From: a virus
Lineage: Duplodnaviria; Caudoviricetes
DNA length: 64,000 bases
IMG/VR virus record: IMGVR_UViG_3300033073_000736
Location: 19,484 to 83,483 of that record
Direction: 5' to 3' (one strand)
The translations under genes and the position numbers were made by a program. The notes beneath the pieces are model-generated. The model worked only from the letters and a program-made list of their open reading frames with translations, searched no databases and was not told where the DNA came from. Positions within the stretch are counted from its first letter, which is position 1. Every line of letters begins with the position of its first letter. Below, piece after piece: positions 1 to 64,000 of the stretch.

Positions 1-1
1 T

Positions 2-391
2 ACCTACAAGGATGGCAACCCTATCCCTGACAAGTATGCCCCGAAAGCGTACCTGAAGATTGGAAATAACAAGGTGCAGGACATCACCAAGACCAAGTTG
101 GTTGCAAACGGAAGTACAGGCAAGGCTGCATATGATGTTGTTGAGAACAGTTTTGGTACATTTGCCAAGCTGAACAGCATTTGTGTTGAACACCTGATTG
201 AATACATCCCCGCTGGCGGCTCTGGCAGTCCGTTTGGGACGGTTGTCGAGGATGAAGTGGATGCTGAACGGCAAGAGACGTTTACCGCCCCTCCTGCGGC
301 TCCCACGAAGTCTGGGAAGCCAGCAGCAAAGCCGAAGCAGTCTGAGCCAGAATCGGACGATGATTTTGACGACGAATCGGCTCCGTTCTGA
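2..391 (+). CDS. C-terminal part of probable single-stranded DNA-binding protein (5' end outside window)
   Basis: Open from nt 2; Pro/Lys/Ala linker then acidic tail SDDDFDDESAPF, typical of SSB C-termini; replication context. Confidence 0.55.
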   Translation, partial: TYKDGNPIPDKYAPKAYLKIGNNKVQDITKTKLVANGSTGKAAYDVVENSFGTFAKLNSICVEHLIEYIPAGGSGSPFGTVVEDEVDAERQETFTAPPAAPTKSGKPAAKPKQSEPESDDDFDDESAPF

Positions 392-440
392 TAAATGACG
401 ACAAAGCACAAGGATGTGCTTCTTATGAGGAGAGTAAACA

Positions 441-620
441 ATGAACGAACGTGTTATACTTACAATGACCTTTGACTTGGAAATGGATTCAGAAGACTAC
501 GATCCAGAAGTGGATTATATCCAGCTAGTTACAGATAGGGTTGAAGGGGTGGATTATATGTATAGTGTCGTAAATGCTAACATTATTGCTTATGAAGGAG
601 ATATTGAAGAAAATGACTGA
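441..620 (+). CDS. hypothetical acidic protein (59 aa)
   Basis: GAGGAG RBS, MNERVILTM...EEND*; stop overlaps next ATG. Confidence 0.6.
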   Translation: MNERVILTMTFDLEMDSEDYDPEVDYIQLVTDRVEGVDYMYSVVNANIIAYEGDIEEND

Positions 621-936
621 ACAAAAACGTAATGCCGGAAGGCCCAAATCGGAAGATCGGGCCTCTCTTGACGCCATTATGAAGAATGAAAAGACACGCG
701 ACCAATTCAAGCACGTTGTAGACAACCTTGTAACGTCTAAACTTGGTTTGATGATGAAGCAAGAGACACATTCTTCTGATATTGCGGGTGCTGCTGAAAC
801 ATTCAAACTGTCTAAGGGGTGGTTGAATACATTGGTGAATGGCTTAGCTGCTGACAAGATTCAGGAAGTGGCTGAGAAAGGTAGTTTGATTGCTGAAGCT
901 GTTGAAGAATTGTTTGGCGAAAATTCTGGAGAATAA
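613..936 (+). CDS. putative dsDNA-binding protein, T4 DsbA/GapR-like
   Basis: Helical pattern DI..A.E.F.L.K..LN.LV......EV.E....E..EELF resembles phage DsbA; start reassigned to ATG 613. Confidence 0.45.
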   Translation: MTEQKRNAGRPKSEDRASLDAIMKNEKTRDQFKHVVDNLVTSKLGLMMKQETHSSDIAGAAETFKLSKGWLNTLVNGLAADKIQEVAEKGSLIAEAVEELFGENSGE

Positions 937-939
937 ATA

Positions 940-1944
940 ATGTCTCGTGTGCTGCTTGATGCAGAATTATTCTCATCAATTGATTTGTCTAAACGTACAG
1001 TGGTGATTGATGCGGATACATTGCTGTTTCAAGCAGCCGTGTGTCAGCAAAAAACCACATATCTTGTCACACACATTCCAACAGGTAATGGTGGATGGTT
1101 TGTAGAGAATAAGAAACAATTCAAGGAATGGCTTGAAACAGAAGAAGCTGAAGGGTTTAACGAGGAAGATTATTCCCTCTCTCCTGTTGTTACGTTACAT
1201 GGTGAAATCAGCTATGCCTGCCACACTTTCAGACAAAGGATTGAAGAAATTATTCGGAACACTAATGCTGACGATTTTCGTATATGTATTCAAGGGAGTG
1301 ATAATTTCCGTAAGCAACGAGAAGCTAAGTATGTTCGCTATAAAGCAAATCGAACAGGTGATAAGCCACTGTTGCTGAAAGAGCTTGCTGATTGGGTGAA
1401 GGTGAAGTACAAAGAGAAGTGTATTATTTCACAAGGGGAAGAATCCGATGACATCGTGACACGCTTCTCTGCTTTCTTTCTCAGAAATGCCAAATCTCGT
1501 GACCAGTACAAAGCCGTCATTGCTTTTGTTGATAAGGACATTGCTGCCAATCACATTGGCTGGAGCTACAATTACAACAAACCGGAAGATGGAATCTGGT
1601 GGAACAGCAAGAAAGCAATGCAATACAATCACTGCATGATGGTGTTGACAGGGGATGCTGCTGATAACGTCACTGGTCTTGGTAAGTTGTCACCAGAGAT
1701 TATTGAGAAATACGGCTTGCGTTCTACCAAGGGAGTTGGTAAGGTGAGTGCTGAAGCTATCCTGTCCGGTGCTGAAACAGAAAAGGAACGTTGGGAACGA
1801 ATTATTGAAGCATACAAAGCATCATGGCCTGAAGATGGAATGGAACGTCTGGAAGAGATGAACTGGTTTATGTGGCTTCGTCGGACAGAGAATGAAGATT
1901 TCTGTTTGGATAAGTATTTGAAGAAGATTGGGGTTGAATTATGA
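940..1944 (+). CDS. 5'-3' exonuclease (FEN/T5 D15/T4 RNase H-like)
   Basis: VIDAD, NFR...YKANR, ESDD, DKD, GDAADN..GL.K...VGKVSA motifs. Confidence 0.9.
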   Translation: MSRVLLDAELFSSIDLSKRTVVIDADTLLFQAAVCQQKTTYLVTHIPTGNGGWFVENKKQFKEWLETEEAEGFNEEDYSLSPVVTLHGEISYACHTFRQRIEEIIRNTNADDFRICIQGSDNFRKQREAKYVRYKANRTGDKPLLLKELADWVKVKYKEKCIISQGEESDDIVTRFSAFFLRNAKSRDQYKAVIAFVDKDIAANHIGWSYNYNKPEDGIWWNSKKAMQYNHCMMVLTGDAADNVTGLGKLSPEIIEKYGLRSTKGVGKVSAEAILSGAETEKERWERIIEAYKASWPEDGMERLEEMNWFMWLRRTENEDFCLDKYLKKIGVEL

Positions 1945-2138
1945 CTTACAAAATACAGTCGGCTACAGGTCACGGTACGGCCAAAGAGAAGAGAAGTCAC
2001 CACGGCTGCGAGAAGAACTGGAACCGCTATGGGGAACCTTTTGTACATCTTCTGCATGGTAGGATGAAGTTCCATACAACTGAAGAATGGCTATCGCGTA
2101 AACCTGTACCTACTTTGGAATTGAATTATGACACCTGA
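1941..2138 (+). CDS. hypothetical protein
   Basis: Coupled ORF in operon. Confidence 0.55.
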   Translation: MTYKIQSATGHGTAKEKRSHHGCEKNWNRYGEPFVHLLHGRMKFHTTEEWLSRKPVPTLELNYDT

Positions 2139-2652
2139 TAACTCTGTAAAACTCCGTGTTGGCGACATCGTTCGGTGGGAGTATGTTGAAAACAAGTACA
2201 CACCTGACCGCTACTGGTGTTGTTCCTGTATTGCTGAAGTGTTTGAGAATTTGGACGGGGAGTTGTGGCTGCATGATACCTATTGGGGAGATAGTAGTAA
2301 CGGAAGAAGTTTCAGTGTAGATGAAATTGGCTCAAAAATTGAAGTGGAGTTCATTGCCAACATGAGCGACTTGGTTGCTTGCCGTGAAAGCGAATTTGCA
2401 ATGTATTCTAAAGAAGATTGTGTCAACCTCTCTCACCCAAACAGTAGAGGGCTTTACTATCTTCGCAAAGGTGCTAAGAAAGACGCAGGTAGGATAAGAC
2501 GTTGCCTTGAGGCACACAAGGAATATTATTTGAGGCAAAGTGAATACAACCGACAATACGCTGAAGATATGCAGAAGCGAATTGATACTTTTGATGAAAG
2601 CGATTTAGACAACATCTACCTTCCGAACGAAAAGAACGTATGGTGGAAATAG
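2128..2652 (+). CDS. hypothetical protein with N-terminal SH3/KOW-like LRVGDIV motif
   Basis: 174-aa coupled ORF. Confidence 0.6.
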   Translation: MTPDNSVKLRVGDIVRWEYVENKYTPDRYWCCSCIAEVFENLDGELWLHDTYWGDSSNGRSFSVDEIGSKIEVEFIANMSDLVACRESEFAMYSKEDCVNLSHPNSRGLYYLRKGAKKDAGRIRRCLEAHKEYYLRQSEYNRQYAEDMQKRIDTFDESDLDNIYLPNEKNVWWK

Positions 2653-2653
2653 A

Positions 2654-2902
2654 ATGATAATCAACACATACAAAGCCTACATTGCCACCAAACACGATGG
2701 CTCTCCAATCGTGGCCAGACGCATTTCCACATCTGGTTGGGCTTGGTATACTGTAGGACGCCACGGACAAATCGTGTCACCAGAGATTCCAGAAGAACAT
2801 CTGAAGAACTTCAGCATGATTGTACAAGGAAGTATGAAAGAAGGGTGGGCGACGGAGACGGTTTATGAAATTGCTATGCAAGAAGGGGAAGAATGTGTCT
2901 AA
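2654..2902 (+). CDS. hypothetical protein
   Basis: Coupled ORF. Confidence 0.55.
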   Translation: MIINTYKAYIATKHDGSPIVARRISTSGWAWYTVGRHGQIVSPEIPEEHLKNFSMIVQGSMKEGWATETVYEIAMQEGEECV

Positions 2903-3485
2903 GAAAAAGGAGTACCAAGATAAGTTTCCAAACAAGGTGTGGCTAGACATGCCTGAAGTTTGGAAGACAGAGGCGGAATACTGGAAATACTTGCGTGGGC
3001 AAATGCGGAACATTTGGCGGTTCTTCCCTGTGAAGAACAAGTTCAAGGCGATGCAAATGGTTCCAGTATTTGAGGGGTGTGGAGTTACCAATCCGAAAGT
3101 TAAGAAGGTTGGGCAATGTGCTTACTGTAAGAAATGGTTTGCAGCAAACAAACTACAAGTTGACCATATAGAACCGGCAGGTTCATTTAAGAGTTACGAG
3201 CAAGCGGCAGAATTTATATACAATTTGCTTACACCGATGTCTAATATGCAACTCTTGTGTGAAGATAACTGTCATTGCCTTAAGACCTACAGTGAACGCA
3301 TGGGGATGAGCATGGAAGATGCTATTATCGAAAAGCAATGTGTTGCCTTCGGTAAACTTCCAGCAGCAGAGCAATCAAAGCGATTCATTGAGATTGGAAT
3401 CAATCCAGATGAATATAGCACCAAGGAAAAGCGTAGGGACGCATATCGTGAACATTTAAAAACGGAGCGTGACAAAAATGCGTGA
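2895..3485 (+). CDS. HNH-family endonuclease
   Basis: CAYC...LQVDHIEP...N.QLLCEDNCHCLKT; GTG start after RBS. Confidence 0.8.
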   Translation: MSKKKEYQDKFPNKVWLDMPEVWKTEAEYWKYLRGQMRNIWRFFPVKNKFKAMQMVPVFEGCGVTNPKVKKVGQCAYCKKWFAANKLQVDHIEPAGSFKSYEQAAEFIYNLLTPMSNMQLLCEDNCHCLKTYSERMGMSMEDAIIEKQCVAFGKLPAAEQSKRFIEIGINPDEYSTKEKRRDAYREHLKTERDKNA

Positions 3486-3690
3486 CCTAAAACCAACATA
3501 TCGCGTGGCTGAACGTAATGCGGTGTGTCGTTCCTGTAGTAAGACGATTGAGAAAGGTGAAAAAATGGTGAGTTGGTTCTCTCATTTGAACTCAGGCATG
3601 TGGATTCATCTTTGTAAGGACTGCTGCGCCCATCTCCGCAATCTAACTTTGGATGACAAAAATGCGCCTGATATTCAAGCAGACATTTGA
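3478..3690 (+). CDS. small zinc-finger protein
   Basis: CRSC...HLCKDC. Confidence 0.6.
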   Translation: MRDLKPTYRVAERNAVCRSCSKTIEKGEKMVSWFSHLNSGMWIHLCKDCCAHLRNLTLDDKNAPDIQADI

Positions 3691-3883
3691 TGACAGAATG
3701 TTTCGTAACAAATATGGAATCCTGTTGAATGATAAATCCTTCACTGAGAAAGCCCTGAATGTTGCTGGCTTCTCCAACCCCTTGCCGAAAGGGTTGGCAT
3801 TGTATTATTATGCACTGGCTGGACAAGGGAGGGTGGTGGTGGAAATATATAAGTACAGTGATAATGATGAGGAGAAGAGTTGA
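3653..3883 (+). CDS. hypothetical protein
   Basis: Coupled ORF. Confidence 0.5.
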   Translation: MTKMRLIFKQTFDDRMFRNKYGILLNDKSFTEKALNVAGFSNPLPKGLALYYYALAGQGRVVVEIYKYSDNDEEKS

Positions 3884-4827
3884 TGCAACTAACAACGCCT
3901 GAATGGCTTGACAAATATAAAGAACTGGTTGCATCTGGTCTTAGCCAGCGGCAGGCTTGTGCAATCCTTGGACTTGCTCGTGCTACAGTTTATGATACGT
4001 TGAAGAAGCAGCAAGAAATGGACAATATCGCTACAGGGGAGAAGTCAAAGGGAATGCGTGTTCTTCTATGGGATATTGAGTCCGCCCCCCACCTCGGTTA
4101 TTTCTGGTCACGATGGAAGCAGAACATCGGTAGCAACCAGATTGAGCAGGAAGGTGGGTACATGCTCAGTGCCGCATGGAAGTGGCTCGGAGAGGAAGAA
4201 GTGTTTCACGTTTGGGCAGATGACCCAGTACAAGGGAACGATGCCAATATCTGTGCAACCTTGTATGAGGTGATTGAGCAAGCTGATGTTATTATCGGAC
4301 ACAATCAAAACTCATTCGACTATCCAATGCTGAATGCGCGACTTGTACAGAATGGCTTCCCTCCGCTGAAGAATGTCAAGAAGATTGATACACTGCTAAT
4401 TGCAAAGAAGAACTTTCGATTTGCAACGAACAAACTCGATGACCTTGGAAAGTATCTTGGTGTTGGGCGCAAGATTGATACTGGGGGGTTTGAACTGTGG
4501 CATCGTGTAATCACTGGGGATAAGGATGCTCTTGCTGAAATGGTGGACTACAACCGGCAAGATGTTGTTCTACTTGAGCGTGTCTATCTGAAACTGCGGG
4601 CATTTGATTACAATCCTGCTGCCAATGCCGGTCACTATTACAACGACAATCTTTCTCGTTGTCCTGTATGTGGTAGTAGTGATGTGGAAGAAACTGGTAA
4701 TGCTTCCTACACCCCTGTCAGCAAGTTCGCAGAGATGGTTTGCAATGATTGTGGCCACCGAAGCCGGAAGCGACAGACATTGAATGACAAGGAAAAGCGA
4801 TACAACATGTTAATCACACCAAAATAA
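3880..4827 (+). CDS. DnaQ/RNase H-like 3'-5' exonuclease with N-terminal HTH and C-terminal Zn ribbon
   Basis: ExoI WDIES, ExoII GHNQNSFD, ExoIII YNRQDV; QRQACAILGLARATV HTH; CPVC..CNDC. Confidence 0.85.
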   Translation: MMQLTTPEWLDKYKELVASGLSQRQACAILGLARATVYDTLKKQQEMDNIATGEKSKGMRVLLWDIESAPHLGYFWSRWKQNIGSNQIEQEGGYMLSAAWKWLGEEEVFHVWADDPVQGNDANICATLYEVIEQADVIIGHNQNSFDYPMLNARLVQNGFPPLKNVKKIDTLLIAKKNFRFATNKLDDLGKYLGVGRKIDTGGFELWHRVITGDKDALAEMVDYNRQDVVLLERVYLKLRAFDYNPAANAGHYYNDNLSRCPVCGSSDVEETGNASYTPVSKFAEMVCNDCGHRSRKRQTLNDKEKRYNMLITPK

Positions 4828-4842
4828 AATGTTACATTATAA

Positions 4843-4882
4843 CGCTCTGGCAGCCTAACGGTTGTCAGGGCTTTTTCTTTTT
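4843..4882 (+). terminator. intrinsic terminator
   Basis: GCTCTGGCAGCC-TAAC-GGTTGTCAGGGC followed by T tract. Confidence 0.85.
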
Positions 4883-4901
4883 GTGCTGTGTAAAAATGTT
4901 G

Positions 4902-4930
4902 TTGACACGAGGAATGAAGGGAAGTAAGAT
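4902..4930 (+). promoter_or_regulatory. sigma70 promoter
   Basis: TTGACA-17-TAAGAT. Confidence 0.8.
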
Positions 4931-4962
4931 GAGTCATCAAGACAAACAACTGGAGCAATATT

Positions 4963-5178
4963 ATGTCTTGCATTATCTTAGACGCAGGTGCATATCAGAT
5001 GGCCGTCAATGTCCTCGAACGTGCTGGAAAGCACGAGGTTGTTGATGAGTTAAGGAAGACGGCTCGTATTATCGAACAACCAAAGAAGCAATGCTGCTGT
5101 TGTGGTACAACCGAAAACCTCTTTAAAGACGGTTGGTACGGATGGCGTTGTAATAGCACAGGTTGTATAGTTTTCTAA
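4963..5178 (+). CDS. hypothetical Cys-rich protein
   Basis: GGAG RBS; first gene after promoter. Confidence 0.6.
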   Translation: MSCIILDAGAYQMAVNVLERAGKHEVVDELRKTARIIEQPKKQCCCCGTTENLFKDGWYGWRCNSTGCIVF

Positions 5179-5192
5179 AAGAGGAAGCAGTC

Positions 5193-5522
5193 ATGTACAC
5201 AATCACATTCACAGCAACATTCCCTGAAACACTTGCCAAGGCAATTCGTGAAACATTCTCCAAGCCGGGAATGTCTTGGCGGAACATGTCATTGCCACAG
5301 GAAATGTCTATCTGGCAATCAATGGTTTTCAGACGCTTTGCCAATCACAGGGACAGTTATTACATTGGCGGGTGTTATGGCGAGAAAGATGTGTTGCTTT
5401 GGCAAGGAAATACAGTTACAATGACTTCAACAATTCCAGCAGCAGAGAGTGATTTAGAGTGGTTGCTTGGCGACATGCTGGAGCAATGTGCTAGTTTAGA
5501 TTGGACAATCGGAGAAGAATGA
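5193..5522 (+). CDS. hypothetical protein
   Basis: GAGG RBS, ATG 5193. Confidence 0.6.
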   Translation: MYTITFTATFPETLAKAIRETFSKPGMSWRNMSLPQEMSIWQSMVFRRFANHRDSYYIGGCYGEKDVLLWQGNTVTMTSTIPAAESDLEWLLGDMLEQCASLDWTIGEE

Positions 5523-6169
5523 GAATGAGTGTTCTTGAACACAACCCATTTAAGGTGGGTGATAAGGTGAGTTTGAAGCAGAGTAGTTATGATTTTAACC
5601 CTAGACTTTGGGACGCATACAGGGGCTACGAATACTCTTTCGTTACTGCTGTTGATGGCAATAAGATCACTACAAGTGAAGACAAGTCCTTCAGCCACTA
5701 CACACATTTCGACTTTTACAAAGAGGAAAAAGACATGACTCCACAAACAACTCAACAAACACAGCAAAAGACCAAGCGTGTTCCATTTACACATGAATTG
5801 TGGGAGAAGTGGAAAGACAAGGGTGGAAAGGTGATTTGTGTCCCAACAGGAAAGCAAGTGTTACAACTTGCATATTTCCCTGAAGCTGACCATCGTTATC
5901 GCTATGTGTGTTTGACAACACTTGGAAGCTGTACACACGCGACGGATACTGAATATCTTGCGCTTGAAATCCCTGTCACAACCAAACGCATTCCGTTCAA
6001 CCCTGAATTGAAAGATGCTAAAGTGTTTACTAAAAGTCATAACCGCTTGGTTAAAGAGTGGCACATGTTTAGCACAGGGGTGGTGGCTACTCTTTGTGAG
6101 ACTGACATCGTTGTGACCAAACATGACTGTGGTGAACTTGAAATGGAAGTTGAAGAAGATGCCCCCTGA
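5519..6169 (+). CDS. hypothetical protein with SH3-like N-terminus and internal KR(V/I)PF repeat
   Basis: FKVGDKV; two KR(V/I)PF-initiated segments. Confidence 0.6.
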   Translation: MRMSVLEHNPFKVGDKVSLKQSSYDFNPRLWDAYRGYEYSFVTAVDGNKITTSEDKSFSHYTHFDFYKEEKDMTPQTTQQTQQKTKRVPFTHELWEKWKDKGGKVICVPTGKQVLQLAYFPEADHRYRYVCLTTLGSCTHATDTEYLALEIPVTTKRIPFNPELKDAKVFTKSHNRLVKEWHMFSTGVVATLCETDIVVTKHDCGELEMEVEEDAP

Positions 6170-6404
6170 ATCAAACACACCTGACAGCACTGTACACTTC
6201 ACATTGTATCATCACATCCAGTATGATATTGTCAATGCTAGTGCTTATGAGAGAGACACTATCGTTGCTAAGCTATGTGACAGTACGGTGGAGCAACGTT
6301 TCAATTCCGTCCCTGAAGCCCTTATTTGGCTTTTTGAGAAAGAGACTGGAAAGCAGCTTAAAGTGAAGCATTATTTTTCCGGGGCATTGCCATGTGCAAA
6401 ATGA
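6159..6404 (+). CDS. hypothetical protein
   Basis: Coupled ORF. Confidence 0.55.
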   Translation: MPPESNTPDSTVHFTLYHHIQYDIVNASAYERDTIVAKLCDSTVEQRFNSVPEALIWLFEKETGKQLKVKHYFSGALPCAK

Positions 6405-6589
6405 CTGGTTTTGATGTAATCTACGGAATTGCGGGAGTGACAATTGATCCGCATTGCTGTCGTAGAAATGATGGATGTACAGGTGGCGTAACGCTTGACG
6501 AGGCTTGTGAACTTGTGGCACAGTGGCATGAAGAGCAGGCTAATCTGTGGCGCAACCAAAAGCACCCTGACGCACAATATTTTGTTTGA
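6401..6589 (+). CDS. hypothetical protein
   Basis: Coupled ORF. Confidence 0.55.
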   Translation: MTGFDVIYGIAGVTIDPHCCRRNDGCTGGVTLDEACELVAQWHEEQANLWRNQKHPDAQYFV

Positions 6590-6601
6590 GGGAATGAGGA
6601 A

Positions 6602-6793
6602 ATGAATCTGACAAAAGCAGAGCGTGAGTTTTTGGCCACTCTGTTGCTACACCGAGCCAATGCGCTTGTCTCTTGCTGTGAACAAATTGGAATGGATTGT
6701 AGAGATAAGCACGACATTGAATACATGCGATTTCTTGCTTGCAAGTTGTCTGGTAAGCGTAAAATCATTGCATATAAAACCTTGAGGAAGTGA
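6602..6793 (+). CDS. hypothetical protein
   Basis: GAGG RBS. Confidence 0.55.
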   Translation: MNLTKAEREFLATLLLHRANALVSCCEQIGMDCRDKHDIEYMRFLACKLSGKRKIIAYKTLRK

Positions 6794-6796
6794 ACA

Positions 6797-7081
6797 ATGA
6801 AGAAACTTGAACCAAAGACAGGGGAGTGGATTTACCTGAACGAACGCTACGAAGTGTGTAGCAGCAACGGGTGTTGTACGATTGGTGAAATCTATCTTGA
6901 CCACATGGAAGATGAGTGGGTGTTTGATATTGAAACACGAGAACGTGTTGGTGGGAGTGTGTATTACACTGGCGAGATGGAAGAGATTAATCGTTTGTTG
7001 AATATCTTGAACAAGCGTGATAAGTTGGGTAAGTACAAACGTGTTGTAGATAAGAAAGAAGGGGAAGAAGGTGATGAGTGA
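6797..7081 (+). CDS. hypothetical protein
   Basis: GAGG RBS. Confidence 0.55.
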   Translation: MKKLEPKTGEWIYLNERYEVCSSNGCCTIGEIYLDHMEDEWVFDIETRERVGGSVYYTGEMEEINRLLNILNKRDKLGKYKRVVDKKEGEEGDE

Positions 7082-7637
7082 GTTTAAGATTGGGGACAGG
7101 GTGGTTCTGTTGACAGATGATTACGTAGGACACGGTGCAAACCAAGGTGCTACTGGAGTTGTGAAAAACTTTTATTCATCCTGCATTGGGGTAGAATTTG
7201 ATACAAAGGTTAATGGTCACTCACTAAATGGAGAATTGAGTAATAGGAACGGTTTATATGTTACTATTCATTCTATTGCGCCACTTGAGGATAAAGCCGA
7301 AGATAAAATGTCCACTATTAAAACCGGAGGCAGTACGCCAAACCAATATCGCCTTTCTGTCAACTTGCCATTAACATCTGACCGGACACAATTTGTTGAT
7401 GTTGATTTGGAAGCACTGGATGTAATTGATGCTCTGGATTTGTCAGGGAACCTGAAAGATGTGCAGAAGGCGTTGTTCCGCATGGGGAAGAAAGACGGTG
7501 TAAGCGATGCTTACGACCTTAACAAATGCCTCTTCTACATCTTGCGTGAGATGAAGAAACGTGACATTATTAGTCATGCGAAGTTTTGGGAAGTTAGTGA
7601 GATGTTGGAGAAGATATTAAATGGGAGGGGGGAATGA
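7074..7637 (+). CDS. SH3-like N-terminal domain fused to DUF3310-like domain
   Basis: FKIGDRV; GGST..QY...EALDVIDAL...KA.FR.GKK.G....YDLNK..FY. Confidence 0.55.
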   Translation: MSEFKIGDRVVLLTDDYVGHGANQGATGVVKNFYSSCIGVEFDTKVNGHSLNGELSNRNGLYVTIHSIAPLEDKAEDKMSTIKTGGSTPNQYRLSVNLPLTSDRTQFVDVDLEALDVIDALDLSGNLKDVQKALFRMGKKDGVSDAYDLNKCLFYILREMKKRDIISHAKFWEVSEMLEKILNGRGE

Positions 7638-7801
7638 TGGATTGGTTTATAGGTGTTATTGTTTCGGTGGTAATATTTTGCATGGTGGTGCTTGGTTTCG
7701 CTATGGGGAAGGGGAGTGCTGCCTCTGATTGCCGGGATTTTGGGGCTTTTAAAGTGGGAGATCAACGATATGTTTGTAGTGTAGATGAGAGAGCAAAATG
7801 A
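7634..7801 (+). CDS. small membrane protein
   Basis: One hydrophobic helix; ATGA overlaps at both ends. Confidence 0.55.
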   Translation: MMDWFIGVIVSVVIFCMVVLGFAMGKGSAASDCRDFGAFKVGDQRYVCSVDERAK

Positions 7802-8076
7802 ATAACCGAACATATCGTGACTTATGCCCACAAGGGACACCAGAAGCAATTAGACGTAAACACAACATTGGAGACATCTTCCTTAACCAAGTAAAATGCC
7901 TTGTCTGCGGAGATGTTATTACGTCCAATCATCGACATGATTTTGTTTGGTGTAGTTGTAAAAGTATTGCTGTGGATGGTGGGAGTTGGATGAACAGACG
8001 ACTATTCAACGATGTCCACATGATTGAAGAAATGAGTGTTCCATATGAACAAGACGTTGCAAGCAACATTGAATAA
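7798..8076 (+). CDS. zinc-ribbon protein (common phage family)
   Basis: KCLVCGD..S.HRHDFVWCSC..IAVDGG. Confidence 0.7.
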   Translation: MNNRTYRDLCPQGTPEAIRRKHNIGDIFLNQVKCLVCGDVITSNHRHDFVWCSCKSIAVDGGSWMNRRLFNDVHMIEEMSVPYEQDVASNIE

Positions 8077-8130
8077 TGTTATGCTTATTGTCTGGCTTGA
8101 TTAAAACTGAGGAAGTGAGAGAGACGTAAA

Positions 8131-8778
8131 ATGAAGAAATCTGAATGGGTTGTAGCACTTGTTGAAGACTGTGGATATGACAAGGGTGATAAAATGAAAG
8201 TGTTCGGGGATTCATATATTGATAATGACGGGGATGACAGGGACTTGCAGCTGGCGTTGAGGAACAAGTGGGTTGAGTTTACAGACCACAACTACTCTCT
8301 CAAGAAGTTTGAGAAAGACATTCGTAAGTTCAACGAACGCTGCGGGAATGTTGATTGTACACCTAAAATGTCTCTTGCTGAAACGTGTTCCGTTGTCTTG
8401 CCACAAGCTAAAGTGATTGTGGAAGAGGCTAAAGAATTGCTGAAAGCCTGTGAAGACCAGAATGAGCAAGAGCTACTGGACGGTGCAGTCGATACGTGTG
8501 TCACAGCATTGCGATTGCTTTCGTTGCTTGGAAAGCGTTATGATTTGATGAGGGCAGCAGAGATGGTGATGGAGAATAATCGTCTGAAATACACAAAAGA
8601 TGTAATTCTCGCAAATAACCGGGCAATGAAGTCAGATGGAAGTTGGCTGGGATTTGATATTATCAGCACAGAACAAAAAGGAATCACCTACTACTGCCTG
8701 AAAGACCAGAACGGGAAGATTCGTAAGTGGGAAGGATTTCCTAAAGTGGAACTGAATGTTGAGGAATTGCGGAAATGA
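8131..8778 (+). CDS. MazG-like all-alpha NTP pyrophosphohydrolase
   Basis: EEAKEL...E.LDG..D...; V.ENN..KY; KIRK. Confidence 0.7.
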   Translation: MKKSEWVVALVEDCGYDKGDKMKVFGDSYIDNDGDDRDLQLALRNKWVEFTDHNYSLKKFEKDIRKFNERCGNVDCTPKMSLAETCSVVLPQAKVIVEEAKELLKACEDQNEQELLDGAVDTCVTALRLLSLLGKRYDLMRAAEMVMENNRLKYTKDVILANNRAMKSDGSWLGFDIISTEQKGITYYCLKDQNGKIRKWEGFPKVELNVEELRK

Positions 8779-8987
8779 CACAACAGAAAACCGAAATTGA
8801 TAGTGAACTTGTTGGACATCTGTACGCAGCAGCTTGTCAACTTTGCTCAACAGCAAAGATTGTGGAAGATGTCTGGTTTAAGGAATCTGCTTCATGTATG
8901 AAGCAGAGTATTGTAGAAATGCGTGAAGTGTTAGACCAGTTTTCGATGGTTTTGTATAATCTAGAAAAACAAACGAATGAACATTGA
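8775..8987 (+). CDS. hypothetical protein
   Basis: Coupled ORF. Confidence 0.5.
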   Translation: MTQQKTEIDSELVGHLYAAACQLCSTAKIVEDVWFKESASCMKQSIVEMREVLDQFSMVLYNLEKQTNEH

Positions 8988-9183
8988 AATCGGACAACCT
9001 ATCATCTGGATGGGAAATAATTGTGTTGTTGAATCCATCATCCCACATGAAGATGGAAGAACAGAGGTTGGTATTGCCCTGAATGGCAGAGTGTACTATG
9101 ATTGGTTGAGTGAAATAACTATTGCAGAGGAAGAAGAAAATGCCCGAGACAAAGCGAATTATTGTGAAGATCACTGTACCTGA
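8977..9183 (+). CDS. hypothetical protein
   Basis: Coupled ORF. Confidence 0.5.
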   Translation: MNIEIGQPIIWMGNNCVVESIIPHEDGRTEVGIALNGRVYYDWLSEITIAEEEENARDKANYCEDHCT

Positions 9184-9418
9184 ACACAGTGATTGGAGCA
9201 TGGAAGAAGTGGCTGAAGATGTGGAAACGGCTATTATGGAAGTGATTGACTACTATGATGTACTGGCAGAGATTCAGTGATGGAGTTTCAATAGGTGGGT
9301 AAAACATATCGTGCCTCTGATTGTGATAGCGAAATGCTGAATGAGAAAGAAGCAAAGCAACAAGCCAAACAACGTAAACGTGCTGTGAAAGAGCAGCGTG
9401 ACAAACGGAAACAGAAGT

Positions 9419-9835
9419 ATGAACAGTCAGACAACGACGAATGACAACGACATTCTGCTAGACATCCCTGAACACATCTGGCAACAATGTAAAGCGTATA
9501 AGGACTGTCCTGACGGCTGGCAATCTACGGTAAGAAAAGTGGAAGCTGTCCTGTTGGCCGAAGGGGCGGACATCCGGCAGATGAAAGAGAAGTTTGGTGG
9601 GTTGCGTGTCTATTGGGACTGGCCCGAAGAATGGAATGATTTGGAAGAAAGCACGTTCCACGACAAATGCGAACAGATTGAATGTCTGATTGATATTGCT
9701 GATTGGGTTTGTCAACGAACGTGTATGAAATGCGGTGAAGAAGGGGAAGTGAGGAAGAGTGGTTGGATTGCTGTTTTTTGTGACAAACACTATACTGAGT
9801 GGACAGAACGGGTTTACGGGAAGAAAGGACAATGA
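9419..9835 (+). CDS. conserved phage hypothetical protein
   Basis: QMKEKFGGLRVY...C..CG..G motif family. Confidence 0.7.
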   Translation: MNSQTTTNDNDILLDIPEHIWQQCKAYKDCPDGWQSTVRKVEAVLLAEGADIRQMKEKFGGLRVYWDWPEEWNDLEESTFHDKCEQIECLIDIADWVCQRTCMKCGEEGEVRKSGWIAVFCDKHYTEWTERVYGKKGQ

Positions 9836-10866
9836 TTAAAGTAAAAGGTAAGGGTGGAATTACAGCAAAGATTGTTGCTGACAGTGTATCATCTGTTTCT
9901 GGGGATCGTATTACAACGTTTGAACTTGAATATCATCGGTATGTCCATAGCGAATTGATGACGCATCGAATGTTCAGCCGTAATGCTGCGAGTAGTCGAG
10001 CCATTCCCGTAAAGAATATGCTTGAACTGGTTCGCAATTCTCCAGCAATGCCTATTCATTGGGGAAAAAATCAAGCGGGAATGCAGGCTAAGGAAGAGTG
10101 TGACAATGGCGTATGGAAATACCTTATTGTCGATCACTTTATGTATCCGAGAGAAGATGCTTGGATAATGGCCGCTGGTGGTTCTGTGCGAAATGCGGAA
10201 GAGTTTAATAATGCAGGTTATCACAAGCAGATTGTCAATCGCCTTGTTGAACCATTCCAGATGATTAAAGTGGTGGTGACAGCAACATCCTTTGATAATT
10301 TCTTCTGGCTTCGTTTCCATGAAGATGCTCAACCAGAGCTTGCTGAGTTGGCACGTTGTATGCTGGTGGCTTATAAGCGAAGTAAGCCGCAAGAGTTGAA
10401 TCCGGGTGACTGGCATCTCCCTTATTATGGAAATGGTTATTGGAAGAAAAGTCACCCCTTGAGTGATACTGACAGTCAGGCACAATTTGTAGAGGATGCC
10501 TTGAAAATTAGTGCCTCTTGTTGCGCCCAAGTGTCGTACCGTAAAAATAATGATAGTTTGGAAAAGGCTGAATCTGTGTGGGAACGCCTTGTTGCAAGTC
10601 AACCTGTACACGCCAGCCCAACAGAGCATCAGGCAACACCTATGAAGGATGCGGAGTGGGAATACAATTATTCTGGTTGCGATATGACTGACACACCTAA
10701 AGGGTACACGCACGTAGATAAAGACAACAAATTCTGGTCAAACAACTTCAAAGGTTGGATTCAACATCGTGCATTGATTGCAAATAACGTTTGCAACAGT
10801 TATGATTATTCACAGGACGTTGATGAGAATGGATTGGAAATTACAGATGAGGAAGAAAGTGTATGA
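9832..10866 (+). CDS. thyX: FAD-dependent thymidylate synthase
   Basis: THRMFSRNAASSR ThyX motif; HASPTEHQA. Confidence 0.92.
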   Translation: MIKVKGKGGITAKIVADSVSSVSGDRITTFELEYHRYVHSELMTHRMFSRNAASSRAIPVKNMLELVRNSPAMPIHWGKNQAGMQAKEECDNGVWKYLIVDHFMYPREDAWIMAAGGSVRNAEEFNNAGYHKQIVNRLVEPFQMIKVVVTATSFDNFFWLRFHEDAQPELAELARCMLVAYKRSKPQELNPGDWHLPYYGNGYWKKSHPLSDTDSQAQFVEDALKISASCCAQVSYRKNNDSLEKAESVWERLVASQPVHASPTEHQATPMKDAEWEYNYSGCDMTDTPKGYTHVDKDNKFWSNNFKGWIQHRALIANNVCNSYDYSQDVDENGLEITDEEESV

Positions 10867-11228
10867 CACAACTTGTAAGCTATAAAAACATCAGCATGTC
10901 TGACTTAATCCGGTGTCCCGGTTTTGATGGAACAGAGGAAAAGATTAAGGAATTGCTGTTTCAACTTGGTGTAGACACACAATTCCCCGTAGATTGTGAA
11001 GTGGTTACTCATCGCAACATGCAGAACCAAGTGGTAACTTGTGAATACTATATGGGGCGGGAACGTACTGATAAAGCGTATATTCGTTCAGGACATGCCA
11101 GTATTGAAGCCCTTTATGCCAGTAAGCCAGATATTGCACAGGACTTGATTAAGATGAGTCGGCAAGGTATTGGTGAACGTGTGTTCAAGAAGAATGAAAG
11201 CAATAAGAAAAGTGGTGATGAGGAATGA
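10863..11228 (+). CDS. hypothetical protein between thyX and nrdA
   Basis: Coupled ORF. Confidence 0.65.
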   Translation: MTQLVSYKNISMSDLIRCPGFDGTEEKIKELLFQLGVDTQFPVDCEVVTHRNMQNQVVTCEYYMGRERTDKAYIRSGHASIEALYASKPDIAQDLIKMSRQGIGERVFKKNESNKKSGDEE

Positions 11229-13920
11229 CTGAGAAGATTGAGGAACGGAACGGAATCATTATTGATTATAGTCGTGACAAGTTGTTGCCTGAGAAGGGAT
11301 TGGCAATGCTTACAGCCAAGGGGTTTTACAAGAAGGACAATGAAGATTCCCCCCAACAATCTTTTGCACGAGCAGCAACGTGCTATTGTTTTGGGGATTA
11401 TGAGTTTGCTCAACGTATCTATGATGCCGCAAGCAAGCACTGGTTCACGTTTGCATCTCCTGTTCTCAGCAATGCTGTAGATGTAGAGTGGCCTACATTT
11501 ACTGAAGATGAATGGCTGGATGCAGCAAGTTGGCTACAACGGAATGTCGAGCCTGACGGTATGCCCATTTCTTGCTTCCTTGTGAAGATTCCTGACAACA
11601 AGAAGGGAATTGTCGAAGCACGAACTGAAACTGCTTGGTTGTCGATGATGGGCGGCGGGGTGGGTGTCTATGCCGCCAATCGCTCACCGGATGAGAAGAG
11701 TACGGGCGTGATGTCACATCTTCGTGGATATGATGCTGACACTCTCTCTTATCGTCAGACTGCCAGTCGTCGAGGAAGTATTGCAGCCTATGCAGATATT
11801 ACGCACCCTGAGATTCAATCGTTTATTCAGATGCGTAATCCCGTAGGCGGGGATGTAAACAAGAAGTGCTTCAATCTGAACAATGCTGTCAATCTCCCAG
11901 ATAGCTTCATGGAAGCAGTTATCAATGAACAAGATTACGAACTGGTTGATCCTAAGCATGGGCCGACAGGACGTAAACTGAACGCATCCAAGATGTTTGA
12001 AGAAGTGCTGGAAATGCGCTTTGAAACAGGTGAACCGTATCTGCATTTTGTAGATACAAGTAATCGCTGCAAGCCGAAGCAGATTACCAATCCGTTGTAC
12101 AAGGTGGAGCAAAGCAACTTGTGTTAATTTCTAGCACCCTGATACAGTAATGTATCTTGAAAACTTTCCTAAAAACGGTGAAACTCTCTAGTAGACAATA
12201 CCGTGCTATCTCGATATGAGGTGTGTAACGACTATGGACAAGAAACAACTTTACAAACTTATCTCAGCTTTTTCTATGGCAGACGGGGGTCTTTACCGTA
12301 GAAAAGAAAATCATAACGCTTATTTTGCAATGAATATGCTGACTTGCCACAATGATTACATTGATTGGGTAAAAAGCGTGTTTGAGAACTTAGTGCATGT
12401 CAACAAAACAAAAGTTCAAAACCCTTGCAAAAGGCCACAGACCAACATAAACACAAAGACGCATCCAGCACTTACAAGCATCCACGGAAGGATTTATCGG
12501 GATGGATATAAAGGGCTTGATGAACACTGGATACACTGCATTGATTGGGAAATATTGGCAATATTTTACATGGCGGACGGGTGTCTGGCAGTTGAACAGC
12601 CCAATACTAAAAAGGGACTAATCAACCCATCTCCGAGCGTGTCATTAAATATGAAACGACTTAGTTACGGGGATACATGGTTTCTCAAAAAGTGTATTAA
12701 AGACAATCTGGATGTGGAATTTAATATTGGAACTCAGAATTACAAAGGCAAGACATATTACTTTCTTCGCTTGCGTAATAAAGATATAGATAAGTTTATG
12801 GAAGGGATCAGACCCCACGTTGTTCCTTCCTTCCGGCATAAGTTGTATGATTCCGAACGGAAAGCCCCGGTGGCTGAAAGACCGGGTGATGATATAGTCT
12901 GAACTGCATAGCGATATGCAGAGGTGGGAGGAAACTGCCCACCCCCGTTTTTACGGAGTAACAAAATTGAGTGAAATAACACTGATGACTTCCGACAAGC
13001 GCACAGCCGTTTGTTGCTTGTCCTCTCTCAATCTTGAGAAGTATGATGAGTGGAAAGACAGCGGATTGGTGAAAGACCTTGTACGATTGCTTGATAACGT
13101 ACTGGAATACTTCATCCGTCTTGCACCGCCTGTTTTGAGTAAGGCTGTTTACTCAGCAAGTATGGAACGTAGCATTGGGATTGGAACGCTTGGTTGGCAC
13201 AGTTACTTGCAAAAGAACATGATTCCTTTTGAAAGTGGTGGATTTGGTAGTGCTGCACAACACACAAATATCTTGTATTCCAAGATTAAGAGTGAGGCAG
13301 AAGAAGCCGGTAAGGAACTTGCTGTAACTCGTGGCGAGGCTCCAGATTGTGCAGGTAGTGGGTATCGCAATGCTCATTTGCTGGCTATTGCTCCGAACGC
13401 ATCTTCAGCAGATATTATCGGTGTTTCACCAAGCATCGAGCCTTGGGCAGGGAACGCTTTCAATAATCAAGGACGGGCAGGAAGTTTTCTAATCAGGAAT
13501 AAGTACCTTGAAAAAGAACTTGACAAGGTAGGGCTTAATACCAAGGAAACATGGGATAGCATTATTGCTAATGATGGAAGTTGTCAGCATATTGATGAGT
13601 TGAGCGAAGATGTTAAGAAAGTGTTCAAGACAGCACGAGAGATTAATCCTATGTGGATTATTGAACTTGCATCCATCCGCCAACAATACATCTGCCAGAG
13701 CCAAAGCGTGAATATCTTTGTCCCTGAAGATATTACAATGCAAGAGATGGCTGACATCCATATTGCAGCTTGGAAGAAGGGGTTGAAGTCGCTGTACTAC
13801 TGTCGTGCCAAGGCTGCCGGAAAGGTGAACATTGGTACAGGTGGGGAAACGCCGCTAAACAGCATTCCAGTCCGTCAGAAGATTGAATGGGCTGGTGAGT
13901 GTTTGTCTTGTCAGGGTTAA
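11225..13920 (+). CDS. nrdA: class Ia ribonucleotide reductase alpha subunit, spliced (exons 11225-12124 and 12970-13920; ~616 aa)
   Basis: SPVLSN, PISCF, GGGVG; splicing restores QSNLC|SEITL; AVCCLSS, AIAPNASS, QSQSVN, SLYY, terminal CLSCQG. Confidence 0.95.
12125..12969 (+). mobile_element. group I intron (IA2-like) in nrdA
   Basis: 5' site after U with P1 GUGU/GCAC; P AAAACGGTGAA, Q CAATACCGTG, R AACGACTA, P3 CTTTCC/GGAAAG, S GATATAGTC, P9 hairpins, terminal G 12969. Confidence 0.93.
12234..12902 (+). CDS. intron-encoded two-motif LAGLIDADG homing endonuclease
   Basis: LISAFSMADGG and ILAIFYMADGC; ATG lies in the P7 strand, GAGGTG RBS. Confidence 0.85.
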   Translation: MDKKQLYKLISAFSMADGGLYRRKENHNAYFAMNMLTCHNDYIDWVKSVFENLVHVNKTKVQNPCKRPQTNINTKTHPALTSIHGRIYRDGYKGLDEHWIHCIDWEILAIFYMADGCLAVEQPNTKKGLINPSPSVSLNMKRLSYGDTWFLKKCIKDNLDVEFNIGTQNYKGKTYYFLRLRNKDIDKFMEGIRPHVVPSFRHKLYDSERKAPVAERPGDDIV

Positions 13921-13938
13921 ACAAAAAGGAGAATGTAA

Positions 13939-14931
13939 TTGTCAGTATTTAAGGAAAGTACGTCCTACCGCCCATTTGTCTATCCTTGGGCTGTAGAGAT
14001 GTCAAAGAAACATGCAATTGAAATGTTCTGGGATGTCCACCAAATTGAGTTGCAGGATGACTTGCGGCAATACAATAGCAAGGATGGGCTGAAGACAAAA
14101 GATGTATCCCACGAAACCAATAAGTACATCATTGACCAACTTCTGTGCGTCTTCACAGAGATGGACAAGACCGTTGCCGGTGGATATACACAGTTGTTGC
14201 CGTATGTCAAGAACAATGAGGCCCGAACATGGTTTCTCACAGTTGCTCAAAGAGAGACAGTACATCAACGCGGATATGCTATCCTTGCTGAAACATTTGG
14301 CTTTACGGATAAGGATTGGTCAAGGTTTAGCGAGTACGCAGAAATGCGCGATAAACTGGAAGCGATGACAGCCTCTCAATTGAAAGGACGAGACGAGTAC
14401 AAGGCTGCTGTCATCCTATCCACTATCTTACTTGGTGAGGGGATTGGATTGTTCGGGGCATTTGCTGTACTGCTTAATTTCAAGCGGCAAGGGAAGCTGA
14501 TGGGTTTTAATGATGTAAATCAGTGGAGCCTCCTCGACGAACAAGAACATGTTACAGGTAATATCAAGTTCTTGAACGAAATGCGTAAAGACTTGACTGA
14601 AGCTGAAAACTGGTCACTTGATTGTCTAATCAAGGATGTTATAAAGAAGTATGAAGATGCTGAACACCGTTTCCTAGACTTGGTGTATGCTATTGGAAGT
14701 CAGCAAGACTTGGATATTGAAGATGTAAAGAAGTATATCACTTACCTTGGCAAACTTCGTCTTTTCCAACTCGGACTCCTCTCTCTTGAGGAAGTGCCTA
14801 ACAATCCTCTTGATTGGATGGACTGGATGTTGACAGCCTCCAGACATGATGCTTTCTTTGAGAAACGTGTTACTGACTATTCTCATCGTAAGCTTGAGGG
14901 AAAGGTGGATTACGCCAAGTATAGGCAATAA
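13939..14931 (+). CDS. nrdB: ribonucleotide reductase beta subunit
   Basis: TTG start after AGGAG; YRPF.YPW, E.VHQRGY, GEG..LFGAF, DEQEH, FFEKRVTDY. Confidence 0.93.
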   Translation: MSVFKESTSYRPFVYPWAVEMSKKHAIEMFWDVHQIELQDDLRQYNSKDGLKTKDVSHETNKYIIDQLLCVFTEMDKTVAGGYTQLLPYVKNNEARTWFLTVAQRETVHQRGYAILAETFGFTDKDWSRFSEYAEMRDKLEAMTASQLKGRDEYKAAVILSTILLGEGIGLFGAFAVLLNFKRQGKLMGFNDVNQWSLLDEQEHVTGNIKFLNEMRKDLTEAENWSLDCLIKDVIKKYEDAEHRFLDLVYAIGSQQDLDIEDVKKYITYLGKLRLFQLGLLSLEEVPNNPLDWMDWMLTASRHDAFFEKRVTDYSHRKLEGKVDYAKYRQ

Positions 14932-14948
14932 TCTTCAACAAATAATTG

Positions 14949-14977
14949 TTGACATGCACAAGGAAGTGCATTAACAT
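14949..14977 (+). promoter_or_regulatory. sigma70 promoter with inverted repeat in the spacer
   Basis: TTGACA-17-TAACAT; ATGCAC...GTGCAT. Confidence 0.75.
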
Positions 14978-15015
14978 TCAATTCAACAAGACAACTTACA
15001 GTGTGGAGAACGAAG

Positions 15016-15561
15016 ATGAGCAAGTTTAAGGTTGGTGATAAGGTGAGGCGGGTTGTTAAAGATTATGACTCGCAAATGAAGGTTGGACATGAAGGGGTGG
15101 TTACTGGCGTATCAAATAATGGTCGCTGGATGAGCGTAGATTATTTTGCTACCGAAATTGACCCTTTTCCACTGAACGTTGATACTTTTGAACTTATTGA
15201 GGAACCTAAAATGACTCAGCAATTCAAAGCAATAAAAATCCGTATCAAAGATGAACAGCATTCTCGCCTTGTGCAAGAAACGTTGTTTGAGATGGGGTAT
15301 GGTTGGCCTAATAAACAAGTAGGCTATACTTCTTCTCCTTGGTTGACGACTTATGAGGATGGTCGTCTCTATTATGGAGAAGAGATGATTACCTTTGATT
15401 CCCATGAAAATGAAGAGGTGGAAATTGTCACCACCTATTCTTTCAAGCCTGTTGACCAAGAAGTTTTACGTAAACGTAAAGAAAAGGAAGCCTTGGAGAA
15501 AAACGTTGCTGAAATGCAAAAGCAACTTGACGAAATTAAGCAGAAACTGGAGAATATGTGA
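15016..15561 (+). CDS. hypothetical protein with SH3-like N-terminus and coiled-coil C-terminus
   Basis: MSKFKVGDKVRR; GGAG RBS. Confidence 0.65.
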   Translation: MSKFKVGDKVRRVVKDYDSQMKVGHEGVVTGVSNNGRWMSVDYFATEIDPFPLNVDTFELIEEPKMTQQFKAIKIRIKDEQHSRLVQETLFEMGYGWPNKQVGYTSSPWLTTYEDGRLYYGEEMITFDSHENEEVEIVTTYSFKPVDQEVLRKRKEKEALEKNVAEMQKQLDEIKQKLENM

Positions 15562-15716
15562 TGAATATTTTTCTTCCGCTGATGAGTGGAGTGATTGCAG
15601 GGGCTACACTTAGTACGCTTAATGTGTATCCCAATAGTTGGCAATGGTGGGTACTATCACTGCTGCCTAATGTTTTCGGTATAGCATGTTATTATGACCA
15701 AACAAGAAATAATTGA
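15561..15716 (+). CDS. small membrane protein
   Basis: MNIFLPLMSGVIAG...SWQWWVLSLL. Confidence 0.5.
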   Translation: MNIFLPLMSGVIAGATLSTLNVYPNSWQWWVLSLLPNVFGIACYYDQTRNN

Positions 15717-15987
15717 CTACCTTGTTAGCCACGGATGGCAACTGTCTCAGACAGGGAATCCTTATGTCTATTTACAAGGGAAGACACGTTATGGCTTTCC
15801 AACACTGGATAAATACACAGTGACGTTCAATCGTGCTGCTGTGGAAGTGAGGAAAGAAGATACCTCTATTGAGGCTACAAACACCAATTGGGCTATTCGC
15901 AATCCAGTGGTTGCAAAGAGCAAGTTGTTGGGTGTACAATTGCGGGAAGATGGGACAATTTGTATTGACGGGATTGTTATTAAATAA
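15694..15987 (+). CDS. hypothetical protein
   Basis: Coupled ORF. Confidence 0.55.
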   Translation: MTKQEIIDYLVSHGWQLSQTGNPYVYLQGKTRYGFPTLDKYTVTFNRAAVEVRKEDTSIEATNTNWAIRNPVVAKSKLLGVQLREDGTICIDGIVIK

Positions 15988-16002
15988 CAGAGGAAAACTG
16001 AA

Positions 16003-16206
16003 ATGGTAGATATTATTTTCTTGACGGGATGCAGTATTGTTTGCTACATTGTGGGATATGCTCTTGTAACGCATTGCAAGAACAAGTGGGTTGCCTTTTG
16101 CTGTGCTATTCTGTTCGGCACAGTATTTGGTGTGGCGGCGGGTGAGATTGTCTATAACAAGCCAATCGAGCAAGCTGAAAATGAAGTGAACAGTGGAGAA
16201 TACTAG
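16003..16206 (+). CDS. small two-TM membrane protein
   Basis: GAGG RBS, two hydrophobic segments. Confidence 0.55.
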   Translation: MVDIIFLTGCSIVCYIVGYALVTHCKNKWVAFCCAILFGTVFGVAAGEIVYNKPIEQAENEVNSGEY

Positions 16207-16217
16207 GAAAGAAGAAA

Positions 16218-16331
16218 ATGATTTCTGTAGAAGTGGTGAAGAATGCCGTAAGTCTTGGAGCAACACTTGTTATGCTTGGTCTGATGATTTGGTTCTTCTT
16301 CAATGACAACAACACACCGAAGAACCCGTAA
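16218..16331 (+). CDS. small membrane protein (37 aa)
   Basis: MISVEVVKNAVSLGATLVMLGLMIWFFF. Confidence 0.45.
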   Translation: MISVEVVKNAVSLGATLVMLGLMIWFFFNDNNTPKNP

Positions 16332-16348
16332 TGTCCGTGACACAATAA

Positions 16349-16364
16349 GAGGCGTCCATGCCCC
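16349..16364 (-). terminator. terminator at end of late/lysis operon
   Basis: GGGGC-ATGGAC-GCCTC then TTATT on - strand; same loop type as 32000-32015. Confidence 0.55.
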
Positions 16365-16393
16365 GAATAAAGCTATAGCCAAATAATGCAATG

Positions 16394-16801
16394 TTATTTG
16401 GCTGCTTTGCTATTCCCGCTTTCCAGTTGTATTTCCATCCTACCAATCCTCTCCCCGTGCTGTTCAAGCAAAGTGAGTTTCTCCTTGATAATGAATACAG
16501 CCAACCCTTGCCCCATCGCTAAACAGAATGTCCCCACTGCAAAAGCCCCTTTCAACCAACCAAGTGTTGTGTTCATCTGGTCTTTAGTATGCTTGAACTC
16601 CTTAACCAGTGCTTCGTGAGACTCGCTGAGGTGGTCTTGCTTCTGTTGGTAGGCGATGAACTTACTCAGTATCTCCGTCTGTTTATCAAGGGCCGAATGC
16701 ACTCCTTGCATTGTCGTATTCAGACCATCCAACTTTACATTGATAACAGCTACATTCTGTTCTATGAGGTTGATCCTTTGTTCTTCATTTTGACTGGTCA
16801 T
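16394..16801 (-). CDS. coiled-coil + single-TM lysis-associated protein
   Basis: Heptad N-terminus, TM GAFAVGTFCLAMGQGLAVFII; start overlaps holin stop. Confidence 0.6.
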   Translation of the reverse strand: MTSQNEEQRINLIEQNVAVINVKLDGLNTTMQGVHSALDKQTEILSKFIAYQQKQDHLSESHEALVKEFKHTKDQMNTTLGWLKGAFAVGTFCLAMGQGLAVFIIKEKLTLLEQHGERIGRMEIQLESGNSKAAK

Positions 16802-17084
16802 TTTGTTCTGTCCTTTTTGTTGCAATATACGCAGCACTACTTCCAGTAACAAGCATACCAATTACGAGGAGGATGGTGTTTGTCAGTGTAGAATATACAA
16901 ACTGAAACTGTACAGCACTAACACCAATAGAAAGGCCAACGACTATTCCCAACATAACTAACGCCACAGCAGCAGCAACAAAAATACCAGTCATATAACC
17001 AAGACGTTTGGTAGACGGCATTCCACTCTTTCCATCTGACATGGCCTTCTGTAGCCATTCATTCCATCTAAGATATTGCCACAT
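16785..17084 (-). CDS. putative holin (2 TM)
   Basis: Two long hydrophobic segments directly downstream of endolysin. Confidence 0.6.
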   Translation of the reverse strand: MWQYLRWNEWLQKAMSDGKSGMPSTKRLGYMTGIFVAAAVALVMLGIVVGLSIGVSAVQFQFVYSTLTNTILLVIGMLVTGSSAAYIATKRTEQNDQSK

Positions 17085-17085
17085 T

Positions 17086-17721
17086 TTATGTCTCCTTCTT
17101 GGTCAGTATTTCCATTGCTGCTTTCCTGCCTTTCTCTCTTTCCTCGTGTCCCATGCCGGAAGGGCCATTGATGGCTTTGGTCACACCCCACCAATCGTTC
17201 TTGTCAACTAAAGCATTAATCTTCCTGCTATCCCAATACCAACAGGCTGACAATACAGCATACCACCCTTCTTCAAGGAACTCAGGATGCTGAACAACAT
17301 CCACACCTGTTGCTTTATAGAAAGCAATGTAATTGTCCTTGAAAGTTAGGTGACACCCCCCTCTCCCTCTGTATCGCCACCCATCCCCGCTTGCTTCATC
17401 CCCATTCCCATACCTATTGGCATAGACACGATTAGCAATGTTGATAGGCTTATTGACATACATCTTGGCAAGATAGAGAGTGGGGAATCGACTTGGAAAC
17501 ACCCTCATAAGCCGCTCAGGAGAGGTGTAATTGGTGTTCTCAACCAGCCTAGTCCATCCCATTGTCTCGTGTCCGAACTGGCCTAGAAACGTCGCTAAAC
17601 GAGGGATGGAGGCATTGATGCCGTACTTAGGGAGGAGTTGATTGATGGCATTGACGTATTCCTTTACGTTCTTGCATTTGGGGAATAAGGAGCGCATCTG
17701 CTGTTCTGTTATTTGAATCAC
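17086..17721 (-). CDS. endolysin, glycoside hydrolase family 19
   Basis: FLGQFGHET, ENTNY, DGWRYRGRG..HLTFKDNY, TKAING. Confidence 0.92.
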   Translation of the reverse strand: MIQITEQQMRSLFPKCKNVKEYVNAINQLLPKYGINASIPRLATFLGQFGHETMGWTRLVENTNYTSPERLMRVFPSRFPTLYLAKMYVNKPINIANRVYANRYGNGDEASGDGWRYRGRGGCHLTFKDNYIAFYKATGVDVVQHPEFLEEGWYAVLSACWYWDSRKINALVDKNDWWGVTKAINGPSGMGHEEREKGRKAAMEILTKKET

Positions 17722-17742
17722 TTATGCCTCCTTCTGTTTGGC

Positions 17743-18867
17743 TCAGATTTTAATAATGTACATCATAGCTACGTTACGTGGGCGGGTTTCAGTTCCACCA
17801 GTAGAAGATGTATAGTTGTACAATGGGTCAAACAATGCGGTAGCGTTCACTTGGTCACGACCATCAACACCCTTGGTTCCAATACCGGGTGAACCACTCA
17901 CAGGATTCATGTTCAAATTGTGGCTGTGAGATTTAATCTCTTCGTCCTGATTACTGCCACTGGCACGACCGGGGTCTACACCTCTACCATGATCCCATCC
18001 ACGAAGAAACTCGCCACGCATGTCAGGAAGGTTGAACGTACTGATTCCGTCCCCAATCCCGTAGGTTGTTGAGATAACCGAGAACAATGTCGAGTATGTT
18101 GTCCGACTGACAGCCGATCCATTACACTCAAGCCATCCAGTTGGTGCAGATGTCCCTGCAAAGGCCATTACGCATCCAGAAGGTGTATAGTTGGACGCCA
18201 TCAACTTCTTCGGCGTAACGACAGTTACATCGCTAACACCAGCATTTGTTTCAGCTTGAGTTGCAATCTCAGCAATCCCTGCTGTTGTTTCATTAGCTTG
18301 TCCAGTGCGTGCATCCACATAACTCTTACGGGCAGCATGATTGGCACTTGACGGGCTGCCTACCAAAAATGTTTGACTGCTATTCCCGGCAATGGGGGCA
18401 AATGTCGCATCACACTGAGCAATGGAATAGACAGACAGGTTAGCCCGAGCAGTTGTAACATTGCTCAAACTAGCCAATGTGCCGTAATTGGTAATGTGAT
18501 TTGACAACGCAGTGTTCACTGTAGCAGCACTACCATAAGAATCAAATGCCCTTTCCCAATATGCAGTTTCGGTAGACGGGTTCTTGTTTGTACCTGTCTG
18601 AATTGACTTGTACACAACCCCGTTGTATTGGACATAAGAAGCGTACCCAGAAGCATATTGATACTCGGTATTACCGTCCCACTCTGGTACGCCCATCTGG
18701 AACGTGTAATAGATACCAGTGTCTTGTCTATTCTGAAGCCAGTTCATATATTCAAATGCTGGTTTTTCGGCAGTCCACCCCTGTTGCTTCTTTCCGTCTG
18801 TAGGTGTACTCACCGTTCCTGTTTGCGCCCACTGGATGCTAAGATCGGGTTTTGTAATTTTACTCAT
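17743..18867 (-). CDS. tail fibre protein with tail-collar domain
   Basis: N-terminal attachment domain; GCVMAFAG..AP.GWL.CNG.AVSRTTY..LF..I..TYG.GDG..TFNLPDMRGEFLRG; ETRPRNVA. Confidence 0.88.
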   Translation of the reverse strand: MSKITKPDLSIQWAQTGTVSTPTDGKKQQGWTAEKPAFEYMNWLQNRQDTGIYYTFQMGVPEWDGNTEYQYASGYASYVQYNGVVYKSIQTGTNKNPSTETAYWERAFDSYGSAATVNTALSNHITNYGTLASLSNVTTARANLSVYSIAQCDATFAPIAGNSSQTFLVGSPSSANHAARKSYVDARTGQANETTAGIAEIATQAETNAGVSDVTVVTPKKLMASNYTPSGCVMAFAGTSAPTGWLECNGSAVSRTTYSTLFSVISTTYGIGDGISTFNLPDMRGEFLRGWDHGRGVDPGRASGSNQDEEIKSHSHNLNMNPVSGSPGIGTKGVDGRDQVNATALFDPLYNYTSSTGGTETRPRNVAMMYIIKI

Positions 18868-18907
18868 TTGATTATCTTCCTTTTTGTATTCTCACTTTCC
18901 CAATTTG

Positions 18908-20254
18908 TTATGGGTAGGTTCTGACATCACCAACCCGCTGTGTCGGGTTCATCCCTCTATAATAAAGGATTGCCCCACTGCCCGTTCCAGCAGCAACATC
19001 GTACCTACTCCCCCCGCCAAACGTGCATCTGTCCAGCCACATCTTCGCAGCGCCTGTACTGACGAGCCAAGAAGCGTCCGTTTCGCTATCATCGTTCTTA
19101 ACAGAATTACGAGCATCACATAGAATGTTCCAACTCTCTGTCCCGTCATTAACATCTGCCACTACGGGGCCATCTGCACTGTCATAGGAGCCAAGAATAC
19201 GAATAATCTTGCAACCATCGTGAATGGTTGAGCAGTTGTCGCTCCCTGTTCCGTTGATATCAATACCCGCATCTTTACAAGTAACACCAATTTCTACAGC
19301 TTTAACGATTCTTCCACTCTCGATGTGGTAGTTTAGAATATCTGTATAGCTACCGCTACCACCGCCACCCTGTATAAGGACGTAAGGGATTCCGTAGCAG
19401 TGAAGGTTGTTGCCATTGGTGCTAAATCTAAACCATGTATTACGACAATATAGACGAGAAGATGTCCCGCCACCTGTACAACGTAAACACCCTGTAGCCC
19501 CACCAATCAGTTCAATCTTTCCACTGGTTCCACCGTCAAAAATCCATGTGTAGTTGGATGTGAATGTCGTATTGGAAGCATTGACTATAATGAATAGGTT
19601 AGTGTCCCCGGTTGGTGTAGTGTTGTTCAACTTGTGTACGTATAAGGTGCTGCCGGATTGAAACCAACTCCCCATAGTGGATTGACATTCAGCCAGAGAA
19701 GCAGCCGCATAATAACGAGTCGGATCACCATAAGCATTTAGTGTAGAATAATCCCTCACTTGAGCAACAGAGGAACGGTTGGCAGAATACGTATTGCTTC
19801 CAACACTTGTCCATGTAAGCGTGGAAGCCTTGACGAATGGTCCTGTACGCACATTCCCTGCTGCCTTGAAGATGACATTCTTCCCCGTCACACCGCCAGA
19901 GCCGGGATGGTCATTTTGCATATAGTCCCCTGCTGCCAGATTAATTCTCACCCAAGGGGTGGGGGCTGAAGCAGCAAGGGTCATTGTGTTGTCAATCCCT
20001 TTCTTTGGTGTACTGATTGTCAACCCATCGTTGCTGTCACTACCAGACGGTGATACGTAATAATCAGTAACACTAATTCCATTATACAACGAATCGAAAT
20101 TAAAGGATGTGGTTCCATTCCCATATATGGTGAAGGGTGGGTCAAATGTATCCGGTGTGAACGTCAATCCTACGGGAGGAGTGAGATAGTAGGAGGGGGA
20201 AGATGAACCCCTGCTACCTGTTGCCACTCCACCGGAAGCATATTCATTGTTCAT
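18908..20254 (-). CDS. tailspike/depolymerase-like beta-helix protein
   Basis: YYVSPSGSDSNDG..STP.K motif then G/S/T/N-rich beta repeats; ATG 20254 after GGAG. Confidence 0.6.
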   Translation of the reverse strand: MNNEYASGGVATGSRGSSSPSYYLTPPVGLTFTPDTFDPPFTIYGNGTTSFNFDSLYNGISVTDYYVSPSGSDSNDGLTISTPKKGIDNTMTLAASAPTPWVRINLAAGDYMQNDHPGSGGVTGKNVIFKAAGNVRTGPFVKASTLTWTSVGSNTYSANRSSVAQVRDYSTLNAYGDPTRYYAAASLAECQSTMGSWFQSGSTLYVHKLNNTTPTGDTNLFIIVNASNTTFTSNYTWIFDGGTSGKIELIGGATGCLRCTGGGTSSRLYCRNTWFRFSTNGNNLHCYGIPYVLIQGGGGSGSYTDILNYHIESGRIVKAVEIGVTCKDAGIDINGTGSDNCSTIHDGCKIIRILGSYDSADGPVVADVNDGTESWNILCDARNSVKNDDSETDASWLVSTGAAKMWLDRCTFGGGSRYDVAAGTGSGAILYYRGMNPTQRVGDVRTYP

Positions 20255-20276
20255 CTTCTTTCGTCTCCATTTCTTA

Positions 20277-20627
20277 TTACCAACCAATCACAGTAACAGT
20301 GTATCCAGTGACATTACTAAAAGCAGACGGAGTGAAAATAAACTCCTTCACTGCCAAGTCCTTTACGCGGATAGCTCTAGGTGCAGAGACATCAATCGTC
20401 AATGCTACGCCATAATCATCCTTCAGAGTTTCCGTAGTTCCGCCAACAGAGGTAAACGTAATATTCAATGCCCCTGTAGGAGAGGAGCCTGAAACAACAG
20501 CAGAGAGGGTGAACGTGGTGGCACAACCTTCTACACCAAGGGAGTTATTATATGTATCAGAACCAATCTTCACAGTAACAGCGCCGCTTGTTCCGCTTTC
20601 TGTATCCTTCGTAATTGCAGTTGCCAT
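20277..20627 (-). CDS. virion beta-sandwich protein (spike adaptor candidate)
   Basis: Beta-rich 116 aa within the fibre cluster. Confidence 0.55.
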   Translation of the reverse strand: MATAITKDTESGTSGAVTVKIGSDTYNNSLGVEGCATTFTLSAVVSGSSPTGALNITFTSVGGTTETLKDDYGVALTIDVSAPRAIRVKDLAVKEFIFTPSAFSNVTGYTVTVIGW

Positions 20628-20650
20628 TCTTTTCTACTCCTATCTTATAT

Positions 20651-21097
20651 TTACCAAGTGGACAATGCAGCACGTTTCCACGTATCTGTGGCCGTGCATA
20701 CATAAATGTATCCAGTATCTACAGCCCAATCCCCGCTTGTCCCTGTAGAACTCGCTGAAGCAGGGGGTGCTACAAACTTCTTACCATACAGTTTCCAATA
20801 GGCGGTTTCTGTATCGGGTTGTTTGTTACTTCCTGTTTGAATGGAAACATAAATATTTCCACTATACGTAACAAAACTGCTGCCGGATTGGTATTCAATT
20901 GTTGCCACCCATTCCGGTACACCTTGCTGCATCATGTAAGATATGGCTTGATCTTGCCTGTTTTCAATAAAGTTCCAATATTGGTAAGGGGGACGTTCTA
21001 CTACCCATCCAGATTGGATTCTACCATTTGTAGGGGTGGATACATCCCCTGCTGAAGCCCATTTATATGTATAGTCGGGCCTAGTCTCTTTAGCCAT
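20651..21097 (-). CDS. short tail-fibre-like adaptor
   Basis: N-terminus paralogous to 17743-18867; C-terminal PASASSTGTSGDWAVDTGYIYVCTATDTWKR motif. Confidence 0.7.
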   Translation of the reverse strand: MAKETRPDYTYKWASAGDVSTPTNGRIQSGWVVERPPYQYWNFIENRQDQAISYMMQQGVPEWVATIEYQSGSSFVTYSGNIYVSIQTGSNKQPDTETAYWKLYGKKFVAPPASASSTGTSGDWAVDTGYIYVCTATDTWKRAALSTW

Positions 21098-21118
21098 CCT
21101 TCTATTCTCCTTCTTAGG

Positions 21119-22345
21119 TTAACTGAAACTGAACCCTGTTCTCTGACTAGCAAGGGTATGTTTGAAACCGATGGCATCAACAATAACCGTTTTGTTTGTT
21201 ACTGCTGTAAGGGCATTGTTGCGGATTGCAATTTGCTCTGTCAGCCCTTTTCCTGTTGTAATCACCCCAGTAGAATGTGTAGCAACCAACGTGTCATTAA
21301 TGTAGAACGTCACTGTACCAGTAGTTCCAACTACCACTTTCAGGGCAATAGCTGAATTAAGTGACGCTGTAACAGATGTTGTAGTGGTTTCAATCGTAGT
21401 AAGAACTCCGCTGACACATTTCCAATAACTACTAGAATTATCTACATAGAAGAAAGCACCAGCACCATCAATGGAATGTGCACCGGAAAGGTCTGCAAAT
21501 GGGTCAGAATCGTCTAATGGTAGGGTGGGGGCATAACTAAATCCGATTCGATATACAAAGTTATTACTTCCATCTGGCAATTGATCAAACAAACTACCGT
21601 GGAAGATCATTTGCATCACGTCCCCTGTTCGCCACTGACTACAGATATTTCCTCCGCTGCCTACCAGTCCTGTTTCGCTTCGGTATACAAGAGCACCTAC
21701 ACCGTTTCCAGTGCTGTTCAACCGTACACCCATTACACCTGTAAATCTGCTTCCATTGGTGATAAGAGCAATATCATCGTCTGTGATTGCAAAATTGGAA
21801 TAATTGCTACCGCCGCGCACATAAACTGACTGCCCCGATGTTACAATATCACAAAACAAGAAATCATCTACAAACTCCACCCCTTTAGCGTAGGAATTGA
21901 TATTTCCTGTAGCTGTATCTACGTAGGTTTTAGTGGCTTTCTGGCTAGCCGCAACAAGGTCACTGTTGGCTGCCAATGTACCGTCAGTGTCTAACGTCAC
22001 TGTATCAGCAGACCAAGCACTACTAGCGTACTTGTAATACGAGGATGTGGCAGCATTCCATACGCGCCACCCTTCTGACGGGGTGTAGAATGTCCACCCA
22101 CCATTCACATAAATGGCAATATCCTTTGCGTGTCCACTCCATGCACCAGTTGGACTTGATGCAACAATATATCTGTCTCCAGTGGTTGGAGAACCGGGAG
22201 GGGTGGAAACTGCTGCACTGATTACTTTTCCTTGTACCAATGTGTCCAGCTTAAGTAGGTTGGCGTCCATCCCGGTATTCCAGCCATCCTCCCCCGATGT
22301 CCAAGCATACTGCATCCCCATATTTGGGAGGGTTGTTGCTGTCAT
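21119..22345 (-). CDS. DUF2793-domain virion fibre protein
   Basis: LLKLDTLVQ.KVISA..STPPGSP..GDRYIV..SPTGAWSGH...IA.Y..GGW.FY.P.EGW. Confidence 0.75.
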   Translation of the reverse strand: MTATTLPNMGMQYAWTSGEDGWNTGMDANLLKLDTLVQGKVISAAVSTPPGSPTTGDRYIVASSPTGAWSGHAKDIAIYVNGGWTFYTPSEGWRVWNAATSSYYKYASSAWSADTVTLDTDGTLAANSDLVAASQKATKTYVDTATGNINSYAKGVEFVDDFLFCDIVTSGQSVYVRGGSNYSNFAITDDDIALITNGSRFTGVMGVRLNSTGNGVGALVYRSETGLVGSGGNICSQWRTGDVMQMIFHGSLFDQLPDGSNNFVYRIGFSYAPTLPLDDSDPFADLSGAHSIDGAGAFFYVDNSSSYWKCVSGVLTTIETTTTSVTASLNSAIALKVVVGTTGTVTFYINDTLVATHSTGVITTGKGLTEQIAIRNNALTAVTNKTVIVDAIGFKHTLASQRTGFSFS

Positions 22346-22377
22346 TATAGTATTTCTCCTATTCTCTAATGCTATTA

Positions 22378-23148
22378 TTATGCAAGCGCGGGAATGTATC
22401 CGCCAGTTTCAGATGATGTAGCTGCACCATATCCCATTCCATATTCCATTCCATATCCTGTGCCCAGACTGCCTAGTGTTGATGCTTCGCTGTCTTCAGC
22501 CATTCCAAAATAATCTTCTTCAAAGAATACATACTCCACGGCAACCCCTACCGGGATAGGAATGATACTACCTTGGTTACTCAGTCCGCGCAGGAAGTAG
22601 GATTGAAAATCTGTAAGGTTATTTTCCACTTCAAGAGTGATGTGGGCATCTGGATGTTCAACCACTCTACAATTAGCATTACCAGTGACGAAGTTAAGCC
22701 CTGAAATAATAGCTTCTGGGGTGGCCTTAGAGGAATTGGCAATGATACGGGCCTTGATAATGAACCTGTAAGTCTTATCATCTACTGTGCTACTGCTCCC
22801 CTCTTCTTGGTCTTTACTGCGGAACAAACCTCCGAGAGTGGAATTAGAAAGTGTTCCAAAAGTTTCAGCACCACTACTTCCGTTAAAACCAAAGAAAGGG
22901 AAGGTGTTGTAGTTGACAAGTGTTCTTTCTTGTCCAAACAGCCTCCCTATCGCATCAAGTTGCTCACCAGAGGCAGTATCAATACTGCGTAATTGCATCA
23001 AGTCTTTGTACACAGATTGCAATTCTGTAATCTGGTCAATTGCTAATTTGAGATAGGTGTCAAATACCGGCTTATCCTTGAATTGCTGCCCCACCCTCCC
23101 TCTGGCTTCAGAGAGATAGTCGGTTTCAGTGAATGGCGTTGTTGTCAT
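22378..23148 (-). CDS. baseplate wedge protein (DUF2612-like)
   Basis: IDTASGEQLDAIG...G..R; D..YR..IKARI..N. Confidence 0.82.
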   Translation of the reverse strand: MTTTPFTETDYLSEARGRVGQQFKDKPVFDTYLKLAIDQITELQSVYKDLMQLRSIDTASGEQLDAIGRLFGQERTLVNYNTFPFFGFNGSSGAETFGTLSNSTLGGLFRSKDQEEGSSSTVDDKTYRFIIKARIIANSSKATPEAIISGLNFVTGNANCRVVEHPDAHITLEVENNLTDFQSYFLRGLSNQGSIIPIPVGVAVEYVFFEEDYFGMAEDSEASTLGSLGTGYGMEYGMGYGAATSSETGGYIPALA

Positions 23149-23177
23149 TCTTTTTCTTCTCTCCGTCAGATAGTAAG

Positions 23178-24632
23178 TTAACTGTTGACAACAATATCAG
23201 CCAAAGTGATGGTGGCTCGTTTATAGTAGTCAACAGTGACATTAGCAGACGCCACGGGCGGGTCAACATCATCAACTTTTAAGTCAGTTACGTAGTGACC
23301 CGGAACAGTGTTGATTGGCGTGTACAGCCGACTATAAATTACATCTTCACCAATCTTCAGTCCGTTGATATAATCATAAATGGCCTGCTTGATCTGGTCA
23401 CCCCCGTTAGTGGGATAATCAGAGTCAGTAACTACAGTCACTTCAACATAGATTGGCAGGTCTGTTGGCCTATCAAACTTGATTGTGTGATCCACCCCTT
23501 GACTATCTGTCACTGTCTCGGTTACAGAGCCATACGTTCCAATTCCCGCTGGTTTATTATCCCAGATCGCTTGAGCAATATCCCCCGAATTTCCACCAAG
23601 GACAATAGGATAGAACGAGTGTGCAGGAACAGGAGGAGAAATAAGAGCCGTATCAGTCTCGTTTTCATGGATGATAATTTGCTCCACACCATCAAGCAAA
23701 AGGATGGCAGCATAAATGGCCTCATATGTATTCAGACTATCTGTAAACTTGGCATCGGCATAACGAACACGCAGTTCTGCATCTGTTTCAGTATCAGTGC
23801 CGAGAGCAGCAGCAGACGGATTGGTTACACTATCCCAACCAATAACGGGGGACTGAATACTTTGGATTGTATCGGCTTCTTGAGCATTCGACCCCGTCTC
23901 TGTACACTCTCCACTCACCCCCTTCTTCACCTTACTGATTGTCCAATCAGTATTGACATCAAAAGTACACTGATATTCCTGATTGTAGATGGTGACAAGT
24001 GCCTCACTATCCTCAGGAACAGCAGACAAGTAGGTAGAATGGTTGGTGTTGATTTCAGTGGTTATAGCGTTGACAATCTCTGATTCAGTAGCACTGCCAT
24101 CAGAAGTGATAGTAACAGTAACAGGACTAGCATTGATACCAGCAACCTGATAGGTAAAACTATAAGCCGTAGAATTAGATACGACAGCCGGAGAAATACG
24201 AATTGCAACACACCCACTCTCATTCAGTGTAATCTCGCTGGCTGTACTGAAAACCTTCCCTGTAGAAGAGGAACGAACATTACTATCAACAGGAATCACT
24301 GTCCCGTAGTCACCGTAGCAAACCAGTGTTGCTGTAGAGGACGTATCGCTCTTTCTAGCCACCCCGCCAAGCAATGTGAGGTTTTCAAGAGATTGGCCCG
24401 TTGCTTGGTTAATGTCAAAAGACGAATATACGTCCTGAGCAGTTTCCCACAATTCTGCCAGCGGGGCAGCAACAAGTTTAATCCACCGCCCCAAGACAGA
24501 TGTGTCAGATGTATTGACAATATCACCCGGCTCAACAAGAGAGGAGAAGCCGCTTTCTGCGCTCACTTTCAATTCAGCAATAATGTCATTCAGGCGTTTT
24601 ACCGAGAAGCCTGTTCCAGAAAGTCCAGCCAT
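23178..24632 (-). CDS. baseplate J-like protein
   Basis: ATGQSLE...G..RK; G.D.ETDAELR.R; IAQAIWDNKPAGI. Confidence 0.9.
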   Translation of the reverse strand: MAGLSGTGFSVKRLNDIIAELKVSAESGFSSLVEPGDIVNTSDTSVLGRWIKLVAAPLAELWETAQDVYSSFDINQATGQSLENLTLLGGVARKSDTSSTATLVCYGDYGTVIPVDSNVRSSSTGKVFSTASEITLNESGCVAIRISPAVVSNSTAYSFTYQVAGINASPVTVTITSDGSATESEIVNAITTEINTNHSTYLSAVPEDSEALVTIYNQEYQCTFDVNTDWTISKVKKGVSGECTETGSNAQEADTIQSIQSPVIGWDSVTNPSAAALGTDTETDAELRVRYADAKFTDSLNTYEAIYAAILLLDGVEQIIIHENETDTALISPPVPAHSFYPIVLGGNSGDIAQAIWDNKPAGIGTYGSVTETVTDSQGVDHTIKFDRPTDLPIYVEVTVVTDSDYPTNGGDQIKQAIYDYINGLKIGEDVIYSRLYTPINTVPGHYVTDLKVDDVDPPVASANVTVDYYKRATITLADIVVNS

Positions 24633-24661
24633 TTTTATTCCCTCATTTCATGTTTCTTGTA

Positions 24662-25030
24662 TCATTGGGTTGGCGTAATAGTGAAAGATTGTGTTGCCGA
24701 TATGGCCCCATTTTCTGTTCTCACTCTGAAAGAGCAACTAAACACCCTCTCTTTTGAAATTGAAGACGAGTAGTCCACAATCTGCAAAGCATCCGGCTCA
24801 AGTAAGATTTGTTCTTGGATGATAGCGTCAACAGCAATCTTACTTCTATTCTTCCCCATCACCCTGTTCCACCAGTCAACACCGAGCGTGTTGTCCATAA
24901 ACCATTCACCTTGGAATGTGTTCAGGCGGATACGAATGCGTTGCGCCAAGTCTTCTGCACCAATGCTTGTAACACTACTTTCACCATTAGTGAAACTAAT
25001 ATCACCGTTGTCATCCAGTTTAATGTCCAT
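24662..25030 (-). CDS. baseplate wedge initiator (gp25-like)
   Basis: LAQRIRIRL.TF.GEWF.D...GVDW. Confidence 0.8.
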   Translation of the reverse strand: MDIKLDDNGDISFTNGESSVTSIGAEDLAQRIRIRLNTFQGEWFMDNTLGVDWWNRVMGKNRSKIAVDAIIQEQILLEPDALQIVDYSSSISKERVFSCSFRVRTENGAISATQSFTITPTQ

Positions 25031-25424
25031 GTGTCACCTGTGGTGTAGGAAGAGTAATATTGCAAGACTGGAACTGATTGGCTTTGTCATTTATCTTATT
25101 AATCAGGTCAGTGATTGCCGCAGCCCGTGCAGCTAGTTGTGTTGGATAAGTGAGTGCCGGAGCATACAAGGGCTGCAATACCCCTGTAATCAGTCCGGTA
25201 ATCCAGTCAACAACATCGTCAATAGACGCAGGTGCTTCCAATAAGGCTGCAATAGGTGCTAGTTTATCTAACTGAACCTGAATTGCAGCATTCTCTGCAT
25301 AAAGGGATTCTAAAATCTGTGTTCCAATTTTCTGTAAGTCTGCACAAGACTGAACACTATCAATCCTATCGGACATCTTTTCATACTGGTCAAGATTAAT
25401 AACACCGCTACCTTGAGGGTTCAT
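25020..25424 (-). CDS. hypothetical helical protein downstream of spike
   Basis: 134 aa in baseplate operon. Confidence 0.6.
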   Translation of the reverse strand: MNPQGSGVINLDQYEKMSDRIDSVQSCADLQKIGTQILESLYAENAAIQVQLDKLAPIAALLEAPASIDDVVDWITGLITGVLQPLYAPALTYPTQLAARAAAITDLINKINDKANQFQSCNITLPTPQVTHGH

Positions 25425-25435
25425 GCTTGTCTCTT

Positions 25436-26110
25436 CTAAATAATATTTGTAATAATTCCGTCTGTCACTGTAACAATCTGACCTAACGGGGTTGTGAAAC
25501 TTCCCGTAGCTCCAGTTCCGACAGTGATAGCACCTGTAGTGGTGAGCGTCCCATCCATATCTACAGAGAAATTAGTTTCACCAGAAATACCATTAAGTAC
25601 GATCTTACCGTCAGGCTTCATCCGTATTTCACATTCGGCAGGTGTTCCGATATTATGCGAAACAACAGCATCATCTGTAGAATGGGTTAGTGTCCGATTA
25701 GTCTGTTTATTGATTGACAGCCCAAATGGGAACAAACCGGGAATGGCCACAGCATCTCGCATATTGAAAGCACGATAATCGCTAGGGGGTTGTGGTGTTC
25801 CATCTCCGGCCTTGAACACATCAATACAAGACTGATTGAATACGAGCAATACTGTATCGCCTTGCTTTATGGGGAATGTGAATGCTGACGTACTGGATGA
25901 TGGGAAGATGGCAGGTACATTTGGGATAGTAACCCACTCCATTTCTTCGTAATCAGGAAACACCATGTTGATTAGTGGTTTGACATCAATGCGACATTCT
26001 TCTCCACTTCTCACTTGCATAACAATAGCGGGGATGGCGGTATACACACTTCTCATTTGGTGTTCAAAGAAAGCCTTCATTGCGCTTTCAAGCGTCATAT
26101 CACTAGCCAT
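25436..26110 (-). CDS. baseplate central spike (Gp138/gpV-like)
   Basis: VYTAIPA.V, IPNVP..FP, FPIK.GD.VL.VF, D.R.F...DAVAIPG. Confidence 0.88.
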   Translation of the reverse strand: MASDMTLESAMKAFFEHQMRSVYTAIPAIVMQVRSGEECRIDVKPLINMVFPDYEEMEWVTIPNVPAIFPSSSTSAFTFPIKQGDTVLLVFNQSCIDVFKAGDGTPQPPSDYRAFNMRDAVAIPGLFPFGLSINKQTNRTLTHSTDDAVVSHNIGTPAECEIRMKPDGKIVLNGISGETNFSVDMDGTLTTTGAITVGTGATGSFTTPLGQIVTVTDGIITNII

Positions 26111-26128
26111 ACATATATTCCTTTGAAG

Positions 26129-27112
26129 TTATACACCAATTTCAACTGCGTCAACACTGTCCCCGTACAACTCCATGTACCAGTCAGTTCCTCGTGTATC
26201 CCCTTTGAAAGAAACACTTCTCACCCTGTAATATGAATTGAACGCCTGATCTTCTGTCACCACTTTGAACAAACTATTTGGCCTGATTTCAGGATTGAGC
26301 AAAGCCTTCACCCTCACTCCCCACCGAACGTATTTAGCCTTCTTGGAAATACGGGGTGTCCCATCCTTCTTTGGTTTAAGTTGTTTCTGACTTATAAACA
26401 ACTCACCCTCTTTATCAATTGCCTGACCAACAGCTTTGCTAATTTCTTCACTGTCCATGAATGGAATATCAATCAATCCACTCTCTTTGGACAGGATGAA
26501 TGCCCTTTCGGCCTTTTCATTTGTCGTGTATCGGTCAGTTACAATCAACTTGCCATCTTGGATATTCCATTCAATAGCATACGTCTTGGCTAGGTCATCC
26601 AGCACTTGTTTCCCTGTCCCCATGGCTGTATAGCCATAAGTGCATTTGATCTTTGTCCATTCACCAGAAGAAGACGGCGGGACAGCAAGAGAGAGGGAAC
26701 GGGCCACGCTATCTACCACTGCCTTCAAGGAGATGGATTCCGGGAAAGTTTCACCAATCTTCTTAATCCCTGTATTGATAAAGCCGGGTACAAGTTCAAA
26801 CACCGTAACTTTATCACTTCCTTGCTTTGTTGTCTTGATATTAATAACATCAGCAGATAGAATGGTTTTTAGATTTCCCTCATACCCTGCATCAAGAGTC
26901 AAAGTTCCGAAGCGTGTGTTGATTAGTTTAAGTGTCTCATCTTTCAGATTGAAAACAGACACATTCCCTTTATTGGTGTTTGTCCTATTATCAACGTACA
27001 AGTCAACATCAAACTGAATACGCAAATCCTTGATAGTAACAATCGCCCCATTTTCAGGATTCTTGAATGTGAGCAGATATTGCCTGTTCCATTGTACATT
27101 CTCTATCTGCAT
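26129..27112 (-). CDS. baseplate hub protein
   Basis: L.AGYEG, W.IQDG.L, L..ESGLI..P, V.ALLNP.I, F.GDTRG.DWY. Confidence 0.85.
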   Translation of the reverse strand: MQIENVQWNRQYLLTFKNPENGAIVTIKDLRIQFDVDLYVDNRTNTNKGNVSVFNLKDETLKLINTRFGTLTLDAGYEGNLKTILSADVINIKTTKQGSDKVTVFELVPGFINTGIKKIGETFPESISLKAVVDSVARSLSLAVPPSSSGEWTKIKCTYGYTAMGTGKQVLDDLAKTYAIEWNIQDGKLIVTDRYTTNEKAERAFILSKESGLIDIPFMDSEEISKAVGQAIDKEGELFISQKQLKPKKDGTPRISKKAKYVRWGVRVKALLNPEIRPNSLFKVVTEDQAFNSYYRVRSVSFKGDTRGTDWYMELYGDSVDAVEIGV

Positions 27113-27130
27113 TACCTTTCTCCCTTCCTT

Positions 27131-27463
27131 TTATGCCACATAACTGAAAATGAAATTATCCGCTATCTTGGACATGGTGTCACCACTCTCCACTGTGTCA
27201 TCGGTTAGTGGTGTAAGCATGAAATAACCTTTCAGTCCAGCATTGAAACTATCAAACGTGAACATCTTCCATTCAGTTGTCATTCGCATTCCGTCAATCA
27301 CAACAGTCCCATCTTTGAGAGAGACAGTAATGTGATACCACCCCGTCCTTGCAGATTTGGTGAAAGAAATGGAAACATCAGTGTTACTGAGGTTGGTTGA
27401 GTATGAAAAAGATGTTCGATTATACAACGGGAGAAGAAATATGTCTGCCATGTCAATCTCCAA
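27131..27463 (-). CDS. baseplate plug-like protein
   Basis: Position and beta-rich pattern. Confidence 0.6.
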   Translation of the reverse strand: MEIDMADIFLLPLYNRTSFSYSTNLSNTDVSISFTKSARTGWYHITVSLKDGTVVIDGMRMTTEWKMFTFDSFNAGLKGYFMLTPLTDDTVESGDTMSKIADNFIFSYVA

Positions 27464-28280
27464 TTGTTCCTATGATTCCATTTTTATAGGATGAGTTTAG
27501 TTTGATCAGATATGACTTTGCATTATCTCTTGTAGACATAGCATCGGCATTTCTGTCTTGTCTAGGTTTGTGGTTTTCCTGATTAGTGTCTGCTGAAGGG
27601 TCGCCTGTTCCATTAGCCCCTTTTATTGGCTGCTTATTTCCTTTTCCATCTGTTGTAGCAGCACCGTCCGCCACTTTCTGAACTATAATCTTCTCAGCAT
27701 TCGCAAATTGCACTTTCACTTGTACAACATTCACTCGCTCAATGCTGATATTCGGATAGATGGCATACCCGCTGTCTGGGGAGGTGTCAAACGAGATGTC
27801 TGTAATAATACAGTTGTCCCACTTCTCAATCTGGCTTTCATTACCAGACATTGTATACCCGAGAATGGTGACAAACTCCTTATTGCGTTGAATGGCAATA
27901 AGTTTATCCTTCACCACCTTCATTGCTGCTTTGACACTGTTCCCATCGGCAGAATAGTCTTGTGGGACTGCCTCGCTTGAAAACTCAGGTGTTCCCGTCC
28001 TCTCCCCCACCTTCCCCATACTTCCGCTTCTTCCACCATCCCCTATGTCATAAACTTTTACAGATTGGTTTGCAGAGTCTTTAAGAGGATTCCAGAAGTT
28101 GTAATCACTCACCACCCCTTGAATACGAAACTTGATATTGTCTGTGATAACATGATCACTAATCTTTGTTCCATCTTCAACAGGATGGGAAGTGACACTG
28201 CCAGAGTAGGTTTCAGAGAACGAGAGAATGCTATCGAAAATGATAACATCCTTGTTCTGTGTTTTTAGCACATAAATCAT
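27453..28280 (-). CDS. tail tube initiator/Dit-like baseplate protein
   Basis: VTSHPVEDGTKISDHV. Confidence 0.78.
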   Translation of the reverse strand: MIYVLKTQNKDVIIFDSILSFSETYSGSVTSHPVEDGTKISDHVITDNIKFRIQGVVSDYNFWNPLKDSANQSVKVYDIGDGGRSGSMGKVGERTGTPEFSSEAVPQDYSADGNSVKAAMKVVKDKLIAIQRNKEFVTILGYTMSGNESQIEKWDNCIITDISFDTSPDSGYAIYPNISIERVNVVQVKVQFANAEKIIVQKVADGAATTDGKGNKQPIKGANGTGDPSADTNQENHKPRQDRNADAMSTRDNAKSYLIKLNSSYKNGIIGTIGD

Positions 28281-28295
28281 TTTCTAACATTCTCC

Positions 28296-30335
28296 TTAGT
28301 TGTACACACCCACTCCACCGAGCAATTTCTGAATATCTGGCACAAGAGCATTCCCCACAGCCCTGCCAAATTTCTCAGGGTCATTTTGCGCCCCTTCCAC
28401 CTTGCTTGCATCAATGTTAATGATGAGGGGGCTGTTTGTCATCATGTTGGGTGAATACCTTGGTTGCTGGATGGTTGGTTGTTTCTTGTATGGGTTGTTA
28501 GGGTCTGGATCAAAGGTAACATTATTGCCCACCCATTCCACACCCTTCACAATCTGACCAACAACCGGAAGATGTTCAGCCCCTTTTTTGGCAAAGTTAA
28601 AGGCGTCCTTGATAGTTATATTGCTAACATCTCTTTTCAATAACTCCCACCCAGTTAAAACCTCCATAATGAATGTATCCCACAAAATCATGGCATATTC
28701 AATATCAAGCTGCCACGCATGTACCCAATTATCTTCACCGTTTAAATAGTCTGCTACGGATTGGGCTACATATATAAGCCCACCAAGCAATCCAGTCAGT
28801 CTTGCAACAGCCGGGATTGCTGCCCACACTCCTCGTGTAAACCACATTAGCGAAGACGTGGCACCAGCCAATCCTTGCACTCTAAGCAGAGTCAACGCTG
28901 CTAATATCCCACCAGCACCAAAAAATCCGAGCAAGAAGAGTTTAATCGCCCTAGAGTTTTCAGCCATTACCTTGAACAACTCCTTCCATCCTTTAGCAAT
29001 GAGCAACAACCCTTTGAATAAGGGAGTGAACACTCCTACAAGTTTAGTAAGAGCGCCAAACATTTCTGTCAACAATTCATCCAATCCGCTTTCCATCATT
29101 ACTTGGGAAAACTCTCGCATTTTATTGTTGAAGCGTTCTTGTGCAGCAGCAGACATTTTTAATTGCTTTTGAAGTTCTGGGGATGCAGAGGCAAACGCTC
29201 CCATTGCTTCAAGAGCTTTAATGACGACATCAGCAGATACTTGCCCATTTTCCATTAGTTTGAACAAACCGGCTGTATTTGTTCCAGCGGCTTCCGCAAA
29301 ATACTGAATCACACCAGCAGCATGTTCACCTAACTGGCCGCGCAATTCTTCTGCGGTTACGCGTTGTTTATTGAACATCTGTTCAATAGCTTTGTTAGCC
29401 AGTCTAATCTTTTCAGCACTCATCCCCAACAAGCGGAAATAAGTTTGCGCACCCTTAAAACTCTTTTGAAGAACATCTGTATCAAACTGTTCCTTACCAG
29501 ACATGAACATCTTGGCGAAACTCTGACCTACATCAAGTACAGAAATACCGAGTTCGTCTGCTGTCTGTTTTACAAACTTTAAGTTCTTGTTAAAGGTTTC
29601 AGTATCACCGGAGATTGCTTTGAGCATATTCTCCATTGCCATCATTTCACGGCCAGTAGCAATCATTTCTTTGAGGGCGTAACCCACAGCAACCGCGTTA
29701 AACAGTCCCATACCAGTAGGAAGCATAGGGCGTAGCATTGCAGCAGGCCACGTTTTAGCAATTCCCGATGCCCTTCCCCAATATCCGATGTATTGGTTGC
29801 TATCCTCCCCACCACCCCCTCTAGGTCTACCAGCCCCTTCTCTACTGCCTCCGTATCCAGCACCAGTCTGACTGATAGCACTGGAAGGGACTTGACGAAA
29901 TCTACTAATACCGGCTGTAGCAGCTTTCAGCCTTTCAAAACTAGCAGACAGCAACATAATGGCTTGAGCATATTCAGCCACTTCATTCTTTCTGCCCTGA
30001 ATGGCTTGATGCAGTTTGAAGATGGAAGAAGCAAACCTGTCGGCCCATTGTTCGCTACGCTGAGACTGCTGACTTACAGCCATTTGCATATTGTTCAGGT
30101 GTGTAACGCTTTTCTCAATTCCATCCATCCATTTCGTAACACCTCTGGTGTCAGTCATTTTCTGGAATTGCTTGAATTGAGCCGTCAATCCTGTAAGTTG
30201 ATTCTTCAACTTCCCTGTCTGAACAGCAGCTTCTTTCAAATCTGTTTTGAGAGAGGCCATCTCCTTTCGGAACTCAGTCAGGCCATCCTTATCTACTTTA
30301 AATCCTACAGTAGCAAATAGCTTTGCCAGTTCCAT
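28296..30335 (-). CDS. tape measure protein
   Basis: L.FKVD..GL; QMFNKQRVTAEELRGQLGE tape-measure motif. Confidence 0.92.
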   Translation of the reverse strand: MELAKLFATVGFKVDKDGLTEFRKEMASLKTDLKEAAVQTGKLKNQLTGLTAQFKQFQKMTDTRGVTKWMDGIEKSVTHLNNMQMAVSQQSQRSEQWADRFASSIFKLHQAIQGRKNEVAEYAQAIMLLSASFERLKAATAGISRFRQVPSSAISQTGAGYGGSREGAGRPRGGGGEDSNQYIGYWGRASGIAKTWPAAMLRPMLPTGMGLFNAVAVGYALKEMIATGREMMAMENMLKAISGDTETFNKNLKFVKQTADELGISVLDVGQSFAKMFMSGKEQFDTDVLQKSFKGAQTYFRLLGMSAEKIRLANKAIEQMFNKQRVTAEELRGQLGEHAAGVIQYFAEAAGTNTAGLFKLMENGQVSADVVIKALEAMGAFASASPELQKQLKMSAAAQERFNNKMREFSQVMMESGLDELLTEMFGALTKLVGVFTPLFKGLLLIAKGWKELFKVMAENSRAIKLFLLGFFGAGGILAALTLLRVQGLAGATSSLMWFTRGVWAAIPAVARLTGLLGGLIYVAQSVADYLNGEDNWVHAWQLDIEYAMILWDTFIMEVLTGWELLKRDVSNITIKDAFNFAKKGAEHLPVVGQIVKGVEWVGNNVTFDPDPNNPYKKQPTIQQPRYSPNMMTNSPLIINIDASKVEGAQNDPEKFGRAVGNALVPDIQKLLGGVGVYN

Positions 30336-30350
30336 GCCTCTTCTCCTTTC

Positions 30351-30602
30351 TTATTGTTTTTGGCTCTTACGTCTGCTGTCATCTCTAAGGGCAGCATTGA
30401 CATCAAGCATTTCAAGCATGTCATAAAAATCGGGAAGAGAATATACAGTCTGCAATTCGTAATAACTACACAACTTTTCTTCAGCAGACAAGAGATTGAG
30501 GATGCGTACATCCACTGTAAACCTCTCTTCAATCTCTTTGTACAATCTCTTTGTGCCAGAATCCTGTTCTGACTCGCTAGGATTTAAGCCCCGATGTTTA
30601 AA
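30351..30602 (-). CDS. tail assembly chaperone, frameshifted (GT) extension
   Basis: -1 frame open from slippery T-TTA-AAC to ...KSQKQ*; no good RBS of its own. Confidence 0.65.
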   Translation of the reverse strand, partial: FKHRGLNPSESEQDSGTKRLYKEIEERFTVDVRILNLLSAEEKLCSYYELQTVYSLPDFYDMLEMLDVNAALRDDSRRKSQKQ

Positions 30603-30970
30603 CCTAGCTTTGAAAAAACATCAGCGAAGTTGGCTTTCAACACTTCCTTCACCAATTCAAACAGTGTCCCTGTACGTCCAGCAAACTCAAGGTCAAAGTT
30701 GATAGCGGAAGTTCCTTTGGTGACATTAGAGCCAACCAAGTCTTTAATCAGCGACACAACATCCACTTTATCCATTTGCTCAATCAGGGCATTGATGGCA
30801 GCGGTCAGCACCTTCTCGCCATCCCCATCCGTAGCAGCCGATTGCAATTCCATGAATGCAGGGCCAAGCAGTTTAATAAGGCGGGTTTCAATACCGAGTG
30901 CCTTGGTGGCAGGGAATTGAGAAATCTTGTAGTCCACGCCATCAACGTGGACATCAATCTGGTTAATCAT
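30584..30970 (-). CDS. tail assembly chaperone (G)
   Basis: Between tube paralogues and TMP; INFD.EFAG....LFEL..EVLK.NF.D.F. Confidence 0.8.
   Translation of the reverse strand: MINQIDVHVDGVDYKISQFPATKALGIETRLIKLLGPAFMELQSAATDGDGEKVLTAAINALIEQMDKVDVVSLIKDLVGSNVTKGTSAINFDLEFAGRTGTLFELVKEVLKANFADVFSKLGLNIGA
30596..30602 (-). promoter_or_regulatory. -1 programmed frameshift site U-UUA-AAC
   Basis: In correct phase four codons before the chaperone stop. Confidence 0.7.
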
Positions 30971-31011
30971 TCTTTATGCTTCCTGTTAATAGATTAAATC
31001 AGTAGACTTAA

Positions 31012-31443
31012 TCAATAGATTAAATCGGTGAGAGCAGTGAATTGAAGTGCATTGACAACAAAACTCCATTCTCGTTCGGTTGTATCATTTCCCAACACGA
31101 GGTCGGGAGCGGATAGGATGTATCCTGTAGAACTAATATTTGGTTTGGACGGTGAGCTATTGCTGCTCAACACTTCAACTCGAAAGAATGAGTTGGCATT
31201 TGCTTCGGACGAAGCGTAGAGATGTTGCAGCACGACATTGCTATCGCTTGTTTGCAACAGTTTGACATTGAGACGAAAGGGGTGAGGGAACGATTTGACT
31301 CTTGCAGAATAGACAGCATCTATTCCATCTATATTTTTGAAGCTATCATTTCCTCTGTTAACTCGGATTTCAACCACCCCTGTTAAGGAATAACCACCAA
31401 TCCTCACTTCATTTTCAGAAGGGTCATAAACTACAGAAGTCAT
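31012..31443 (-). CDS. tail tube-like virion protein
   Basis: YDPSE..V.IGG..L.G paralogue of tube. Confidence 0.72.
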   Translation of the reverse strand: MTSVVYDPSENEVRIGGYSLTGVVEIRVNRGNDSFKNIDGIDAVYSARVKSFPHPFRLNVKLLQTSDSNVVLQHLYASSEANANSFFRVEVLSSNSSPSKPNISSTGYILSAPDLVLGNDTTEREWSFVVNALQFTALTDLIY

Positions 31444-31979
31444 TACGACACACTCCTTACAATAGATTTTATTGCATTACTGCTGATTGACATTCCTGCT
31501 TGAATTGCTGAAAGGGCCGCAAGAGCCTCTGTAACAAATGTTGGGTCATCAGCATTGCCACCAATCAGACATTCAACATCGTTGCACATGAATGTCCATT
31601 GCCTTGTGGCAAGGGATTGCCCAAAATCCAATTCCGGCAAGGATTCAATCCACACATCCTTGGCAAAGAACATTGTGTTTCCACTATTGTCCTTGATAAT
31701 CAGTGGCAAGTATTGCACCAATTTGATGTTGTTTTCGTACAGCAGTTTTTGTACACCGTTCAGCAAGTCATTACTCTCGCTTGATTGTGCAAGAAATATC
31801 TCCACTTTCCATGTGCTATAACGTTGTTGTGTTATGGCAACAGTTCCATCCATTGCACGTTTGCTCGTATAGAGCGGATCAGTCCGACTGATACGAACAA
31901 CATTGTCAGAACTAAACCCACTAATGTTAACACCAGCAAATGTAATTCCGATATCACTAGGGGAATAGGTATACATCAA
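31443..31979 (-). CDS. tail tube-like virion protein (DUF3277-like)
   Basis: TYSPSD..I...G..I.GF..D. Confidence 0.75.
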   Translation of the reverse strand: MMYTYSPSDIGITFAGVNISGFSSDNVVRISRTDPLYTSKRAMDGTVAITQQRYSTWKVEIFLAQSSESNDLLNGVQKLLYENNIKLVQYLPLIIKDNSGNTMFFAKDVWIESLPELDFGQSLATRQWTFMCNDVECLIGGNADDPTFVTEALAALSAIQAGMSISSNAIKSIVRSVS

Positions 31980-31999
31980 TTCATTCCTCTTGAATTAAG

Positions 32000-32015
32000 A
32001 GGGCGTCCTTGCCCT
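32000..32015 (-). terminator. terminator/attenuator after tail tube gene
   Basis: AGGGC-AAGGAC-GCCCT then CTTAATT. Confidence 0.55.
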
Positions 32016-32037
32016 TTATTATTATTCCCTTGAGGCG

Positions 32038-32565
32038 TTATTGACGCCATTCAGCCGGGACAGTGCCACCAAGTTTCTCGATAGCAGCCACATCTTCCGG
32101 GCTAATCTTGCTATTACCACCGATGAAGTCTTCCATACGGGTGCAGTGAAAAACCCAATCACGGTTGTTCAGGCTATTACCGTATTGGCTGTTAGGCACA
32201 ACACCGATATACGCCTCTTGGGCAAACGCTACAGCACGACCAGAACCATCCTTCACAGTAAGGGTGAACAAGCCGTCGCTATTACGGCTGTCACGGTCAT
32301 TCTGGTACAGGTAGGACAGAATGTCGTTAGACGCACTGCCCTGACCGAGAGAGACAGTGACTTTGCCAGAGGTGTTATCCTTGAATACGCGAGTGGCGAT
32401 GTTATCAACACCAGTCACATGCTCGTAGGTTTCACTGTCACGTTCAACATTGATGTGACTATCTTCAGCATAGCCAGCAATCACATGAACCAAGCCAGTA
32501 GATTCCTGACTAATCACAACATTTACATCAGACGGAGAATACGTCGAAGTACGAGTAGAAGCCAT
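32038..32565 (-). CDS. tail tube protein (DUF3277-like)
   Basis: TYSPSDV.V; L.QGS.SND.L; R.W.F. Confidence 0.85.
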   Translation of the reverse strand: MASTRTSTYSPSDVNVVISQESTGLVHVIAGYAEDSHINVERDSETYEHVTGVDNIATRVFKDNTSGKVTVSLGQGSASNDILSYLYQNDRDSRNSDGLFTLTVKDGSGRAVAFAQEAYIGVVPNSQYGNSLNNRDWVFHCTRMEDFIGGNSKISPEDVAAIEKLGGTVPAEWRQ

Positions 32566-32580
32566 TTATTATTCTCCTTA

Positions 32581-33882
32581 TTAAGCGTACACAGTGCCAG
32601 CGATGGTGGTGTACATAATAGCACCAGCAAGACGGGCATTGAACGTAATGTCTGGCAGAACGCGAGTGGCACGAACAGCGGACGAAATATTCAGCACGTT
32701 CGGAACACTAATCACAGGGGCAGGAGCAGAATCCAATCCACCAACACTAATCCCTTCTGCAATAGCGCGACGGATTTCAGCTTCCAGAACAGCCGTACCC
32801 TTGCTGGTATAGCCAATCTTGCGAGTGTTCACTTGCTGGAACCAAATCCCTTCTTGGATACGCGCCTTCAGCCAGTCGGCGAAGATAATAACATCAATCC
32901 ATTCACCGACACTCACTTTCCCGCCAATCACGACATCAACACCGCCGATATTGGATTCATAAGTGGAGCCATTCTTGCCTTTGATATAATTCGCTTCAGC
33001 GGAAGTGAGAACATCAGCAACAATGCCAGAAAGCGTTTTATAGCACCAGTGCGTAGAGCCGGGTTGTTGAGCGCCAAAATAACCCACCCAAGCGCATTCA
33101 ATGAAGTTGGTGTCAGCAGAACCATTCCAGATATAGAAAGTGCGGTCATAATTCAGAGCCTTAATCTGACTGAAAATATCAGACGTAGACGAAGTTTTGA
33201 CAGCAGCGGCTTGGCTGGAGAACACATAGACTTTATCAAGAGTTTCGATAGCAGCGGCAATATCCAGAACGTCCGCATCAACATGCGACTCAGTTGACAG
33301 GATGTACCAACTATCATTCACCCCTTGAACAGCCGTAATCGTATCAGCCCATTCTTCAGTGACAGTGCCATTAGCCAGCGACAGATTAGCCGACAACCCC
33401 TTGATTGCATAGCCAGTGCCAGCAACAGTCGGAGAGATTGTAATTGTAGTTGTACCACCGACAGTGAGACCAGTCACGCCAGCAGTTACGATATCTGCAC
33501 GCAGCCCATCACAAATCTCAGTAGCAGTGGCGGAGCCATCAGACGTGAAGGTGATTGCTTCCCCCTCTAGATTGAACGAATATACGGCACTGTTAGCAAC
33601 AGTGGGGGTGATCACTACATCAGGAACATGTCGTCTACCAACAACAATCTTGTCCAGCCCTTGCTCTTGAGCAAAATATTTCTGAGCAGCTTTGTAAACA
33701 TTAGACGTGCTGGCAAAATCAACAGCCACTTCGGTAACGCTGTTATACTCCTTAGCACGTTCCGAGAACGCAACATGAGAAGCAATGAAGCAGGGAACGG
33801 CAAACGAAGCACGTTGCACTGCGGTAGTTTCACGACTAATCGTGATATCAATGATGTCATTAAGAACAGTCATGTTCTTCAT
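32581..33882 (-). CDS. tail sheath protein (DUF3383-like)
   Basis: I..ET.AV..ASF.VP; G.T.W.YKTL.G; G.WID.I...DWL.ARIQE. Confidence 0.9.
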   Translation of the reverse strand: MKNMTVLNDIIDITISRETTAVQRASFAVPCFIASHVAFSERAKEYNSVTEVAVDFASTSNVYKAAQKYFAQEQGLDKIVVGRRHVPDVVITPTVANSAVYSFNLEGEAITFTSDGSATATEICDGLRADIVTAGVTGLTVGGTTTITISPTVAGTGYAIKGLSANLSLANGTVTEEWADTITAVQGVNDSWYILSTESHVDADVLDIAAAIETLDKVYVFSSQAAAVKTSSTSDIFSQIKALNYDRTFYIWNGSADTNFIECAWVGYFGAQQPGSTHWCYKTLSGIVADVLTSAEANYIKGKNGSTYESNIGGVDVVIGGKVSVGEWIDVIIFADWLKARIQEGIWFQQVNTRKIGYTSKGTAVLEAEIRRAIAEGISVGGLDSAPAPVISVPNVLNISSAVRATRVLPDITFNARLAGAIMYTTIAGTVYA

Positions 33883-33888
33883 CTCTCC

Positions 33889-34464
33889 TTAGTAAGTTAT
33901 TGTAATTGGCAACGTACCGGCTACATTATTGGCTTGAGTAAGTGTTCCGTTAATGTTTCCATCATCAATGGAATCGAACGTCACGGTGAGATGTTTGTCG
34001 TAAGCCAGCGACACATCTATTGTGTAAAGCGAATAAATATCTGCTTCACGTTTCTGTTGGGAACGCCTCAAATCACCAACACGCAGTACACTCATTCCAT
34101 TGTCAGCAAACAATTGCCTGTAATAAATGCTTTGCATCTTGAGTTTGAAATCTTCCGCATAATTGGCAGCATTCGTATTACTGCCACCAGATGTCTTATC
34201 CTTACCAACAAATGTAAACCTTACAAGAGCCTCGTAAGGCTGACACACGATTGTCTGTCTTGTTGTTCCATTGACTGTCCCGCTTTCGCTACTCATACCC
34301 ACAGCATTCTCTGAAATCAGGAATATGCGGCAATAAGGAGAAGCAGGTTCAACACCATTCTGCATATCAAAGATGGTTGTGATACCAGATACAGTGGCAG
34401 TAAATGCTGTGTAGATGCTGTCTTCAATAGAAGTGAAATTACTGTTTGATACACTAGACATCAC
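33889..34464 (-). CDS. tail terminator/neck protein
   Basis: Position before sheath. Confidence 0.7.
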   Translation of the reverse strand: MMSSVSNSNFTSIEDSIYTAFTATVSGITTIFDMQNGVEPASPYCRIFLISENAVGMSSESGTVNGTTRQTIVCQPYEALVRFTFVGKDKTSGGSNTNAANYAEDFKLKMQSIYYRQLFADNGMSVLRVGDLRRSQQKREADIYSLYTIDVSLAYDKHLTVTFDSIDDGNINGTLTQANNVAGTLPITITY

Positions 34465-34832
34465 GCCACCTCTTTACGAACAGCAATGGCTTGATAACTG
34501 TCCAACACACCAAGATTGTACAGATTTACTTCACGGACTTCATACACATCACCATTCCATGTCACTTCGTCACCACGCTGCAACACACTTCCTTCCTTTG
34601 ATGTACGAAGCGATTGACTGATTCCGTCAGTGATGATGAAAATGGAATGTTTGCTTCTATCCCCCTCAGGAAGCAGTTTTGTCATCTTCCCAGAAGCGTT
34701 AGGTTGAATGTTGCATTTGATTGTGAATGTAGAATCTGCCCCGTCTAATGCTCTACCATTCACATAACTCATTGTACGTCTGGTGAATGTGTATGTTGCT
34801 TTACCAACTGAAAGAAACAATGGTGTTGTCAT
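34461..34832 (-). CDS. head closure protein
   Basis: I.CNIQP....LLPEG.R; D.V.W.G..YEV. Confidence 0.75.
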   Translation of the reverse strand: MTTPLFLSVGKATYTFTRRTMSYVNGRALDGADSTFTIKCNIQPNASGKMTKLLPEGDRSKHSIFIITDGISQSLRTSKEGSVLQRGDEVTWNGDVYEVREVNLYNLGVLDSYQAIAVRKEVA

Positions 34833-35371
34833 TTAATTTCCACCTCCTTCTTTCGTTGTCCGTAGGCATCATTATTAACAATCTTGGCTGTGATATTTTC
34901 GTACATGAAAGATGTGTCATGCAATATCATTGTCTCTGGTGATTTCTGTTCAAGTGTCAAAGCAGAGTTAGGCTCAAAATTCTGCTCGTCAATTGTTTCC
35001 TTGACACTCTCAACCAGCCACTTCCCCATTTCCACCATGTTCTTCTCTTGCTTTCCTTGCAAGATGTTGGCAAATACAGCAGGGGCGGATTGCCTTACAA
35101 ACCATTTAGCTTTGGCAAGAGACTGTGTGAAGAACGGGCGAGGAGGGGAATAATTCCCGTTAGGCAGCGTAAACCCGTTTTCATTCAACCAAGCCACGTG
35201 GGCAACACGTTGCCCACCTCTTCCGCGAGGGTCATCGGGTGGATAAACAGCTTCATTTACAAACCCGTATTCAATCTCTTTCTGATTCAAGTCTTGCAAG
35301 TGTTTCCACAAAGCATCCAAACCAGAATAATCCATCTTCACTTCATAGCCTAGTGCCTTACTTCCTGCCAT
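34829..35371 (-). CDS. tail completion/neck protein
   Basis: VA.VA..NE.G; PPRPFF; PNS.LT. Confidence 0.75.
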   Translation of the reverse strand: MAGSKALGYEVKMDYSGLDALWKHLQDLNQKEIEYGFVNEAVYPPDDPRGRGGQRVAHVAWLNENGFTLPNGNYSPPRPFFTQSLAKAKWFVRQSAPAVFANILQGKQEKNMVEMGKWLVESVKETIDEQNFEPNSALTLEQKSPETMILHDTSFMYENITAKIVNNDAYGQRKKEVEIK

Positions 35372-35373
35372 GA

Positions 35374-35835
35374 TTACAGTCCAGTAATGCTGGAATCAGT
35401 CCAGATTTCTTTTGTCAGATAAGATGGGGAACCACTGTCGTTTGTCACGCCCTTATAAATCTGTGTTGTTGGTGTGTCCGTATCAAGCATATTCGCTTCC
35501 ATGTCACTACGGCTAATTCCACCAGCGTAAGGGGTGAACTCAACATCGTAGATGGCTGGATTAGCTAAAGCAAGTTTAAGTGCTTGCATGTAGTTGTTGA
35601 ACGTATCCGCACCATAGACTTCAACTTGGTAGGCACGTTCACGGCGCATCTTGGCAAGAGAAAGCAGGATGATTGGCATCAATTCTCGTGCTGTACGCTT
35701 TTCATTACCACTGTTCTTATCGAGGTAGTATTGATATGTAGCATCATCAAGGAAAACCAATGTTGTATCAATATCACCACAAGCAAGCCTGACTCTATCC
35801 ACAGCACTTGTAGCCGGATTGCCTGTGTAGGCCAT
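35374..35835 (-). CDS. head-tail adaptor
   Basis: YTG.P....DRVRL..GD.D....L.D; PYAGGIS..D. Confidence 0.82.
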   Translation of the reverse strand: MAYTGNPATSAVDRVRLACGDIDTTLVFLDDATYQYYLDKNSGNEKRTARELMPIILLSLAKMRRERAYQVEVYGADTFNNYMQALKLALANPAIYDVEFTPYAGGISRSDMEANMLDTDTPTTQIYKGVTNDSGSPSYLTKEIWTDSSITGL

Positions 35836-35905
35836 TGCTATTCTCCTTTTGTTATTCTCGCTGTTCTATTGTTCAAATACACTTATTGAAATACACTTGA
35901 ACAAT

Positions 35906-35921
35906 AGCCCCCGAAGGGGCT
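35906..35921 (-). terminator. terminator after major capsid gene
   Basis: AGCCCC-TTCG-GGGGCT. Confidence 0.75.
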
Positions 35922-35937
35922 AAAGCTACTCGACGGG

Positions 35938-36972
35938 TTAGGTCGAGCTATACAGCCGTACGATAGCAGCCGGGCGCTTGGCAACAGCCAGCAGGTTCAT
36001 TTCCGAGCGGATGATGACAGAACCATCAATCGGGTCACGGTGAGTGAACAGGTAGCTTTCTTGACCGATGGTGTTCACATGCTGCATAGTACCAGCAGGC
36101 GAAGCGTACACACCGAAAGCATCCATCGTGCCACGCGGAACCAAACGTGCTTCGTTGGCAGTCATAAACGCAGTGCCACCGAAATCAGTACCGCGATATT
36201 CGATGAAACGCACACCACCATACTCAAACACACGAGTACCCATCGGCAGCGAAGAGTCCAGACGCTGACGCAGCGGCTCTTGAGTAGACGAGTAGTATGT
36301 GTATGCAGCTTGCACCTTAGCGTGCTTGATCAGGTTACTGAAGAAGCCCGGAGAGCAGAATGCGTCAAAGCCGGTAGACACTTCACCGCCTGCTTGCAGG
36401 TTGTCGATGATGTGGGCAATACCTTCTTCCACTTTACCCATGATGTCGGTGGTGGCAGTGCCAAACACGAAATCAATTTCCTTACGGGTGACACCGAACT
36501 CGGTGTAGAAGTTGGTAGAGATAGTGCCATTCGGGGAGTAGACAGTACCATCAGCCAGCAGTTGAGCAAAAGCCTTTTCCTTCAGTTGCATGTGCGACAT
36601 GCGGATACGCTCAATCTTACGAGCCAGAGCCAGAGCTTCTTGTTCCGGCTGGTCATTCGTGCCATAAGCAGAACGAGATTGAATGTCTTCCGGCTTCAGC
36701 ACATCGTCCAGCGGGAAGTGAGGAACGTTGAAGGAATACAGCTTACGCACATAGTCCTTGGAAACGTTGTTACGCTCACCACGAATACGGTCAACCATAA
36801 CAGCGCCGGACTTGGTGATTTGTTCCATACTCACAACCGGGGTGGTGACACCTTCGGTAGCCGGGAAAATACCCGATTGAGTGATAATGCCCCACTGATT
36901 CGGAATCAGATTGATTTCAGGGGTGCGGTCAATGATCTGAAAAGCGTCGGTGTACGACCTTACAATGGCCAT
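35938..36972 (-). CDS. major capsid protein (phage E-like family)
   Basis: F.VPHFP.DD...PEDIQ; TN.Y.EFG.TR; VCSPGFF..L; biased codon use. Confidence 0.95.
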   Translation of the reverse strand: MAIVRSYTDAFQIIDRTPEINLIPNQWGIITQSGIFPATEGVTTPVVSMEQITKSGAVMVDRIRGERNNVSKDYVRKLYSFNVPHFPLDDVLKPEDIQSRSAYGTNDQPEQEALALARKIERIRMSHMQLKEKAFAQLLADGTVYSPNGTISTNFYTEFGVTRKEIDFVFGTATTDIMGKVEEGIAHIIDNLQAGGEVSTGFDAFCSPGFFSNLIKHAKVQAAYTYYSSTQEPLRQRLDSSLPMGTRVFEYGGVRFIEYRGTDFGGTAFMTANEARLVPRGTMDAFGVYASPAGTMQHVNTIGQESYLFTHRDPIDGSVIIRSEMNLLAVAKRPAAIVRLYSST

Positions 36973-36975
36973 TGT

Positions 36976-37665
36976 TCAATTCTCCTTTGTGTTTTTATCA
37001 TAAAACTCTTGCCACTCTGGGCAAGTGTGTGGGTTCCAGCCGGTTTTTATCTTCTTGACAACGGCTGCATATGTCCAAGCAGCGACCTTAAAATGCAATG
37101 CGACTTTAACGTGTCCACAACTATGTTCAGTCACATAGTCATAAACTTTTACTGCATCTAACCAAACCTCTTTGGAAGATGCTGAATTGTTCCACGCAGT
37201 TTGCTTCTTTCTTAGTCTCAACTTTTGTTTAGTTTGCTCAGAGTGTTTTCTACCTTTGTTGCTGCCTCCACATCTTTTCGAAAGGGTGGGGTCTAGGATG
37301 TAAGCCATCTTTATAGACTCGCTCAATCTTTCTAATGTGGATTTACTGGTTTTAACATCTTGTCTGCCAAGATACCCTCCCTCGACCGTGTTATACCCTA
37401 TTCCGGGAGATGGTCGGAGTTTGTTCTCCACCTCAAGACAGTACCACAGTGGCGCAACTAATATCTCAGTACATATCAAGTCTTGGTGCTTCCTAATAGC
37501 CTTAGCTATAATAGTTTTAGCACCTTTCCTAGCTGCACTTTTGTGAGATGTCATCCTTTTGTGCAAAGAGTTTGTTGTGACACCTATATAGCCTTCCGTA
37601 AACATATCGGTGTGGTTGGGTCTTCTTATCCAGTAGACGCTGCACCTTTTGTTTAGATCAACCAT
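36976..37665 (-). mobile_element. free-standing GIY-YIG homing endonuclease with NUMOD3-like motif
   Basis: VYWI...GYIGVT..R..H, E...I..GYN, KGRKHSEQTKQK; no intron core found around it. Confidence 0.82.
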
Positions 37666-37682
37666 ATAGGTACACCTTGTTA

Positions 37683-38384
37683 TTAGATTTGAGCTTCAGC
37701 AATGATGCCGACAGCAGCCATTTGAGAGTACAGAGCAGCCTTCTCGGCAGCAGTGTTGATAGACGCACCAAGCGTCAAACCTTCCTTGGCAACCAGAGCC
37801 GGGCCACGTTCCAGAATCAGAACAGTGGTGTCAGTGGTGGCGGCAACAGAGGTGTCAATACCCAAACCGTTAGAAGCACCGATGTAGATGCCAGCGAAAG
37901 CGGCAGAGCCATCCGAAGCAGTGTTTTCCAGAATCTTGTACTTTTCAGTACCAGTCACAGTGATAACGAAAGTATCACCAACGATAAAGTCGGTAGAACC
38001 GTCAGCAAGCGTGAAGGCCAGACCAGCGCCAACGAAAGCCGAAGCCACATTACCAGTGCCGACAACAGAGCCATTGGCATTCAGCATTTCAAAGGCACCA
38101 GCGTTGCTGGAAGCAACAGTGATACGCAGAACGTATTGACCAATCTTGGCATGGGACGAGACAGTGATGCTACCCATCGTGCCGTTACCAGTGTTGGAAG
38201 CACCTGCCACAGCAGCAGCAGAGCCGCTAACCAGCGTCTTACCCAGAACAGTACCGGGGGTGTAGGTTTTAGCACCAGCTTCATAAGCGGTAACAGCCTT
38301 ACGGCAGAAGCCCATTTCGCGTTCAAATTCGTACTTCAGGACATTGCCCAAGCGTGCGGTTCCAGTGGCAATCAAAGCAGCCAT
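37683..38384 (-). CDS. head decoration protein with inserted beta domain
   Basis: Directly upstream of capsid gene; GTVLGK...GIY; insertion NTGNGT...FT.ADG.TDF.VGD.F.ITV. Confidence 0.8.
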   Translation of the reverse strand: MAALIATGTARLGNVLKYEFEREMGFCRKAVTAYEAGAKTYTPGTVLGKTLVSGSAAAVAGASNTGNGTMGSITVSSHAKIGQYVLRITVASSNAGAFEMLNANGSVVGTGNVASAFVGAGLAFTLADGSTDFIVGDTFVITVTGTEKYKILENTASDGSAAFAGIYIGASNGLGIDTSVAATTDTTVLILERGPALVAKEGLTLGASINTAAEKAALYSQMAAVGIIAEAQI

Positions 38385-38411
38385 GTAGTTTCTCCTTGTG
38401 TGTTATTGTAA

Positions 38412-38885
38412 TTACTGCTTCTTAGCAGCATACTTGGCCTTGATAATGGCCGCAGTTTTATCTTCATCAACCGGATCAGCATTGCTACCAGCGAATCCCT
38501 TTTCGGCAAAAGCCTTATCTTCCAGTTCAACCTTTGCTTGCAGCGTAGACAGAACAGTGGCGAAAGCATTGTCATCCAGAGCAGCCAGCGACACGTGCAG
38601 GGCAGCAGCCTGTTCCTTGTCTGTTACAGCTTCCAGAGCAGCCAGACGCTTGTTAGAGGCGGCTTGAGCGGCTTCGGCTTGCATCTGCACCACCTTAGCC
38701 TGAGCGGCTTCAAAAGCGGCTTGCATTTCGTTAGCCTTGGCTTGTGCAGCCTCAAAGGCAGTGTTCATATCAGCCAGAGCAGCAGTAATTTCCACCACTT
38801 TAGCCTCGCTTGCTTCAAGGCTGGCCTGAACAGCTTGCACCGTTTCGTCAGCATTGAGTTGAACGTCTTGTACGTCAACAGTCAT
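38412..38885 (-). CDS. nested scaffold protein (internal start)
   Basis: Internal GGAG RBS then ATG 38885 (MTVDVQ...), analogous to lambda C/Nu3. Confidence 0.6.
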   Translation of the reverse strand: MTVDVQDVQLNADETVQAVQASLEASEAKVVEITAALADMNTAFEAAQAKANEMQAAFEAAQAKVVQMQAEAAQAASNKRLAALEAVTDKEQAAALHVSLAALDDNAFATVLSTLQAKVELEDKAFAEKGFAGSNADPVDEDKTAAIIKAKYAAKKQ

Positions 38886-39761
38886 TTTCTTTTTATCTCC
38901 TTGTGGAATGAAAGAGAATCGCATAGGTTTCTCCACTAAGTCAGCCAGATAATTGCCAAACTCCTCTCGTGTCATTGCCTTATCAGCAAAACCAATTTTG
39001 ATAGCGTCTTGTGCCATCAACACTTTAGCCTGAGTGGATTTAACAACCCCTACATCAATTCCTCTCATATCCGCAACATATTGTGTGAATTGCTGATAAA
39101 GGGAATCAACTTTATATTGAATGTCGGCCAGAAACTCTTCACGCCAGTCGCCATTCTCATTGAACGGAATCTTACTATCACCAGCATAGATATAAGTGTC
39201 TTCAACACCTGCATTCTGCATGGCTTTATTAATGTTCCGCAGTTTTACAACAACACCAACACTACCCAACTCTCCGTCTGGGTTAGTGATAATTTCATGG
39301 GCAGCACAAGAAAGACCATATGCAGCAGAAGCACTCAATCCATCTACATATGCAATCAGTTTAATACCTTTTGCATCCGCCTTCTTACGCAATGAGATAC
39401 CTGTTTCCATCATCCCGTAAGCCTCTCCCCCCGGACTGTCAACATCCATAACAATTGTCTTTGCACCCATTGCACAAAGTTTGTCAAAGTCATCAACAAT
39501 CTGTTGGTAAGAGCTATTTTGTTCACCGCACATTGCTTCGTATTCGATATACGTCAGTGGGCCACTAACCGGAATAACACCAATCTGTGTTTCAGCAACA
39601 TACTGAACAACACGCTCGGATGGCTTCTTCTCCAATTCAACAGCCAAAGCAACTTGATTATTACGGTCATCCAGATATGTAAACACTCGCTCAAGAGATG
39701 CTGGAAGCATCAAATGAGGGGTGTTGTACAACTTGTTTGTCAAGCGTATCAACTTCCCCAT
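38412..39761 (-). CDS. prohead protease (S49) fused to scaffold
   Basis: MDVDSPGG, SASAAY.L, GSVGV, YAG..K; Ala/Gln coiled-coil C-terminus. Confidence 0.9.
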   Translation of the reverse strand: MGKLIRLTNKLYNTPHLMLPASLERVFTYLDDRNNQVALAVELEKKPSERVVQYVAETQIGVIPVSGPLTYIEYEAMCGEQNSSYQQIVDDFDKLCAMGAKTIVMDVDSPGGEAYGMMETGISLRKKADAKGIKLIAYVDGLSASAAYGLSCAAHEIITNPDGELGSVGVVVKLRNINKAMQNAGVEDTYIYAGDSKIPFNENGDWREEFLADIQYKVDSLYQQFTQYVADMRGIDVGVVKSTQAKVLMAQDAIKIGFADKAMTREEFGNYLADLVEKPMRFSFIPQGDKKKMTVDVQDVQLNADETVQAVQASLEASEAKVVEITAALADMNTAFEAAQAKANEMQAAFEAAQAKVVQMQAEAAQAASNKRLAALEAVTDKEQAAALHVSLAALDDNAFATVLSTLQAKVELEDKAFAEKGFAGSNADPVDEDKTAAIIKAKYAAKKQ

Positions 39762-39786
39762 TCTTCTATTCTCCTTTATTTCATCT

Positions 39787-41268
39787 CTATCCGTTATTGT
39801 CTGGATTCATTGCACTGTTATCATCTTCAGCAACTTGTGTTGAAGTACCGTTTCCAGTTCCGGTATTCATACCGTCGCCACTTCTTGATGTAGGCTTGCC
39901 AAGCAGAACATTCAGTTCTTCTTGATTCATGCTTTCATCCACTTCATCCGGTAAGTCCAGAATCTCAGCAATGTGATTAACATTCTTAGCAGTGGGGGCA
40001 ATTAGTCCAACAGCCTTGATACGCTGAATGGCCTTACTGTAGGCTTCAAGGTCAATCTCATCCAAATCCCCATAAACGAACTTAGGCATCTTTTCATCGC
40101 GCCATCCATTCATCTTGTAAATCCAAGGAATGAGGTCATTGTTGAGAACGTCTTGAATCTCTTTCAGTCGTGCTTCAATCCCCATTGCCAACATGTTTGT
40201 TTTGCTGTCGGAAAGGGCATAACTACCAGTGGCGTCTTGTCCAAGCTTGAGGACATCAGCAAAAAGAGCCGTAAGTATCTTGTTGTCCCAACGTTGGATA
40301 GCTTCGCTGATATACTGAGATGTAGTGTTGTTGACAGAAAGAAGTTCAAAATCGAACATCTTGTTCCTTCCTTCGTCATACATGAGCGGCATTACAATAC
40401 CTGTTTGCTCATTCATTTGAAGGTTGCGAACCATATTCTTATAGAACGCATAAACTGCCTTGTCAGCCTCACTGGCATCGTCTGCCATATACTTCGGATG
40501 CAGCCAGACAATCGGAACACCGTTAATGTTCTTACTGTAGCCAACTGCTTCAATCTCTTCCAATTCCTTACGGAAGCGGTAAGCAATGTAGCAATTACTC
40601 AGTGGCGATGTCCCTTCCGGGTTGTCCTTGGTGGCGTCAGCCCTGAACAACATAAACCTGTCACGGGGGATGAAGATTGGACTCCCGCTATCAATATAGC
40701 GAACATACCCGTCAGTGTTAGTTACTGTCTGTTCCAAACCAATCAAATCTCGTCCATCCTCACTAAACACCCATTTGGTAATAGTGTCTTGTGCGCGAGG
40801 AGCCAGTTTACGCAGACCAACAAATCCATCATTGTATTTGCTGCCATTGGCATATCTGCGCCTACGCGGAACTTTCTCAATAACAGAATGACCGAATGTC
40901 AGATATGTCAAGCACTCTTTGATGAACTGGAACCAACTCCCTTCCATGTCGTGCATGACTGATTCAATGTATTCAGCCCTGAGCTTTTGTTGGTCAGTGG
41001 CATCATCACATTCTTCAACATCCCACTCAACACGGCTAATCATCAACTCATAAGCTTTTAGAGCGGCAGAGATGGTGGTGTCTTTACGCATTTCTTTGTA
41101 AGTGCGGATATTGTCGGGCCAACGCAATTCTCTACGTGCCTCTTCATAGACAATCCCGCTACTCACTTTCAAGCCGCTATACCCAATCTCAGTCATTTTC
41201 ATGCGAGGGATGGGGGAGCCATCAGAAGTTAGCTGACTGAAATCTTCTTCATTTTCCATTTCAGCCAT
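39787..41268 (-). CDS. portal protein (DUF935-like)
   Basis: LAPR.QDTI..W, NP.G.SPL...Y; between terL and protease. Confidence 0.9.
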   Translation of the reverse strand: MAEMENEEDFSQLTSDGSPIPRMKMTEIGYSGLKVSSGIVYEEARRELRWPDNIRTYKEMRKDTTISAALKAYELMISRVEWDVEECDDATDQQKLRAEYIESVMHDMEGSWFQFIKECLTYLTFGHSVIEKVPRRRRYANGSKYNDGFVGLRKLAPRAQDTITKWVFSEDGRDLIGLEQTVTNTDGYVRYIDSGSPIFIPRDRFMLFRADATKDNPEGTSPLSNCYIAYRFRKELEEIEAVGYSKNINGVPIVWLHPKYMADDASEADKAVYAFYKNMVRNLQMNEQTGIVMPLMYDEGRNKMFDFELLSVNNTTSQYISEAIQRWDNKILTALFADVLKLGQDATGSYALSDSKTNMLAMGIEARLKEIQDVLNNDLIPWIYKMNGWRDEKMPKFVYGDLDEIDLEAYSKAIQRIKAVGLIAPTAKNVNHIAEILDLPDEVDESMNQEELNVLLGKPTSRSGDGMNTGTGNGTSTQVAEDDNSAMNPDNNG

Positions 41269-41308
41269 CGGCTGTTCTCCTGTTAAATGTTAATGTGTTC
41301 ATAAGCCG

Positions 41309-43463
41309 CTACGCGAAATTGAAGCGGCTTACACCGGACATATCGGGAGGGGTGAATGTTGGGATGGAAATGCCAGATGCAAGAGCAGAGAACCCATCCC
41401 CGCATGTATCGACGATATCATCGTGAACTCTCCTGCTTCCGTCAAAACTTTCTAGTTCCTGTATAAACTCATCATTCCATTCCCCGACAACGAGTTTTAC
41501 GTTTCCGCTTTCACAAGCCGCGCAGAACGGAGCAAACCGTTGTACTTTGGATTTTGACGTATGTTTTGACTTGGCGTAGAATCCATGCTCTGCTAGATCG
41601 CGTACAAGAGTGGAAGCATATTGTTTACCAGCACTTCCTGGATCCTGCGGGACAACGATTAGTACGTCATCCCCATCCTTTTTAGCGGTTTCCACCATCC
41701 TTTGAAACACTTCACCATGCCTAGCCCGAAACCGCACTACGTCTTCCACATAGTACGTTCCGTACTTATCCTTGGAAATCAACGTTCCTACAGTGTAGTC
41801 AGGATTAGGCATCAAGTCAGAAGGAAGGGAACCACTAATGTCCCATGCTCTTACTTTCTTAACCACATTTAGTGGGGGTATAGGTACTATTTCACACCAC
41901 TCTTTTTTCCAATACCCTGTGGATTCAAGTTCAGCATCCCAGCATCCATGCAAATATTTGGCTTGTTCAACCTTCCCCATCGCCAGCAAATTACCAATAT
42001 ACTCTGGTTGTGCTTCCATCAAAGACGGGTTGTCGTAAACGTTGGCAGAAATAAACACTACAGATGTGGGAATACACTCACTAGGATTGGAATACGACTT
42101 ACTGTGTTCAGCAATCAATTCCTCTGCTGTGTCCGCCCAATACATCTTACCAGCGAGTGGCAGATAATATCTTTTTACACCGTCTCTGTCTTTACGAGGA
42201 AATCCTTCATCATCTAGCCAATAATCAATCCACTTTCTGAGGAAAGATTTCTTTTCAGGGTTGCAAGTAAGCATCATTCTTGGTCTTACTTGAGGACACT
42301 TAGGATTACGGTTACGACCGCGAAGGTATGTTACCTGAGTTTCAGTGTACTGTTGTGCTTCGTCTACAAGAATCAAGTTAGCTTGCAAACCCTGGAAGTT
42401 ATCCTTGTCTTTTTCGTATTCAAAATGTTGCAGGGCAATTAGCGCCCCGCTGGAAAACTTGAACATCTTGGTTTGAGAGTTGTACCTTACTTTCGGATCA
42501 ACCTTCTTGAACAAGTCCATTGCTGTGTCTAGTACACCGCCAACACCTGTAAGTTGTGGGGTGGTTCTTCGGGTAATCACTCCGCGAAAGGTCGGGATAT
42601 GGACGTACTGAAGGAACTTCATAATTCCTAAGTATGTCTTGCCCGCGCCCATTGCCATATCTGTTTTAGGGGCGCTACACCCTTTCCACCGTTTCCGGTG
42701 TTGTCGGACTATATCTTCATACCGTCAGGTATGCCCCCCATTTCGATGTCGCTTGACACCTACTGGCCTACACTCATCGGCCATAGTCTCTGCACGTTTT
42801 TGACTTGAACCCAATTAAACTACTCTATTCCTCTCTTATTAAGCACTCTTGCTTGTTCATGTAAGCTGTCACGTATACAATCCCTTTCATGCTTATTAAG
42901 AATATCTTCTTTCATAGGGTATGAAAGACAAACTTTCATAATTGGTAACTTTATCTTAGAAAATTTGAATATGTTATTAATCAAATCCTTAGTGTCTTTA
43001 GCCCCAAGATTAAAAGACCACGCTGGTTTTCTATTTCCAGTTTGTGTCTTTTTACTTATGCTTCCAACTCCAAGCAAATCTTTAATATAAATTAAGACTT
43101 CTTCATTTGTACTGGCTACCTCACTTGTCATTGAGTAACCAACATACCGATAATCATTAACTGTGTGCCATCTTTTATTGACTTCAAAAGAACCTTCTCC
43201 GTCATAAAATCCTGCTAGATAAGCCTTATCGGTTTCTGATAATTTATTCATATTGAATCCTCTTTTGATTAAGGATTCAAGTCAAACTTCGCTCAGGATT
43301 ACCCTCGCCTTTACGTTAGGGTTTCCCTGAATTAGAGGGGTTTCGTTTTACTAAACGGAGGCGCTTATTCACCACCAAAAATTGTTATGTCTGCATCCGA
43401 AGAGATGAACATTTCTTGCTTCAAACTCTTCGGGCCGATTATCTCTTTCTTTTTAGCTGTCAT
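41309..43463 (-). CDS. terL: terminase large subunit, spliced (exons 43463-43371 and 42655-41309; ~479 aa)
   Basis: Splicing restores Walker A FGG|AMGAGKT; LILVDEA, LTCNP, RAWDIS, DPG.AGK, HDD.VD. Confidence 0.93.
42656..43370 (-). mobile_element. group I intron (IA2-like) in terL
   Basis: P AATTCAGGGAA, Q AATCCTGAGC, P6 TTTGACTTGAA/TTCAAGTCAAA, R GCAGAGACTA, P7.1/7.2, P8 CATACC/GGTATG, S AAGATATAGTCC, P9 GAAA loop, terminal G 42656. Confidence 0.93.
42820..43251 (-). CDS. intron-encoded single-motif LAGLIDADG homing endonuclease (in L6)
   Basis: AYLAGFYDGEGS; ASTNEEVL..I...LGVG.I. Confidence 0.88.
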   Translation of the reverse strand: MNKLSETDKAYLAGFYDGEGSFEVNKRWHTVNDYRYVGYSMTSEVASTNEEVLIYIKDLLGVGSISKKTQTGNRKPAWSFNLGAKDTKDLINNIFKFSKIKLPIMKVCLSYPMKEDILNKHERDCIRDSLHEQARVLNKRGIE

Positions 43464-44241
43464 CTTCAGATTGCTCTTGTTTAATGTCGTCATAGGTCTT
43501 GAAGTTATAGTCAAAAGAGATGTCCTTATAGAACTTCCTATTACGAATATTCCCTACCAACTTCCTATCTACATTCAGTTCACGGGCTATTTGCAAAATA
43601 CCTTTACCGCTTTGCAGTTCTTCGCAAATCTGAATAATCTTTTCCACAGATGTATTTGTCTTCTTTTTTAATATAGAAAAATCATACATTGTTGAAATGT
43701 ACTTCCATTGTTCTTTCTGATTGTCCTTCAGGTGTTGAATGAATCTACGGTCTATACCTGTCATTCTGGACACATCGCAAACACGGTATCCGTCTTGCAT
43801 CATTTGACAAACTTTGTGGACATCGTCTTCCGTGACATCTCGGTAACCTGTGTTCTTAGTCCAGTCATGGATCACTTCTGATGCTAATGGTACAAGATTC
43901 TTATCTGTCAGAAAAGTAGGCTTTCGCAACCCGTTCACATTCGCATGTATTGTGTTTTCTTGTGGGGTTGCCCATTCCAAATTACTAATTGCATTATTAG
44001 TTTTACAACCATCTATATGATTGACCTGCACTTTGTTTTCAGGGTTTGGAATGAATGCCGTCGCGATTAGGCGGTGTACCCTTGTATTCATCCACACAAC
44101 GCCACTATCATCTGTAGGGCAGATGCAATGATACCCATCTAATAGCCATCCACGAAGGAATCTATTACTTTTCAAACTGAAAACCTTACCACACTCTGTA
44201 ACGCAGTAGGAACTCAAACCAATATGACCCATGTTTCGCAT
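43453..44241 (-). mobile_element. free-standing HNH homing endonuclease
   Basis: VHRLIA.AFIPNP....VNHIDG.K.NN..SNLEW.T..EN..HA; stop overlaps terL start. Confidence 0.88.
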
Positions 44242-44399
44242 TTTGTTTCTCCGTACTTTATTCAGGAAGTTAAAATATAAGAAGCGGAAGAGTGTGTGCA
44301 GAATCACACCTTTTCGGGGGCCATCCTATCCGCTAATTTATTTACACAATTAATTAATTGTGTTTAGATTGTGGCATGTATTCATGCTTCCATAAATAC

Positions 44400-44427
44400 A
44401 GAATAACACCACTTCTCTATTTGTCAA
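44400..44427 (-). promoter_or_regulatory. possible sigma70 promoter for HNH/terL
   Basis: TTGACA-16-TATTCT. Confidence 0.45.
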
Positions 44428-44449
44428 TACCTTAATACGACTACTTGTA

Positions 44450-44818
44450 TTATTCGTCCCCGACAATTTTCAAACTGAAAACAGCGCCACCAGATTCTCC
44501 CCCGTCATCATCAGGAATATCCTTGCCACCAGTTTCTTGCTTCAGTTTCTCAAGCGTGTATTTCATCATTGTCTGACGATCAACTTCTTTCATTGTAGAT
44601 GTCAGTGTGGCAACAATCCATTGACCAGCTTTGACACGTTCACGCATACTTTCTTCTTCGTCACGCATCAGCTTGATAATCAAGTCAATGGCTTCGTCGG
44701 CTGCTGGAGCCAATTTACGCACGATGCGGGTACTATCCGCCTTACCGAAGGGTTTATCCTTGTGAGAAGGACGCCCGCCCTTCTTAGGCTGTTCAGAAGC
44801 GTTTAATACTGCTTCCAT
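44450..44818 (-). CDS. putative terminase small subunit
   Basis: N-terminal GGRP, helical body, upstream of terL. Confidence 0.5.
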   Translation of the reverse strand: MEAVLNASEQPKKGGRPSHKDKPFGKADSTRIVRKLAPAADEAIDLIIKLMRDEEESMRERVKAGQWIVATLTSTMKEVDRQTMMKYTLEKLKQETGGKDIPDDDGGESGGAVFSLKIVGDE

Positions 44819-44900
44819 AGTCTTTCTCCTATGTTATTGTATGTTCGCCACCTGCCCTTTCACTTTCAGTAGGCGATAGCTCACCTTCACTGCAAGATTG

Positions 44901-45140
44901 TTAGCAGAGGCATAAATGATTCGTGGACAAATGTCTGTACGCTCTGGTATTTTGGCTAGTGTATGGGCTGGCAATAGGGACAATCATGTTTCTTGAGATG
45001 TTTGTCAATTCTGTATTCTTTTGAACAGAAGATGTGTTAATACTGCCATCTGAATTGACAGACATTTGAATTGTCTGGTCATCCTTATCTCGGATAATCG
45101 ACATTTGATGTTCCAAGCGGAGATTTTCAGCCAATGACAT
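44901..45140 (-). CDS. hypothetical protein
   Basis: AGGAG/AAGG RBS. Confidence 0.5.
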   Translation of the reverse strand: MSLAENLRLEHQMSIIRDKDDQTIQMSVNSDGSINTSSVQKNTELTNISRNMIVPIASPYTSQNTRAYRHLSTNHLCLC

Positions 45141-45191
45141 ACCTTTCTCCTTCTCTCCTTGGAATATAATTATTTTTATAAATAAATTAGA

Positions 45192-45267
45192 TGGAGCCTT
45201 TGTCGGGATTCAAACCCAACCCTTCGGACTACAAAACCGAAATGCTAATCACTGACACCACAAAGGC
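45192..45267 (-). tRNA. tRNA-Thr(UGU)
   Basis: 76-nt cloverleaf: GCCTTTG/CAAAGGC acceptor, loop TT-TGT-AG, T-arm TTGGG-TTTGAAT-CCCGA, encoded CCA. Confidence 0.88.
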
Positions 45268-45269
45268 TT

Positions 45270-45745
45270 GGTCGCCTATTGAAAGCCCGGCGGAAGGACT
45301 TTGCCCGAACATCTTTGTACACAATGGTTATTCCTTTCAGGACGGTACGTGAGCAAATAGGAATTTAAATAAAGTGTGCTGCGCTCAACCGTTGCTTCCG
45401 GCTGTTCCATGTCGATGCTACACTCAATGTAGTGCACGCAGCAAATAAGAATGTGTATTGCGACCGGAATCATCCAATCCATTAACCAACACACATTAAA
45501 CGCAAGCCATTCTTCTCATGTTCTTGTATGGCTTGGCCTAGGAGGTTTACAAGGCACACCTAGGTCTTGAGGCTGGTTCTCCCACGAACCGTAACTTTTG
45601 ATTAAAGTGAGTTCAGCTTCTCACCGGGATACAACACGGAAGCCCCTATCCAGAACTAGGAAGGAAAATTACGGCCCCGGAATTGTAGCACCCTCTTACA
45701 ACCATCATCAATGAATATTACATTACAACAAAAGAGGATGCCTAC
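45270..45745 (-). ncRNA. candidate large structured ncRNA of unknown family
   Basis: Promoter upstream, no credible ORF, many 7-11 bp stems plus one long-range 10-bp pairing; abuts tRNA. Confidence 0.6.
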
Positions 45746-45751
45746 ACAATC

Positions 45752-45779
45752 AACATACCATAAATTTCTACAATGTCAA
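45752..45779 (-). promoter_or_regulatory. sigma70 promoter (extended -10) for ncRNA/tRNA
   Basis: TTGACA-16-TATGTT with TGn. Confidence 0.65.
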
Positions 45780-45784
45780 GACCA

Positions 45785-45988
45785 TTACTCGTCATATTTT
45801 GTAAAATTCCAGTAATACTTACCAAAGAAAGGGTCTTCAGTCAAGTGCTGCAACTGATATTCATGCCAATCTTTAGGACGTAAAGCAGCATCAACACAGA
45901 TGTTACACATGTCATTCCAGCTTCCATCGGGAAGCCTCTTAGCCATCTCTCCAGCCATCAAGATGCGATCACAACAAACACATCGCAT
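45785..45988 (-). CDS. small Zn-binding protein
   Basis: CVCCD...CNIC; GGAG RBS. Confidence 0.6.
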   Translation of the reverse strand: MRCVCCDRILMAGEMAKRLPDGSWNDMCNICVDAALRPKDWHEYQLQHLTEDPFFGKYYWNFTKYDE

Positions 45989-46010
45989 AATTTATTTCTC
46001 CATTTAATTA

Positions 46011-46286
46011 TTATTGTTTTTCAGACAACTTCCTATATGTTTCAACAATCTTTTCAAGCGATGTTGAATACTGAATCAGTTGCTCTATCGTAACACGATA
46101 CCCTCTCACTACCTCGCCATCACTGCTTGTCACATCCAGCTTTGATGTTTCCAGAATTGGTCTAGCCAATGCTGGTGGTGTAGGGATAGTTGCACTAACA
46201 TATACTGGCTTGCATGTAGAACAAGCACTAACAATTGTGGCAATGCCGATAGCACAGCCCATACGGAATACAGAAAATCCATTCAT
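46011..46286 (-). CDS. o-spanin (Rz1-like lipoprotein)
   Basis: Lipobox IVSA|C, Pro-rich segment; AGGAG RBS. Confidence 0.75.
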   Translation of the reverse strand: MNGFSVFRMGCAIGIATIVSACSTCKPVYVSATIPTPPALARPILETSKLDVTSSDGEVVRGYRVTIEQLIQYSTSLEKIVETYRKLSEKQ

Positions 46287-46636
46287 TTTATCTCCTCTTC
46301 CCAAAATATTGTAATACGGTTGTCACACCACTTTTGATTCCTTAGTCTTGAAAGGATATAGAGATGTGTCATTGTGGGTAAGGCGGTAGCCAATCGTCGC
46401 TCAATGTAGCATGTTGAGATTTCAGAGGAACAAAGTCTTTCAATAACCGCCTGATGTGTGTCTAAACCTGCCAACACTTCAAGTCTTGAACCTCTGTCCT
46501 CTGTCACGCAACCTAGCAACTTCTCTTTGCAATTCTGACTGCATATCACAAGCACAACCCCACCTTTCCGCATCAGACTGCTGTTAATATCTTTAACGAT
46601 ATTTCCAACATCCCTCACAACTAAACTGTATGCCAT
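46283..46636 (-). CDS. hypothetical protein between the spanin genes
   Basis: 117-aa coupled ORF. Confidence 0.55.
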   Translation of the reverse strand: MAYSLVVRDVGNIVKDINSSLMRKGGVVLVICSQNCKEKLLGCVTEDRGSRLEVLAGLDTHQAVIERLCSSEISTCYIERRLATALPTMTHLYILSRLRNQKWCDNRITIFWEEEIK

Positions 46637-46642
46637 TACCTA

Positions 46643-46987
46643 TCACTCAAAACCAATACCAGAAGCCTCTTGCTTCAGATATATCATACTGTCGCTACAA
46701 CCGCTTGGAAGGGGCTTAGAAAGCATCTTCTGCACCTTGGTAGTGTCTTGGTACTGCTTCGCTTCCAACTCGTCTTTAAGGGTGCTTATAGAGCGTTCTT
46801 GCTCTGCTGTCCTTGCAGCAATACCATCCAACACAGATTGTTGTTGCTTTATGTTTTCTGTAAGGCGAATTGCATCTTGTTTTAAATTATCGTTCTGCTT
46901 TAGTACATAGGCATAGTGCAGCACCAAACAAATCAAAACAATGTAAGGAAGGACATTAAAAATACGTTTAAGCATCAACCAATTCAT
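46643..46987 (-). CDS. i-spanin (Rz-like)
   Basis: N-terminal TM then coiled coil, C-terminal Cys. Confidence 0.72.
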   Translation of the reverse strand: MNWLMLKRIFNVLPYIVLICLVLHYAYVLKQNDNLKQDAIRLTENIKQQQSVLDGIAARTAEQERSISTLKDELEAKQYQDTTKVQKMLSKPLPSGCSDSMIYLKQEASGIGFE

Positions 46988-47372
46988 ATTGCCACCCTTC
47001 AACTGTATACCCGAGATGTTCCATCACTTTGTTCAGCATCTGCCAATCGTGATATGTGCTTTCGGCACTCTCCATTGTCCACATAAAACTATATCTGGAA
47101 TTCATATGAACCAGATGCTTCTGTTTCCAGTCCCAAACACAATCAGGAGAAGCAGTGATTGTTTCAATCATACAATTGTTGTGTCTAATGTGCAACTTGA
47201 ACAACAGAGAACGAATAGTATCAACAACTGTTCCATCCCAATCAAGATAACAATCTTCTAAGTTGAGTAGATTGCTGTCATCACGAATGATGTTTATTGT
47301 TCTAGTTTTATTATTCTCTCCAATTGTAAACACAATCTTGTCGTAGCCGACAATGTAGAAAATTGATTTCAT
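46968..47372 (-). CDS. hypothetical protein
   Basis: GGAG RBS, downstream of promoter 47409-47437. Confidence 0.55.
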   Translation of the reverse strand: MKSIFYIVGYDKIVFTIGENNKTRTINIIRDDSNLLNLEDCYLDWDGTVVDTIRSLLFKLHIRHNNCMIETITASPDCVWDWKQKHLVHMNSRYSFMWTMESAESTYHDWQMLNKVMEHLGYTVEGWQYELVDA

Positions 47373-47408
47373 TGTTGCTCCAGATAGCAAAATTGATTAC
47401 ATAAGATG

Positions 47409-47437
47409 AATGTAACACTGGTTGTTCTGGTTGTCAA
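47409..47437 (-). promoter_or_regulatory. sigma70 promoter
   Basis: TTGACA-17-TACATT. Confidence 0.7.
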
Positions 47438-47621
47438 TAGGTTTGTTACAAGAAAGGAAAGAAATAAAAGAATCACAGAGTTTAATTATTTATTAAAATA
47501 AATTATTCTTAACTAGAAGCAAAGGAATAGAGGCAAAAGCAAAGGCGGGCTTGGTTGGCAACGCCAAACAAAACGCCCTATCTAGAAGCATAACTAATTG
47601 TACACTTTAATCGCTCATCTA

Positions 47622-47649
47622 TTGACTTTGGTGCGTTATGGTGTAGAAT
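47622..47649 (+). promoter_or_regulatory. sigma70 promoter (divergent)
   Basis: TTGACT-16-TAGAAT. Confidence 0.6.
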
Positions 47650-47737
47650 ACAACTATAGAGGCAATTCATCAATTCACACTTTTCACCCCTTGTAATATT
47701 AGGCGAAAAAAGTGCGGAATAGAAAAAGGAGTGTGAA

Positions 47738-48370
47738 ATGGCAAGAAAAAGCAATGTAGATCAACAAGATGTGCTGAAAGCTGAACATCTTCGTCGGTGT
47801 GGTAAGACATACAAAGAGATTGCTACTCTGATGGATGGTGTGGTAAGCCTCGACTGGTGTAAGCGTATGCTAAAACACGTAAAGGAAGATAGTCCCGAAA
47901 GCAGGTCTAAGGAAACAATCTACAAACTTGCTGCACGCCCAGAAGGGGTTACATATACCGAATGTTGTGAAGTTTTGGTTGACAATGGTGTGTGTGCTGT
48001 TGTAGAACATGAGGAAAACGGAGAGGATACATTGTACACTACATACAAACGAATCAAAGAGAGTTTGAAGAACAAGTACAAGGATGAGGTTGTGTTTCGT
48101 CCAATGTGGATGCGGCCTGATGACAGTTTTGGTAGCATTCGTTCTCTCAACTCGTTGGCGGATGCACTACATCAACGCTTTGAAGAAGCTGTTGACAACT
48201 ATATGGAAGACGTGTTTCCAGATGAATACAACAATTCTGGTATTCGTAAGAGCTTGGCACATGAGTTGGCGATGATTGCAATTCCGTTCAAATCTACAGA
48301 AGGGGTATTGAATCGTTGTGAGAGAAATGCTAAGATGGCTGAACTTTTAGATGAACGAGTGAGGAAGTGA
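47738..48370 (+). CDS. HTH-containing hypothetical protein
   Basis: LRRCGKTYKEIATLM..VSLDWCKR. Confidence 0.65.
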   Translation: MARKSNVDQQDVLKAEHLRRCGKTYKEIATLMDGVVSLDWCKRMLKHVKEDSPESRSKETIYKLAARPEGVTYTECCEVLVDNGVCAVVEHEENGEDTLYTTYKRIKESLKNKYKDEVVFRPMWMRPDDSFGSIRSLNSLADALHQRFEEAVDNYMEDVFPDEYNNSGIRKSLAHELAMIAIPFKSTEGVLNRCERNAKMAELLDERVRK

Positions 48371-49258
48371 ATGAATACGAAAAAACAGTTTAAACGTGAT
48401 ACAACACAAAACAGTAACAAACTGCACTTAGACCAATACTACACACCAGATGATGTAGCACAACACTGTATTGATACAGCGTTTGGTGTTATCGGTAAAG
48501 ATAGCATCTCTTGTGTTATAGAACCTAGTGCTGGTACAGGTGTTTTTAGTAGCAAGATAAAGAATTGTATTGCTTATGACATAGAACCTAAAGCTGATGG
48601 TATTGTACAAGCAGACTTCTTATCTTTAGATATTCCATATACACAAGGTACTTTGGTAATAGGTAATCCTCCTTTTGGTAGCAGAGGAAATCTAATGCAG
48701 AAGTTTTGTAAGCATAGTTTTACATTTGCTGATCATGTTGCATTTATATTACCTGTTAATCAACTCAATAACACAACAAGTATCTATGAGTTTGATTTAA
48801 TTCATTCAGAGGATATTGGTGTTAAAGATTATAGTGGTAGAAAAGTGCATTGTTGTTTTAACATATACAAGAGACCTGAAAACGGATTAAACAGCAAACC
48901 AAATTACAAAACAGATGTAATAGAGGTAAGAGAGGTAATAAAAAACCAAAATCCCAAGCGTAACAAAGAGCTTGGTGATTTTCAATACGATATTGCTATT
49001 TGCGCTTGGGGTGCTGCTATTGGCAAAGAATGTAGTGTTGGGCAGTATGCAAAAACATTTTACATTAAGATTAAAGATACGAAATATTTTGAATATTATA
49101 AATCTTTGATTCTTAATGCTGCTTGGTGTAACATATACAAAATGACGGGTACACCAAACCTGTTACAGTGGCAACTGTATAAGTATGTAAAAGAGAATCC
49201 ACCCCACACAAAAACCCGTAGCTTTGATGGAGTATTTAATCAAAACCTACACCAATGA
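48371..49258 (+). CDS. DNA N6-adenine methyltransferase (motif I before IV, AT-rich)
   Basis: [28 protein letters not shown]. Confidence 0.88.
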
Positions 49259-49337
49259 ATACGAAGTTGTGTTAGACTTCGCTTTCGGAAGTGGAAGTAC
49301 GGGTGTCGCTGCTTGGACATCGTGGTGTTATGTTTGA
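49200..49337 (+). pseudogene. remnant of a beta-class N4/N6 methyltransferase C-terminus
   Basis: Alternative frame reads [38 protein letters not shown], without a start. Confidence 0.8.
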
Positions 49338-49476
49338 TCAGGACAAGTGGGCTTTGTCTGAAATGGTTCAGTTTGTTTGGCGCAGTGCTATTCGTGACGA
49401 GAAACCGATTACGTTGTATGTGCCTAGCAAACGAATGAGGGATTTATTTATTAACTGGTTGAGTGAGGAACAATGA
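49291..49476 (+). pseudogene. C-terminal remnant of a larger conserved phage protein
   Basis: D.WALSEM.QF.WRSAIRD..PI.LY.PSKRMR.L...WL is recalled as the end of much longer proteins. Confidence 0.55.
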
Positions 49477-50279
49477 AAATGTTAGACAACAATGAACGTG
49501 TGTGGCTGATGCAAGGGGATTGCTTGGAGCGGATGAAAGAGATTCCTAGTGGCAGTGTGGATTTAACAGTTACAAGCCCTCCATATGACAACCTAAGAAC
49601 ATACGCTGGTACGCTTGAATGGAATTTTGAGATATTTCAGAAAGTAGCAAATGAGTTATACCGAATCACAAAAGATGGTGGTGTGGTGGTTTGGGTAGTT
49701 GGTGATGCCACTATTAAGGGAAGTGAAACAGGCACGTCATTTAGACAAGCTTTATATTTTAAAGAGATTGGCTTTAATTTGCATGATACGATGATTTGGG
49801 AGAAATCCACTTTCAGCGCAGTGGGGGCTTTAAAAACAAGATATGCCCCTGTTTTTGAATATATGTTTATTTTAGTTAAGGGTAAATTAAAGACTTTCAA
49901 CCCAATCAAGGATAAACCTAACAAGCATTTTGGTGTTAAGCATCACGGTACTTATAGAAAAGGTGACGGGACAACAAAAGAAGTTGTTGGAAAATCCAAA
50001 GGTAAGATTGTTGCTGAGTACGGTCAAAGATATAATGTTTGGCAAGTCAATGAAGAGAAAGTTTTGAATAAATTACATCCAGCAGTATTTCCTGAACAAC
50101 TAGCTAACGACCACATAATTTCATGGTCTAATGAAAATAACTTAGTATTCGACCCATTCATGGGAAGTGGTACAACAGGGAAAATGGCTATTCTAAATAA
50201 TCGTAGATTTATTGGTATTGAAAAAGTTGAAGAGTATTTCGATATTGCTAAAGATCGTATTGAGAAAGCCTTAAATTAA
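49473..50279 (+). CDS. DNA methyltransferase, beta class (N4C/N6A)
   Basis: GDCLE.M, VTSPPY, HPA.FP, DPFMGSGTTG, FIGIE. Confidence 0.93.
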   Translation: MKMLDNNERVWLMQGDCLERMKEIPSGSVDLTVTSPPYDNLRTYAGTLEWNFEIFQKVANELYRITKDGGVVVWVVGDATIKGSETGTSFRQALYFKEIGFNLHDTMIWEKSTFSAVGALKTRYAPVFEYMFILVKGKLKTFNPIKDKPNKHFGVKHHGTYRKGDGTTKEVVGKSKGKIVAEYGQRYNVWQVNEEKVLNKLHPAVFPEQLANDHIISWSNENNLVFDPFMGSGTTGKMAILNNRRFIGIEKVEEYFDIAKDRIEKALN

Positions 50280-50356
50280 TTAATTTGTGTTGCATCTTAT
50301 GTTTATTTTAATGTAAGATGCTCAAACAAGTTAAATGATGAATTTGAAGGAGAAGT

Positions 50357-50497
50357 ATGATGTTTGATAGAGAGTTTTATGTAGACAAGAAGCAAGAGAT
50401 TGACATTGACCAGAGACTTAGACAAATTGATGAGGTTTGAGCAGGCTTAGCTCCACACAAGGTTGTTAAGGCTTATTGCGACGAGGGGATACAATGA
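50357..50497 (+). pseudogene. small ORF interrupted by in-frame TGA (50438-50440)
   Basis: AAGGAG RBS; frame continues to an ATGA overlap with the next gene. Confidence 0.55.
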
Positions 50498-50685
50498 TTA
50501 CAGGTGACTTGTTTGCAGCCATCCTCTGCTTTGCTGGCACAGGACTTGCATTGACAATGTTTGGGTTTGTTGCATATTCTAAGAAATACTTGGAGTGTGT
50601 TCCTTTAGCATTTATTGGCATTACTTGGATTTTTGTAGGGTATGAACACCTGATTAAGTGGGCGGAGGTTGTATGTCGTCAATAG
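50494..50685 (+). CDS. small two-TM membrane protein
   Basis: Hydrophobic, coupled. Confidence 0.55.
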   Translation: MITGDLFAAILCFAGTGLALTMFGFVAYSKKYLECVPLAFIGITWIFVGYEHLIKWAEVVCRQ

Positions 50686-50831
50686 AGCAAAGACTCAAGA
50701 AGAAGCGAATGAAAATCTTCGGTTGGCGAGATGTCAGGTTTGCATATTTTGAAGCACCAGAACCAAGATATGAGGAAGTTGGAATAACTGGCGATTGGTA
50801 TAATCCAAAATGGGTGGACAGAGATGAGTAG
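50673..50831 (+). CDS. small basic protein, paralogue A
   Basis: MSSIEQRLKKKRMKIFGWR; GGAGG RBS. Confidence 0.6.
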   Translation: MSSIEQRLKKKRMKIFGWRDVRFAYFEAPEPRYEEVGITGDWYNPKWVDRDE

Positions 50832-50973
50832 TATCAGACAGCGCACTAAGGCAAAACGCATGAGAATGTGGGGATTGAGACAATTCTATGTGGATGGGCG
50901 TAGTTGTGTTGACTTCATCACGTTTGTTGGTTATACGAATGACTGGCATGATACGTTTGGGTGGGAGTGGTAA
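50824..50973 (+). CDS. small basic protein, paralogue B
   Basis: MSSIRQRTKAKRMRMWGLR. Confidence 0.6.
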   Translation: MSSIRQRTKAKRMRMWGLRQFYVDGRSCVDFITFVGYTNDWHDTFGWEW

Positions 50974-51128
50974 TGAAGAACAATGAAGTAGATCGCATAG
51001 ACCGAGGCATTGAAATGATTGACAGTGTTCTCGGGATTGGTAAAATAGCGGTGCTTGAGCTTCTCGCACCAGAACTTACTGCTGAAGAATATGACCGTAT
51101 TCTTTGTTGGATGATAGAGGAACAATAA
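50973..51128 (+). CDS. hypothetical protein
   Basis: TAATG coupling. Confidence 0.5.
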   Translation: MKNNEVDRIDRGIEMIDSVLGIGKIAVLELLAPELTAEEYDRILCWMIEEQ

Positions 51129-51129
51129 A

Positions 51130-51321
51130 ATGCACTTCCTTCTAATTCCTATCTTATGGCTTTTCATCATAAGCGCCATAGGTGGTGTATACACAGCTTC
51201 TTGTTCTTACGTTGACGAAGAAGTGAGACGTAAGAAAGAATGGACAAACTATACAATCAGTGATAAAGTGACACACGATGATCTTGTTGATTGTGGGTAT
51301 ATTGGGGATGAGAACAAATGA
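51130..51321 (+). CDS. small membrane protein
   Basis: GAGG RBS, N-terminal TM. Confidence 0.5.
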   Translation: MHFLLIPILWLFIISAIGGVYTASCSYVDEEVRRKKEWTNYTISDKVTHDDLVDCGYIGDENK

Positions 51322-51539
51322 CTATCATCGATAAGTTTGATTGTGGCTGTAGGGCTACAGAAGATGATGAAGATGGGAATTATGTAGCCCTGAAGCGACA
51401 AATTGCCTACCACAATGGTTGGAAGAATGTCATTCATTATGTGACGTATTGCAACGGTTGCTACATGCAGGCTGTTGAAGCGGGTTGTGTGGCAATGACA
51501 GATGAAGAAGAAATGAACTGGATTAGAGGAAAACAGTAA
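51318..51539 (+). CDS. hypothetical protein
   Basis: Coupled ORF. Confidence 0.55.
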   Translation: MTIIDKFDCGCRATEDDEDGNYVALKRQIAYHNGWKNVIHYVTYCNGCYMQAVEAGCVAMTDEEEMNWIRGKQ

Positions 51540-52246
51540 TGCGTTATTTTGGTGGAAAGCAACGAATCAGTAAACCGTTGGCAACATTCCTGAACAGTCA
51601 ACTGAAGCCCGGACAGGCTTTCTATGATATATTCTGTGGAAGCTGCAATGTTATCAGCAAGATTGACCCTCACCGGGACAGGATTGCTAATGACTTGCAC
51701 AAAGAATTGATTGCAATGTGGCGATATGTTCAGCAGGGCGGGGAGTTGCCAGATGAAATCAGTGAAGAAGAGTACAGAGATATAAAGAACAATGCCCCGG
51801 ACTGGTTAAAGGCATTTGTTGGCTTTGGTTGCAGTTTTGCTGGCAAGTATTGGGGCGGATATGCTCGTGACAACAGAGGAGGAACAAGGAAGTATTGCAG
51901 AAATGCCAAGAACAGTACGCTGAAGAAGATGTACACAATGCAGGATGTGTTGTTTGTAACGTGTGACTACCAGCAAATGAACATTGCACATAAGAATGCA
52001 ATGATTTATTGTGACATCCCTTACAAGGATTCTGTTGGATATAGTGTTGGGGCTTTCAACCACGAAGCATTCTATACTTGGGCCAAGAAGCAGAAGTGGA
52101 AAGGACATACAGTGCTAGTTAGTGAATACAAGCACAATGTTCCTGAGGGGTGGAAAGTTGTGTGGGAATACGAAAGCAAGAAAGACATTCGTGATAAGGA
52201 TGGTGTGCAGCAACCAACTGTCGAAATTCTTATGACGCCGTGTTGA
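51539..52246 (+). CDS. Dam-family (D12) N6-adenine methyltransferase
   Basis: MRYFGGKQR, DIFCGS.NV, YCDIPY, F.HE.F..W, LVSEY. Confidence 0.88.
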   Translation: MRYFGGKQRISKPLATFLNSQLKPGQAFYDIFCGSCNVISKIDPHRDRIANDLHKELIAMWRYVQQGGELPDEISEEEYRDIKNNAPDWLKAFVGFGCSFAGKYWGGYARDNRGGTRKYCRNAKNSTLKKMYTMQDVLFVTCDYQQMNIAHKNAMIYCDIPYKDSVGYSVGAFNHEAFYTWAKKQKWKGHTVLVSEYKHNVPEGWKVVWEYESKKDIRDKDGVQQPTVEILMTPC

Positions 52247-52271
52247 CACACCCTCTGTTGTTTGATATAGT
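52243..52271 (+). promoter_or_regulatory. sigma70 promoter
   Basis: TTGACA-17-TATAGT. Confidence 0.85.
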
Positions 52272-52303
52272 GCATGAAACTTAAATAGCTTTGGAACACA
52301 AAC

Positions 52304-52684
52304 ATGAACATCTTCGTCACCAATGAATGCCCTGTGCAATCTGCTGTTGAACACAATGACACCCATTGTCGCAAAATGTTGATGGAATCTTGCGCTTTGC
52401 TGTCAACAGATTCTTGGAGTGCCAGAATGAAACTACACATTAACACACGATCAACACAAGAAGTAACTAATCCAGAAGAGATTCTGAAAGACATCCTGTC
52501 TCATTACATGCCGTTTGAGTTTTACAACGGATGGAAAATTGAAGGAGAGGTGCTGTATACAGATGTATCTGATAGGCTCGATAACTACGCAAAATGGGAA
52601 AAGAAGCGTGACCTTACCCGCAAGGAAGTGCTGATGTGGGAACTACTTCAGGAAATCAAGAATGAAACTCAAAGAGGACATTGA
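52304..52684 (+). pseudogene. chimera: pyrimidine-dimer-glycosylase-like N-terminus fused to unrelated ORF
   Basis: MNIFV...P..SA..H.D.H..KM..E...LLST then internal GGAG-ATG (MKLHIN...). Confidence 0.55.
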
Positions 52685-52687
52685 CAA

Positions 52688-52888
52688 ATGAAACCAACAG
52701 TTGACAGCATCATTGCAAAGTACAATATTCGCCCGTATAATGGCTCTTGGTATGTTCAGGAGAAGAAGTTGTGAGAGGTACTGGAGCAGGTGATTGAAGA
52801 AGCGTATAATGAGGGGGACAAAGATGGGTCTGCTGATATTGAACTTAAATACGATGTTAGTAATAAACACGAGCTTAGTTACTTTTAG
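52688..52888 (+). pseudogene. small ORF interrupted by in-frame TGA (52772-52774)
   Basis: MKPTV...QEKKL*EVLEQVIEEAYNEG...SYF*. Confidence 0.55.
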
Positions 52889-52902
52889 AGAGGAGTAAGT
52901 AA

Positions 52903-53151
52903 ATGGGTTGATATGACAGTGTAAATGTGCGGTGTCCCCATTGTGACAAATATGTAGAGTTCCAATCTAAGGCAGGTGACTGTGGTTTGGATACTTACCA
53001 TCACCGACATGTTCCGCCAGAAATTGCCAAAGATTTAAACGGAGCATGTACAGTATGTAGGTGGTGTAATAAAGGTTTGTTTATATACACTGAACGTCAA
53101 CCAGAAACTGTCCCAATGTTTGCGTCTAAAGTTGAATTAGAAACTGATTAG
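52903..53151 (+). pseudogene. Zn-ribbon ORF with in-frame TGA at codon 3 (52909-52911)
   Basis: AGGAG RBS then MG*YDSVNVRCPHC..VEFQSKAGDC. Confidence 0.6.
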
Positions 53152-53164
53152 GAGAAGGTAGTAA

Positions 53165-53560
53165 ATGAATGATGTAGAGCGCATTAAGGTGAATGCAGTT
53201 GCTGCTGTAGGAGCCGGGCGGTGGAGTTGTGCTTGGTGTGGAAGTGATTTCCGTACTGGTCATTTTGAAAATATACACATGGCTTTTGTATCTCATTTCA
53301 TTACTGCGTGTGAAGAAATCCTTCCTAAAGGGAAGCGATATAGCCAGACAAGCAAAGGAAAGAAATGGAAGTGGGGAGAGGTTACATTCTATAAAATTAG
53401 TGAACGGGATGCCTACTCATTTATCTCTAATCACGCAAAGGTTCACTTTCTTGTTGATTATGACAAACTACAGGCAATCTACGATGCTACCAAGGAAGCA
53501 CTGGCCGTATGGGATGCCAAAGTCTATAAGCACGAAGAACGAGGAGAACAAAGTAAATGA
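53165..53560 (+). CDS. hypothetical protein
   Basis: AGGAG RBS. Confidence 0.6.
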   Translation: MNDVERIKVNAVAAVGAGRWSCAWCGSDFRTGHFENIHMAFVSHFITACEEILPKGKRYSQTSKGKKWKWGEVTFYKISERDAYSFISNHAKVHFLVDYDKLQAIYDATKEALAVWDAKVYKHEERGEQSK

Positions 53561-53853
53561 GTAGCCGTGAAATTGATACGATTGTCCTTGGTGTTCCTTG
53601 TACAATCAAATATGATTATCAACCGTATGAACCTGCTGACACAGGGCCAGAGGCAATGTATCCGGGGTGTGAGGAGGAGATTGAAATCACACAAGTGATA
53701 GTTGGCGATGTAGATGTGACGGAATGGGTGACTGGCGGAGATTTGGAGGATTGGTACTATGAGGCTGTTTATGAATACCGAAAGAATCAGTATGATCAAC
53801 ACTTGGAAGACAGGGCTGAAAGAAAGTGGAATAGTCGGTTTGATGGCTATTGA
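53557..53853 (+). CDS. hypothetical protein
   Basis: Coupled ORF. Confidence 0.6.
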   Translation: MSSREIDTIVLGVPCTIKYDYQPYEPADTGPEAMYPGCEEEIEITQVIVGDVDVTEWVTGGDLEDWYYEAVYEYRKNQYDQHLEDRAERKWNSRFDGY

Positions 53854-53877
53854 CACTACCAACTAACATGATAGAAT
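53850..53877 (+). promoter_or_regulatory. sigma70 promoter (extended -10)
   Basis: TTGACA-16-TAGAAT with TGn. Confidence 0.75.
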
Positions 53878-53883
53878 TGAGAC

Positions 53884-53965
53884 ATGGAGTAGCACCACGA
53901 ACCAAGGAAACTGGCGATGGGTGTAGGGGAAAGACTGGAACAGTGTATTCTTTCCCTTTAATTAT
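53884..53965 (+). ncRNA. candidate small RNA or structured leader
   Basis: Two stems (CACC/GGTG with CCA/TGG; GGGAAAGA/TCTTTCCC) then T-rich tail; no ORF. Confidence 0.4.
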
Positions 53966-54049
53966 TTTACACAATTAATTAACAACACACTAACATGAAT
54001 TTGTCATCATAACATTGCCAATGTTAGTGAAACAACACGAGGAAACAAA

Positions 54050-54250
54050 ATGCAAGACTGGCAACAACGAGTGATTGATGAGAAGATTGAAATTGATGCT
54101 CGTCGAGAAAAACTCGGAGAATTTAAGAACACCAAGCAATTCACTATGCTTCCTTGGCAGGAACAAGAACGTATGAATACTCAAGCACATTTGATGACTA
54201 CATACAGCGCAGTTCTTGGCGAACGTATTGCTAATTTCACTATTGAATAA
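54050..54250 (+). CDS. small helical-hairpin protein (crAss001_48-like family)
   Basis: QQRVIDEK.E.D.R.EKL..F....F..L...EQ.....Q...M..YS.VL.ERI..F. Confidence 0.6.
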   Translation: MQDWQQRVIDEKIEIDARREKLGEFKNTKQFTMLPWQEQERMNTQAHLMTTYSAVLGERIANFTIE

Positions 54251-54261
54251 GGAGAAACAAA

Positions 54262-54621
54262 ATGACTAACAACACAATTACAATCGAAGCTGGCGACATT
54301 GTTGACTTCACATTCAAGATTCAACAGGCTATTCTTGATGGCTACCGATTGTCAGACCAAGGCGACATGGCACCGCAATGTATTGGCTTTGTCTATGTTA
54401 CGACAATGGAGAAAGCAGAGTATAACCCGATGCCAGTTGGTGAATTGTCCCTTGCAATTTCTGTTGACACAGAGCAGGCTCTTGCAGAAATCACTAAGAT
54501 TGCACAGGAAGCTGGCCAATACGCTATGACGCCTGAACAGCAAGATAAGACAGTGGAGGTTGTAAAAGAAAGTATTTCAGTAGAACAAAAGCAAACACGA
54601 CAGCCGCGAGGACGTAAGTAA
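54262..54621 (+). CDS. hypothetical protein
   Basis: AGGAG RBS. Confidence 0.65.
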   Translation: MTNNTITIEAGDIVDFTFKIQQAILDGYRLSDQGDMAPQCIGFVYVTTMEKAEYNPMPVGELSLAISVDTEQALAEITKIAQEAGQYAMTPEQQDKTVEVVKESISVEQKQTRQPRGRK

Positions 54622-54824
54622 TGACTCCTAAAAGCGTAACATTCCCCTTTGAAATTACTATTACCACTTTGTATGAAGAACACCAAACCAAGGAGGTTCT
54701 TGCTGCATTAGCAGAAGGTATGAAGGAAGGCGCAAATGCAATTGCTAGTCAAATGGCAGCCGCCACAGATGGGTTGTTTATGGCAAAAGGAAAGATTATT
54801 AATACGCCTGAAGACTGGCAATAA
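54621..54824 (+). CDS. hypothetical protein
   Basis: TAATG coupling. Confidence 0.55.
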   Translation: MTPKSVTFPFEITITTLYEEHQTKEVLAALAEGMKEGANAIASQMAAATDGLFMAKGKIINTPEDWQ

Positions 54825-54838
54825 TATAGGAGAACATA

Positions 54839-55063
54839 ATGGAAAACCAACACCGAAAGATTTCTGGCTATCGTGAACTGAGCCAGCAAGAAATCGATGC
54901 AATGAATAGTATTAAAGAATTGGCAAGTGCAGTCGGGATTCTTGTGGAGGAGTTGGAAGATAACTCATCACTTGATCAAAGATGGGTAGCCATTGCAAAG
55001 ACTGATTTGCAGAAAGGATTTATGGCTGCGGTTCGCGCCGTTGCACAACCAACTACTTTCTAA
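54839..55063 (+). CDS. acb2: anti-CBASS cyclic-oligonucleotide sponge
   Basis: MENQHRKI.GYRELSQ.EID.MN.IKE...RW.AI.KTDLQ.G.MA..RA.AQP..F matches the Acb2 pattern. Confidence 0.85.
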   Translation: MENQHRKISGYRELSQQEIDAMNSIKELASAVGILVEELEDNSSLDQRWVAIAKTDLQKGFMAAVRAVAQPTTF

Positions 55064-55082
55064 CACAACACAGGATACCAAT

Positions 55083-55277
55083 ATGGCTGAACCATACCTC
55101 CCGATTTATAAACGTAATGGAAATAAAGTTATTAAAGAGTGGGACGAAATATTGGACGATGGTGTTGGTCATATTGGATTAGCGTCTTATGTTCTGTTTG
55201 CGGATAAGAACGGCACAGAACATAAAATGATGAAGTGGATTAAATGGCAGGAATGCAAGCATGAAAATGATTCTTGA
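55083..55277 (+). CDS. hypothetical protein
   Basis: AGGA RBS. Confidence 0.55.
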   Translation: MAEPYLPIYKRNGNKVIKEWDEILDDGVGHIGLASYVLFADKNGTEHKMMKWIKWQECKHENDS

Positions 55278-55536
55278 TGAAGAAATTACACAAGCGTTGG
55301 TAGCTGTTGGAGAGGAGTTGCGTAATTTTCATGGATGGTGCATTGAGGCAGGCGACACAAGTATTCCGACATCGTCAACTGGTGAATTCGTCACACTCTT
55401 GAAAGACTCTCTTGCATTCCTTCTGGACGAGAATATAATCAAGCTGTTGTTGAATACTAAGGCTGAGGCGATGTTTGCTGAAGCAATTGCTTTGAAGAAG
55501 ATTGCCGATCCTGATTGGCTTGATGAGGAGAACTGA
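55261..55536 (+). CDS. hypothetical protein
   Basis: Coupled ORF. Confidence 0.55.
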   Translation: MKMILDEEITQALVAVGEELRNFHGWCIEAGDTSIPTSSTGEFVTLLKDSLAFLLDENIIKLLLNTKAEAMFAEAIALKKIADPDWLDEEN

Positions 55537-55542
55537 CGTTCT

Positions 55543-55785
55543 ATGCTAACATACACACTGTACATTAACTGGTTGACACAAGCCTACAAATACTATTTCC
55601 TAGATGATGCTGATGTGTCTGACAGTGAATGGGACTATTGGAGTAGGCAGTTCTTCGCTAATCGCTCAGAACTGTTGAAAGAAGATTTTCCAATTATTCA
55701 TCGGGAAGAGTTCACCGGGGCTAGTTTGTTTTGGTTGAGGAAGGACGAATATCCGAAGGAAGTATTAGACATTATCAACAAGTGA
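55543..55785 (+). CDS. stand-alone NAD+-ligase subdomain Ia-like protein
   Basis: AYKYY..D...VSD.EWD resembles LigA Y.YY..D.P.I.D.EYD. Confidence 0.6.
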   Translation: MLTYTLYINWLTQAYKYYFLDDADVSDSEWDYWSRQFFANRSELLKEDFPIIHREEFTGASLFWLRKDEYPKEVLDIINK

Positions 55786-55800
55786 TAAAGGAATCAAATT

Positions 55801-56556
55801 ATGAAGCGTAGCCAACGTAACCAACAGTATTCCTCCGCATCTGCGAAGACTGTGCATCCGAAGTTTGTACAGCAGCGGGAGGAGTTTGCGTCTGTTCATC
55901 CAATCAAACCGATGAACCAGAAACAACGAACCTATATTGAACTACTGACTGAGAAGACAATCATTGTCGCTACAGGGTATCCCGGCACATCCAAAACATA
56001 TCTGGCCACAGCAATTGCATGTGATTTACTTCGTGCAGGGAAGATTGCTCAGATTGTTTTCTGCCGCCCAAACATCTCAAATAGTGCTTCACTAGGCATG
56101 TTTTCTGGAACGGCTGAGGAGAAACTTACTCAGTGGATTGGGCCTATGCTCTCTGTTGCCAAGGAACGCATGGGAGTTGGTGGATTGGAGGTGGCGATCA
56201 AGCGTGGGGACATTATCTTCCAGCCACTTGAGACAGTGAAAGGAATGTCGGCCAAGAACTGTTGGTTCATTTGTGATGAAGCTGAAGATTTGACTGTAAA
56301 AGAAGCACAGACAATCATTACCCGCATTGGTGAGGGTAGTACATTTGTTCTGGCTGGCGACTTGATGCAAAGTGAACTTGGTCAACAGAATGGATTGAAG
56401 TGGTTGATTGAGCTTATTCAGCGGCAGAAGCTGGAAGACATCGTTGGTCACATCGATTTCAATCATGTGAATGATATTGTCCGTTCAGAGACAGTGAAGC
56501 GACTGATTATTGCTATGAACCGAGAAGCTACACGAAACACCAGAGTAGGAGGGTAG
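55801..56556 (+). CDS. phoH: PhoH-like ATPase
   Basis: P....Q..Y, GYPGTSKT, RP, I.DEAE, TRIG..S..VL.GD.MQ, DIVRS. Confidence 0.92.
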   Translation: MKRSQRNQQYSSASAKTVHPKFVQQREEFASVHPIKPMNQKQRTYIELLTEKTIIVATGYPGTSKTYLATAIACDLLRAGKIAQIVFCRPNISNSASLGMFSGTAEEKLTQWIGPMLSVAKERMGVGGLEVAIKRGDIIFQPLETVKGMSAKNCWFICDEAEDLTVKEAQTIITRIGEGSTFVLAGDLMQSELGQQNGLKWLIELIQRQKLEDIVGHIDFNHVNDIVRSETVKRLIIAMNREATRNTRVGG

Positions 56557-56557
56557 T

Positions 56558-56815
56558 GTGAGTGCAACGATAGTTGATATAACAGGGAAAACATTCGGAA
56601 GGGTAAATGTTTTGGGGTGCATCGGCGTAAATCCGCTCAAAAAGGATCGAAGACTTCACTGGATTTGTGTTTGCCGTAACAAGCAAGGGAAGTGGGAGGC
56701 CCGGATACATGTAGAGGGTAAGCCTATGCATCTTGGTACTTATGAAACTTTTGAAGAAGCCTGTGCTGCACGTGAAGAAGCAGAACTTAAATGCTACGGA
56801 TTCACTAAGGAGTGA
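56558..56815 (+). pseudogene. internally deleted HNH-AP2 homing endonuclease
   Basis: DITGK.FGR..V..W.C.C joined directly to AP2 KW.ARI...G...HLG.Y.T.EEA..AR..AE; HNH core absent. Confidence 0.75.
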
Positions 56816-57516
56816 ATATGCAAAAACAAATTAACAAAATTATCAAAGCTGGTGTTGCTAAAGCAGGTGTAGACTTGGAACACGGAGAGGTGCCATTCCC
56901 TGTTGTAGCCAATGTAAAGCAGATTGTGAATTACAGCATCTTTCTCTATGGAACTACATCTTCTGCATTCGATTTTGCTGAAGCAATCAACGCCATTGAG
57001 AATGCTGATGAACATGACACCATCACAATCTATTTATCTGGTGGCGGCGGGTGTGTATCCTCAACAGATGCCTTTCTTCATGCAATTCACATGGCGCAAG
57101 AGCGGGGTGTACGGGTACATTGTGTAGCTAGTGGCCTTGTTGCAAGCGCACACACATTCATCATCTTGGCTTGTTCCAGTTATGAATGTGCAGCAGGTAC
57201 ACATTTCCTGTTCCACAATGGTAGTTTGGGGGATGGGGGTAGTTACAATCAATTTAAGGCTTCCAGTCAATTCTTCTTGAAATATATGGAAACACGCTTC
57301 CGAGAAGTGTATGATGGGTTTCTGAGCGAGAAGGAATTGGATGATATTCTTGAAGGGAAGGATATGTGGCTGACAGCAGAGGAGTTTCACAATCGCTATG
57401 CCGCCAGAAACGAAATCATGGAAGCTGAAATGAAAGAAGCAATTGACAAGCACAAGGAAGAAACTGGACAAACTGTCGGTTGTAACGGGAATTGTTCAGA
57501 CTGTTTGTGTGAATAA
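56812..57516 (+). CDS. ClpP-like (S14) protease
   Basis: IYLSGGGG, VASA.TFI.LA, F.FHNGS. Confidence 0.8.
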   Translation: MNMQKQINKIIKAGVAKAGVDLEHGEVPFPVVANVKQIVNYSIFLYGTTSSAFDFAEAINAIENADEHDTITIYLSGGGGCVSSTDAFLHAIHMAQERGVRVHCVASGLVASAHTFIILACSSYECAAGTHFLFHNGSLGDGGSYNQFKASSQFFLKYMETRFREVYDGFLSEKELDDILEGKDMWLTAEEFHNRYAARNEIMEAEMKEAIDKHKEETGQTVGCNGNCSDCLCE

Positions 57517-57527
57517 CTGAAATATAG

Positions 57528-57555
57528 CCACAGATAGTGTCAAAGCTATCTGTGG
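57528..57555 (+). terminator. hairpin after protease gene
   Basis: CCACAGATAG-8-CTATCTGTGG, weak T tract. Confidence 0.45.
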
Positions 57556-57579
57556 ATTTGATTTCTGGAGACAAGCAAC

Positions 57580-57900
57580 ATGATACACACAACATTCAAC
57601 TCCATTCAAGACATGCTTGAATACAACCAAGCCATCCAATCAGCTTTGGAAATGCTTTATGAATATGAAGCAGATAAGTGGAACAACCGTGACGAACCAC
57701 ACGATAAAATGTGTGACCCATTATTCCACAACATTCATTTCAACGTAGAGTTTGATTCATTTATTATTCCGTGCTGGTTGTCTTGTGACGTAACGTACAC
57801 GGGAGGCTTTGCTGACAACGATCCATATGTTCCATACACAGTGGAGATTCCTTTGCAGTGGGTGGAAGATTATTTGAAAGAGAATTATGGCTATGAGTAA
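57580..57900 (+). CDS. hypothetical protein
   Basis: GGAG RBS. Confidence 0.6.
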   Translation: MIHTTFNSIQDMLEYNQAIQSALEMLYEYEADKWNNRDEPHDKMCDPLFHNIHFNVEFDSFIIPCWLSCDVTYTGGFADNDPYVPYTVEIPLQWVEDYLKENYGYE

Positions 57901-58120
57901 ATACTTCATCCTTGAAAAGCATTCGGACAGTTGCTATTCTGTCTGGACATACCCAAGTAAGCAGAAATTCTTAGGTGATATTATCTTCGATATCTCTGCT
58001 GGTTGGGTGTATTGTCTTGCTGAAGATGCTTGGACTGGATATTACACATCTGAGTTCCTCCGGGCTATTGCTGACAAACTTGATGAATTGAATGCTGAAT
58101 TGTTTGAGGACATGAAATAA
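57887..58120 (+). CDS. hypothetical protein
   Basis: Coupled ORF. Confidence 0.55.
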   Translation: MAMSKYFILEKHSDSCYSVWTYPSKQKFLGDIIFDISAGWVYCLAEDAWTGYYTSEFLRAIADKLDELNAELFEDMK

Positions 58121-58422
58121 TGACCAAACCAATTGAAACTGTTACACTGACATTTGACGAGTATCACGCAGCCGAGGAAGAAAAGAGGTTGCTACCGAAG
58201 TTCTTTGTTGTAAATGCTCTAGGGCAATATGTGTTTGTCAAAACCAAGGACAGGGCAGAGGCACAATCTTTCATTGATGAAGAGTATGGCAAGGGGAAAT
58301 ATCGCATTCGCACGTATTCGCAAGACATGTTGCTTCACCAGATGCAACACCGTCTTGCTACAGAAACTCGGAAGAGTCAGGCTAAATATCGTAACGAGAA
58401 TTTTGGATTATTGTACAAATGA
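58120..58422 (+). CDS. hypothetical protein
   Basis: TAATG coupling. Confidence 0.6.
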   Translation: MTKPIETVTLTFDEYHAAEEEKRLLPKFFVVNALGQYVFVKTKDRAEAQSFIDEEYGKGKYRIRTYSQDMLLHQMQHRLATETRKSQAKYRNENFGLLYK

Positions 58423-58601
58423 AAATAAAACAACGTGTCAAGAACAAAAGCATTCGCTTGAAATGCTCTAGGGAAGTGTGGGAAGATATGCTTACACAAG
58501 GACGAGAATCTCATGTCTTTATTAGAGTGAACATAAAAAATCCAGCACATTACTGTTGGCAAATCAAAGATTGTTACTGGAGTAAACCGAAGCATGTCTA
58601 A
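58419..58601 (+). CDS. hypothetical basic protein
   Basis: ATGA coupling. Confidence 0.5.
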   Translation: MKIKQRVKNKSIRLKCSREVWEDMLTQGRESHVFIRVNIKNPAHYCWQIKDCYWSKPKHV

Positions 58602-58821
58602 ATACGCATACATCCGTAAGCACAAGTTGAACGGAAAGAGAGTGGACATCACCAATGAAATTATTGGTATGATGCAGATTAATGATTATCTACTGGCTAC
58701 AGTGCCGAAGATGACGAAGCTAATTGATGAAATCCACACAACACTGAATGATGAAAGTTTGACAGAAGGTGGAATCATCTATAAGATGAGAAGTTTATTC
58801 AGTGAATTTGAGAAAGAATAA
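58594..58821 (+). CDS. hypothetical protein
   Basis: Coupled ORF. Confidence 0.5.
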   Translation: MSKYAYIRKHKLNGKRVDITNEIIGMMQINDYLLATVPKMTKLIDEIHTTLNDESLTEGGIIYKMRSLFSEFEKE

Positions 58822-58826
58822 CCAAT

Positions 58827-59096
58827 ATGATTACGCTGACACCAAGACAACAATGCCAAACAGCATTCAACTGGAAAGAATACACCAAGGAAACATGGGG
58901 AGAAACTGGCGTTTTGCGTATAGACAAAGCTAATGATCCGAATAGTATATGCCCGTATTGCAAGAATGACCAGACCACACCTGTAACGGACAGTAGTGTG
59001 TTACTCTCATACAAGGAAAATCCTGCGTTTAAGGGATTGACATTCAAAGTGTTTGAATGTTATTGTTGTAATGCCGTGTTTAGTTGGCATAAATAA
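58827..59096 (+). CDS. Zn-ribbon protein
   Basis: CPYC...C.CC. Confidence 0.55.
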   Translation: MITLTPRQQCQTAFNWKEYTKETWGETGVLRIDKANDPNSICPYCKNDQTTPVTDSSVLLSYKENPAFKGLTFKVFECYCCNAVFSWHK

Positions 59097-59116
59097 AATA
59101 AAAGCACACACAGATG

Positions 59117-59145
59117 TTGACAACAAGAAACGTGTGTGCCAATAT
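59117..59145 (+). promoter_or_regulatory. sigma70 promoter flanked by 8-bp inverted repeat
   Basis: TTGACA-17-CAATAT; GCACACAC (59104) / GTGTGTGC (59132). Confidence 0.6.
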
Positions 59146-59186
59146 AGTCGTCACGAACACAACCAAACAGGAACAGAGGATTCAAC

Positions 59187-59522
59187 ATGACTACACAATA
59201 CATTGTAGAAGAAATCTTGCGACGTAATATTGCCGACCTTGAAAAGGAACTGCAACGGCAGAAAGAACGCCATGCCGCCGCCACGGCACGACTGCGCGAC
59301 CAGATCGAGCGTGTGACGAGCGAGTGGGAACGGGTAGAATCTGCAATGGCATCCGCCCGCGAAGAAAACGAGCGGCTGCGGAAGGATGCAGTAGAGAATA
59401 GAACAGATGCGGATCGTTGGCGGTTCTTTAGGTCAGCTGGTAATGATGTGACGCTGCGGATGCATAATTCGCGCTCAGATTTTCGTGATGAAGCCATCGA
59501 CTCCGCGCGAGGGAATAAATGA
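59187..59522 (+). CDS. coiled-coil protein, Ead/Ea22-like tail
   Basis: Heptads then DADRWRFFR; visibly GC-richer. Confidence 0.55.
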   Translation: MTTQYIVEEILRRNIADLEKELQRQKERHAAATARLRDQIERVTSEWERVESAMASAREENERLRKDAVENRTDADRWRFFRSAGNDVTLRMHNSRSDFRDEAIDSARGNK

Positions 59523-59764
59523 ACGAATCAATTGCAAGAACACTTAACGACATCGCTCCGAATATTCCTAAAGGCCGTAGTCGCTGCTTTGACATTGGCC
59601 AGTGGGGCGGATGCGGTGTTAATTGCCCGGTATTTATTGAAGGCGGCTGTAGTGAGCCACAAGAAATAGAAGCAAAGTGGGTAATTGATGAGCACGGCGA
59701 GGTGGATGGAAAAGAAATCCTCGCCAAGTACGAGTGTTTTTCTCAGTCAGAGTTTATGGTATGA
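59519..59764 (+). CDS. Cys-rich hypothetical protein
   Basis: C...G..GGCG..CP.F..G.C. Confidence 0.55.
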   Translation: MNESIARTLNDIAPNIPKGRSRCFDIGQWGGCGVNCPVFIEGGCSEPQEIEAKWVIDEHGEVDGKEILAKYECFSQSEFMV

Positions 59765-60057
59765 CCCCCACCGAACGCGAATCCCTCTATCCACCAAATG
59801 TTATAGAAGCATGGCACTGGGTGAAGCAACATTGTCGCCATTACGCTACGATTGGATATGACACACAGACATATGACTGTTTGTCTGAAGAATACAAAGA
59901 AACAGCTTTGAACATGCTTGACATTCTTGTAATGAATGATTTAGTATTGCTTCAAGACAGCAGCGGGAAAGAGTTCTATCACAAAAACTTCGTTGTATTG
60001 AATTTTGGTGAAAATGCTAGTACGTATTTTGATAAATGCTTGGAGTGTAACAAATGA
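59761..60057 (+). CDS. hypothetical protein
   Basis: ATGA coupling. Confidence 0.55.
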   Translation: MTPTERESLYPPNVIEAWHWVKQHCRHYATIGYDTQTYDCLSEEYKETALNMLDILVMNDLVLLQDSSGKEFYHKNFVVLNFGENASTYFDKCLECNK

Positions 60058-60209
60058 TTGCTAAATACATTTTGATTGTCTACATGATTGCTGGTACAAA
60101 TCATCTAGAAATGCAAGAGTTTTATTCTTTGAAGAGTTGCCAAAAGAATGCAGAATATATTAAAACTCTAGGCAGTAGTGTAAGAGAAGCATATTGTACG
60201 GAGAAATAG
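60054..60209 (+). CDS. small exported/membrane protein
   Basis: Hydrophobic N-terminus, two Cys. Confidence 0.5.
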   Translation: MIAKYILIVYMIAGTNHLEMQEFYSLKSCQKNAEYIKTLGSSVREAYCTEK

Positions 60210-60213
60210 TAAC

Positions 60214-60411
60214 ATGACCCTTATCTTATACTCGTCCCTCTTCCTTCTCTGGCTTATTGGCTATATCAATGCCGTGCAAGCATTCAGCAATGATGCAGAA
60301 GCAAGTGTATTGTCGCGTACAGCAATCAATGTGGCTTGTGTCTTATGGCCCATTGCTGTTGTTATTGCTTTAATTAGAATTATATTTGGAATCAAGGGAG
60401 CAACAAAATGA
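60214..60411 (+). CDS. two-TM membrane protein
   Basis: Hydrophobic, ..WP.. motif. Confidence 0.55.
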   Translation: MTLILYSSLFLLWLIGYINAVQAFSNDAEASVLSRTAINVACVLWPIAVVIALIRIIFGIKGATK

Positions 60412-60698
60412 AACAACACATTATTGCTGCACTAATAAGCCTGATTGCAACACAATCAATTGCTGCTGAACAACCAGAACAGCAAATCATACAGTTCTGC
60501 AATCTTGCTTCTGTCAATGTCCTGATTGCTTATGACAAGGCAAAGAATCAAGAGAGTATGGCATCCATTCTTAAATCAGCACCAGAACATGCCAGTGAAA
60601 TCATTGCTGGATATAAGCTGTATGAGTCGGGAAAGACAGAGAGTGAAGCATATCAGATTTTCTATAATTATTGTCTCAATGTTATGAGAGAGGCGTGA
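60408..60698 (+). CDS. exported protein with signal peptide
   Basis: MKQHIIAALISLIATQSIA|AE. Confidence 0.6.
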   Translation: MKQHIIAALISLIATQSIAAEQPEQQIIQFCNLASVNVLIAYDKAKNQESMASILKSAPEHASEIIAGYKLYESGKTESEAYQIFYNYCLNVMREA

Positions 60699-60707
60699 CA
60701 TATAGCC

Positions 60708-61046
60708 ATGTACAACAGACACATTAAAGAAGCCATCAAGCAAATTGAATTGCTTTACGAACAGATGGAAAGTTTGGAACGTAGCAATATTAAGTTACGT
60801 GAACAATTGAATACAGCCATAGTGTTGCTGTGCTCTAATAAGGCTAGTGTTGTTCAGCATGTTGAACTTGAAGATGGAACAGATCATTACATCACTTCAT
60901 TCGGCCTGCAAGTTGAAGCACTTGACGGAGAACAGTTAGGAGAGTTTAGTCCTGAAGCAACGCCATATCAGGCTGTATTGACAGGGATAGATGAATACAT
61001 TGACTATATGGCTGACAATAGCGCACAGGAATACGTTCTACTGTAA
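60708..61046 (+). CDS. hypothetical protein
   Basis: 112-aa ORF in operon. Confidence 0.55.
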   Translation: MYNRHIKEAIKQIELLYEQMESLERSNIKLREQLNTAIVLLCSNKASVVQHVELEDGTDHYITSFGLQVEALDGEQLGEFSPEATPYQAVLTGIDEYIDYMADNSAQEYVLL

Positions 61047-61161
61047 AAATAGATAGTGATTTTACTATATCAAGAACACATATCGTATTTAGGGGGTACT
61101 TAGGTACTGCTTAGGGATGGTATGTGTTTTTTGTTATTGATTTTTGAATAGGAAACCACAT

Positions 61162-61377
61162 ATGGGTAGCACAGATGAGAAACAACTGACTTTGACTGAA
61201 TATGAGATTAATCTTCTGCTGTCTCTCGTAGACAGGGAAATAAGGGAAAGCTACAGCTATCTAAATCGGAACAAAGACTACTTACATCCGCGTGATGTCT
61301 TACGAAAAGAGGCCAACTTGAAAGCAACCGAAGCCTTAATGTCTAAACTGGAACAACTGATTGGAATTACAGCATGA
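61162..61377 (+). CDS. hypothetical protein
   Basis: AGGA RBS; ATGA overlap with next gene. Confidence 0.5.
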   Translation: MGSTDEKQLTLTEYEINLLLSLVDREIRESYSYLNRNKDYLHPRDVLRKEANLKATEALMSKLEQLIGITA

Positions 61378-61877
61378 ACAACGCTACACTGATTAATCAA
61401 GACAGCGGGAACTGTGAATACTATACACCTAGTCATATTATTGAACTGGCTAGAGAGGTGATGACAGGAATCAACCTTGACCCTTTCAGCAGCTTAGAAG
61501 CCAATCAACGTGTGAATGCTGACAGGATATTCACCGAACAGGATGATGGCTTAAAACAGCAATGGCAAGGGAATGTGTGGATGAATCATCCGTTTGGTAG
61601 GGAGATGAATAAGAAAGCCATTCAGAAACTGGTTAGTGAATATGAGAACGGAAACGTCACACAAGCCTGCTGTATCACATTTGCTGCTACAAGTGAGGGT
61701 TGGTTCAGACTGTTGTTGTCTTATCCAATGTGCTTCATTCATGGAAGAACTAACTACTACTTGAAAGACGGGACATTGAAGAAAGGGGTGACAAAGGGAA
61801 GTGTGGTGACATATCTTGGTAAGGATATTGAAAAGTTCAAGGAAGTGTTCAGTAAGATTGGAACTGTGAAAATATAG
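61374..61877 (+). CDS. phage N6-adenine DNA methyltransferase (small Dam-like family)
   Basis: YYTP, LDPFS, DDGL.Q.W.GNVWMNHPFGR, T...WF, GR..Y. Confidence 0.82.
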   Translation: MNNATLINQDSGNCEYYTPSHIIELAREVMTGINLDPFSSLEANQRVNADRIFTEQDDGLKQQWQGNVWMNHPFGREMNKKAIQKLVSEYENGNVTQACCITFAATSEGWFRLLLSYPMCFIHGRTNYYLKDGTLKKGVTKGSVVTYLGKDIEKFKEVFSKIGTVKI

Positions 61878-61899
61878 AACTATGTGGAGATATATAGCC

Positions 61900-61935
61900 A
61901 GCCAGCATTTGAATATGTTGTGCTGGCTTTTTTTT
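61900..61935 (+). terminator. intrinsic terminator
   Basis: AGCCAGCA-13-TGCTGGCT + T tract. Confidence 0.7.
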
Positions 61936-61956
61936 GTTTATTGGAGATTGTGTACT

Positions 61957-62469
61957 ATGATTTATGCTGGAATTGGCAGTAGAGAGACACCAGAAGAGGT
62001 GTTGATCAAGATGGAGAAGATCGCTTTCTGTCTGGCTCAGAGATATGATGCCGTCTTACGATCAGGTGGGGCTATAGGGGCAGATAGTGCTTTTGAAGCA
62101 GGGTGTGACAGGGCTAATGGCAAGAAGGAAATCTTCTATGCCAAGGAATGGCAGAATAGGATAAAGCCGACTAAAGAAGCATGGAAAGAAGCTGAATACA
62201 TAGCCTCACAAATACATCCAGCTTGGGACAGGTGTAATGAATATGTAAGGAAACTGCACAGCAGGAATTGTTTTCAGATTCTTGGGGTGGGTTTGAATAG
62301 TCCAGTGGACATGGTAGTGTGTTATGCTAAAGAATACAAGTATGGTGATCCACAAGGAGGGACAAGGACAGCAATCATGTTGGCTAGAGAACACAATCTC
62401 CCTGTGTACAACCTGTTTGTTGATGGAATGATTGAGAAGTTGAGACGGTTGGTTGTAAAGCAACAATAA
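61957..62469 (+). CDS. SLOG/DprA-like nucleotide-binding protein
   Basis: YAGIGSRETP, LRSGGA.GAD.AFE, RN..QILG, GGT.TA. Confidence 0.8.
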   Translation: MIYAGIGSRETPEEVLIKMEKIAFCLAQRYDAVLRSGGAIGADSAFEAGCDRANGKKEIFYAKEWQNRIKPTKEAWKEAEYIASQIHPAWDRCNEYVRKLHSRNCFQILGVGLNSPVDMVVCYAKEYKYGDPQGGTRTAIMLAREHNLPVYNLFVDGMIEKLRRLVVKQQ

Positions 62470-62487
62470 TTATTTTATTAAATATAT

Positions 62488-62517
62488 TCCCTGCCAGAAA
62501 TGGTGGGGATTTTTTTT
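62488..62517 (+). terminator. intrinsic terminator ending the + strand block
   Basis: TCCCTGCCA-GAAA-TGGTGGGGA + T tract. Confidence 0.85.
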
Positions 62518-62644
62518 GCGGGACAAGGATGCCCGCTACACCTGTTTTCAACCATTTCCTGTCAAAATATCATCCCACTCCTTGTTATACTGTTCCCATT
62601 TCCTCCTCTTCCTATACGTTCTCCAATTCCCTATCTTTGAGAGT

Positions 62645-62734
62645 TGAAAAGGGTTATTGGCTCTTTATCTGTAATATCAAAAACGGTACTGGCTCTTTAG
62701 GTACATTATCAAAAACGGTACTGGCTCTTTAGGT
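62645..62734. repeat. 32-bp-period tandem repeat (two 28-bp identical copies + one partial)
   Basis: TATCAAAAACGGTACTGGCTCTTTAGGT at 62675 and 62707; TGGCTCTTTA at 62658, 62690, 62722. Confidence 0.9.
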
Positions 62735-62789
62735 GTTAAGCAGACATATGCCGTCCGGTCGATAGATTTCTAGTAATCCTAAAATATCG

Positions 62790-62802
62790 TAAGTGATTGA
62801 TT
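62790..62802 (-). promoter_or_regulatory. IHF consensus site
   Basis: AATCAA-TCAC-TTA = WATCAAN4TTR. Confidence 0.6.
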
Positions 62803-63187
62803 TTAAAGGAATGCAATGATAGCCCTGTGATATACGTTTATAGCCGATAATAGTCATTATGTTAAAGATTGACCCTCGCTCATCCCTGACAAGGCGGGGG
62901 AGAGGGTACTGGCGTATGGCTCATAACAGGATAATGCGGGAGGATTGCAGGGATAGTCCGTTCGTGGATAGTTCGATTACAAATAATCGGAAAAAGCCCC
63001 TATATTGGTTTTCAAGTTTAACAAATAAGGTAGTTCTCTCTCACCACACACAATTATACCGCCTAGAATAATTACATTCCGCACAATCACGTTTCCCAAT
63101 GTTATACATGCCACACAACAGACATTCAGCAAATAAATACCCCATAGCATTATCATTCCACAAATAAATATAGAATACTTGAACAAT

Positions 63188-63604
63188 TGGCACACTTCTT
63201 GATTTTACAATACTTTTCTAGGCTATTCCTACCATTGATGTTTTTTTGACCACATTTCTAAATTGAGTGATCGGACGCAAGTCATAACAGAAAAGAATGA
63301 CATTAGACAATGGCACAATCAAAAATGACATATTGTTGGCATACTTATTGCCTGAGTTAGCCTAGTGTTTTTGGCACGTTATTTGCTTATATGCGATAAG
63401 TGTAACAAATTATTAAAATCAATTTTCATGCCAATTTGATTGACCGAAAAACACATAAAAGCCAGAAAACAGAGGGAAGGGGAAAAACGGACATAGGGCT
63501 AGAACCGCGTAGAAGTCGATTCTAGGCACGCATGGCTCAGGGCAGGCTAGGGTATAGGCTAGGGGGGAGATCGTGGCAGGAAGGCAGTTGGCACGATAGT
63601 TGCT
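63188..63604. promoter_or_regulatory. cluster of sigma54 (-24/-12) boxes
   Basis: +: TGGCACACTTCTTGAT 63188, TGGCATACTTATTGCC 63337, TGGCACGTTATTTGCT 63372, TGGCACGATAGTTGCT 63589; -: TGGCATGAAAATTGAT 63433-63418. Confidence 0.7.
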
Positions 63605-63659
63605 AGAGAATTGAATGGCATTAAAAATGTGCCATTGTACAATGTAATTTGCAGGCATG

Positions 63660-63681
63660 AAAAAGCCCCTTAAATGGGGCT
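63660..63681 (-). terminator. intrinsic terminator for incoming - strand genes
   Basis: AGCCCC-ATTTAA-GGGGCT-TTTT. Confidence 0.8.
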
Positions 63682-63689
63682 TGTAGGGG

Positions 63690-63833
63690 CTATGCGCTAT
63701 CCCTCCTCGCTTTACGCTTGTATGCCGGATTATTCCGGCTAGCTTTGGTTTGTATGGCTGGCATGGCTTGAATGTCACGCCAGAACAATTCCGATTGTTG
63801 CTTGTCGGCTTTTGACTGGGAATGTTTTAGCAT
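63690..63833 (-). CDS. small basic protein (47 aa)
   Basis: MLKHSQSK...KRKARRDSA*; start overlaps the upstream stop; terminator follows. Confidence 0.5.
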   Translation of the reverse strand: MLKHSQSKADKQQSELFWRDIQAMPAIQTKASRNNPAYKRKARRDSA

Positions 63834-63985
63834 AGCACTTTCCCCATAATCGCCCATTCCATATCCTTATCTAGCCTTATCAGAATGCCACAAAAGGCAT
63901 TCATACCATATGCACCATGCCACCCATGCTTGGCTTCATAACTATCATCTGACACCCGCATAAAATCGCCAATAGCGAAAATCAT
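63827..63985 (-). CDS. small hypothetical protein (52 aa)
   Basis: AGGGA RBS, MIFAIGDF...KVLC*. Confidence 0.5.
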   Translation of the reverse strand: MIFAIGDFMRVSDDSYEAKHGWHGAYGMNAFCGILIRLDKDMEWAIMGKVLC

Positions 63986-64000
63986 TCCCTGATAACGGAT

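Follow-up and report, generated by a model that had tools for sequence, protein, structure and literature searches.

Phage tRNA islands repeatedly hold structured RNAs without known function; rnaC and rnaD of T4, the ncRNAs of PAK_P3, GOLLD and ROOL are examples. The T4 genes rnaC and rnaD (species 1 and 2) reside inside the phage tRNA cluster, where they share the strand of the tRNAs and lie beside tRNA-Arg, and their products are annotated as small, stable RNAs. In PAK_P3 (Nankokuvirus), ncRNA1/sRNA1 and ncRNA2/sRNA2 are abundant, processed, late RNAs of ~210 and ~120 nt with no known function (PMC4933390, PMC10914365). GOLLD and ROOL are found in phages and prophages, often by tRNA islands, and combine a modular ornate structure with a function that is not known (bioRxiv 10.1101/2024.12.08.627333).

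The locus described here lies in a 64,000-nt stretch of DNA from an uncultured phage (hereafter the window) that covers positions 19,484 to 83,483 of IMG/VR virus record IMGVR_UViG_3300033073_000736. The record comprises 83.5 kb and has an estimated completeness of 74%. On its minus strand, the window carries two putative RNA modules, RNA A and RNA B, ahead of a tRNA gene. Like T4 rnaC and rnaD, they are situated within a tRNA locus and on the same strand as the tRNA, no terminator or promoter is called between them and the tRNA, and in one relative, L014, tRNAs are interleaved with them. The T4 RNAs are 119-139 nt long and rnaC has a tRNA-like T arm, whereas RNA A measures 234-448 nt, is promoter-proximal and is not tRNA-like. 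A blastn-short comparison of rnaC and rnaD with RNA A and RNA B returned chance 7-10-mers only.

PAK_P3 is a related phage with a terminase ~54-56% identical to that of the window, and its ncRNAs occupy the same genomic place, beside tRNAs and just upstream of the terminase gene. In PAK_P5, which belongs to the same species, a promoter is followed by a structured RNA of ~170 nt and then by tRNAs and tRNA-like elements. Unlike the window RNAs, the PAK_P3 RNAs are GC-rich, and ncRNA2 is tRNA-like with a T-loop motif. Homology of the PAK_P3-type RNAs to RNA A or RNA B was not detectable, and an nhmmer profile of RNA A found nothing in the PAK_P5 locus (L048) or in that of phiK7A1 (L047). Expression has been shown for the PAK_P3 RNAs, while RNA A and RNA B are predicted from sequence comparison. 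A preliminary description of the stretch had pointed to GOLLD and ROOL as large ornate RNAs found beside phage tRNAs. The parallel holds for the setting in a phage and beside a tRNA: as with GOLLD (RF01998), a tRNA (45195-45267) abuts the stretch in the window and tRNA arrays are present in homologous islands. It does not hold for the molecule itself. The covariance models for GOLLD and ROOL (RF03087) match neither in the window nor in five relatives, and RNA A, two- to threefold smaller than these RNAs, has the look of a row of hairpins with no long-range closing helix.

Genomic setting and promoter

The gene content of the window is that of a myovirus-like phage in which homing endonucleases are abundant, and includes genes for the large terminase, LAGLIDADG and HNH endonucleases, PhoH, DNA methylases and the large subunit of ribonucleotide reductase. 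The cultured phages that best match the large terminase (~54-56% identity) are all Pseudomonas phages, PAK_P1/PAK_P3-type phages among them; many terminases of Escherichia and Salmonella phages also match at less than 60% identity. Truncation of the terminase by introns, suspected from the offset of a PHROG profile, was ruled out, as the 449-aa ORF aligns end to end with the terminases of cultured phages. The ribonucleotide reductase large subunit (11225-13920, plus strand) is encoded by two ORFs split by a LAGLIDADG_2 endonuclease ORF (12216-12902), which could be an intron or an intein-like insertion.

The RNA-bearing stretch heads a long minus-strand block leading into the structural genes and is located between an ORF for a 67-aa protein with a CxxC...CxxC arrangement (45785-45988) and the tRNA gene. 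Read along the minus strand, a sigma-70 promoter is followed by 478 ORF-free bases and then by a tRNA-Thr(UGU)-like gene. The promoter (45752-45779, minus strand) is near-consensus and consists of TTGACA, 16 nt and TATGTT, the latter with the TG extension of an extended -10 element. Transcription is predicted to start seven bases after the -10 element at G45745, the first base of an invariant GUAG. Both the -35/-10 geometry and the 5' GUAG are kept ahead of every relative of RNA A. Three statements of the preliminary description are thereby borne out, namely a sigma70 promoter on the minus strand, a tRNA alongside (the Rfam RF00005 match directly downstream at 45195-45267) and the lack of any credible ORF in the stretch, to which we add that none is conserved. 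The same strand carries two more promoters that combine a perfect TTGACA with a TG-extended -10 element (47409-47437 and 44400-44427), and strong host-type promoters appear to be used by the phage throughout the minus-strand block. A partner protein for the RNA is not evident among the genes of the window.

RNA A, a row of hairpins ahead of a nearly invariant junction

Loci surrounding relatives of the large terminase were fetched as the first source of homologues. In addition, a degenerate pattern derived from the most conserved segment was run against viral and metagenome contigs, and contigs encoding relatives of the upstream CxxC protein were collected. Twelve distinct copies of RNA A are available, i.e., the window copy (45366-45745, minus strand, 380 nt) and those on contigs L004, L005, L008, L014, L016, L021, L023, L028, L029, L095 and L096; a truncated copy on L006 is additional to these. 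The set is small, about a dozen sequences from few lineages. Two metagenome pattern matches (L020 and L027) were chance matches and were dropped, and a second viral-contig pattern, based on P3 and P4 (see below), returned chance matches in coding sequence only. The stretch has no blastn match in cultured phage genomes, and nothing was found in ~186,000 prokaryote genomes, whether via the flanking CxxC protein or via a 23-mer of the junction. In searches of Rfam 15 (4227 families), nothing but the adjoining tRNA was matched, either in the window at gathering score or in region 44800-46200 at E values up to 10, and no family was obtained for the stretch in five relatives, in keeping with the novelty supposed in the preliminary description. 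The RNA A family was not found in the literature searched either. To judge from these comparisons, RNA A is a new structured ncRNA family outside Rfam 15.

All copies begin at the promoter and end with ...CGCAGCACACUUUAUU. They share a layout in which a row of hairpins (P1, the optional M2, P3, P4 and P5) precedes a 3' three-way junction and a U-rich tail. Lengths range from 234 nt in L014 to 448 nt in L023, and the differences correspond to whole hairpin tips or whole domains, as is usual in structured RNAs. The folding energy of the single sequence is ordinary compared with shuffles (z = -0.6 for the minus strand, +0.24 for the plus strand), and on thermodynamics alone the finding would be unconvincing. 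Across the homologues, helices keep pairing via compensatory changes (P1, P3, P5 and the pseudoknot of RNA B). Since G.U cells outnumber A.C cells by 47 to 8 across the helices, the RNA is read from the minus strand, for which the preliminary description had argued on the basis of G-U pairs. There is no ORF common to the copies, and of 399 pairwise indel runs only 74 have a length divisible by three. Taken as a comparative argument, these data indicate that the gene-free stretch encodes a conserved, folded ncRNA on the minus strand.

In principle, the stretch could contain no functional RNA at all and instead represent a signal at the DNA level, such as a packaging site or a homing target, or a set of decayed tRNA genes. 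The position of the region upstream of the terminase gene, the abundance of homing endonucleases in the genome and the mosaic nature of the island would all suit such an explanation. However, compensatory pair changes and a strong excess of G.U over A.C are signatures of RNA, and no segment of RNA A is recognized as a tRNA. Because of the covariation this explanation is largely refuted, and we consider it extremely improbable.

The 5' domain P1 (45685-45745, minus strand) is closed by a helix of 8-10 bp, the GCAUCCUCUU/AAGAGGGUGC stem of the preliminary description, which surrounds a small hairpin, P1a (GUUGU/GUAAU here). In a count that took the helix ends as anchors for both strands, pairing was kept in 96 of 96 cells, ten cells had changes on both sides and none of 2000 shuffles was as good. 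The window has GCAUCCUC/GAGGGUGC, most copies GCAGCAUC/GGUGCUGC and L096 GUGGUAUU/AAUACCAC. A MAFFT-based count had yielded weak covariation for P1, with a score reached by 26 of 500 shuffles, because the 3' strand of the window copy was out of register.

M2 (45575-45680, minus strand) is an accessory domain present in seven of the twelve copies. It is absent from L008, L014, L028, L029 and L096, the last of which is the closest relative of the window. It contains an invariant hairpin, GUGAG/CUCAC (45607-45624), conserved in these seven copies, and a second, homologue-supported hairpin, GGUUC/GAACC (45575-45590), in place of which the L004 group has GGGG/CCC(U). A long helix, CCGUAAUUUU/AAAGUUACGG (45665-45674 with 45589-45598, verified by a duplex check), extends to ~13 bp in the window at -16 kcal/mol. 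At its position, L016 and L021 have the shorter domain-closing helix CCGG/CCGG and L004 and L023 have CCGGA/UCCGG. It had originally been described as a long-range 10-bp pairing that would cross other stems as a pseudoknot. The pairing exists, but does not have to form a pseudoknot, since the minimum-free-energy fold accommodates it as a nested helix; it would be crossed only if CCGGG/CCCGG formed as well, and this second stem, also part of the original proposal, is neither conserved in relatives nor used in the minimum-free-energy fold.

P3 (45537-45564, minus strand), with the stem CCUAGG...CCUAGG, carries a swappable tip. Five of its pairs change on both sides and its covariation score was reached by two of 500 shuffles. 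In L095 (2920-3010) and L096 (955-1045), P3 is duplicated in tandem, with each of the two tip variants occurring once, while it is single in the other lineages. This explains the apparent swap of the tip. The neighboring P4 hairpin (45503-45535, minus strand; CAAGCCAU/AUGGCUUG) encloses a 17-nt A-rich loop, instead of which the L004 group has an AU hairpin. Its stem is identical in the ten copies counted, and L095 has two uncompensated changes, both transitions. P5 (45450-45497, minus strand; AAUGUGUGUUG/CAAUACACAUU) is composed of an 11-bp helix and an inner 6-bp helix with a variable tip. Of its cells, 94.9% are paired, five pairs change on both sides and none of 500 shuffles was as good; note that L014 and L021 have a different short hairpin at this position. 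All three stems had been listed from the single sequence, and relatives uphold P3 and P5 by covariation and P4 by the identity of its stem.

The three-way junction (45377-45443, minus strand) is nearly invariant. The stem UGCUGCG/CGCAGCA, previously noted as enclosing a multibranch, closes the junction and is unchanged in the ten copies aligned; the other two arms are the CUACA/UGUAG hairpin and one whose loop reads GAAGCAA, and the U-rich tail CACUUUAUUUA (45366-45376, minus strand) follows on its 3' side. A 32-nt run within the junction is identical in ten of the twelve copies, while the flanking CxxC protein is only 42-57% identical in the same genomes. Near-invariance means that covariation cannot support the fold of the junction, which is given here as predicted. 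Its conservation marks the junction, together with the U-rich tail, as the likely functional core of RNA A. With RNA A, a covariation-supported family is added to the RNAs of phage tRNA islands that has a compact near-invariant core (~67 nt) and dispensable peripheral domains, and the core presents itself as a small, well-defined target for biochemistry.

Other RNAs occupy the same place in more distant contigs. Behind the same CxxC gene and promoter, L035 (3270-3560), L036 (3270-3450) and L093/L094 (L094:1480-1795) have a different hairpin-rich RNA of 200-330 nt, which starts with GUAG and shares a few motifs with RNA A; the linker CAAGACC is kept in L036. These RNAs were not detected as RNA A by nhmmer and were excluded from the family, but they may be very divergent homologues. 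In L092, a tRNA (450-523) comes immediately after the same CxxC gene and promoter; ARAGORN gives it a four-base anticodon (catt), and RNA A is missing.

RNA B and the separation of the two modules

RNA B (45268-45359, minus strand; 64-92 nt) comprises a hairpin, an H-type pseudoknot and a conserved RYCAA end. In the GUAC/GUAC hairpin a G-C pair is changed to C-G in L016, and an optional inserted hairpin is found in the window copy, L008 and L014. The pseudoknot (about 45273-45302) follows the GUAC/GUAC hairpin. Its stem S2 is 100% paired and has two covarying pairs, each with three or more forms, while S1 is mostly invariant with one compensated pair; two of 500 shuffles were as good as the pseudoknot overall. 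The 3' end, ACCAA in the window, lies directly before the tRNA. A further stem proposed originally, UUUGCUC/GGGCAAA, falls within an insertion that occurs in no copies but those of the window and L016. A profile search revealed eight distinct sequence versions of RNA B on contigs bearing RNA A. L096 contains the first 30 nt before the contig ends, and none was found in L005, L023 and L025.

What follows RNA A differs among relatives. In the window, an AU-rich linker of 6 nt (45360-45365) separates it from RNA B, to which the tRNA is attached, and in L004 RNA B follows alone. In L014, a tRNA-Leu abuts the 3' end of RNA A and is succeeded by tRNA-Pro, tRNA-Leu, an odd tRNA-like element, tRNA-His and then RNA B, so that five tRNA genes, the odd element counted, split the two modules in this one relative. 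L005, L021, L023 and L029 have a canonical intrinsic terminator (7-bp GC stem and U7 run) right after RNA A, which makes RNA A a promoter-to-terminator sRNA gene there. In L025, RNA A ends 13 nt before the ribosome-binding site of an ORF.

The preliminary description had treated the stretch as a single RNA of ~475 nt. This claim has to be abandoned in view of modules that are separated, lost or terminated independently in relatives, and the comparison indicates that the 475 bases encode two modules that can be separated, and not one molecule. One could still argue that RNA A and RNA B are halves of a single large ornate RNA that tolerates tRNAs in its linker. The modules are indeed adjacent in the window copy, L004 and L096, and GOLLD is variable in its 5' part and conserved in its 3' part, sometimes with tRNAs in the linker (bioRxiv 10.1101/2024.12.08.627333). 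On the other hand, three relatives do without RNA B, four have a terminator behind RNA A, no conserved base pairs linking the two modules were seen and the GOLLD and ROOL models do not match. A single molecule therefore appears quite improbable.

The main rival to a free RNA A is a cis-acting leader, i.e., either an RNA that modifies RNA polymerase for antitermination or a regulatory or stabilizing 5' UTR. The put RNAs of HK022, ~70 nt with two hairpins, act in cis in this way and enable RNA polymerase to read through terminators. RNA A resembles them in being promoter-proximal and structured, and in every copy it comes first behind the promoter. In L021, L023 and L029, one or two terminator-like hairpins stand behind RNA A and ahead of the tRNAs, and no promoter is called within this interval; in L025, the ribosome-binding site of a gene comes directly after RNA A. 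However, the window copy has no terminator downstream, nor do L004, L014 and L025; downstream genes have consensus promoters of their own, e.g., at 44427-44400; and the downstream cargo varies from tRNA to RNA B, terminator or ORF. In L014, RNase P would cut RNA A off the nascent chain, as a tRNA abuts it. Finally, RNA A is far larger than put RNAs. Overall, we regard a leader function as unlikely.

The tRNA island and a proposed route to mature RNAs

The tRNA-Thr(UGU)-like gene (45192-45267, minus strand) encodes its CCA and has U opposite U at positions 31-39. Its match to RF00005 (45195-45267) scores 39.6 bits against a gathering score of 29 with the anticodon UGU, while ARAGORN called no tRNA or tmRNA in the window, including this gene. 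Immediately ahead of the first ORF downstream, the RNA island ends with a conserved AT-rich box of ~25 nt (45164-45188, minus strand; consensus AATTTATTTATAAAAATAATTAAAT) in the window, L006, L008, L014 (L014:4787-4811), L016 and L095; L004 and L025 are without it. The box is a candidate for a phage-specific promoter of the T4-late-like TATAAATA type or for a DNA unwinding element.

As an unwinding element, the box would fit a role of the RNA as a structured pre-primer or origin transcript, comparable to ColE1 RNA II or the origin transcripts of T4. Promoter, structured RNA and AT-rich box occur in a conserved order, and the minimum of the cumulative GC skew, at ~46-48 kb, is 1-2 kb away. However, genes change direction at this same minimum, relatives have tRNAs and as much as 1 kb of other modules between RNA A and the box, and two relatives do not have the box. 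We rate an origin function as very improbable.

Downstream of RNA A, further conserved non-tRNA modules occur in shuffled order in L021, L023, L028, L029, L006, L014 and L095. These comprise a pair of long hairpins that resemble terminators and carry U runs, a closed module whose sequence starts with CAGGUCGAGC...ACCUG, and another in which GGUCUUGAAUCGUGGCAGC occurs. A module containing GGUCUUGAAUCGUGGCAGCACCUCGUCGCC recurs in the shuffled islands and is also present in L035 and L036, which are more distant relatives. The island as a whole is a mosaic of tRNAs and small RNAs, of the kind known from T4 and PAK_P3. Such tRNA islands evolve by shuffling discrete RNA modules, terminators and tRNAs, which is relevant to annotation pipelines.

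Our best explanation, which we hold to be somewhat probable, is that the stretch forms the front of a phage RNA island whose polycistronic precursor is cut into stable, trans-acting RNAs. Host RNA polymerase would start at G45745 from the strong host-type promoter and produce one precursor containing RNA A, RNA B and tRNA-Thr. Co-transcription with the tRNA, as originally suggested, is plausible insofar as neither promoter nor terminator is called between the stretch and the tRNA in the window. The same can be said of the suggested release by RNase P: cleavage at the 5' end of the tRNA would free the 3' end of RNA B here, where the tRNA abuts RNA B, and that of RNA A in L014, where tRNA-Leu abuts RNA A. 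RNA A and RNA B would be parted by an endonuclease cut in the AU-rich 6-nt linker (45360-45365), and in the four relatives with a terminator this would instead define the end of RNA A. The products would then accumulate as stable trans-acting RNAs, in which the hairpins may scaffold the invariant junction and the junction may bind a host or phage partner, as proposed for other tRNA-island RNAs.

Independent delimitation of RNA A and the loss and gain of neighboring modules argue for RNA A as a free trans-acting RNA. That it works in this manner, with hairpins scaffolding a partner-binding invariant junction, is a proposition to which we assign about an even chance. More tentatively, and with doubts prevailing, RNA A may be a new class of ornate phage RNA in which the junction is a catalytic core, a ligand- or protein-binding core or a self-assembly module and which acts in trans on host translation or RNA metabolism, filling a niche like that of GOLLD and ROOL with an unrelated fold. 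The scaffold, sponge or ribozyme role put forward in the preliminary description is conjecture. A CsrA sponge of the CsrB/RsmZ type was considered and rejected, as GGA and ANGGA counts are within shuffle expectation in most copies. Rfam comparisons in the window and five relatives, together with the ARAGORN tmRNA search, gave no match at the locus to tmRNA, RNase P RNA, 6S RNA, group I introns or self-cleaving ribozymes.

Several tRNA-related elements in the relatives deserve mention. Two elements of L014 (4165-4255 and 4625-4697; also in L013 and L008) are tRNA-like in that the acceptor stem has 7 bp, the T arm is canonical and CCA is encoded, but their bodies are aberrant, and they are called neither by ARAGORN nor by Rfam. 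They resemble the tRNA-like ncRNA2 of PAK_P3, and one of them has a possible CCA (Trp) anticodon. In L008, the homologue of the window tRNA-Thr-like gene (5003-5095) has an insertion of ~18 nt in the T loop and, given this insertion, is probably a pseudo-tRNA. A tRNA-Thr-like gene in L005 (~3220-3350) ends within the anticodon loop and is followed by an A-run and an ORF with CxxC motifs. The ORF possibly encodes an HNH-type endonuclease, and the arrangement may reflect an intron or endonuclease insertion. Rfam group I introns are present in the structural-gene region of L021 (3455-3710 and 4901-5173; 85.8 and 67.4 bits).

What the first reader, a model, noticed from the sequence alone, without database searches (positions are those of the whole stretch)
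63188..63604. Five sigma54 -24/-12 boxes packed into 420 bp of gene-free DNA
Seen: three boxes with exact GG-N10-GC spacing (63337, 63372, 63589; two are TGGCACG-N4-TTGCT), two TGGCA-N6-TTGAT variants (63188 +, 63418-63433 -), and a lone TGGCAC at 63311. The + boxes point at a convergent terminator and antisense to small genes, not at any ORF. The rest of the window uses sigma70 promoters and shows no enhancer-binding ATPase. Known: sigma54 holoenzyme forms stable closed complexes that do not fire without an AAA+ activator, often with IHF. Inference: an undescribed non-coding device near the genome end, such as a decoy array titrating host sigma54-RNAP (silencing flagellar, pilus, nitrogen or phage-shock programmes), a protein roadblock or anchor for DNA entry or packaging, or host-state-gated antisense promoters. 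I noticed only two comparable matches elsewhere, both inside CDS.
Basis: partly seen in the sequence, partly recalled or inferred. Interest (0 to 1): 0.82.

Follow-up and report, generated by a model that had tools for sequence, protein, structure and literature searches.

The report
Sigma-54 promoter boxes in phage gap
A gene-free stretch of an uncultured 83-kb phage holds two textbook and three weaker docking sites for the host's sigma-54 RNA polymerase; some related phages keep such sites facing the same way and others lack them, so they look like optional, host-activated promoters for short non-coding or antisense RNAs rather than a demonstrated decoy.

Summary
All five boxes and the lone TGGCAC are at the stated coordinates. 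The only two perfect TGGCACG-N4-TTGCW matches in the 83.5-kb contig lie here, 217 nt apart on the + strand (0.02 expected). All five TTGGCAY-N5-TTGMY matches fall within 63187-63604 (0.24 expected).

"Near the genome end" is wrong. The contig is a circle cut inside a gene, about 8 nt short.

The boxes sit in the right part of a 1.2-kb gene-free gap between convergent gene clusters. Four of them lie in a 317-nt segment (63313-63629) that two other metagenomes' relatives lack. Relatives L026, L030, L008 and L007 keep sigma-54-type boxes on the same strand. GG and GC stay fixed there while the spacers change. Relatives L010 and L012 have none.

No enhancer-binding ATPase is encoded, and no ORF lies downstream. 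The boxes face a palindrome, a terminator hairpin and the 3' ends of small early genes.

Best reading (0.45): real host sigma-54 promoters for short non-coding or antisense RNA, carried as a dispensable accessory module. The decoy or roadblock reading is not excluded (0.15).

Same-strand box pairs occur in at least 120 unrelated viral contigs, against 21 with wrong spacing. This scan has reported such phage sigma-54 clusters before on other DNA. The published precedent is phage YuA.

The parts
62470..63689 (.). 1.2-kb gene-free gap between the + cluster (ends with a DprA-like gene at 61882-62469) and the - strand small-gene cluster (last stop at 63690)
   Evidence: ORF list. The ORFs inside the gap match no PHROG family, and the flanking gene matches phrog_768, DprA-like. 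No tRNA and no Rfam family. Relatives have the same layout.
63187..63203 (+). Weak box TTGGCAC-N5-TTGAT (no -12 C). It is the left arm of a 23-nt inverted repeat with the box at 63418-63434.
   Evidence: inverted repeat I2
63283..63303 (.). Block CATAACAGAAAAGAATGACAT upstream of the boxes, shared with L026, L030, L012 and the X3 variant
   Evidence: Read and the bridging letters
63313..63629 (.). 317-nt presence/absence segment flanked by AATG. It holds the boxes at 63337, 63372, 63418(-) and 63589. The lone TGGCAC at 63311 straddles its left junction.
   Evidence: An X3 contig joins 63285 to 63626 with 23 bridging letters, and an X4 loose end shows the same. Inverted repeat I1, 63296-63317 against 63628-63649.
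63336..63352 (+). Box TTGGCATAC-N3-TTGCC (GG-N10-GC). TTGGCATAC is also present in L007 and L008.
63371..63387 (+). Perfect sigma-54 consensus box ('box a', P1). The inferred start is near 63398. The conserved TGTAACAAA follows at 63401-63409.
   Evidence: TGTAACAAA follows the first box in L026 and L030 as well.
63418..63434 (-). Weak box TTGGCAT-N5-TTGAT on the - strand, face to face with P1
63466..63585 (+). G-cluster-rich tract between P1 and P2 with GGCTAGG repeats and a CTAGAA-N17-TTCTAG dyad
   Evidence: Read; 5-mer enrichment of CCTAG and CCCTA
63588..63604 (+). Perfect sigma-54 consensus box ('box b', P2). The inferred start is at 63615.
   Evidence: In register with the second box of L026, L030 and L008 in alignment A2, with GG and GC invariant.
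63615..63682 (+). Putative short transcript from P2: a 5' hairpin (63615-63637), the perfect palindrome CATTGTACAATG (63633-63644), an A/U-rich linker, and a terminator hairpin (63663-63682) that lacks a U-tract on this strand
   Evidence: Folds. The palindrome occurs once in the genome. The block is conserved in L010, L026 and L030.
63690..64000 (-). Small - strand genes that the + boxes face: a 55-aa ORF (63690-63857) and the C-terminal 57 codons of a 96-aa-family gene that runs over the contig end

Best explanation
The boxes are genuine recognition sites for the host's sigma-54 (RpoN) RNA polymerase. The two perfect ones (63372 and 63589, orthologous to 'box a' and 'box b' of related phages) work as activator-dependent promoters firing rightwards. 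They would make short non-coding RNA that ends at, or reads through, the hairpin at 63663-63682 and is then antisense to the 3' ends of the small early genes on the - strand. The phage encodes no enhancer-binding ATPase, so firing would depend on a host activator and therefore on the host's state. The three weaker boxes are degenerate duplicated or inverted copies. The whole set is an accessory, fast-turning-over module, not a core part of the phage. Shown here: the sequence matches, their rarity, their conservation pattern and their dispensability. Inferred: sigma-54 binding, start sites, transcripts and dependence on a host activator.
For: (1) The only two 12-of-12 consensus matches in 83.5 kb lie here on one strand, with 0.02 expected. 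Their flanks and spacers differ, so what they share is the consensus itself and not a repeat. (2) Related phages carry boxes at the same place and in the same orientation. L026 has TTGGCTTGATCTTTGCA and TTGGCATGATTTTAGCA. L030 has TTGGCGTGATCTTTGCA and TTGGTATAATTATTGCC. L008 has TTGGCACGTTTTTAGCG. L007 has TTGGCATACTCTTTGCC. In alignment A2 the second box of four lineages keeps GG and GC at N10 while 6 of 16 positions change between L026 and L030. (3) TGGC-N7-TWGC occurs 8 times on the + strand and once on the - strand in 9.7 kb of homologous gaps, with 0.47 expected per strand. (4) All boxes have T at -27. The perfect ones also have G at -20 and T at -11, as in the published consensus (recalled from Barrios et al. 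1999). (5) Layout: box a is followed by the conserved TGTAACAAA. Box b is followed by a conserved block and a hairpin that carries a U-rich tail on this strand in L026 and L010. L007 has a sigma-70-like TTGACA-N17-CATACT at the same position, so a short rightward transcript may be the conserved feature. (6) Same-strand pairs of such boxes occur in at least 120 viral contigs, against 21 with N7 spacing. The positions the search pattern left free in 507 boxes give T 64% at -27, G 70% at -20, R 75% at -19 and W 87% at -11. (7) Precedent: development of phage YuA depends on host sigma-54, and one sigma-54-like start site was mapped by ONT-cappable-seq (PMC5053324; bioRxiv 10.1101/2023.10.13.562163).
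Against: No ORF and no known RNA family lies downstream. Fold z-scores are weak, between -1.3 and -2.0 for the window's candidates. I found no convincing upstream activator site or IHF site. The host is unknown, so the presence of rpoN cannot be checked. In the window the hairpin lacks a U-tract on the + strand. Relatives L010 and L012 and the X3/X4 variants do without the boxes. Two boxes lack the -12 C, and one faces the other way. In the wider viral class, arrays of up to 9 alternating boxes in 200 nt cannot all be productive promoters. A crude test also showed no clear preference for ORF starts downstream.
Confidence: 0.45

Rival explanations
1. Sigma-54 docking sites that act without transcription. 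As the phage genome replicates, the sites soak up the small host pool of sigma-54 holoenzyme (a sponge). Alternatively, parked closed complexes insulate the gap from read-through of the early operon (a roadblock).
For: There is no ORF downstream and no phage-encoded activator. Sites are clustered, mixed in orientation and partly degenerate. Box b lies about 60 nt beyond the early-operon terminator and next to a sigma-70-like leftward promoter match. Dense alternating arrays in unrelated viral contigs look like docking arrays, and five near-complete phages carrying paired boxes encode no PF00158 protein above the cut-off. Decoy roles were floated for non-canonical sigma-54 sites in E. coli (PMC4591121, section 20). 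From memory and unverified: E. coli holds only about 100 sigma-54 molecules per cell.
Against: A sink does not need the strand bias seen across relatives (8 against 1). Only two sites are high-quality. The module is absent from close relatives. Roadblock repression by RNAP:sigma-54 was effectively ruled out in E. coli (PMC4591121, sections 11 and 20).
Confidence: 0.15
2. The TGGCA-containing boxes are sites for another DNA-binding protein of the phage or host. They would belong to the ACAATG/CATTGT and TGGCA/TGCCA dyad family that fills these gaps, and they resemble sigma-54 promoters only by accident.
For: The boxes form inverted pairs (I1 and I2). The TGGCAC at 63188 and at 63311 are embedded in ACAAT(T)GGCAC, and ACAATG-type repeats are abundant in L008, L012 and L026. 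The box in L007 is also a TGGCA-N7-TGCCA dyad, and L007 has other TGGCA dyads. TTGAT variants recur (window twice, L008 once).
Against: The right half of the boxes conserves TTGC(W) and not the dyad partner TGCCAA. GG and GC at N10 are the invariant positions. Two sites match all 12 consensus positions, including G at -20. Spacing between boxes is irregular (149, 35, 47 and 170 nt start to start). Unrelated phages share the same box type without sharing proteins with this phage.
Confidence: 0.15
3. The module is a functionless passenger: a piece of promoter-bearing DNA picked up and shuffled by illegitimate recombination in a hyperplastic region. It is tolerated because sigma-54 promoters stay silent without an activator.
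For: The 317-nt segment is flanked by 4-nt direct repeats and is absent in the X3/X4 relatives. In run X1 the 968-nt piece carrying it has depth 5.3 against 12.4 for the flank, which suggests mixed haplotypes. The order of boxes and of the motifs GTAACAA and CAGACGG is permuted between L008 and L026. Bonocora et al. expect some sigma-54 sites to be noise (PMC4591121).
Against: GG-N10-GC is retained through heavy divergence of spacers and flanks in at least four lineages, with consistent orientation. Two sites are still perfect, which is unlikely for drifting sequence.
Confidence: 0.15
4. The promoters serve replication. Rightward transcripts through the G-cluster tract (63466-63585) would form R-loops that prime or activate an origin in the gap.
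For: G clusters lie on the non-template strand downstream of P1. G-rich tracts and tandem repeats are a constant feature of the homologous gaps. In an unrelated contig, L090, two DnaA-box-like TGTGGATAA motifs sit inside a six-box array. Eight unrelated arrays lie near a homologue of this phage's 876-aa protein (contig 11945-14575), whose function I did not determine.
Against: In relatives the G-rich tracts lie upstream of the boxes, not downstream. The module is dispensable. No initiator gene or AT-rich unwinding element lies next to it. An activator-dependent promoter would be an odd choice for an essential origin.
Confidence: 0.05

Closest known systems
Classical bacterial sigma-54 (RpoN) -24/-12 promoters, e.g. 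glnAp2 with NtrC or pspA with PspF
   Same: TGGCAC-N5-TTGCW with GG-N10-GC, Y at -27, G at -20 and W at -11; expected to be silent without an AAA+ activator.
   Different: No upstream activator site or IHF site was identified, no gene lies downstream, the host and its activator are unknown, and several sites are clustered, one inverted and two without the -12 C.
Host sigma-54-dependent promoters of Pseudomonas aeruginosa phage YuA (Ceyssens et al. 2008, as cited in PMC5053324 and bioRxiv 10.1101/2023.10.13.562163)
   Same: A phage without its own sigma-54 or activator uses the host's sigma-54 polymerase.
   Different: YuA's promoter activity was shown by promoter trap and by start-site mapping, and its development depends on sigma-54. 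Here the sites are in a dispensable gene-free module and nothing is shown experimentally. The phages are not related as far as I could see.
Sigma-54-dependent small-RNA genes such as glmY/glmZ with GlrR (PMC3045617; PMC4591121 section 11); from memory also Qrr with LuxO and CrcZ with CbrB
   Same: A sigma-54 promoter followed by a short non-coding transcript that ends in a hairpin.
   Different: No sequence or Rfam similarity, no recognisable activator sites, and a weak terminator on this strand in the window.
Intragenic and antisense sigma-54 binding sites of E. coli (Bonocora et al. 2015, PMC4591121)
   Same: High-quality sigma-54 sites that are not in front of genes, mostly bound by inactive holoenzyme, with function debated (promoters for long 5'-UTR RNAs, decoys or noise).
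   Different: Those are scattered single sites in a bacterial chromosome. Here they are clustered in a phage's non-coding module and amplified with the phage genome.
Sigma-54 box clusters in other uncultured viral contigs
   Same: Same-strand or alternating TGGCAY-N5-TTGC boxes in phage DNA, mostly without a phage-encoded activator.
   Different: The window's cluster is sparse (2 strict and 3 loose boxes in 420 nt, against up to 9 in 200 nt). Its phage shares no close genes with those contigs.

Membership tests
Sigma-54 (RpoN) -24/-12 promoter | GG at -25/-24 and GC at -13/-12, exactly 10 nt apart, within TGGCAC-N5-TTGCW | tested here: met
   The boxes at 63372 and 63589 match TGGCACG-N4-TTGCW perfectly, and 63337 keeps GG-N10-GC. 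The boxes at 63188 and 63418(-) fail at the -12 C (TTGAT).
Sigma-54 (RpoN) -24/-12 promoter | The core dinucleotides and their spacing are conserved in orthologous sites while other positions drift | tested here: met
   In alignment A2 the second box of the window, L026, L030 and L008 keeps GG and GC. Strand-biased enrichment in 10 homologous gaps. The boxes are absent from L010, L012 and X3/X4.
Sigma-54 (RpoN) -24/-12 promoter | An enhancer-binding AAA+ activator with binding sites about 80-150 bp upstream, often with an IHF site | tested here: inconclusive
   No PF00158 match in the contig. Dyads and repeats exist upstream (CTAGAA-N17-TTCTAG, AATGACAT twice). None matched the activator or IHF consensus sequences I recalled, and none is conserved with relatives.
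Sigma-54 (RpoN) -24/-12 promoter | The host encodes rpoN, the holoenzyme binds, and transcription starts about 12 nt after the GC and depends on rpoN | not testable with these tools
   The host is unknown. The two MAGs that hold relatives gave no PF04552 match, but their binning and completeness are uncertain. No RNA run holds the stretch.
YuA-type phage sigma-54 promoters | Promoter placed in front of phage genes and needed for phage development | tested here: not met
   No ORF lies downstream on the + strand. The module is missing from close relatives. All other relaxed matches in the genome lie inside ORFs.
Iteron-type origin or other regular protein-binding repeat array | Three or more like-oriented repeats at regular, helically phased spacing, next to an AT-rich unwinding element and an initiator gene | tested here: not met
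   Box starts at 63187, 63336, 63371, 63418(-) and 63588 give irregular spacing and mixed orientation. The neighbours are a DprA-like gene and small unknown ORFs.
Sigma-54-dependent sRNA families in Rfam (GlmY/GlmZ, Qrr, CrcZ and others) | Match to the family covariance model | tested here: not met
   cmscan of 61800-64000 at E up to 1 gave only three chance-level hits to unrelated families.

The most novel reading that the evidence does not exclude
The boxes are not mainly promoters. They are docking sites whose copy number rises with phage DNA replication until they hold most of the cell's scarce sigma-54 holoenzyme in idle closed complexes, shutting down sigma-54-dependent host programmes such as stress, motility, nitrogen or RNA-repair responses. 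On this view the sparse cluster here and the dense alternating arrays in more than 100 unrelated viral contigs are the same DNA-based sigma-factor sink, which no paper I found describes.
Probability: 0.15. Interest if true: 0.85.

Novelty: new variant of a known kind. Interest (0 to 1): 0.6.

Why it matters
Sigma-54 promoters are silent until a host ATPase activator fires them, so a phage that carries them ties part of its transcription to the host's physiological state. Only one phage, YuA, is on record as depending on host sigma-54. Here the sites face no gene. They are gained and lost between close relatives. The same box type recurs in pairs and arrays in well over a hundred unrelated uncultured phage contigs, most without an activator gene. 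If they are promoters, phages have a hidden layer of host-gated non-coding or antisense RNAs. If they are sinks, phages have a DNA-based way to disarm an alternative sigma factor. Either outcome is directly testable with a cloned 420-bp fragment.

Tried and rejected
DNA searches of the gap against the phage record collection found nothing, near or distant. A single-protein scan of viral contigs with the DprA-like gene found no relative.

The record behind L001 is not held, so its far end could not be read.

ARAGORN found no tRNA in the window. Rfam gave nothing meaningful.

No RNA holder is listed for the stretch, so expression could not be examined.

RNA folds of the candidate transcripts give only weak z-scores, so structure alone does not establish an sRNA.

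PHROG scans of 26 neighbouring or gap ORFs showed methyltransferases, PhoH, a ClpP-like protease and a DprA-like protein, but no regulator or activator.

The search for rpoN in the two MAGs that hold relatives was negative but uninformative.

The test for ORF starts downstream of viral box runs, against flipped controls, was not decisive: 62 against 48 within 150 nt.

Readings I considered and dropped:
- The boxes as sigma-70 promoters with TTGGCA as the -35 element: there is no consistent -10.
- T4 MotA-box middle promoters, because TGCTT occurs in P1: this does not hold for the other boxes.
- NtrC, NifA, LuxO, FleQ, CbrB, GlrR or IHF sites recalled from memory: none is convincing.
- A small protein from the 24-codon ORF at 63533 or from 10-16-codon ORFs after box b: there is no ribosome-binding site and the ORFs are not conserved.
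- The 119-aa - strand ORF at 63419-63778: it spans the terminator hairpin and matches no family.
- A physical genome terminus: the contig end lies inside a gene.

Full report
**1. What the DNA is**

The window is bases 19484-83483 of a single 83,483-bp viral contig. IMG/VR lists it as linear and 74% complete. The completeness figure is misleading.

- The last 174 bases of the window encode, on the - strand, the C-terminal 57 residues of a 96-aa protein family (82% identity to P0122 residues 40-96).
- The first 103 bases of the contig encode the N-terminal 34 residues of the same family (58% identity to residues 3-35; reading; homologues).
- About 8 nt are missing between the two ends.

The contig is therefore a circular or permuted map cut inside a gene, and the finding is not near a physical genome end.

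Portal-level relatives are Pseudomonas phages at only 49% identity. No DNA-level relative exists in the phage record collection. The host is unknown.

**2. The setting**

The region 62470-63689 is a 1.2-kb gap. On its left, a + strand cluster of several DNA methyltransferases, PhoH and a ClpP-like protease ends with a DprA-like gene and a terminator at 62488-62517. On its right, a - strand cluster of small genes ends at 63690 behind a hairpin at 63663-63682.

ORFs inside the gap match no phage protein family. There is no tRNA and no Rfam family.

I obtained homologous gaps from relatives through the two flanking genes. These are L001, L003, L007, L008, L009, L010, L012, L026 and L030. They share the same layout:
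- a conserved element of about 70 nt after GGCTCTT repeats;
- a conserved ATAAT-N4-ATTAT dyad;
- G-rich or tandem-repeat stretches, at which several assemblies break;
- ACAATG-type repeats;
- a block containing the palindrome CATTGTACAATG just before the terminator.

**3. The observation**

| Pattern | Matches | Where | Expected by shuffling |
|---|---|---|---|
| TGGCACG-N4-TTGCW | 2 | 63372 and 63589, both + | 0.02 |
| TTGGCAY-N5-TTGMY | 5 | all within 63187-63604 | 0.24 (0 of 100 shuffles reach 5) |

The two strict matches are also the only 0-mismatch hits in the whole contig. The relaxed form TGGC-N7-TWGC has 8 other matches in the genome, all inside ORFs. No Sigma54_activat or Sigma54_DBD domain is encoded.

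The two perfect boxes differ in spacer and flanks (family D7). What they share is the sigma-54 consensus itself, not a duplicated stretch.

**4. Finer anatomy**

- The two TTGAT variants (63187 on +, 63418 on -) are arms of a 23-nt inverted repeat.
- A 22-nt inverted repeat links 63296-63317 with 63628-63649.
- Contigs from two other metagenomes join 63285 to 63626 through 23 bridging letters (X3), or show the same junction as a loose end (X4).
- It follows that a 317-nt segment (63313-63629, flanked by AATG) is present here and absent in those relatives. It carries the boxes at 63337, 63372, 63418(-) and 63589.
- The lone TGGCAC at 63311 is created by the left junction of this segment.
- In run X1 the identical 63001-63968 piece is a separate contig at depth 5.3, against 12.4 for the flanking 12.7-kb contig. 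This hints that haplotypes with and without this version coexist.

**5. Conservation**

The closest relatives with full-length gaps, L010 and L012, have no box at all. Other lineages do have boxes, always in the window's + orientation:

| Locus | Box(es) |
|---|---|
| L026 | TTGGCTTGATCTTTGCA, then 56 nt on, TTGGCATGATTTTAGCA |
| L030 | TTGGCGTGATCTTTGCA and TTGGTATAATTATTGCC |
| L008 | TTGGCATACATTTTGAT and TTGGCACGTTTTTAGCG |
| L007 | TTGGCATACTCTTTGCC |

- Alignment A2 puts the window's P2 in register with the second box of L026, L030 and L008. GG and GC are invariant there while the spacer changes, with 6 of 16 positions differing between L026 and L030.
- Across 9.7 kb of homologous gaps, TGGC-N7-TWGC occurs 8 times on the + strand and once on the - strand, with 0.47 expected per strand.
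- The first box is followed by the conserved TGTAACAAA in the window, L026 and L030.
- The L026 lineage has a third box of the same orientation inside the adjacent small gene.

This is the pattern expected of selection on sigma-54 core positions in an element that is optional for the phage.

**6. What the boxes point at**

From the -12 C, the inferred starts are near 63398 (P1) and at 63615 (P2). No + strand ORF of 30 codons or more follows. The tiny ORFs that do follow are not conserved.

P2 would give an RNA of about 70 nt with three parts: a 5' hairpin, the palindrome-containing linker, and the hairpin that terminates the convergent genes.

- In L026 and L010 that hairpin has a U-rich tail on this strand. 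In the window it does not, so read-through antisense to the 55-aa and 96-aa genes is possible.
- L007 has a sigma-70-like TTGACA-N17-CATACT at the equivalent place, about 95 nt before its hairpin. A short rightward transcript may therefore be the conserved feature, with the promoter type varying.

All of this is inference. No RNA data exist for the stretch.

**7. The wider picture**

I scanned 2.9 million viral contigs for two TGGCAY-N5-TTGC boxes on one strand, 14-44 nt apart.

The same pattern with N7 spacing gave 21.
- In the 507 boxes of those stretches, the positions the pattern left free reproduce the sigma-54 consensus: T 64% at -27, G 70% at -20, R 75% at -19 and W 87% at -11.
- 78 of the 120 loci have three or more boxes within 600 nt. 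Some have 9 in 200 nt with alternating strands.
- These contigs are not relatives of this phage.
- Five near-complete examples encode no PF00158 protein above the cut-off.
- TTGA variants are about tenfold enriched around such clusters, which fits the window's two TTGAT boxes as decayed copies.

Earlier notes of this scan report the same class on other DNA.

On the published record, phage YuA depends on host sigma-54 and has one mapped sigma-54-like start site (PMC5053324; bioRxiv 10.1101/2023.10.13.562163). My literature searches found no description of such clusters.

**8. Weighing the readings**

The chance of sequence identity with sigma-54 sites is high. I put it at about 0.7 that RpoN holoenzyme binds the two perfect boxes.

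| Reading | Confidence | Main points for | Main points against |
|---|---|---|---|
| Activator-dependent promoters for non-coding or antisense RNA | 0.45 | Strand bias, conserved downstream sequence, the layout of box then hairpin, the YuA precedent | No UAS found, no RNA data, module dispensable |
| Sink or roadblock | 0.15 | No target gene, no phage activator, dense arrays elsewhere | Strand bias, dispensability, and E. coli data that effectively ruled out roadblock repression by RNAP:sigma-54 (PMC4591121, sections 11 and 20) |
| Site of another protein | 0.15 | Inverted pairs and the ACAATG/TGGCA dyad context | The conserved right half is TTGC, not the dyad partner |
| Functionless passenger | 0.15 | Indel flanked by 4-nt repeats, mixed haplotypes, permuted motif order | GG-N10-GC retained through heavy divergence |
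| Transcription-primed origin | 0.05 | G clusters downstream of P1; DnaA-like motifs in L090 | G tracts lie upstream of the boxes in relatives; no initiator gene |

**9. Verdict**

The sigma-54 reading of the motif is well supported. The 'genome end' context is an artefact.

The decoy remains an open minority possibility.

This locus is a sparse, dispensable example of a recurrent and essentially undescribed feature of uncultured phages, for which YuA is the only published relative in kind.

Noticed in passing
window 63827-64000 and contig start (L031:2-103): The contig's two ends hold the two halves of one 96-aa-family gene, with about 8 nt missing. The 83.5-kb contig is therefore essentially a complete circular map, and CheckV's 74% is an underestimate. 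Three relatives' contigs are 80.4-80.5 kb.
   Followed up: yes
window 62647-62788: Three 32-nt direct repeats (each containing GGCTCTT) lead into an element of about 70 nt (GTTAAGC ... TCGAT ... AATCCTnAAATATC). The element is conserved in every relative's gap, even at 56% identity of the neighbouring protein. It may be a packaging, origin or phage-promoter element.
   Followed up: partly
window 62847-62866: Dyad ATAAT-N4-ATTAT followed by G(T/A)TAAAAG, conserved in L008, L010, L012 and L026 and partly in L009. Function unknown.
   Followed up: no
L001:8800-9068; L003:5930-6000: Relatives' assemblies end inside tandem 12-mer arrays in the same gap: GATAGAGGGGTT about 8 times and CCCTCTACCTTC about 4 times in L001, and ATACCCTGGAAG at least 5 times in L003. 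The gap is a hotspot of lineage-specific short tandem repeats.
   Followed up: no
L026:460-1700 (reverse strand): This relative has two extra small genes between the 96-aa gene and the gap. Each ends in a terminator hairpin followed by the same block, CCATTGTACAATGTAA. This is a cassette-boundary arrangement reminiscent of the PeSL units of T4-like phages.
   Followed up: partly
L026:472-487, L030:1957-1972, L027-L029 (reverse strand): A third sigma-54-like box, TGGCTTGAGCCTTGCT, lies next to or inside the small gene adjacent to the 96-aa gene, antisense to it and in the same orientation as the gap boxes. It is absent at the equivalent place in the window.
   Followed up: no
L007:9405-9535: At the place where the window has sigma-54 box b, this relative has a sigma-70-like TTGACA-N17-CATACT followed by about 95 nt and the bidirectional terminator. 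Four AATGTAACA repeats lie 60-160 nt upstream.
   Followed up: partly
L054:3441-3640; L090:1660-1860: Unrelated viral contigs show extreme arrays. L054 has 9 boxes in 200 nt as face-to-face pairs whose -12 halves form TTGCA-N5-TGCAA dyads. L090 has six same-strand boxes with two DnaA-box-like TGTGGATAA motifs in the middle. Two L090 boxes are nearly identical, spacer included, to the window's boxes at 63188 and 63589.
   Followed up: partly
window 63001-63968: In public run X1 this piece is an identical but separate 968-nt contig at less than half the depth of the flanking contig. This suggests that several versions of this region coexist in one sample.
   Followed up: no
window 48371-52246 and 61374-61877: At least four DNA methyltransferase genes (families phrog_799, 67, 56 and 111) lie in the + strand cluster upstream of the gap.
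   Followed up: no
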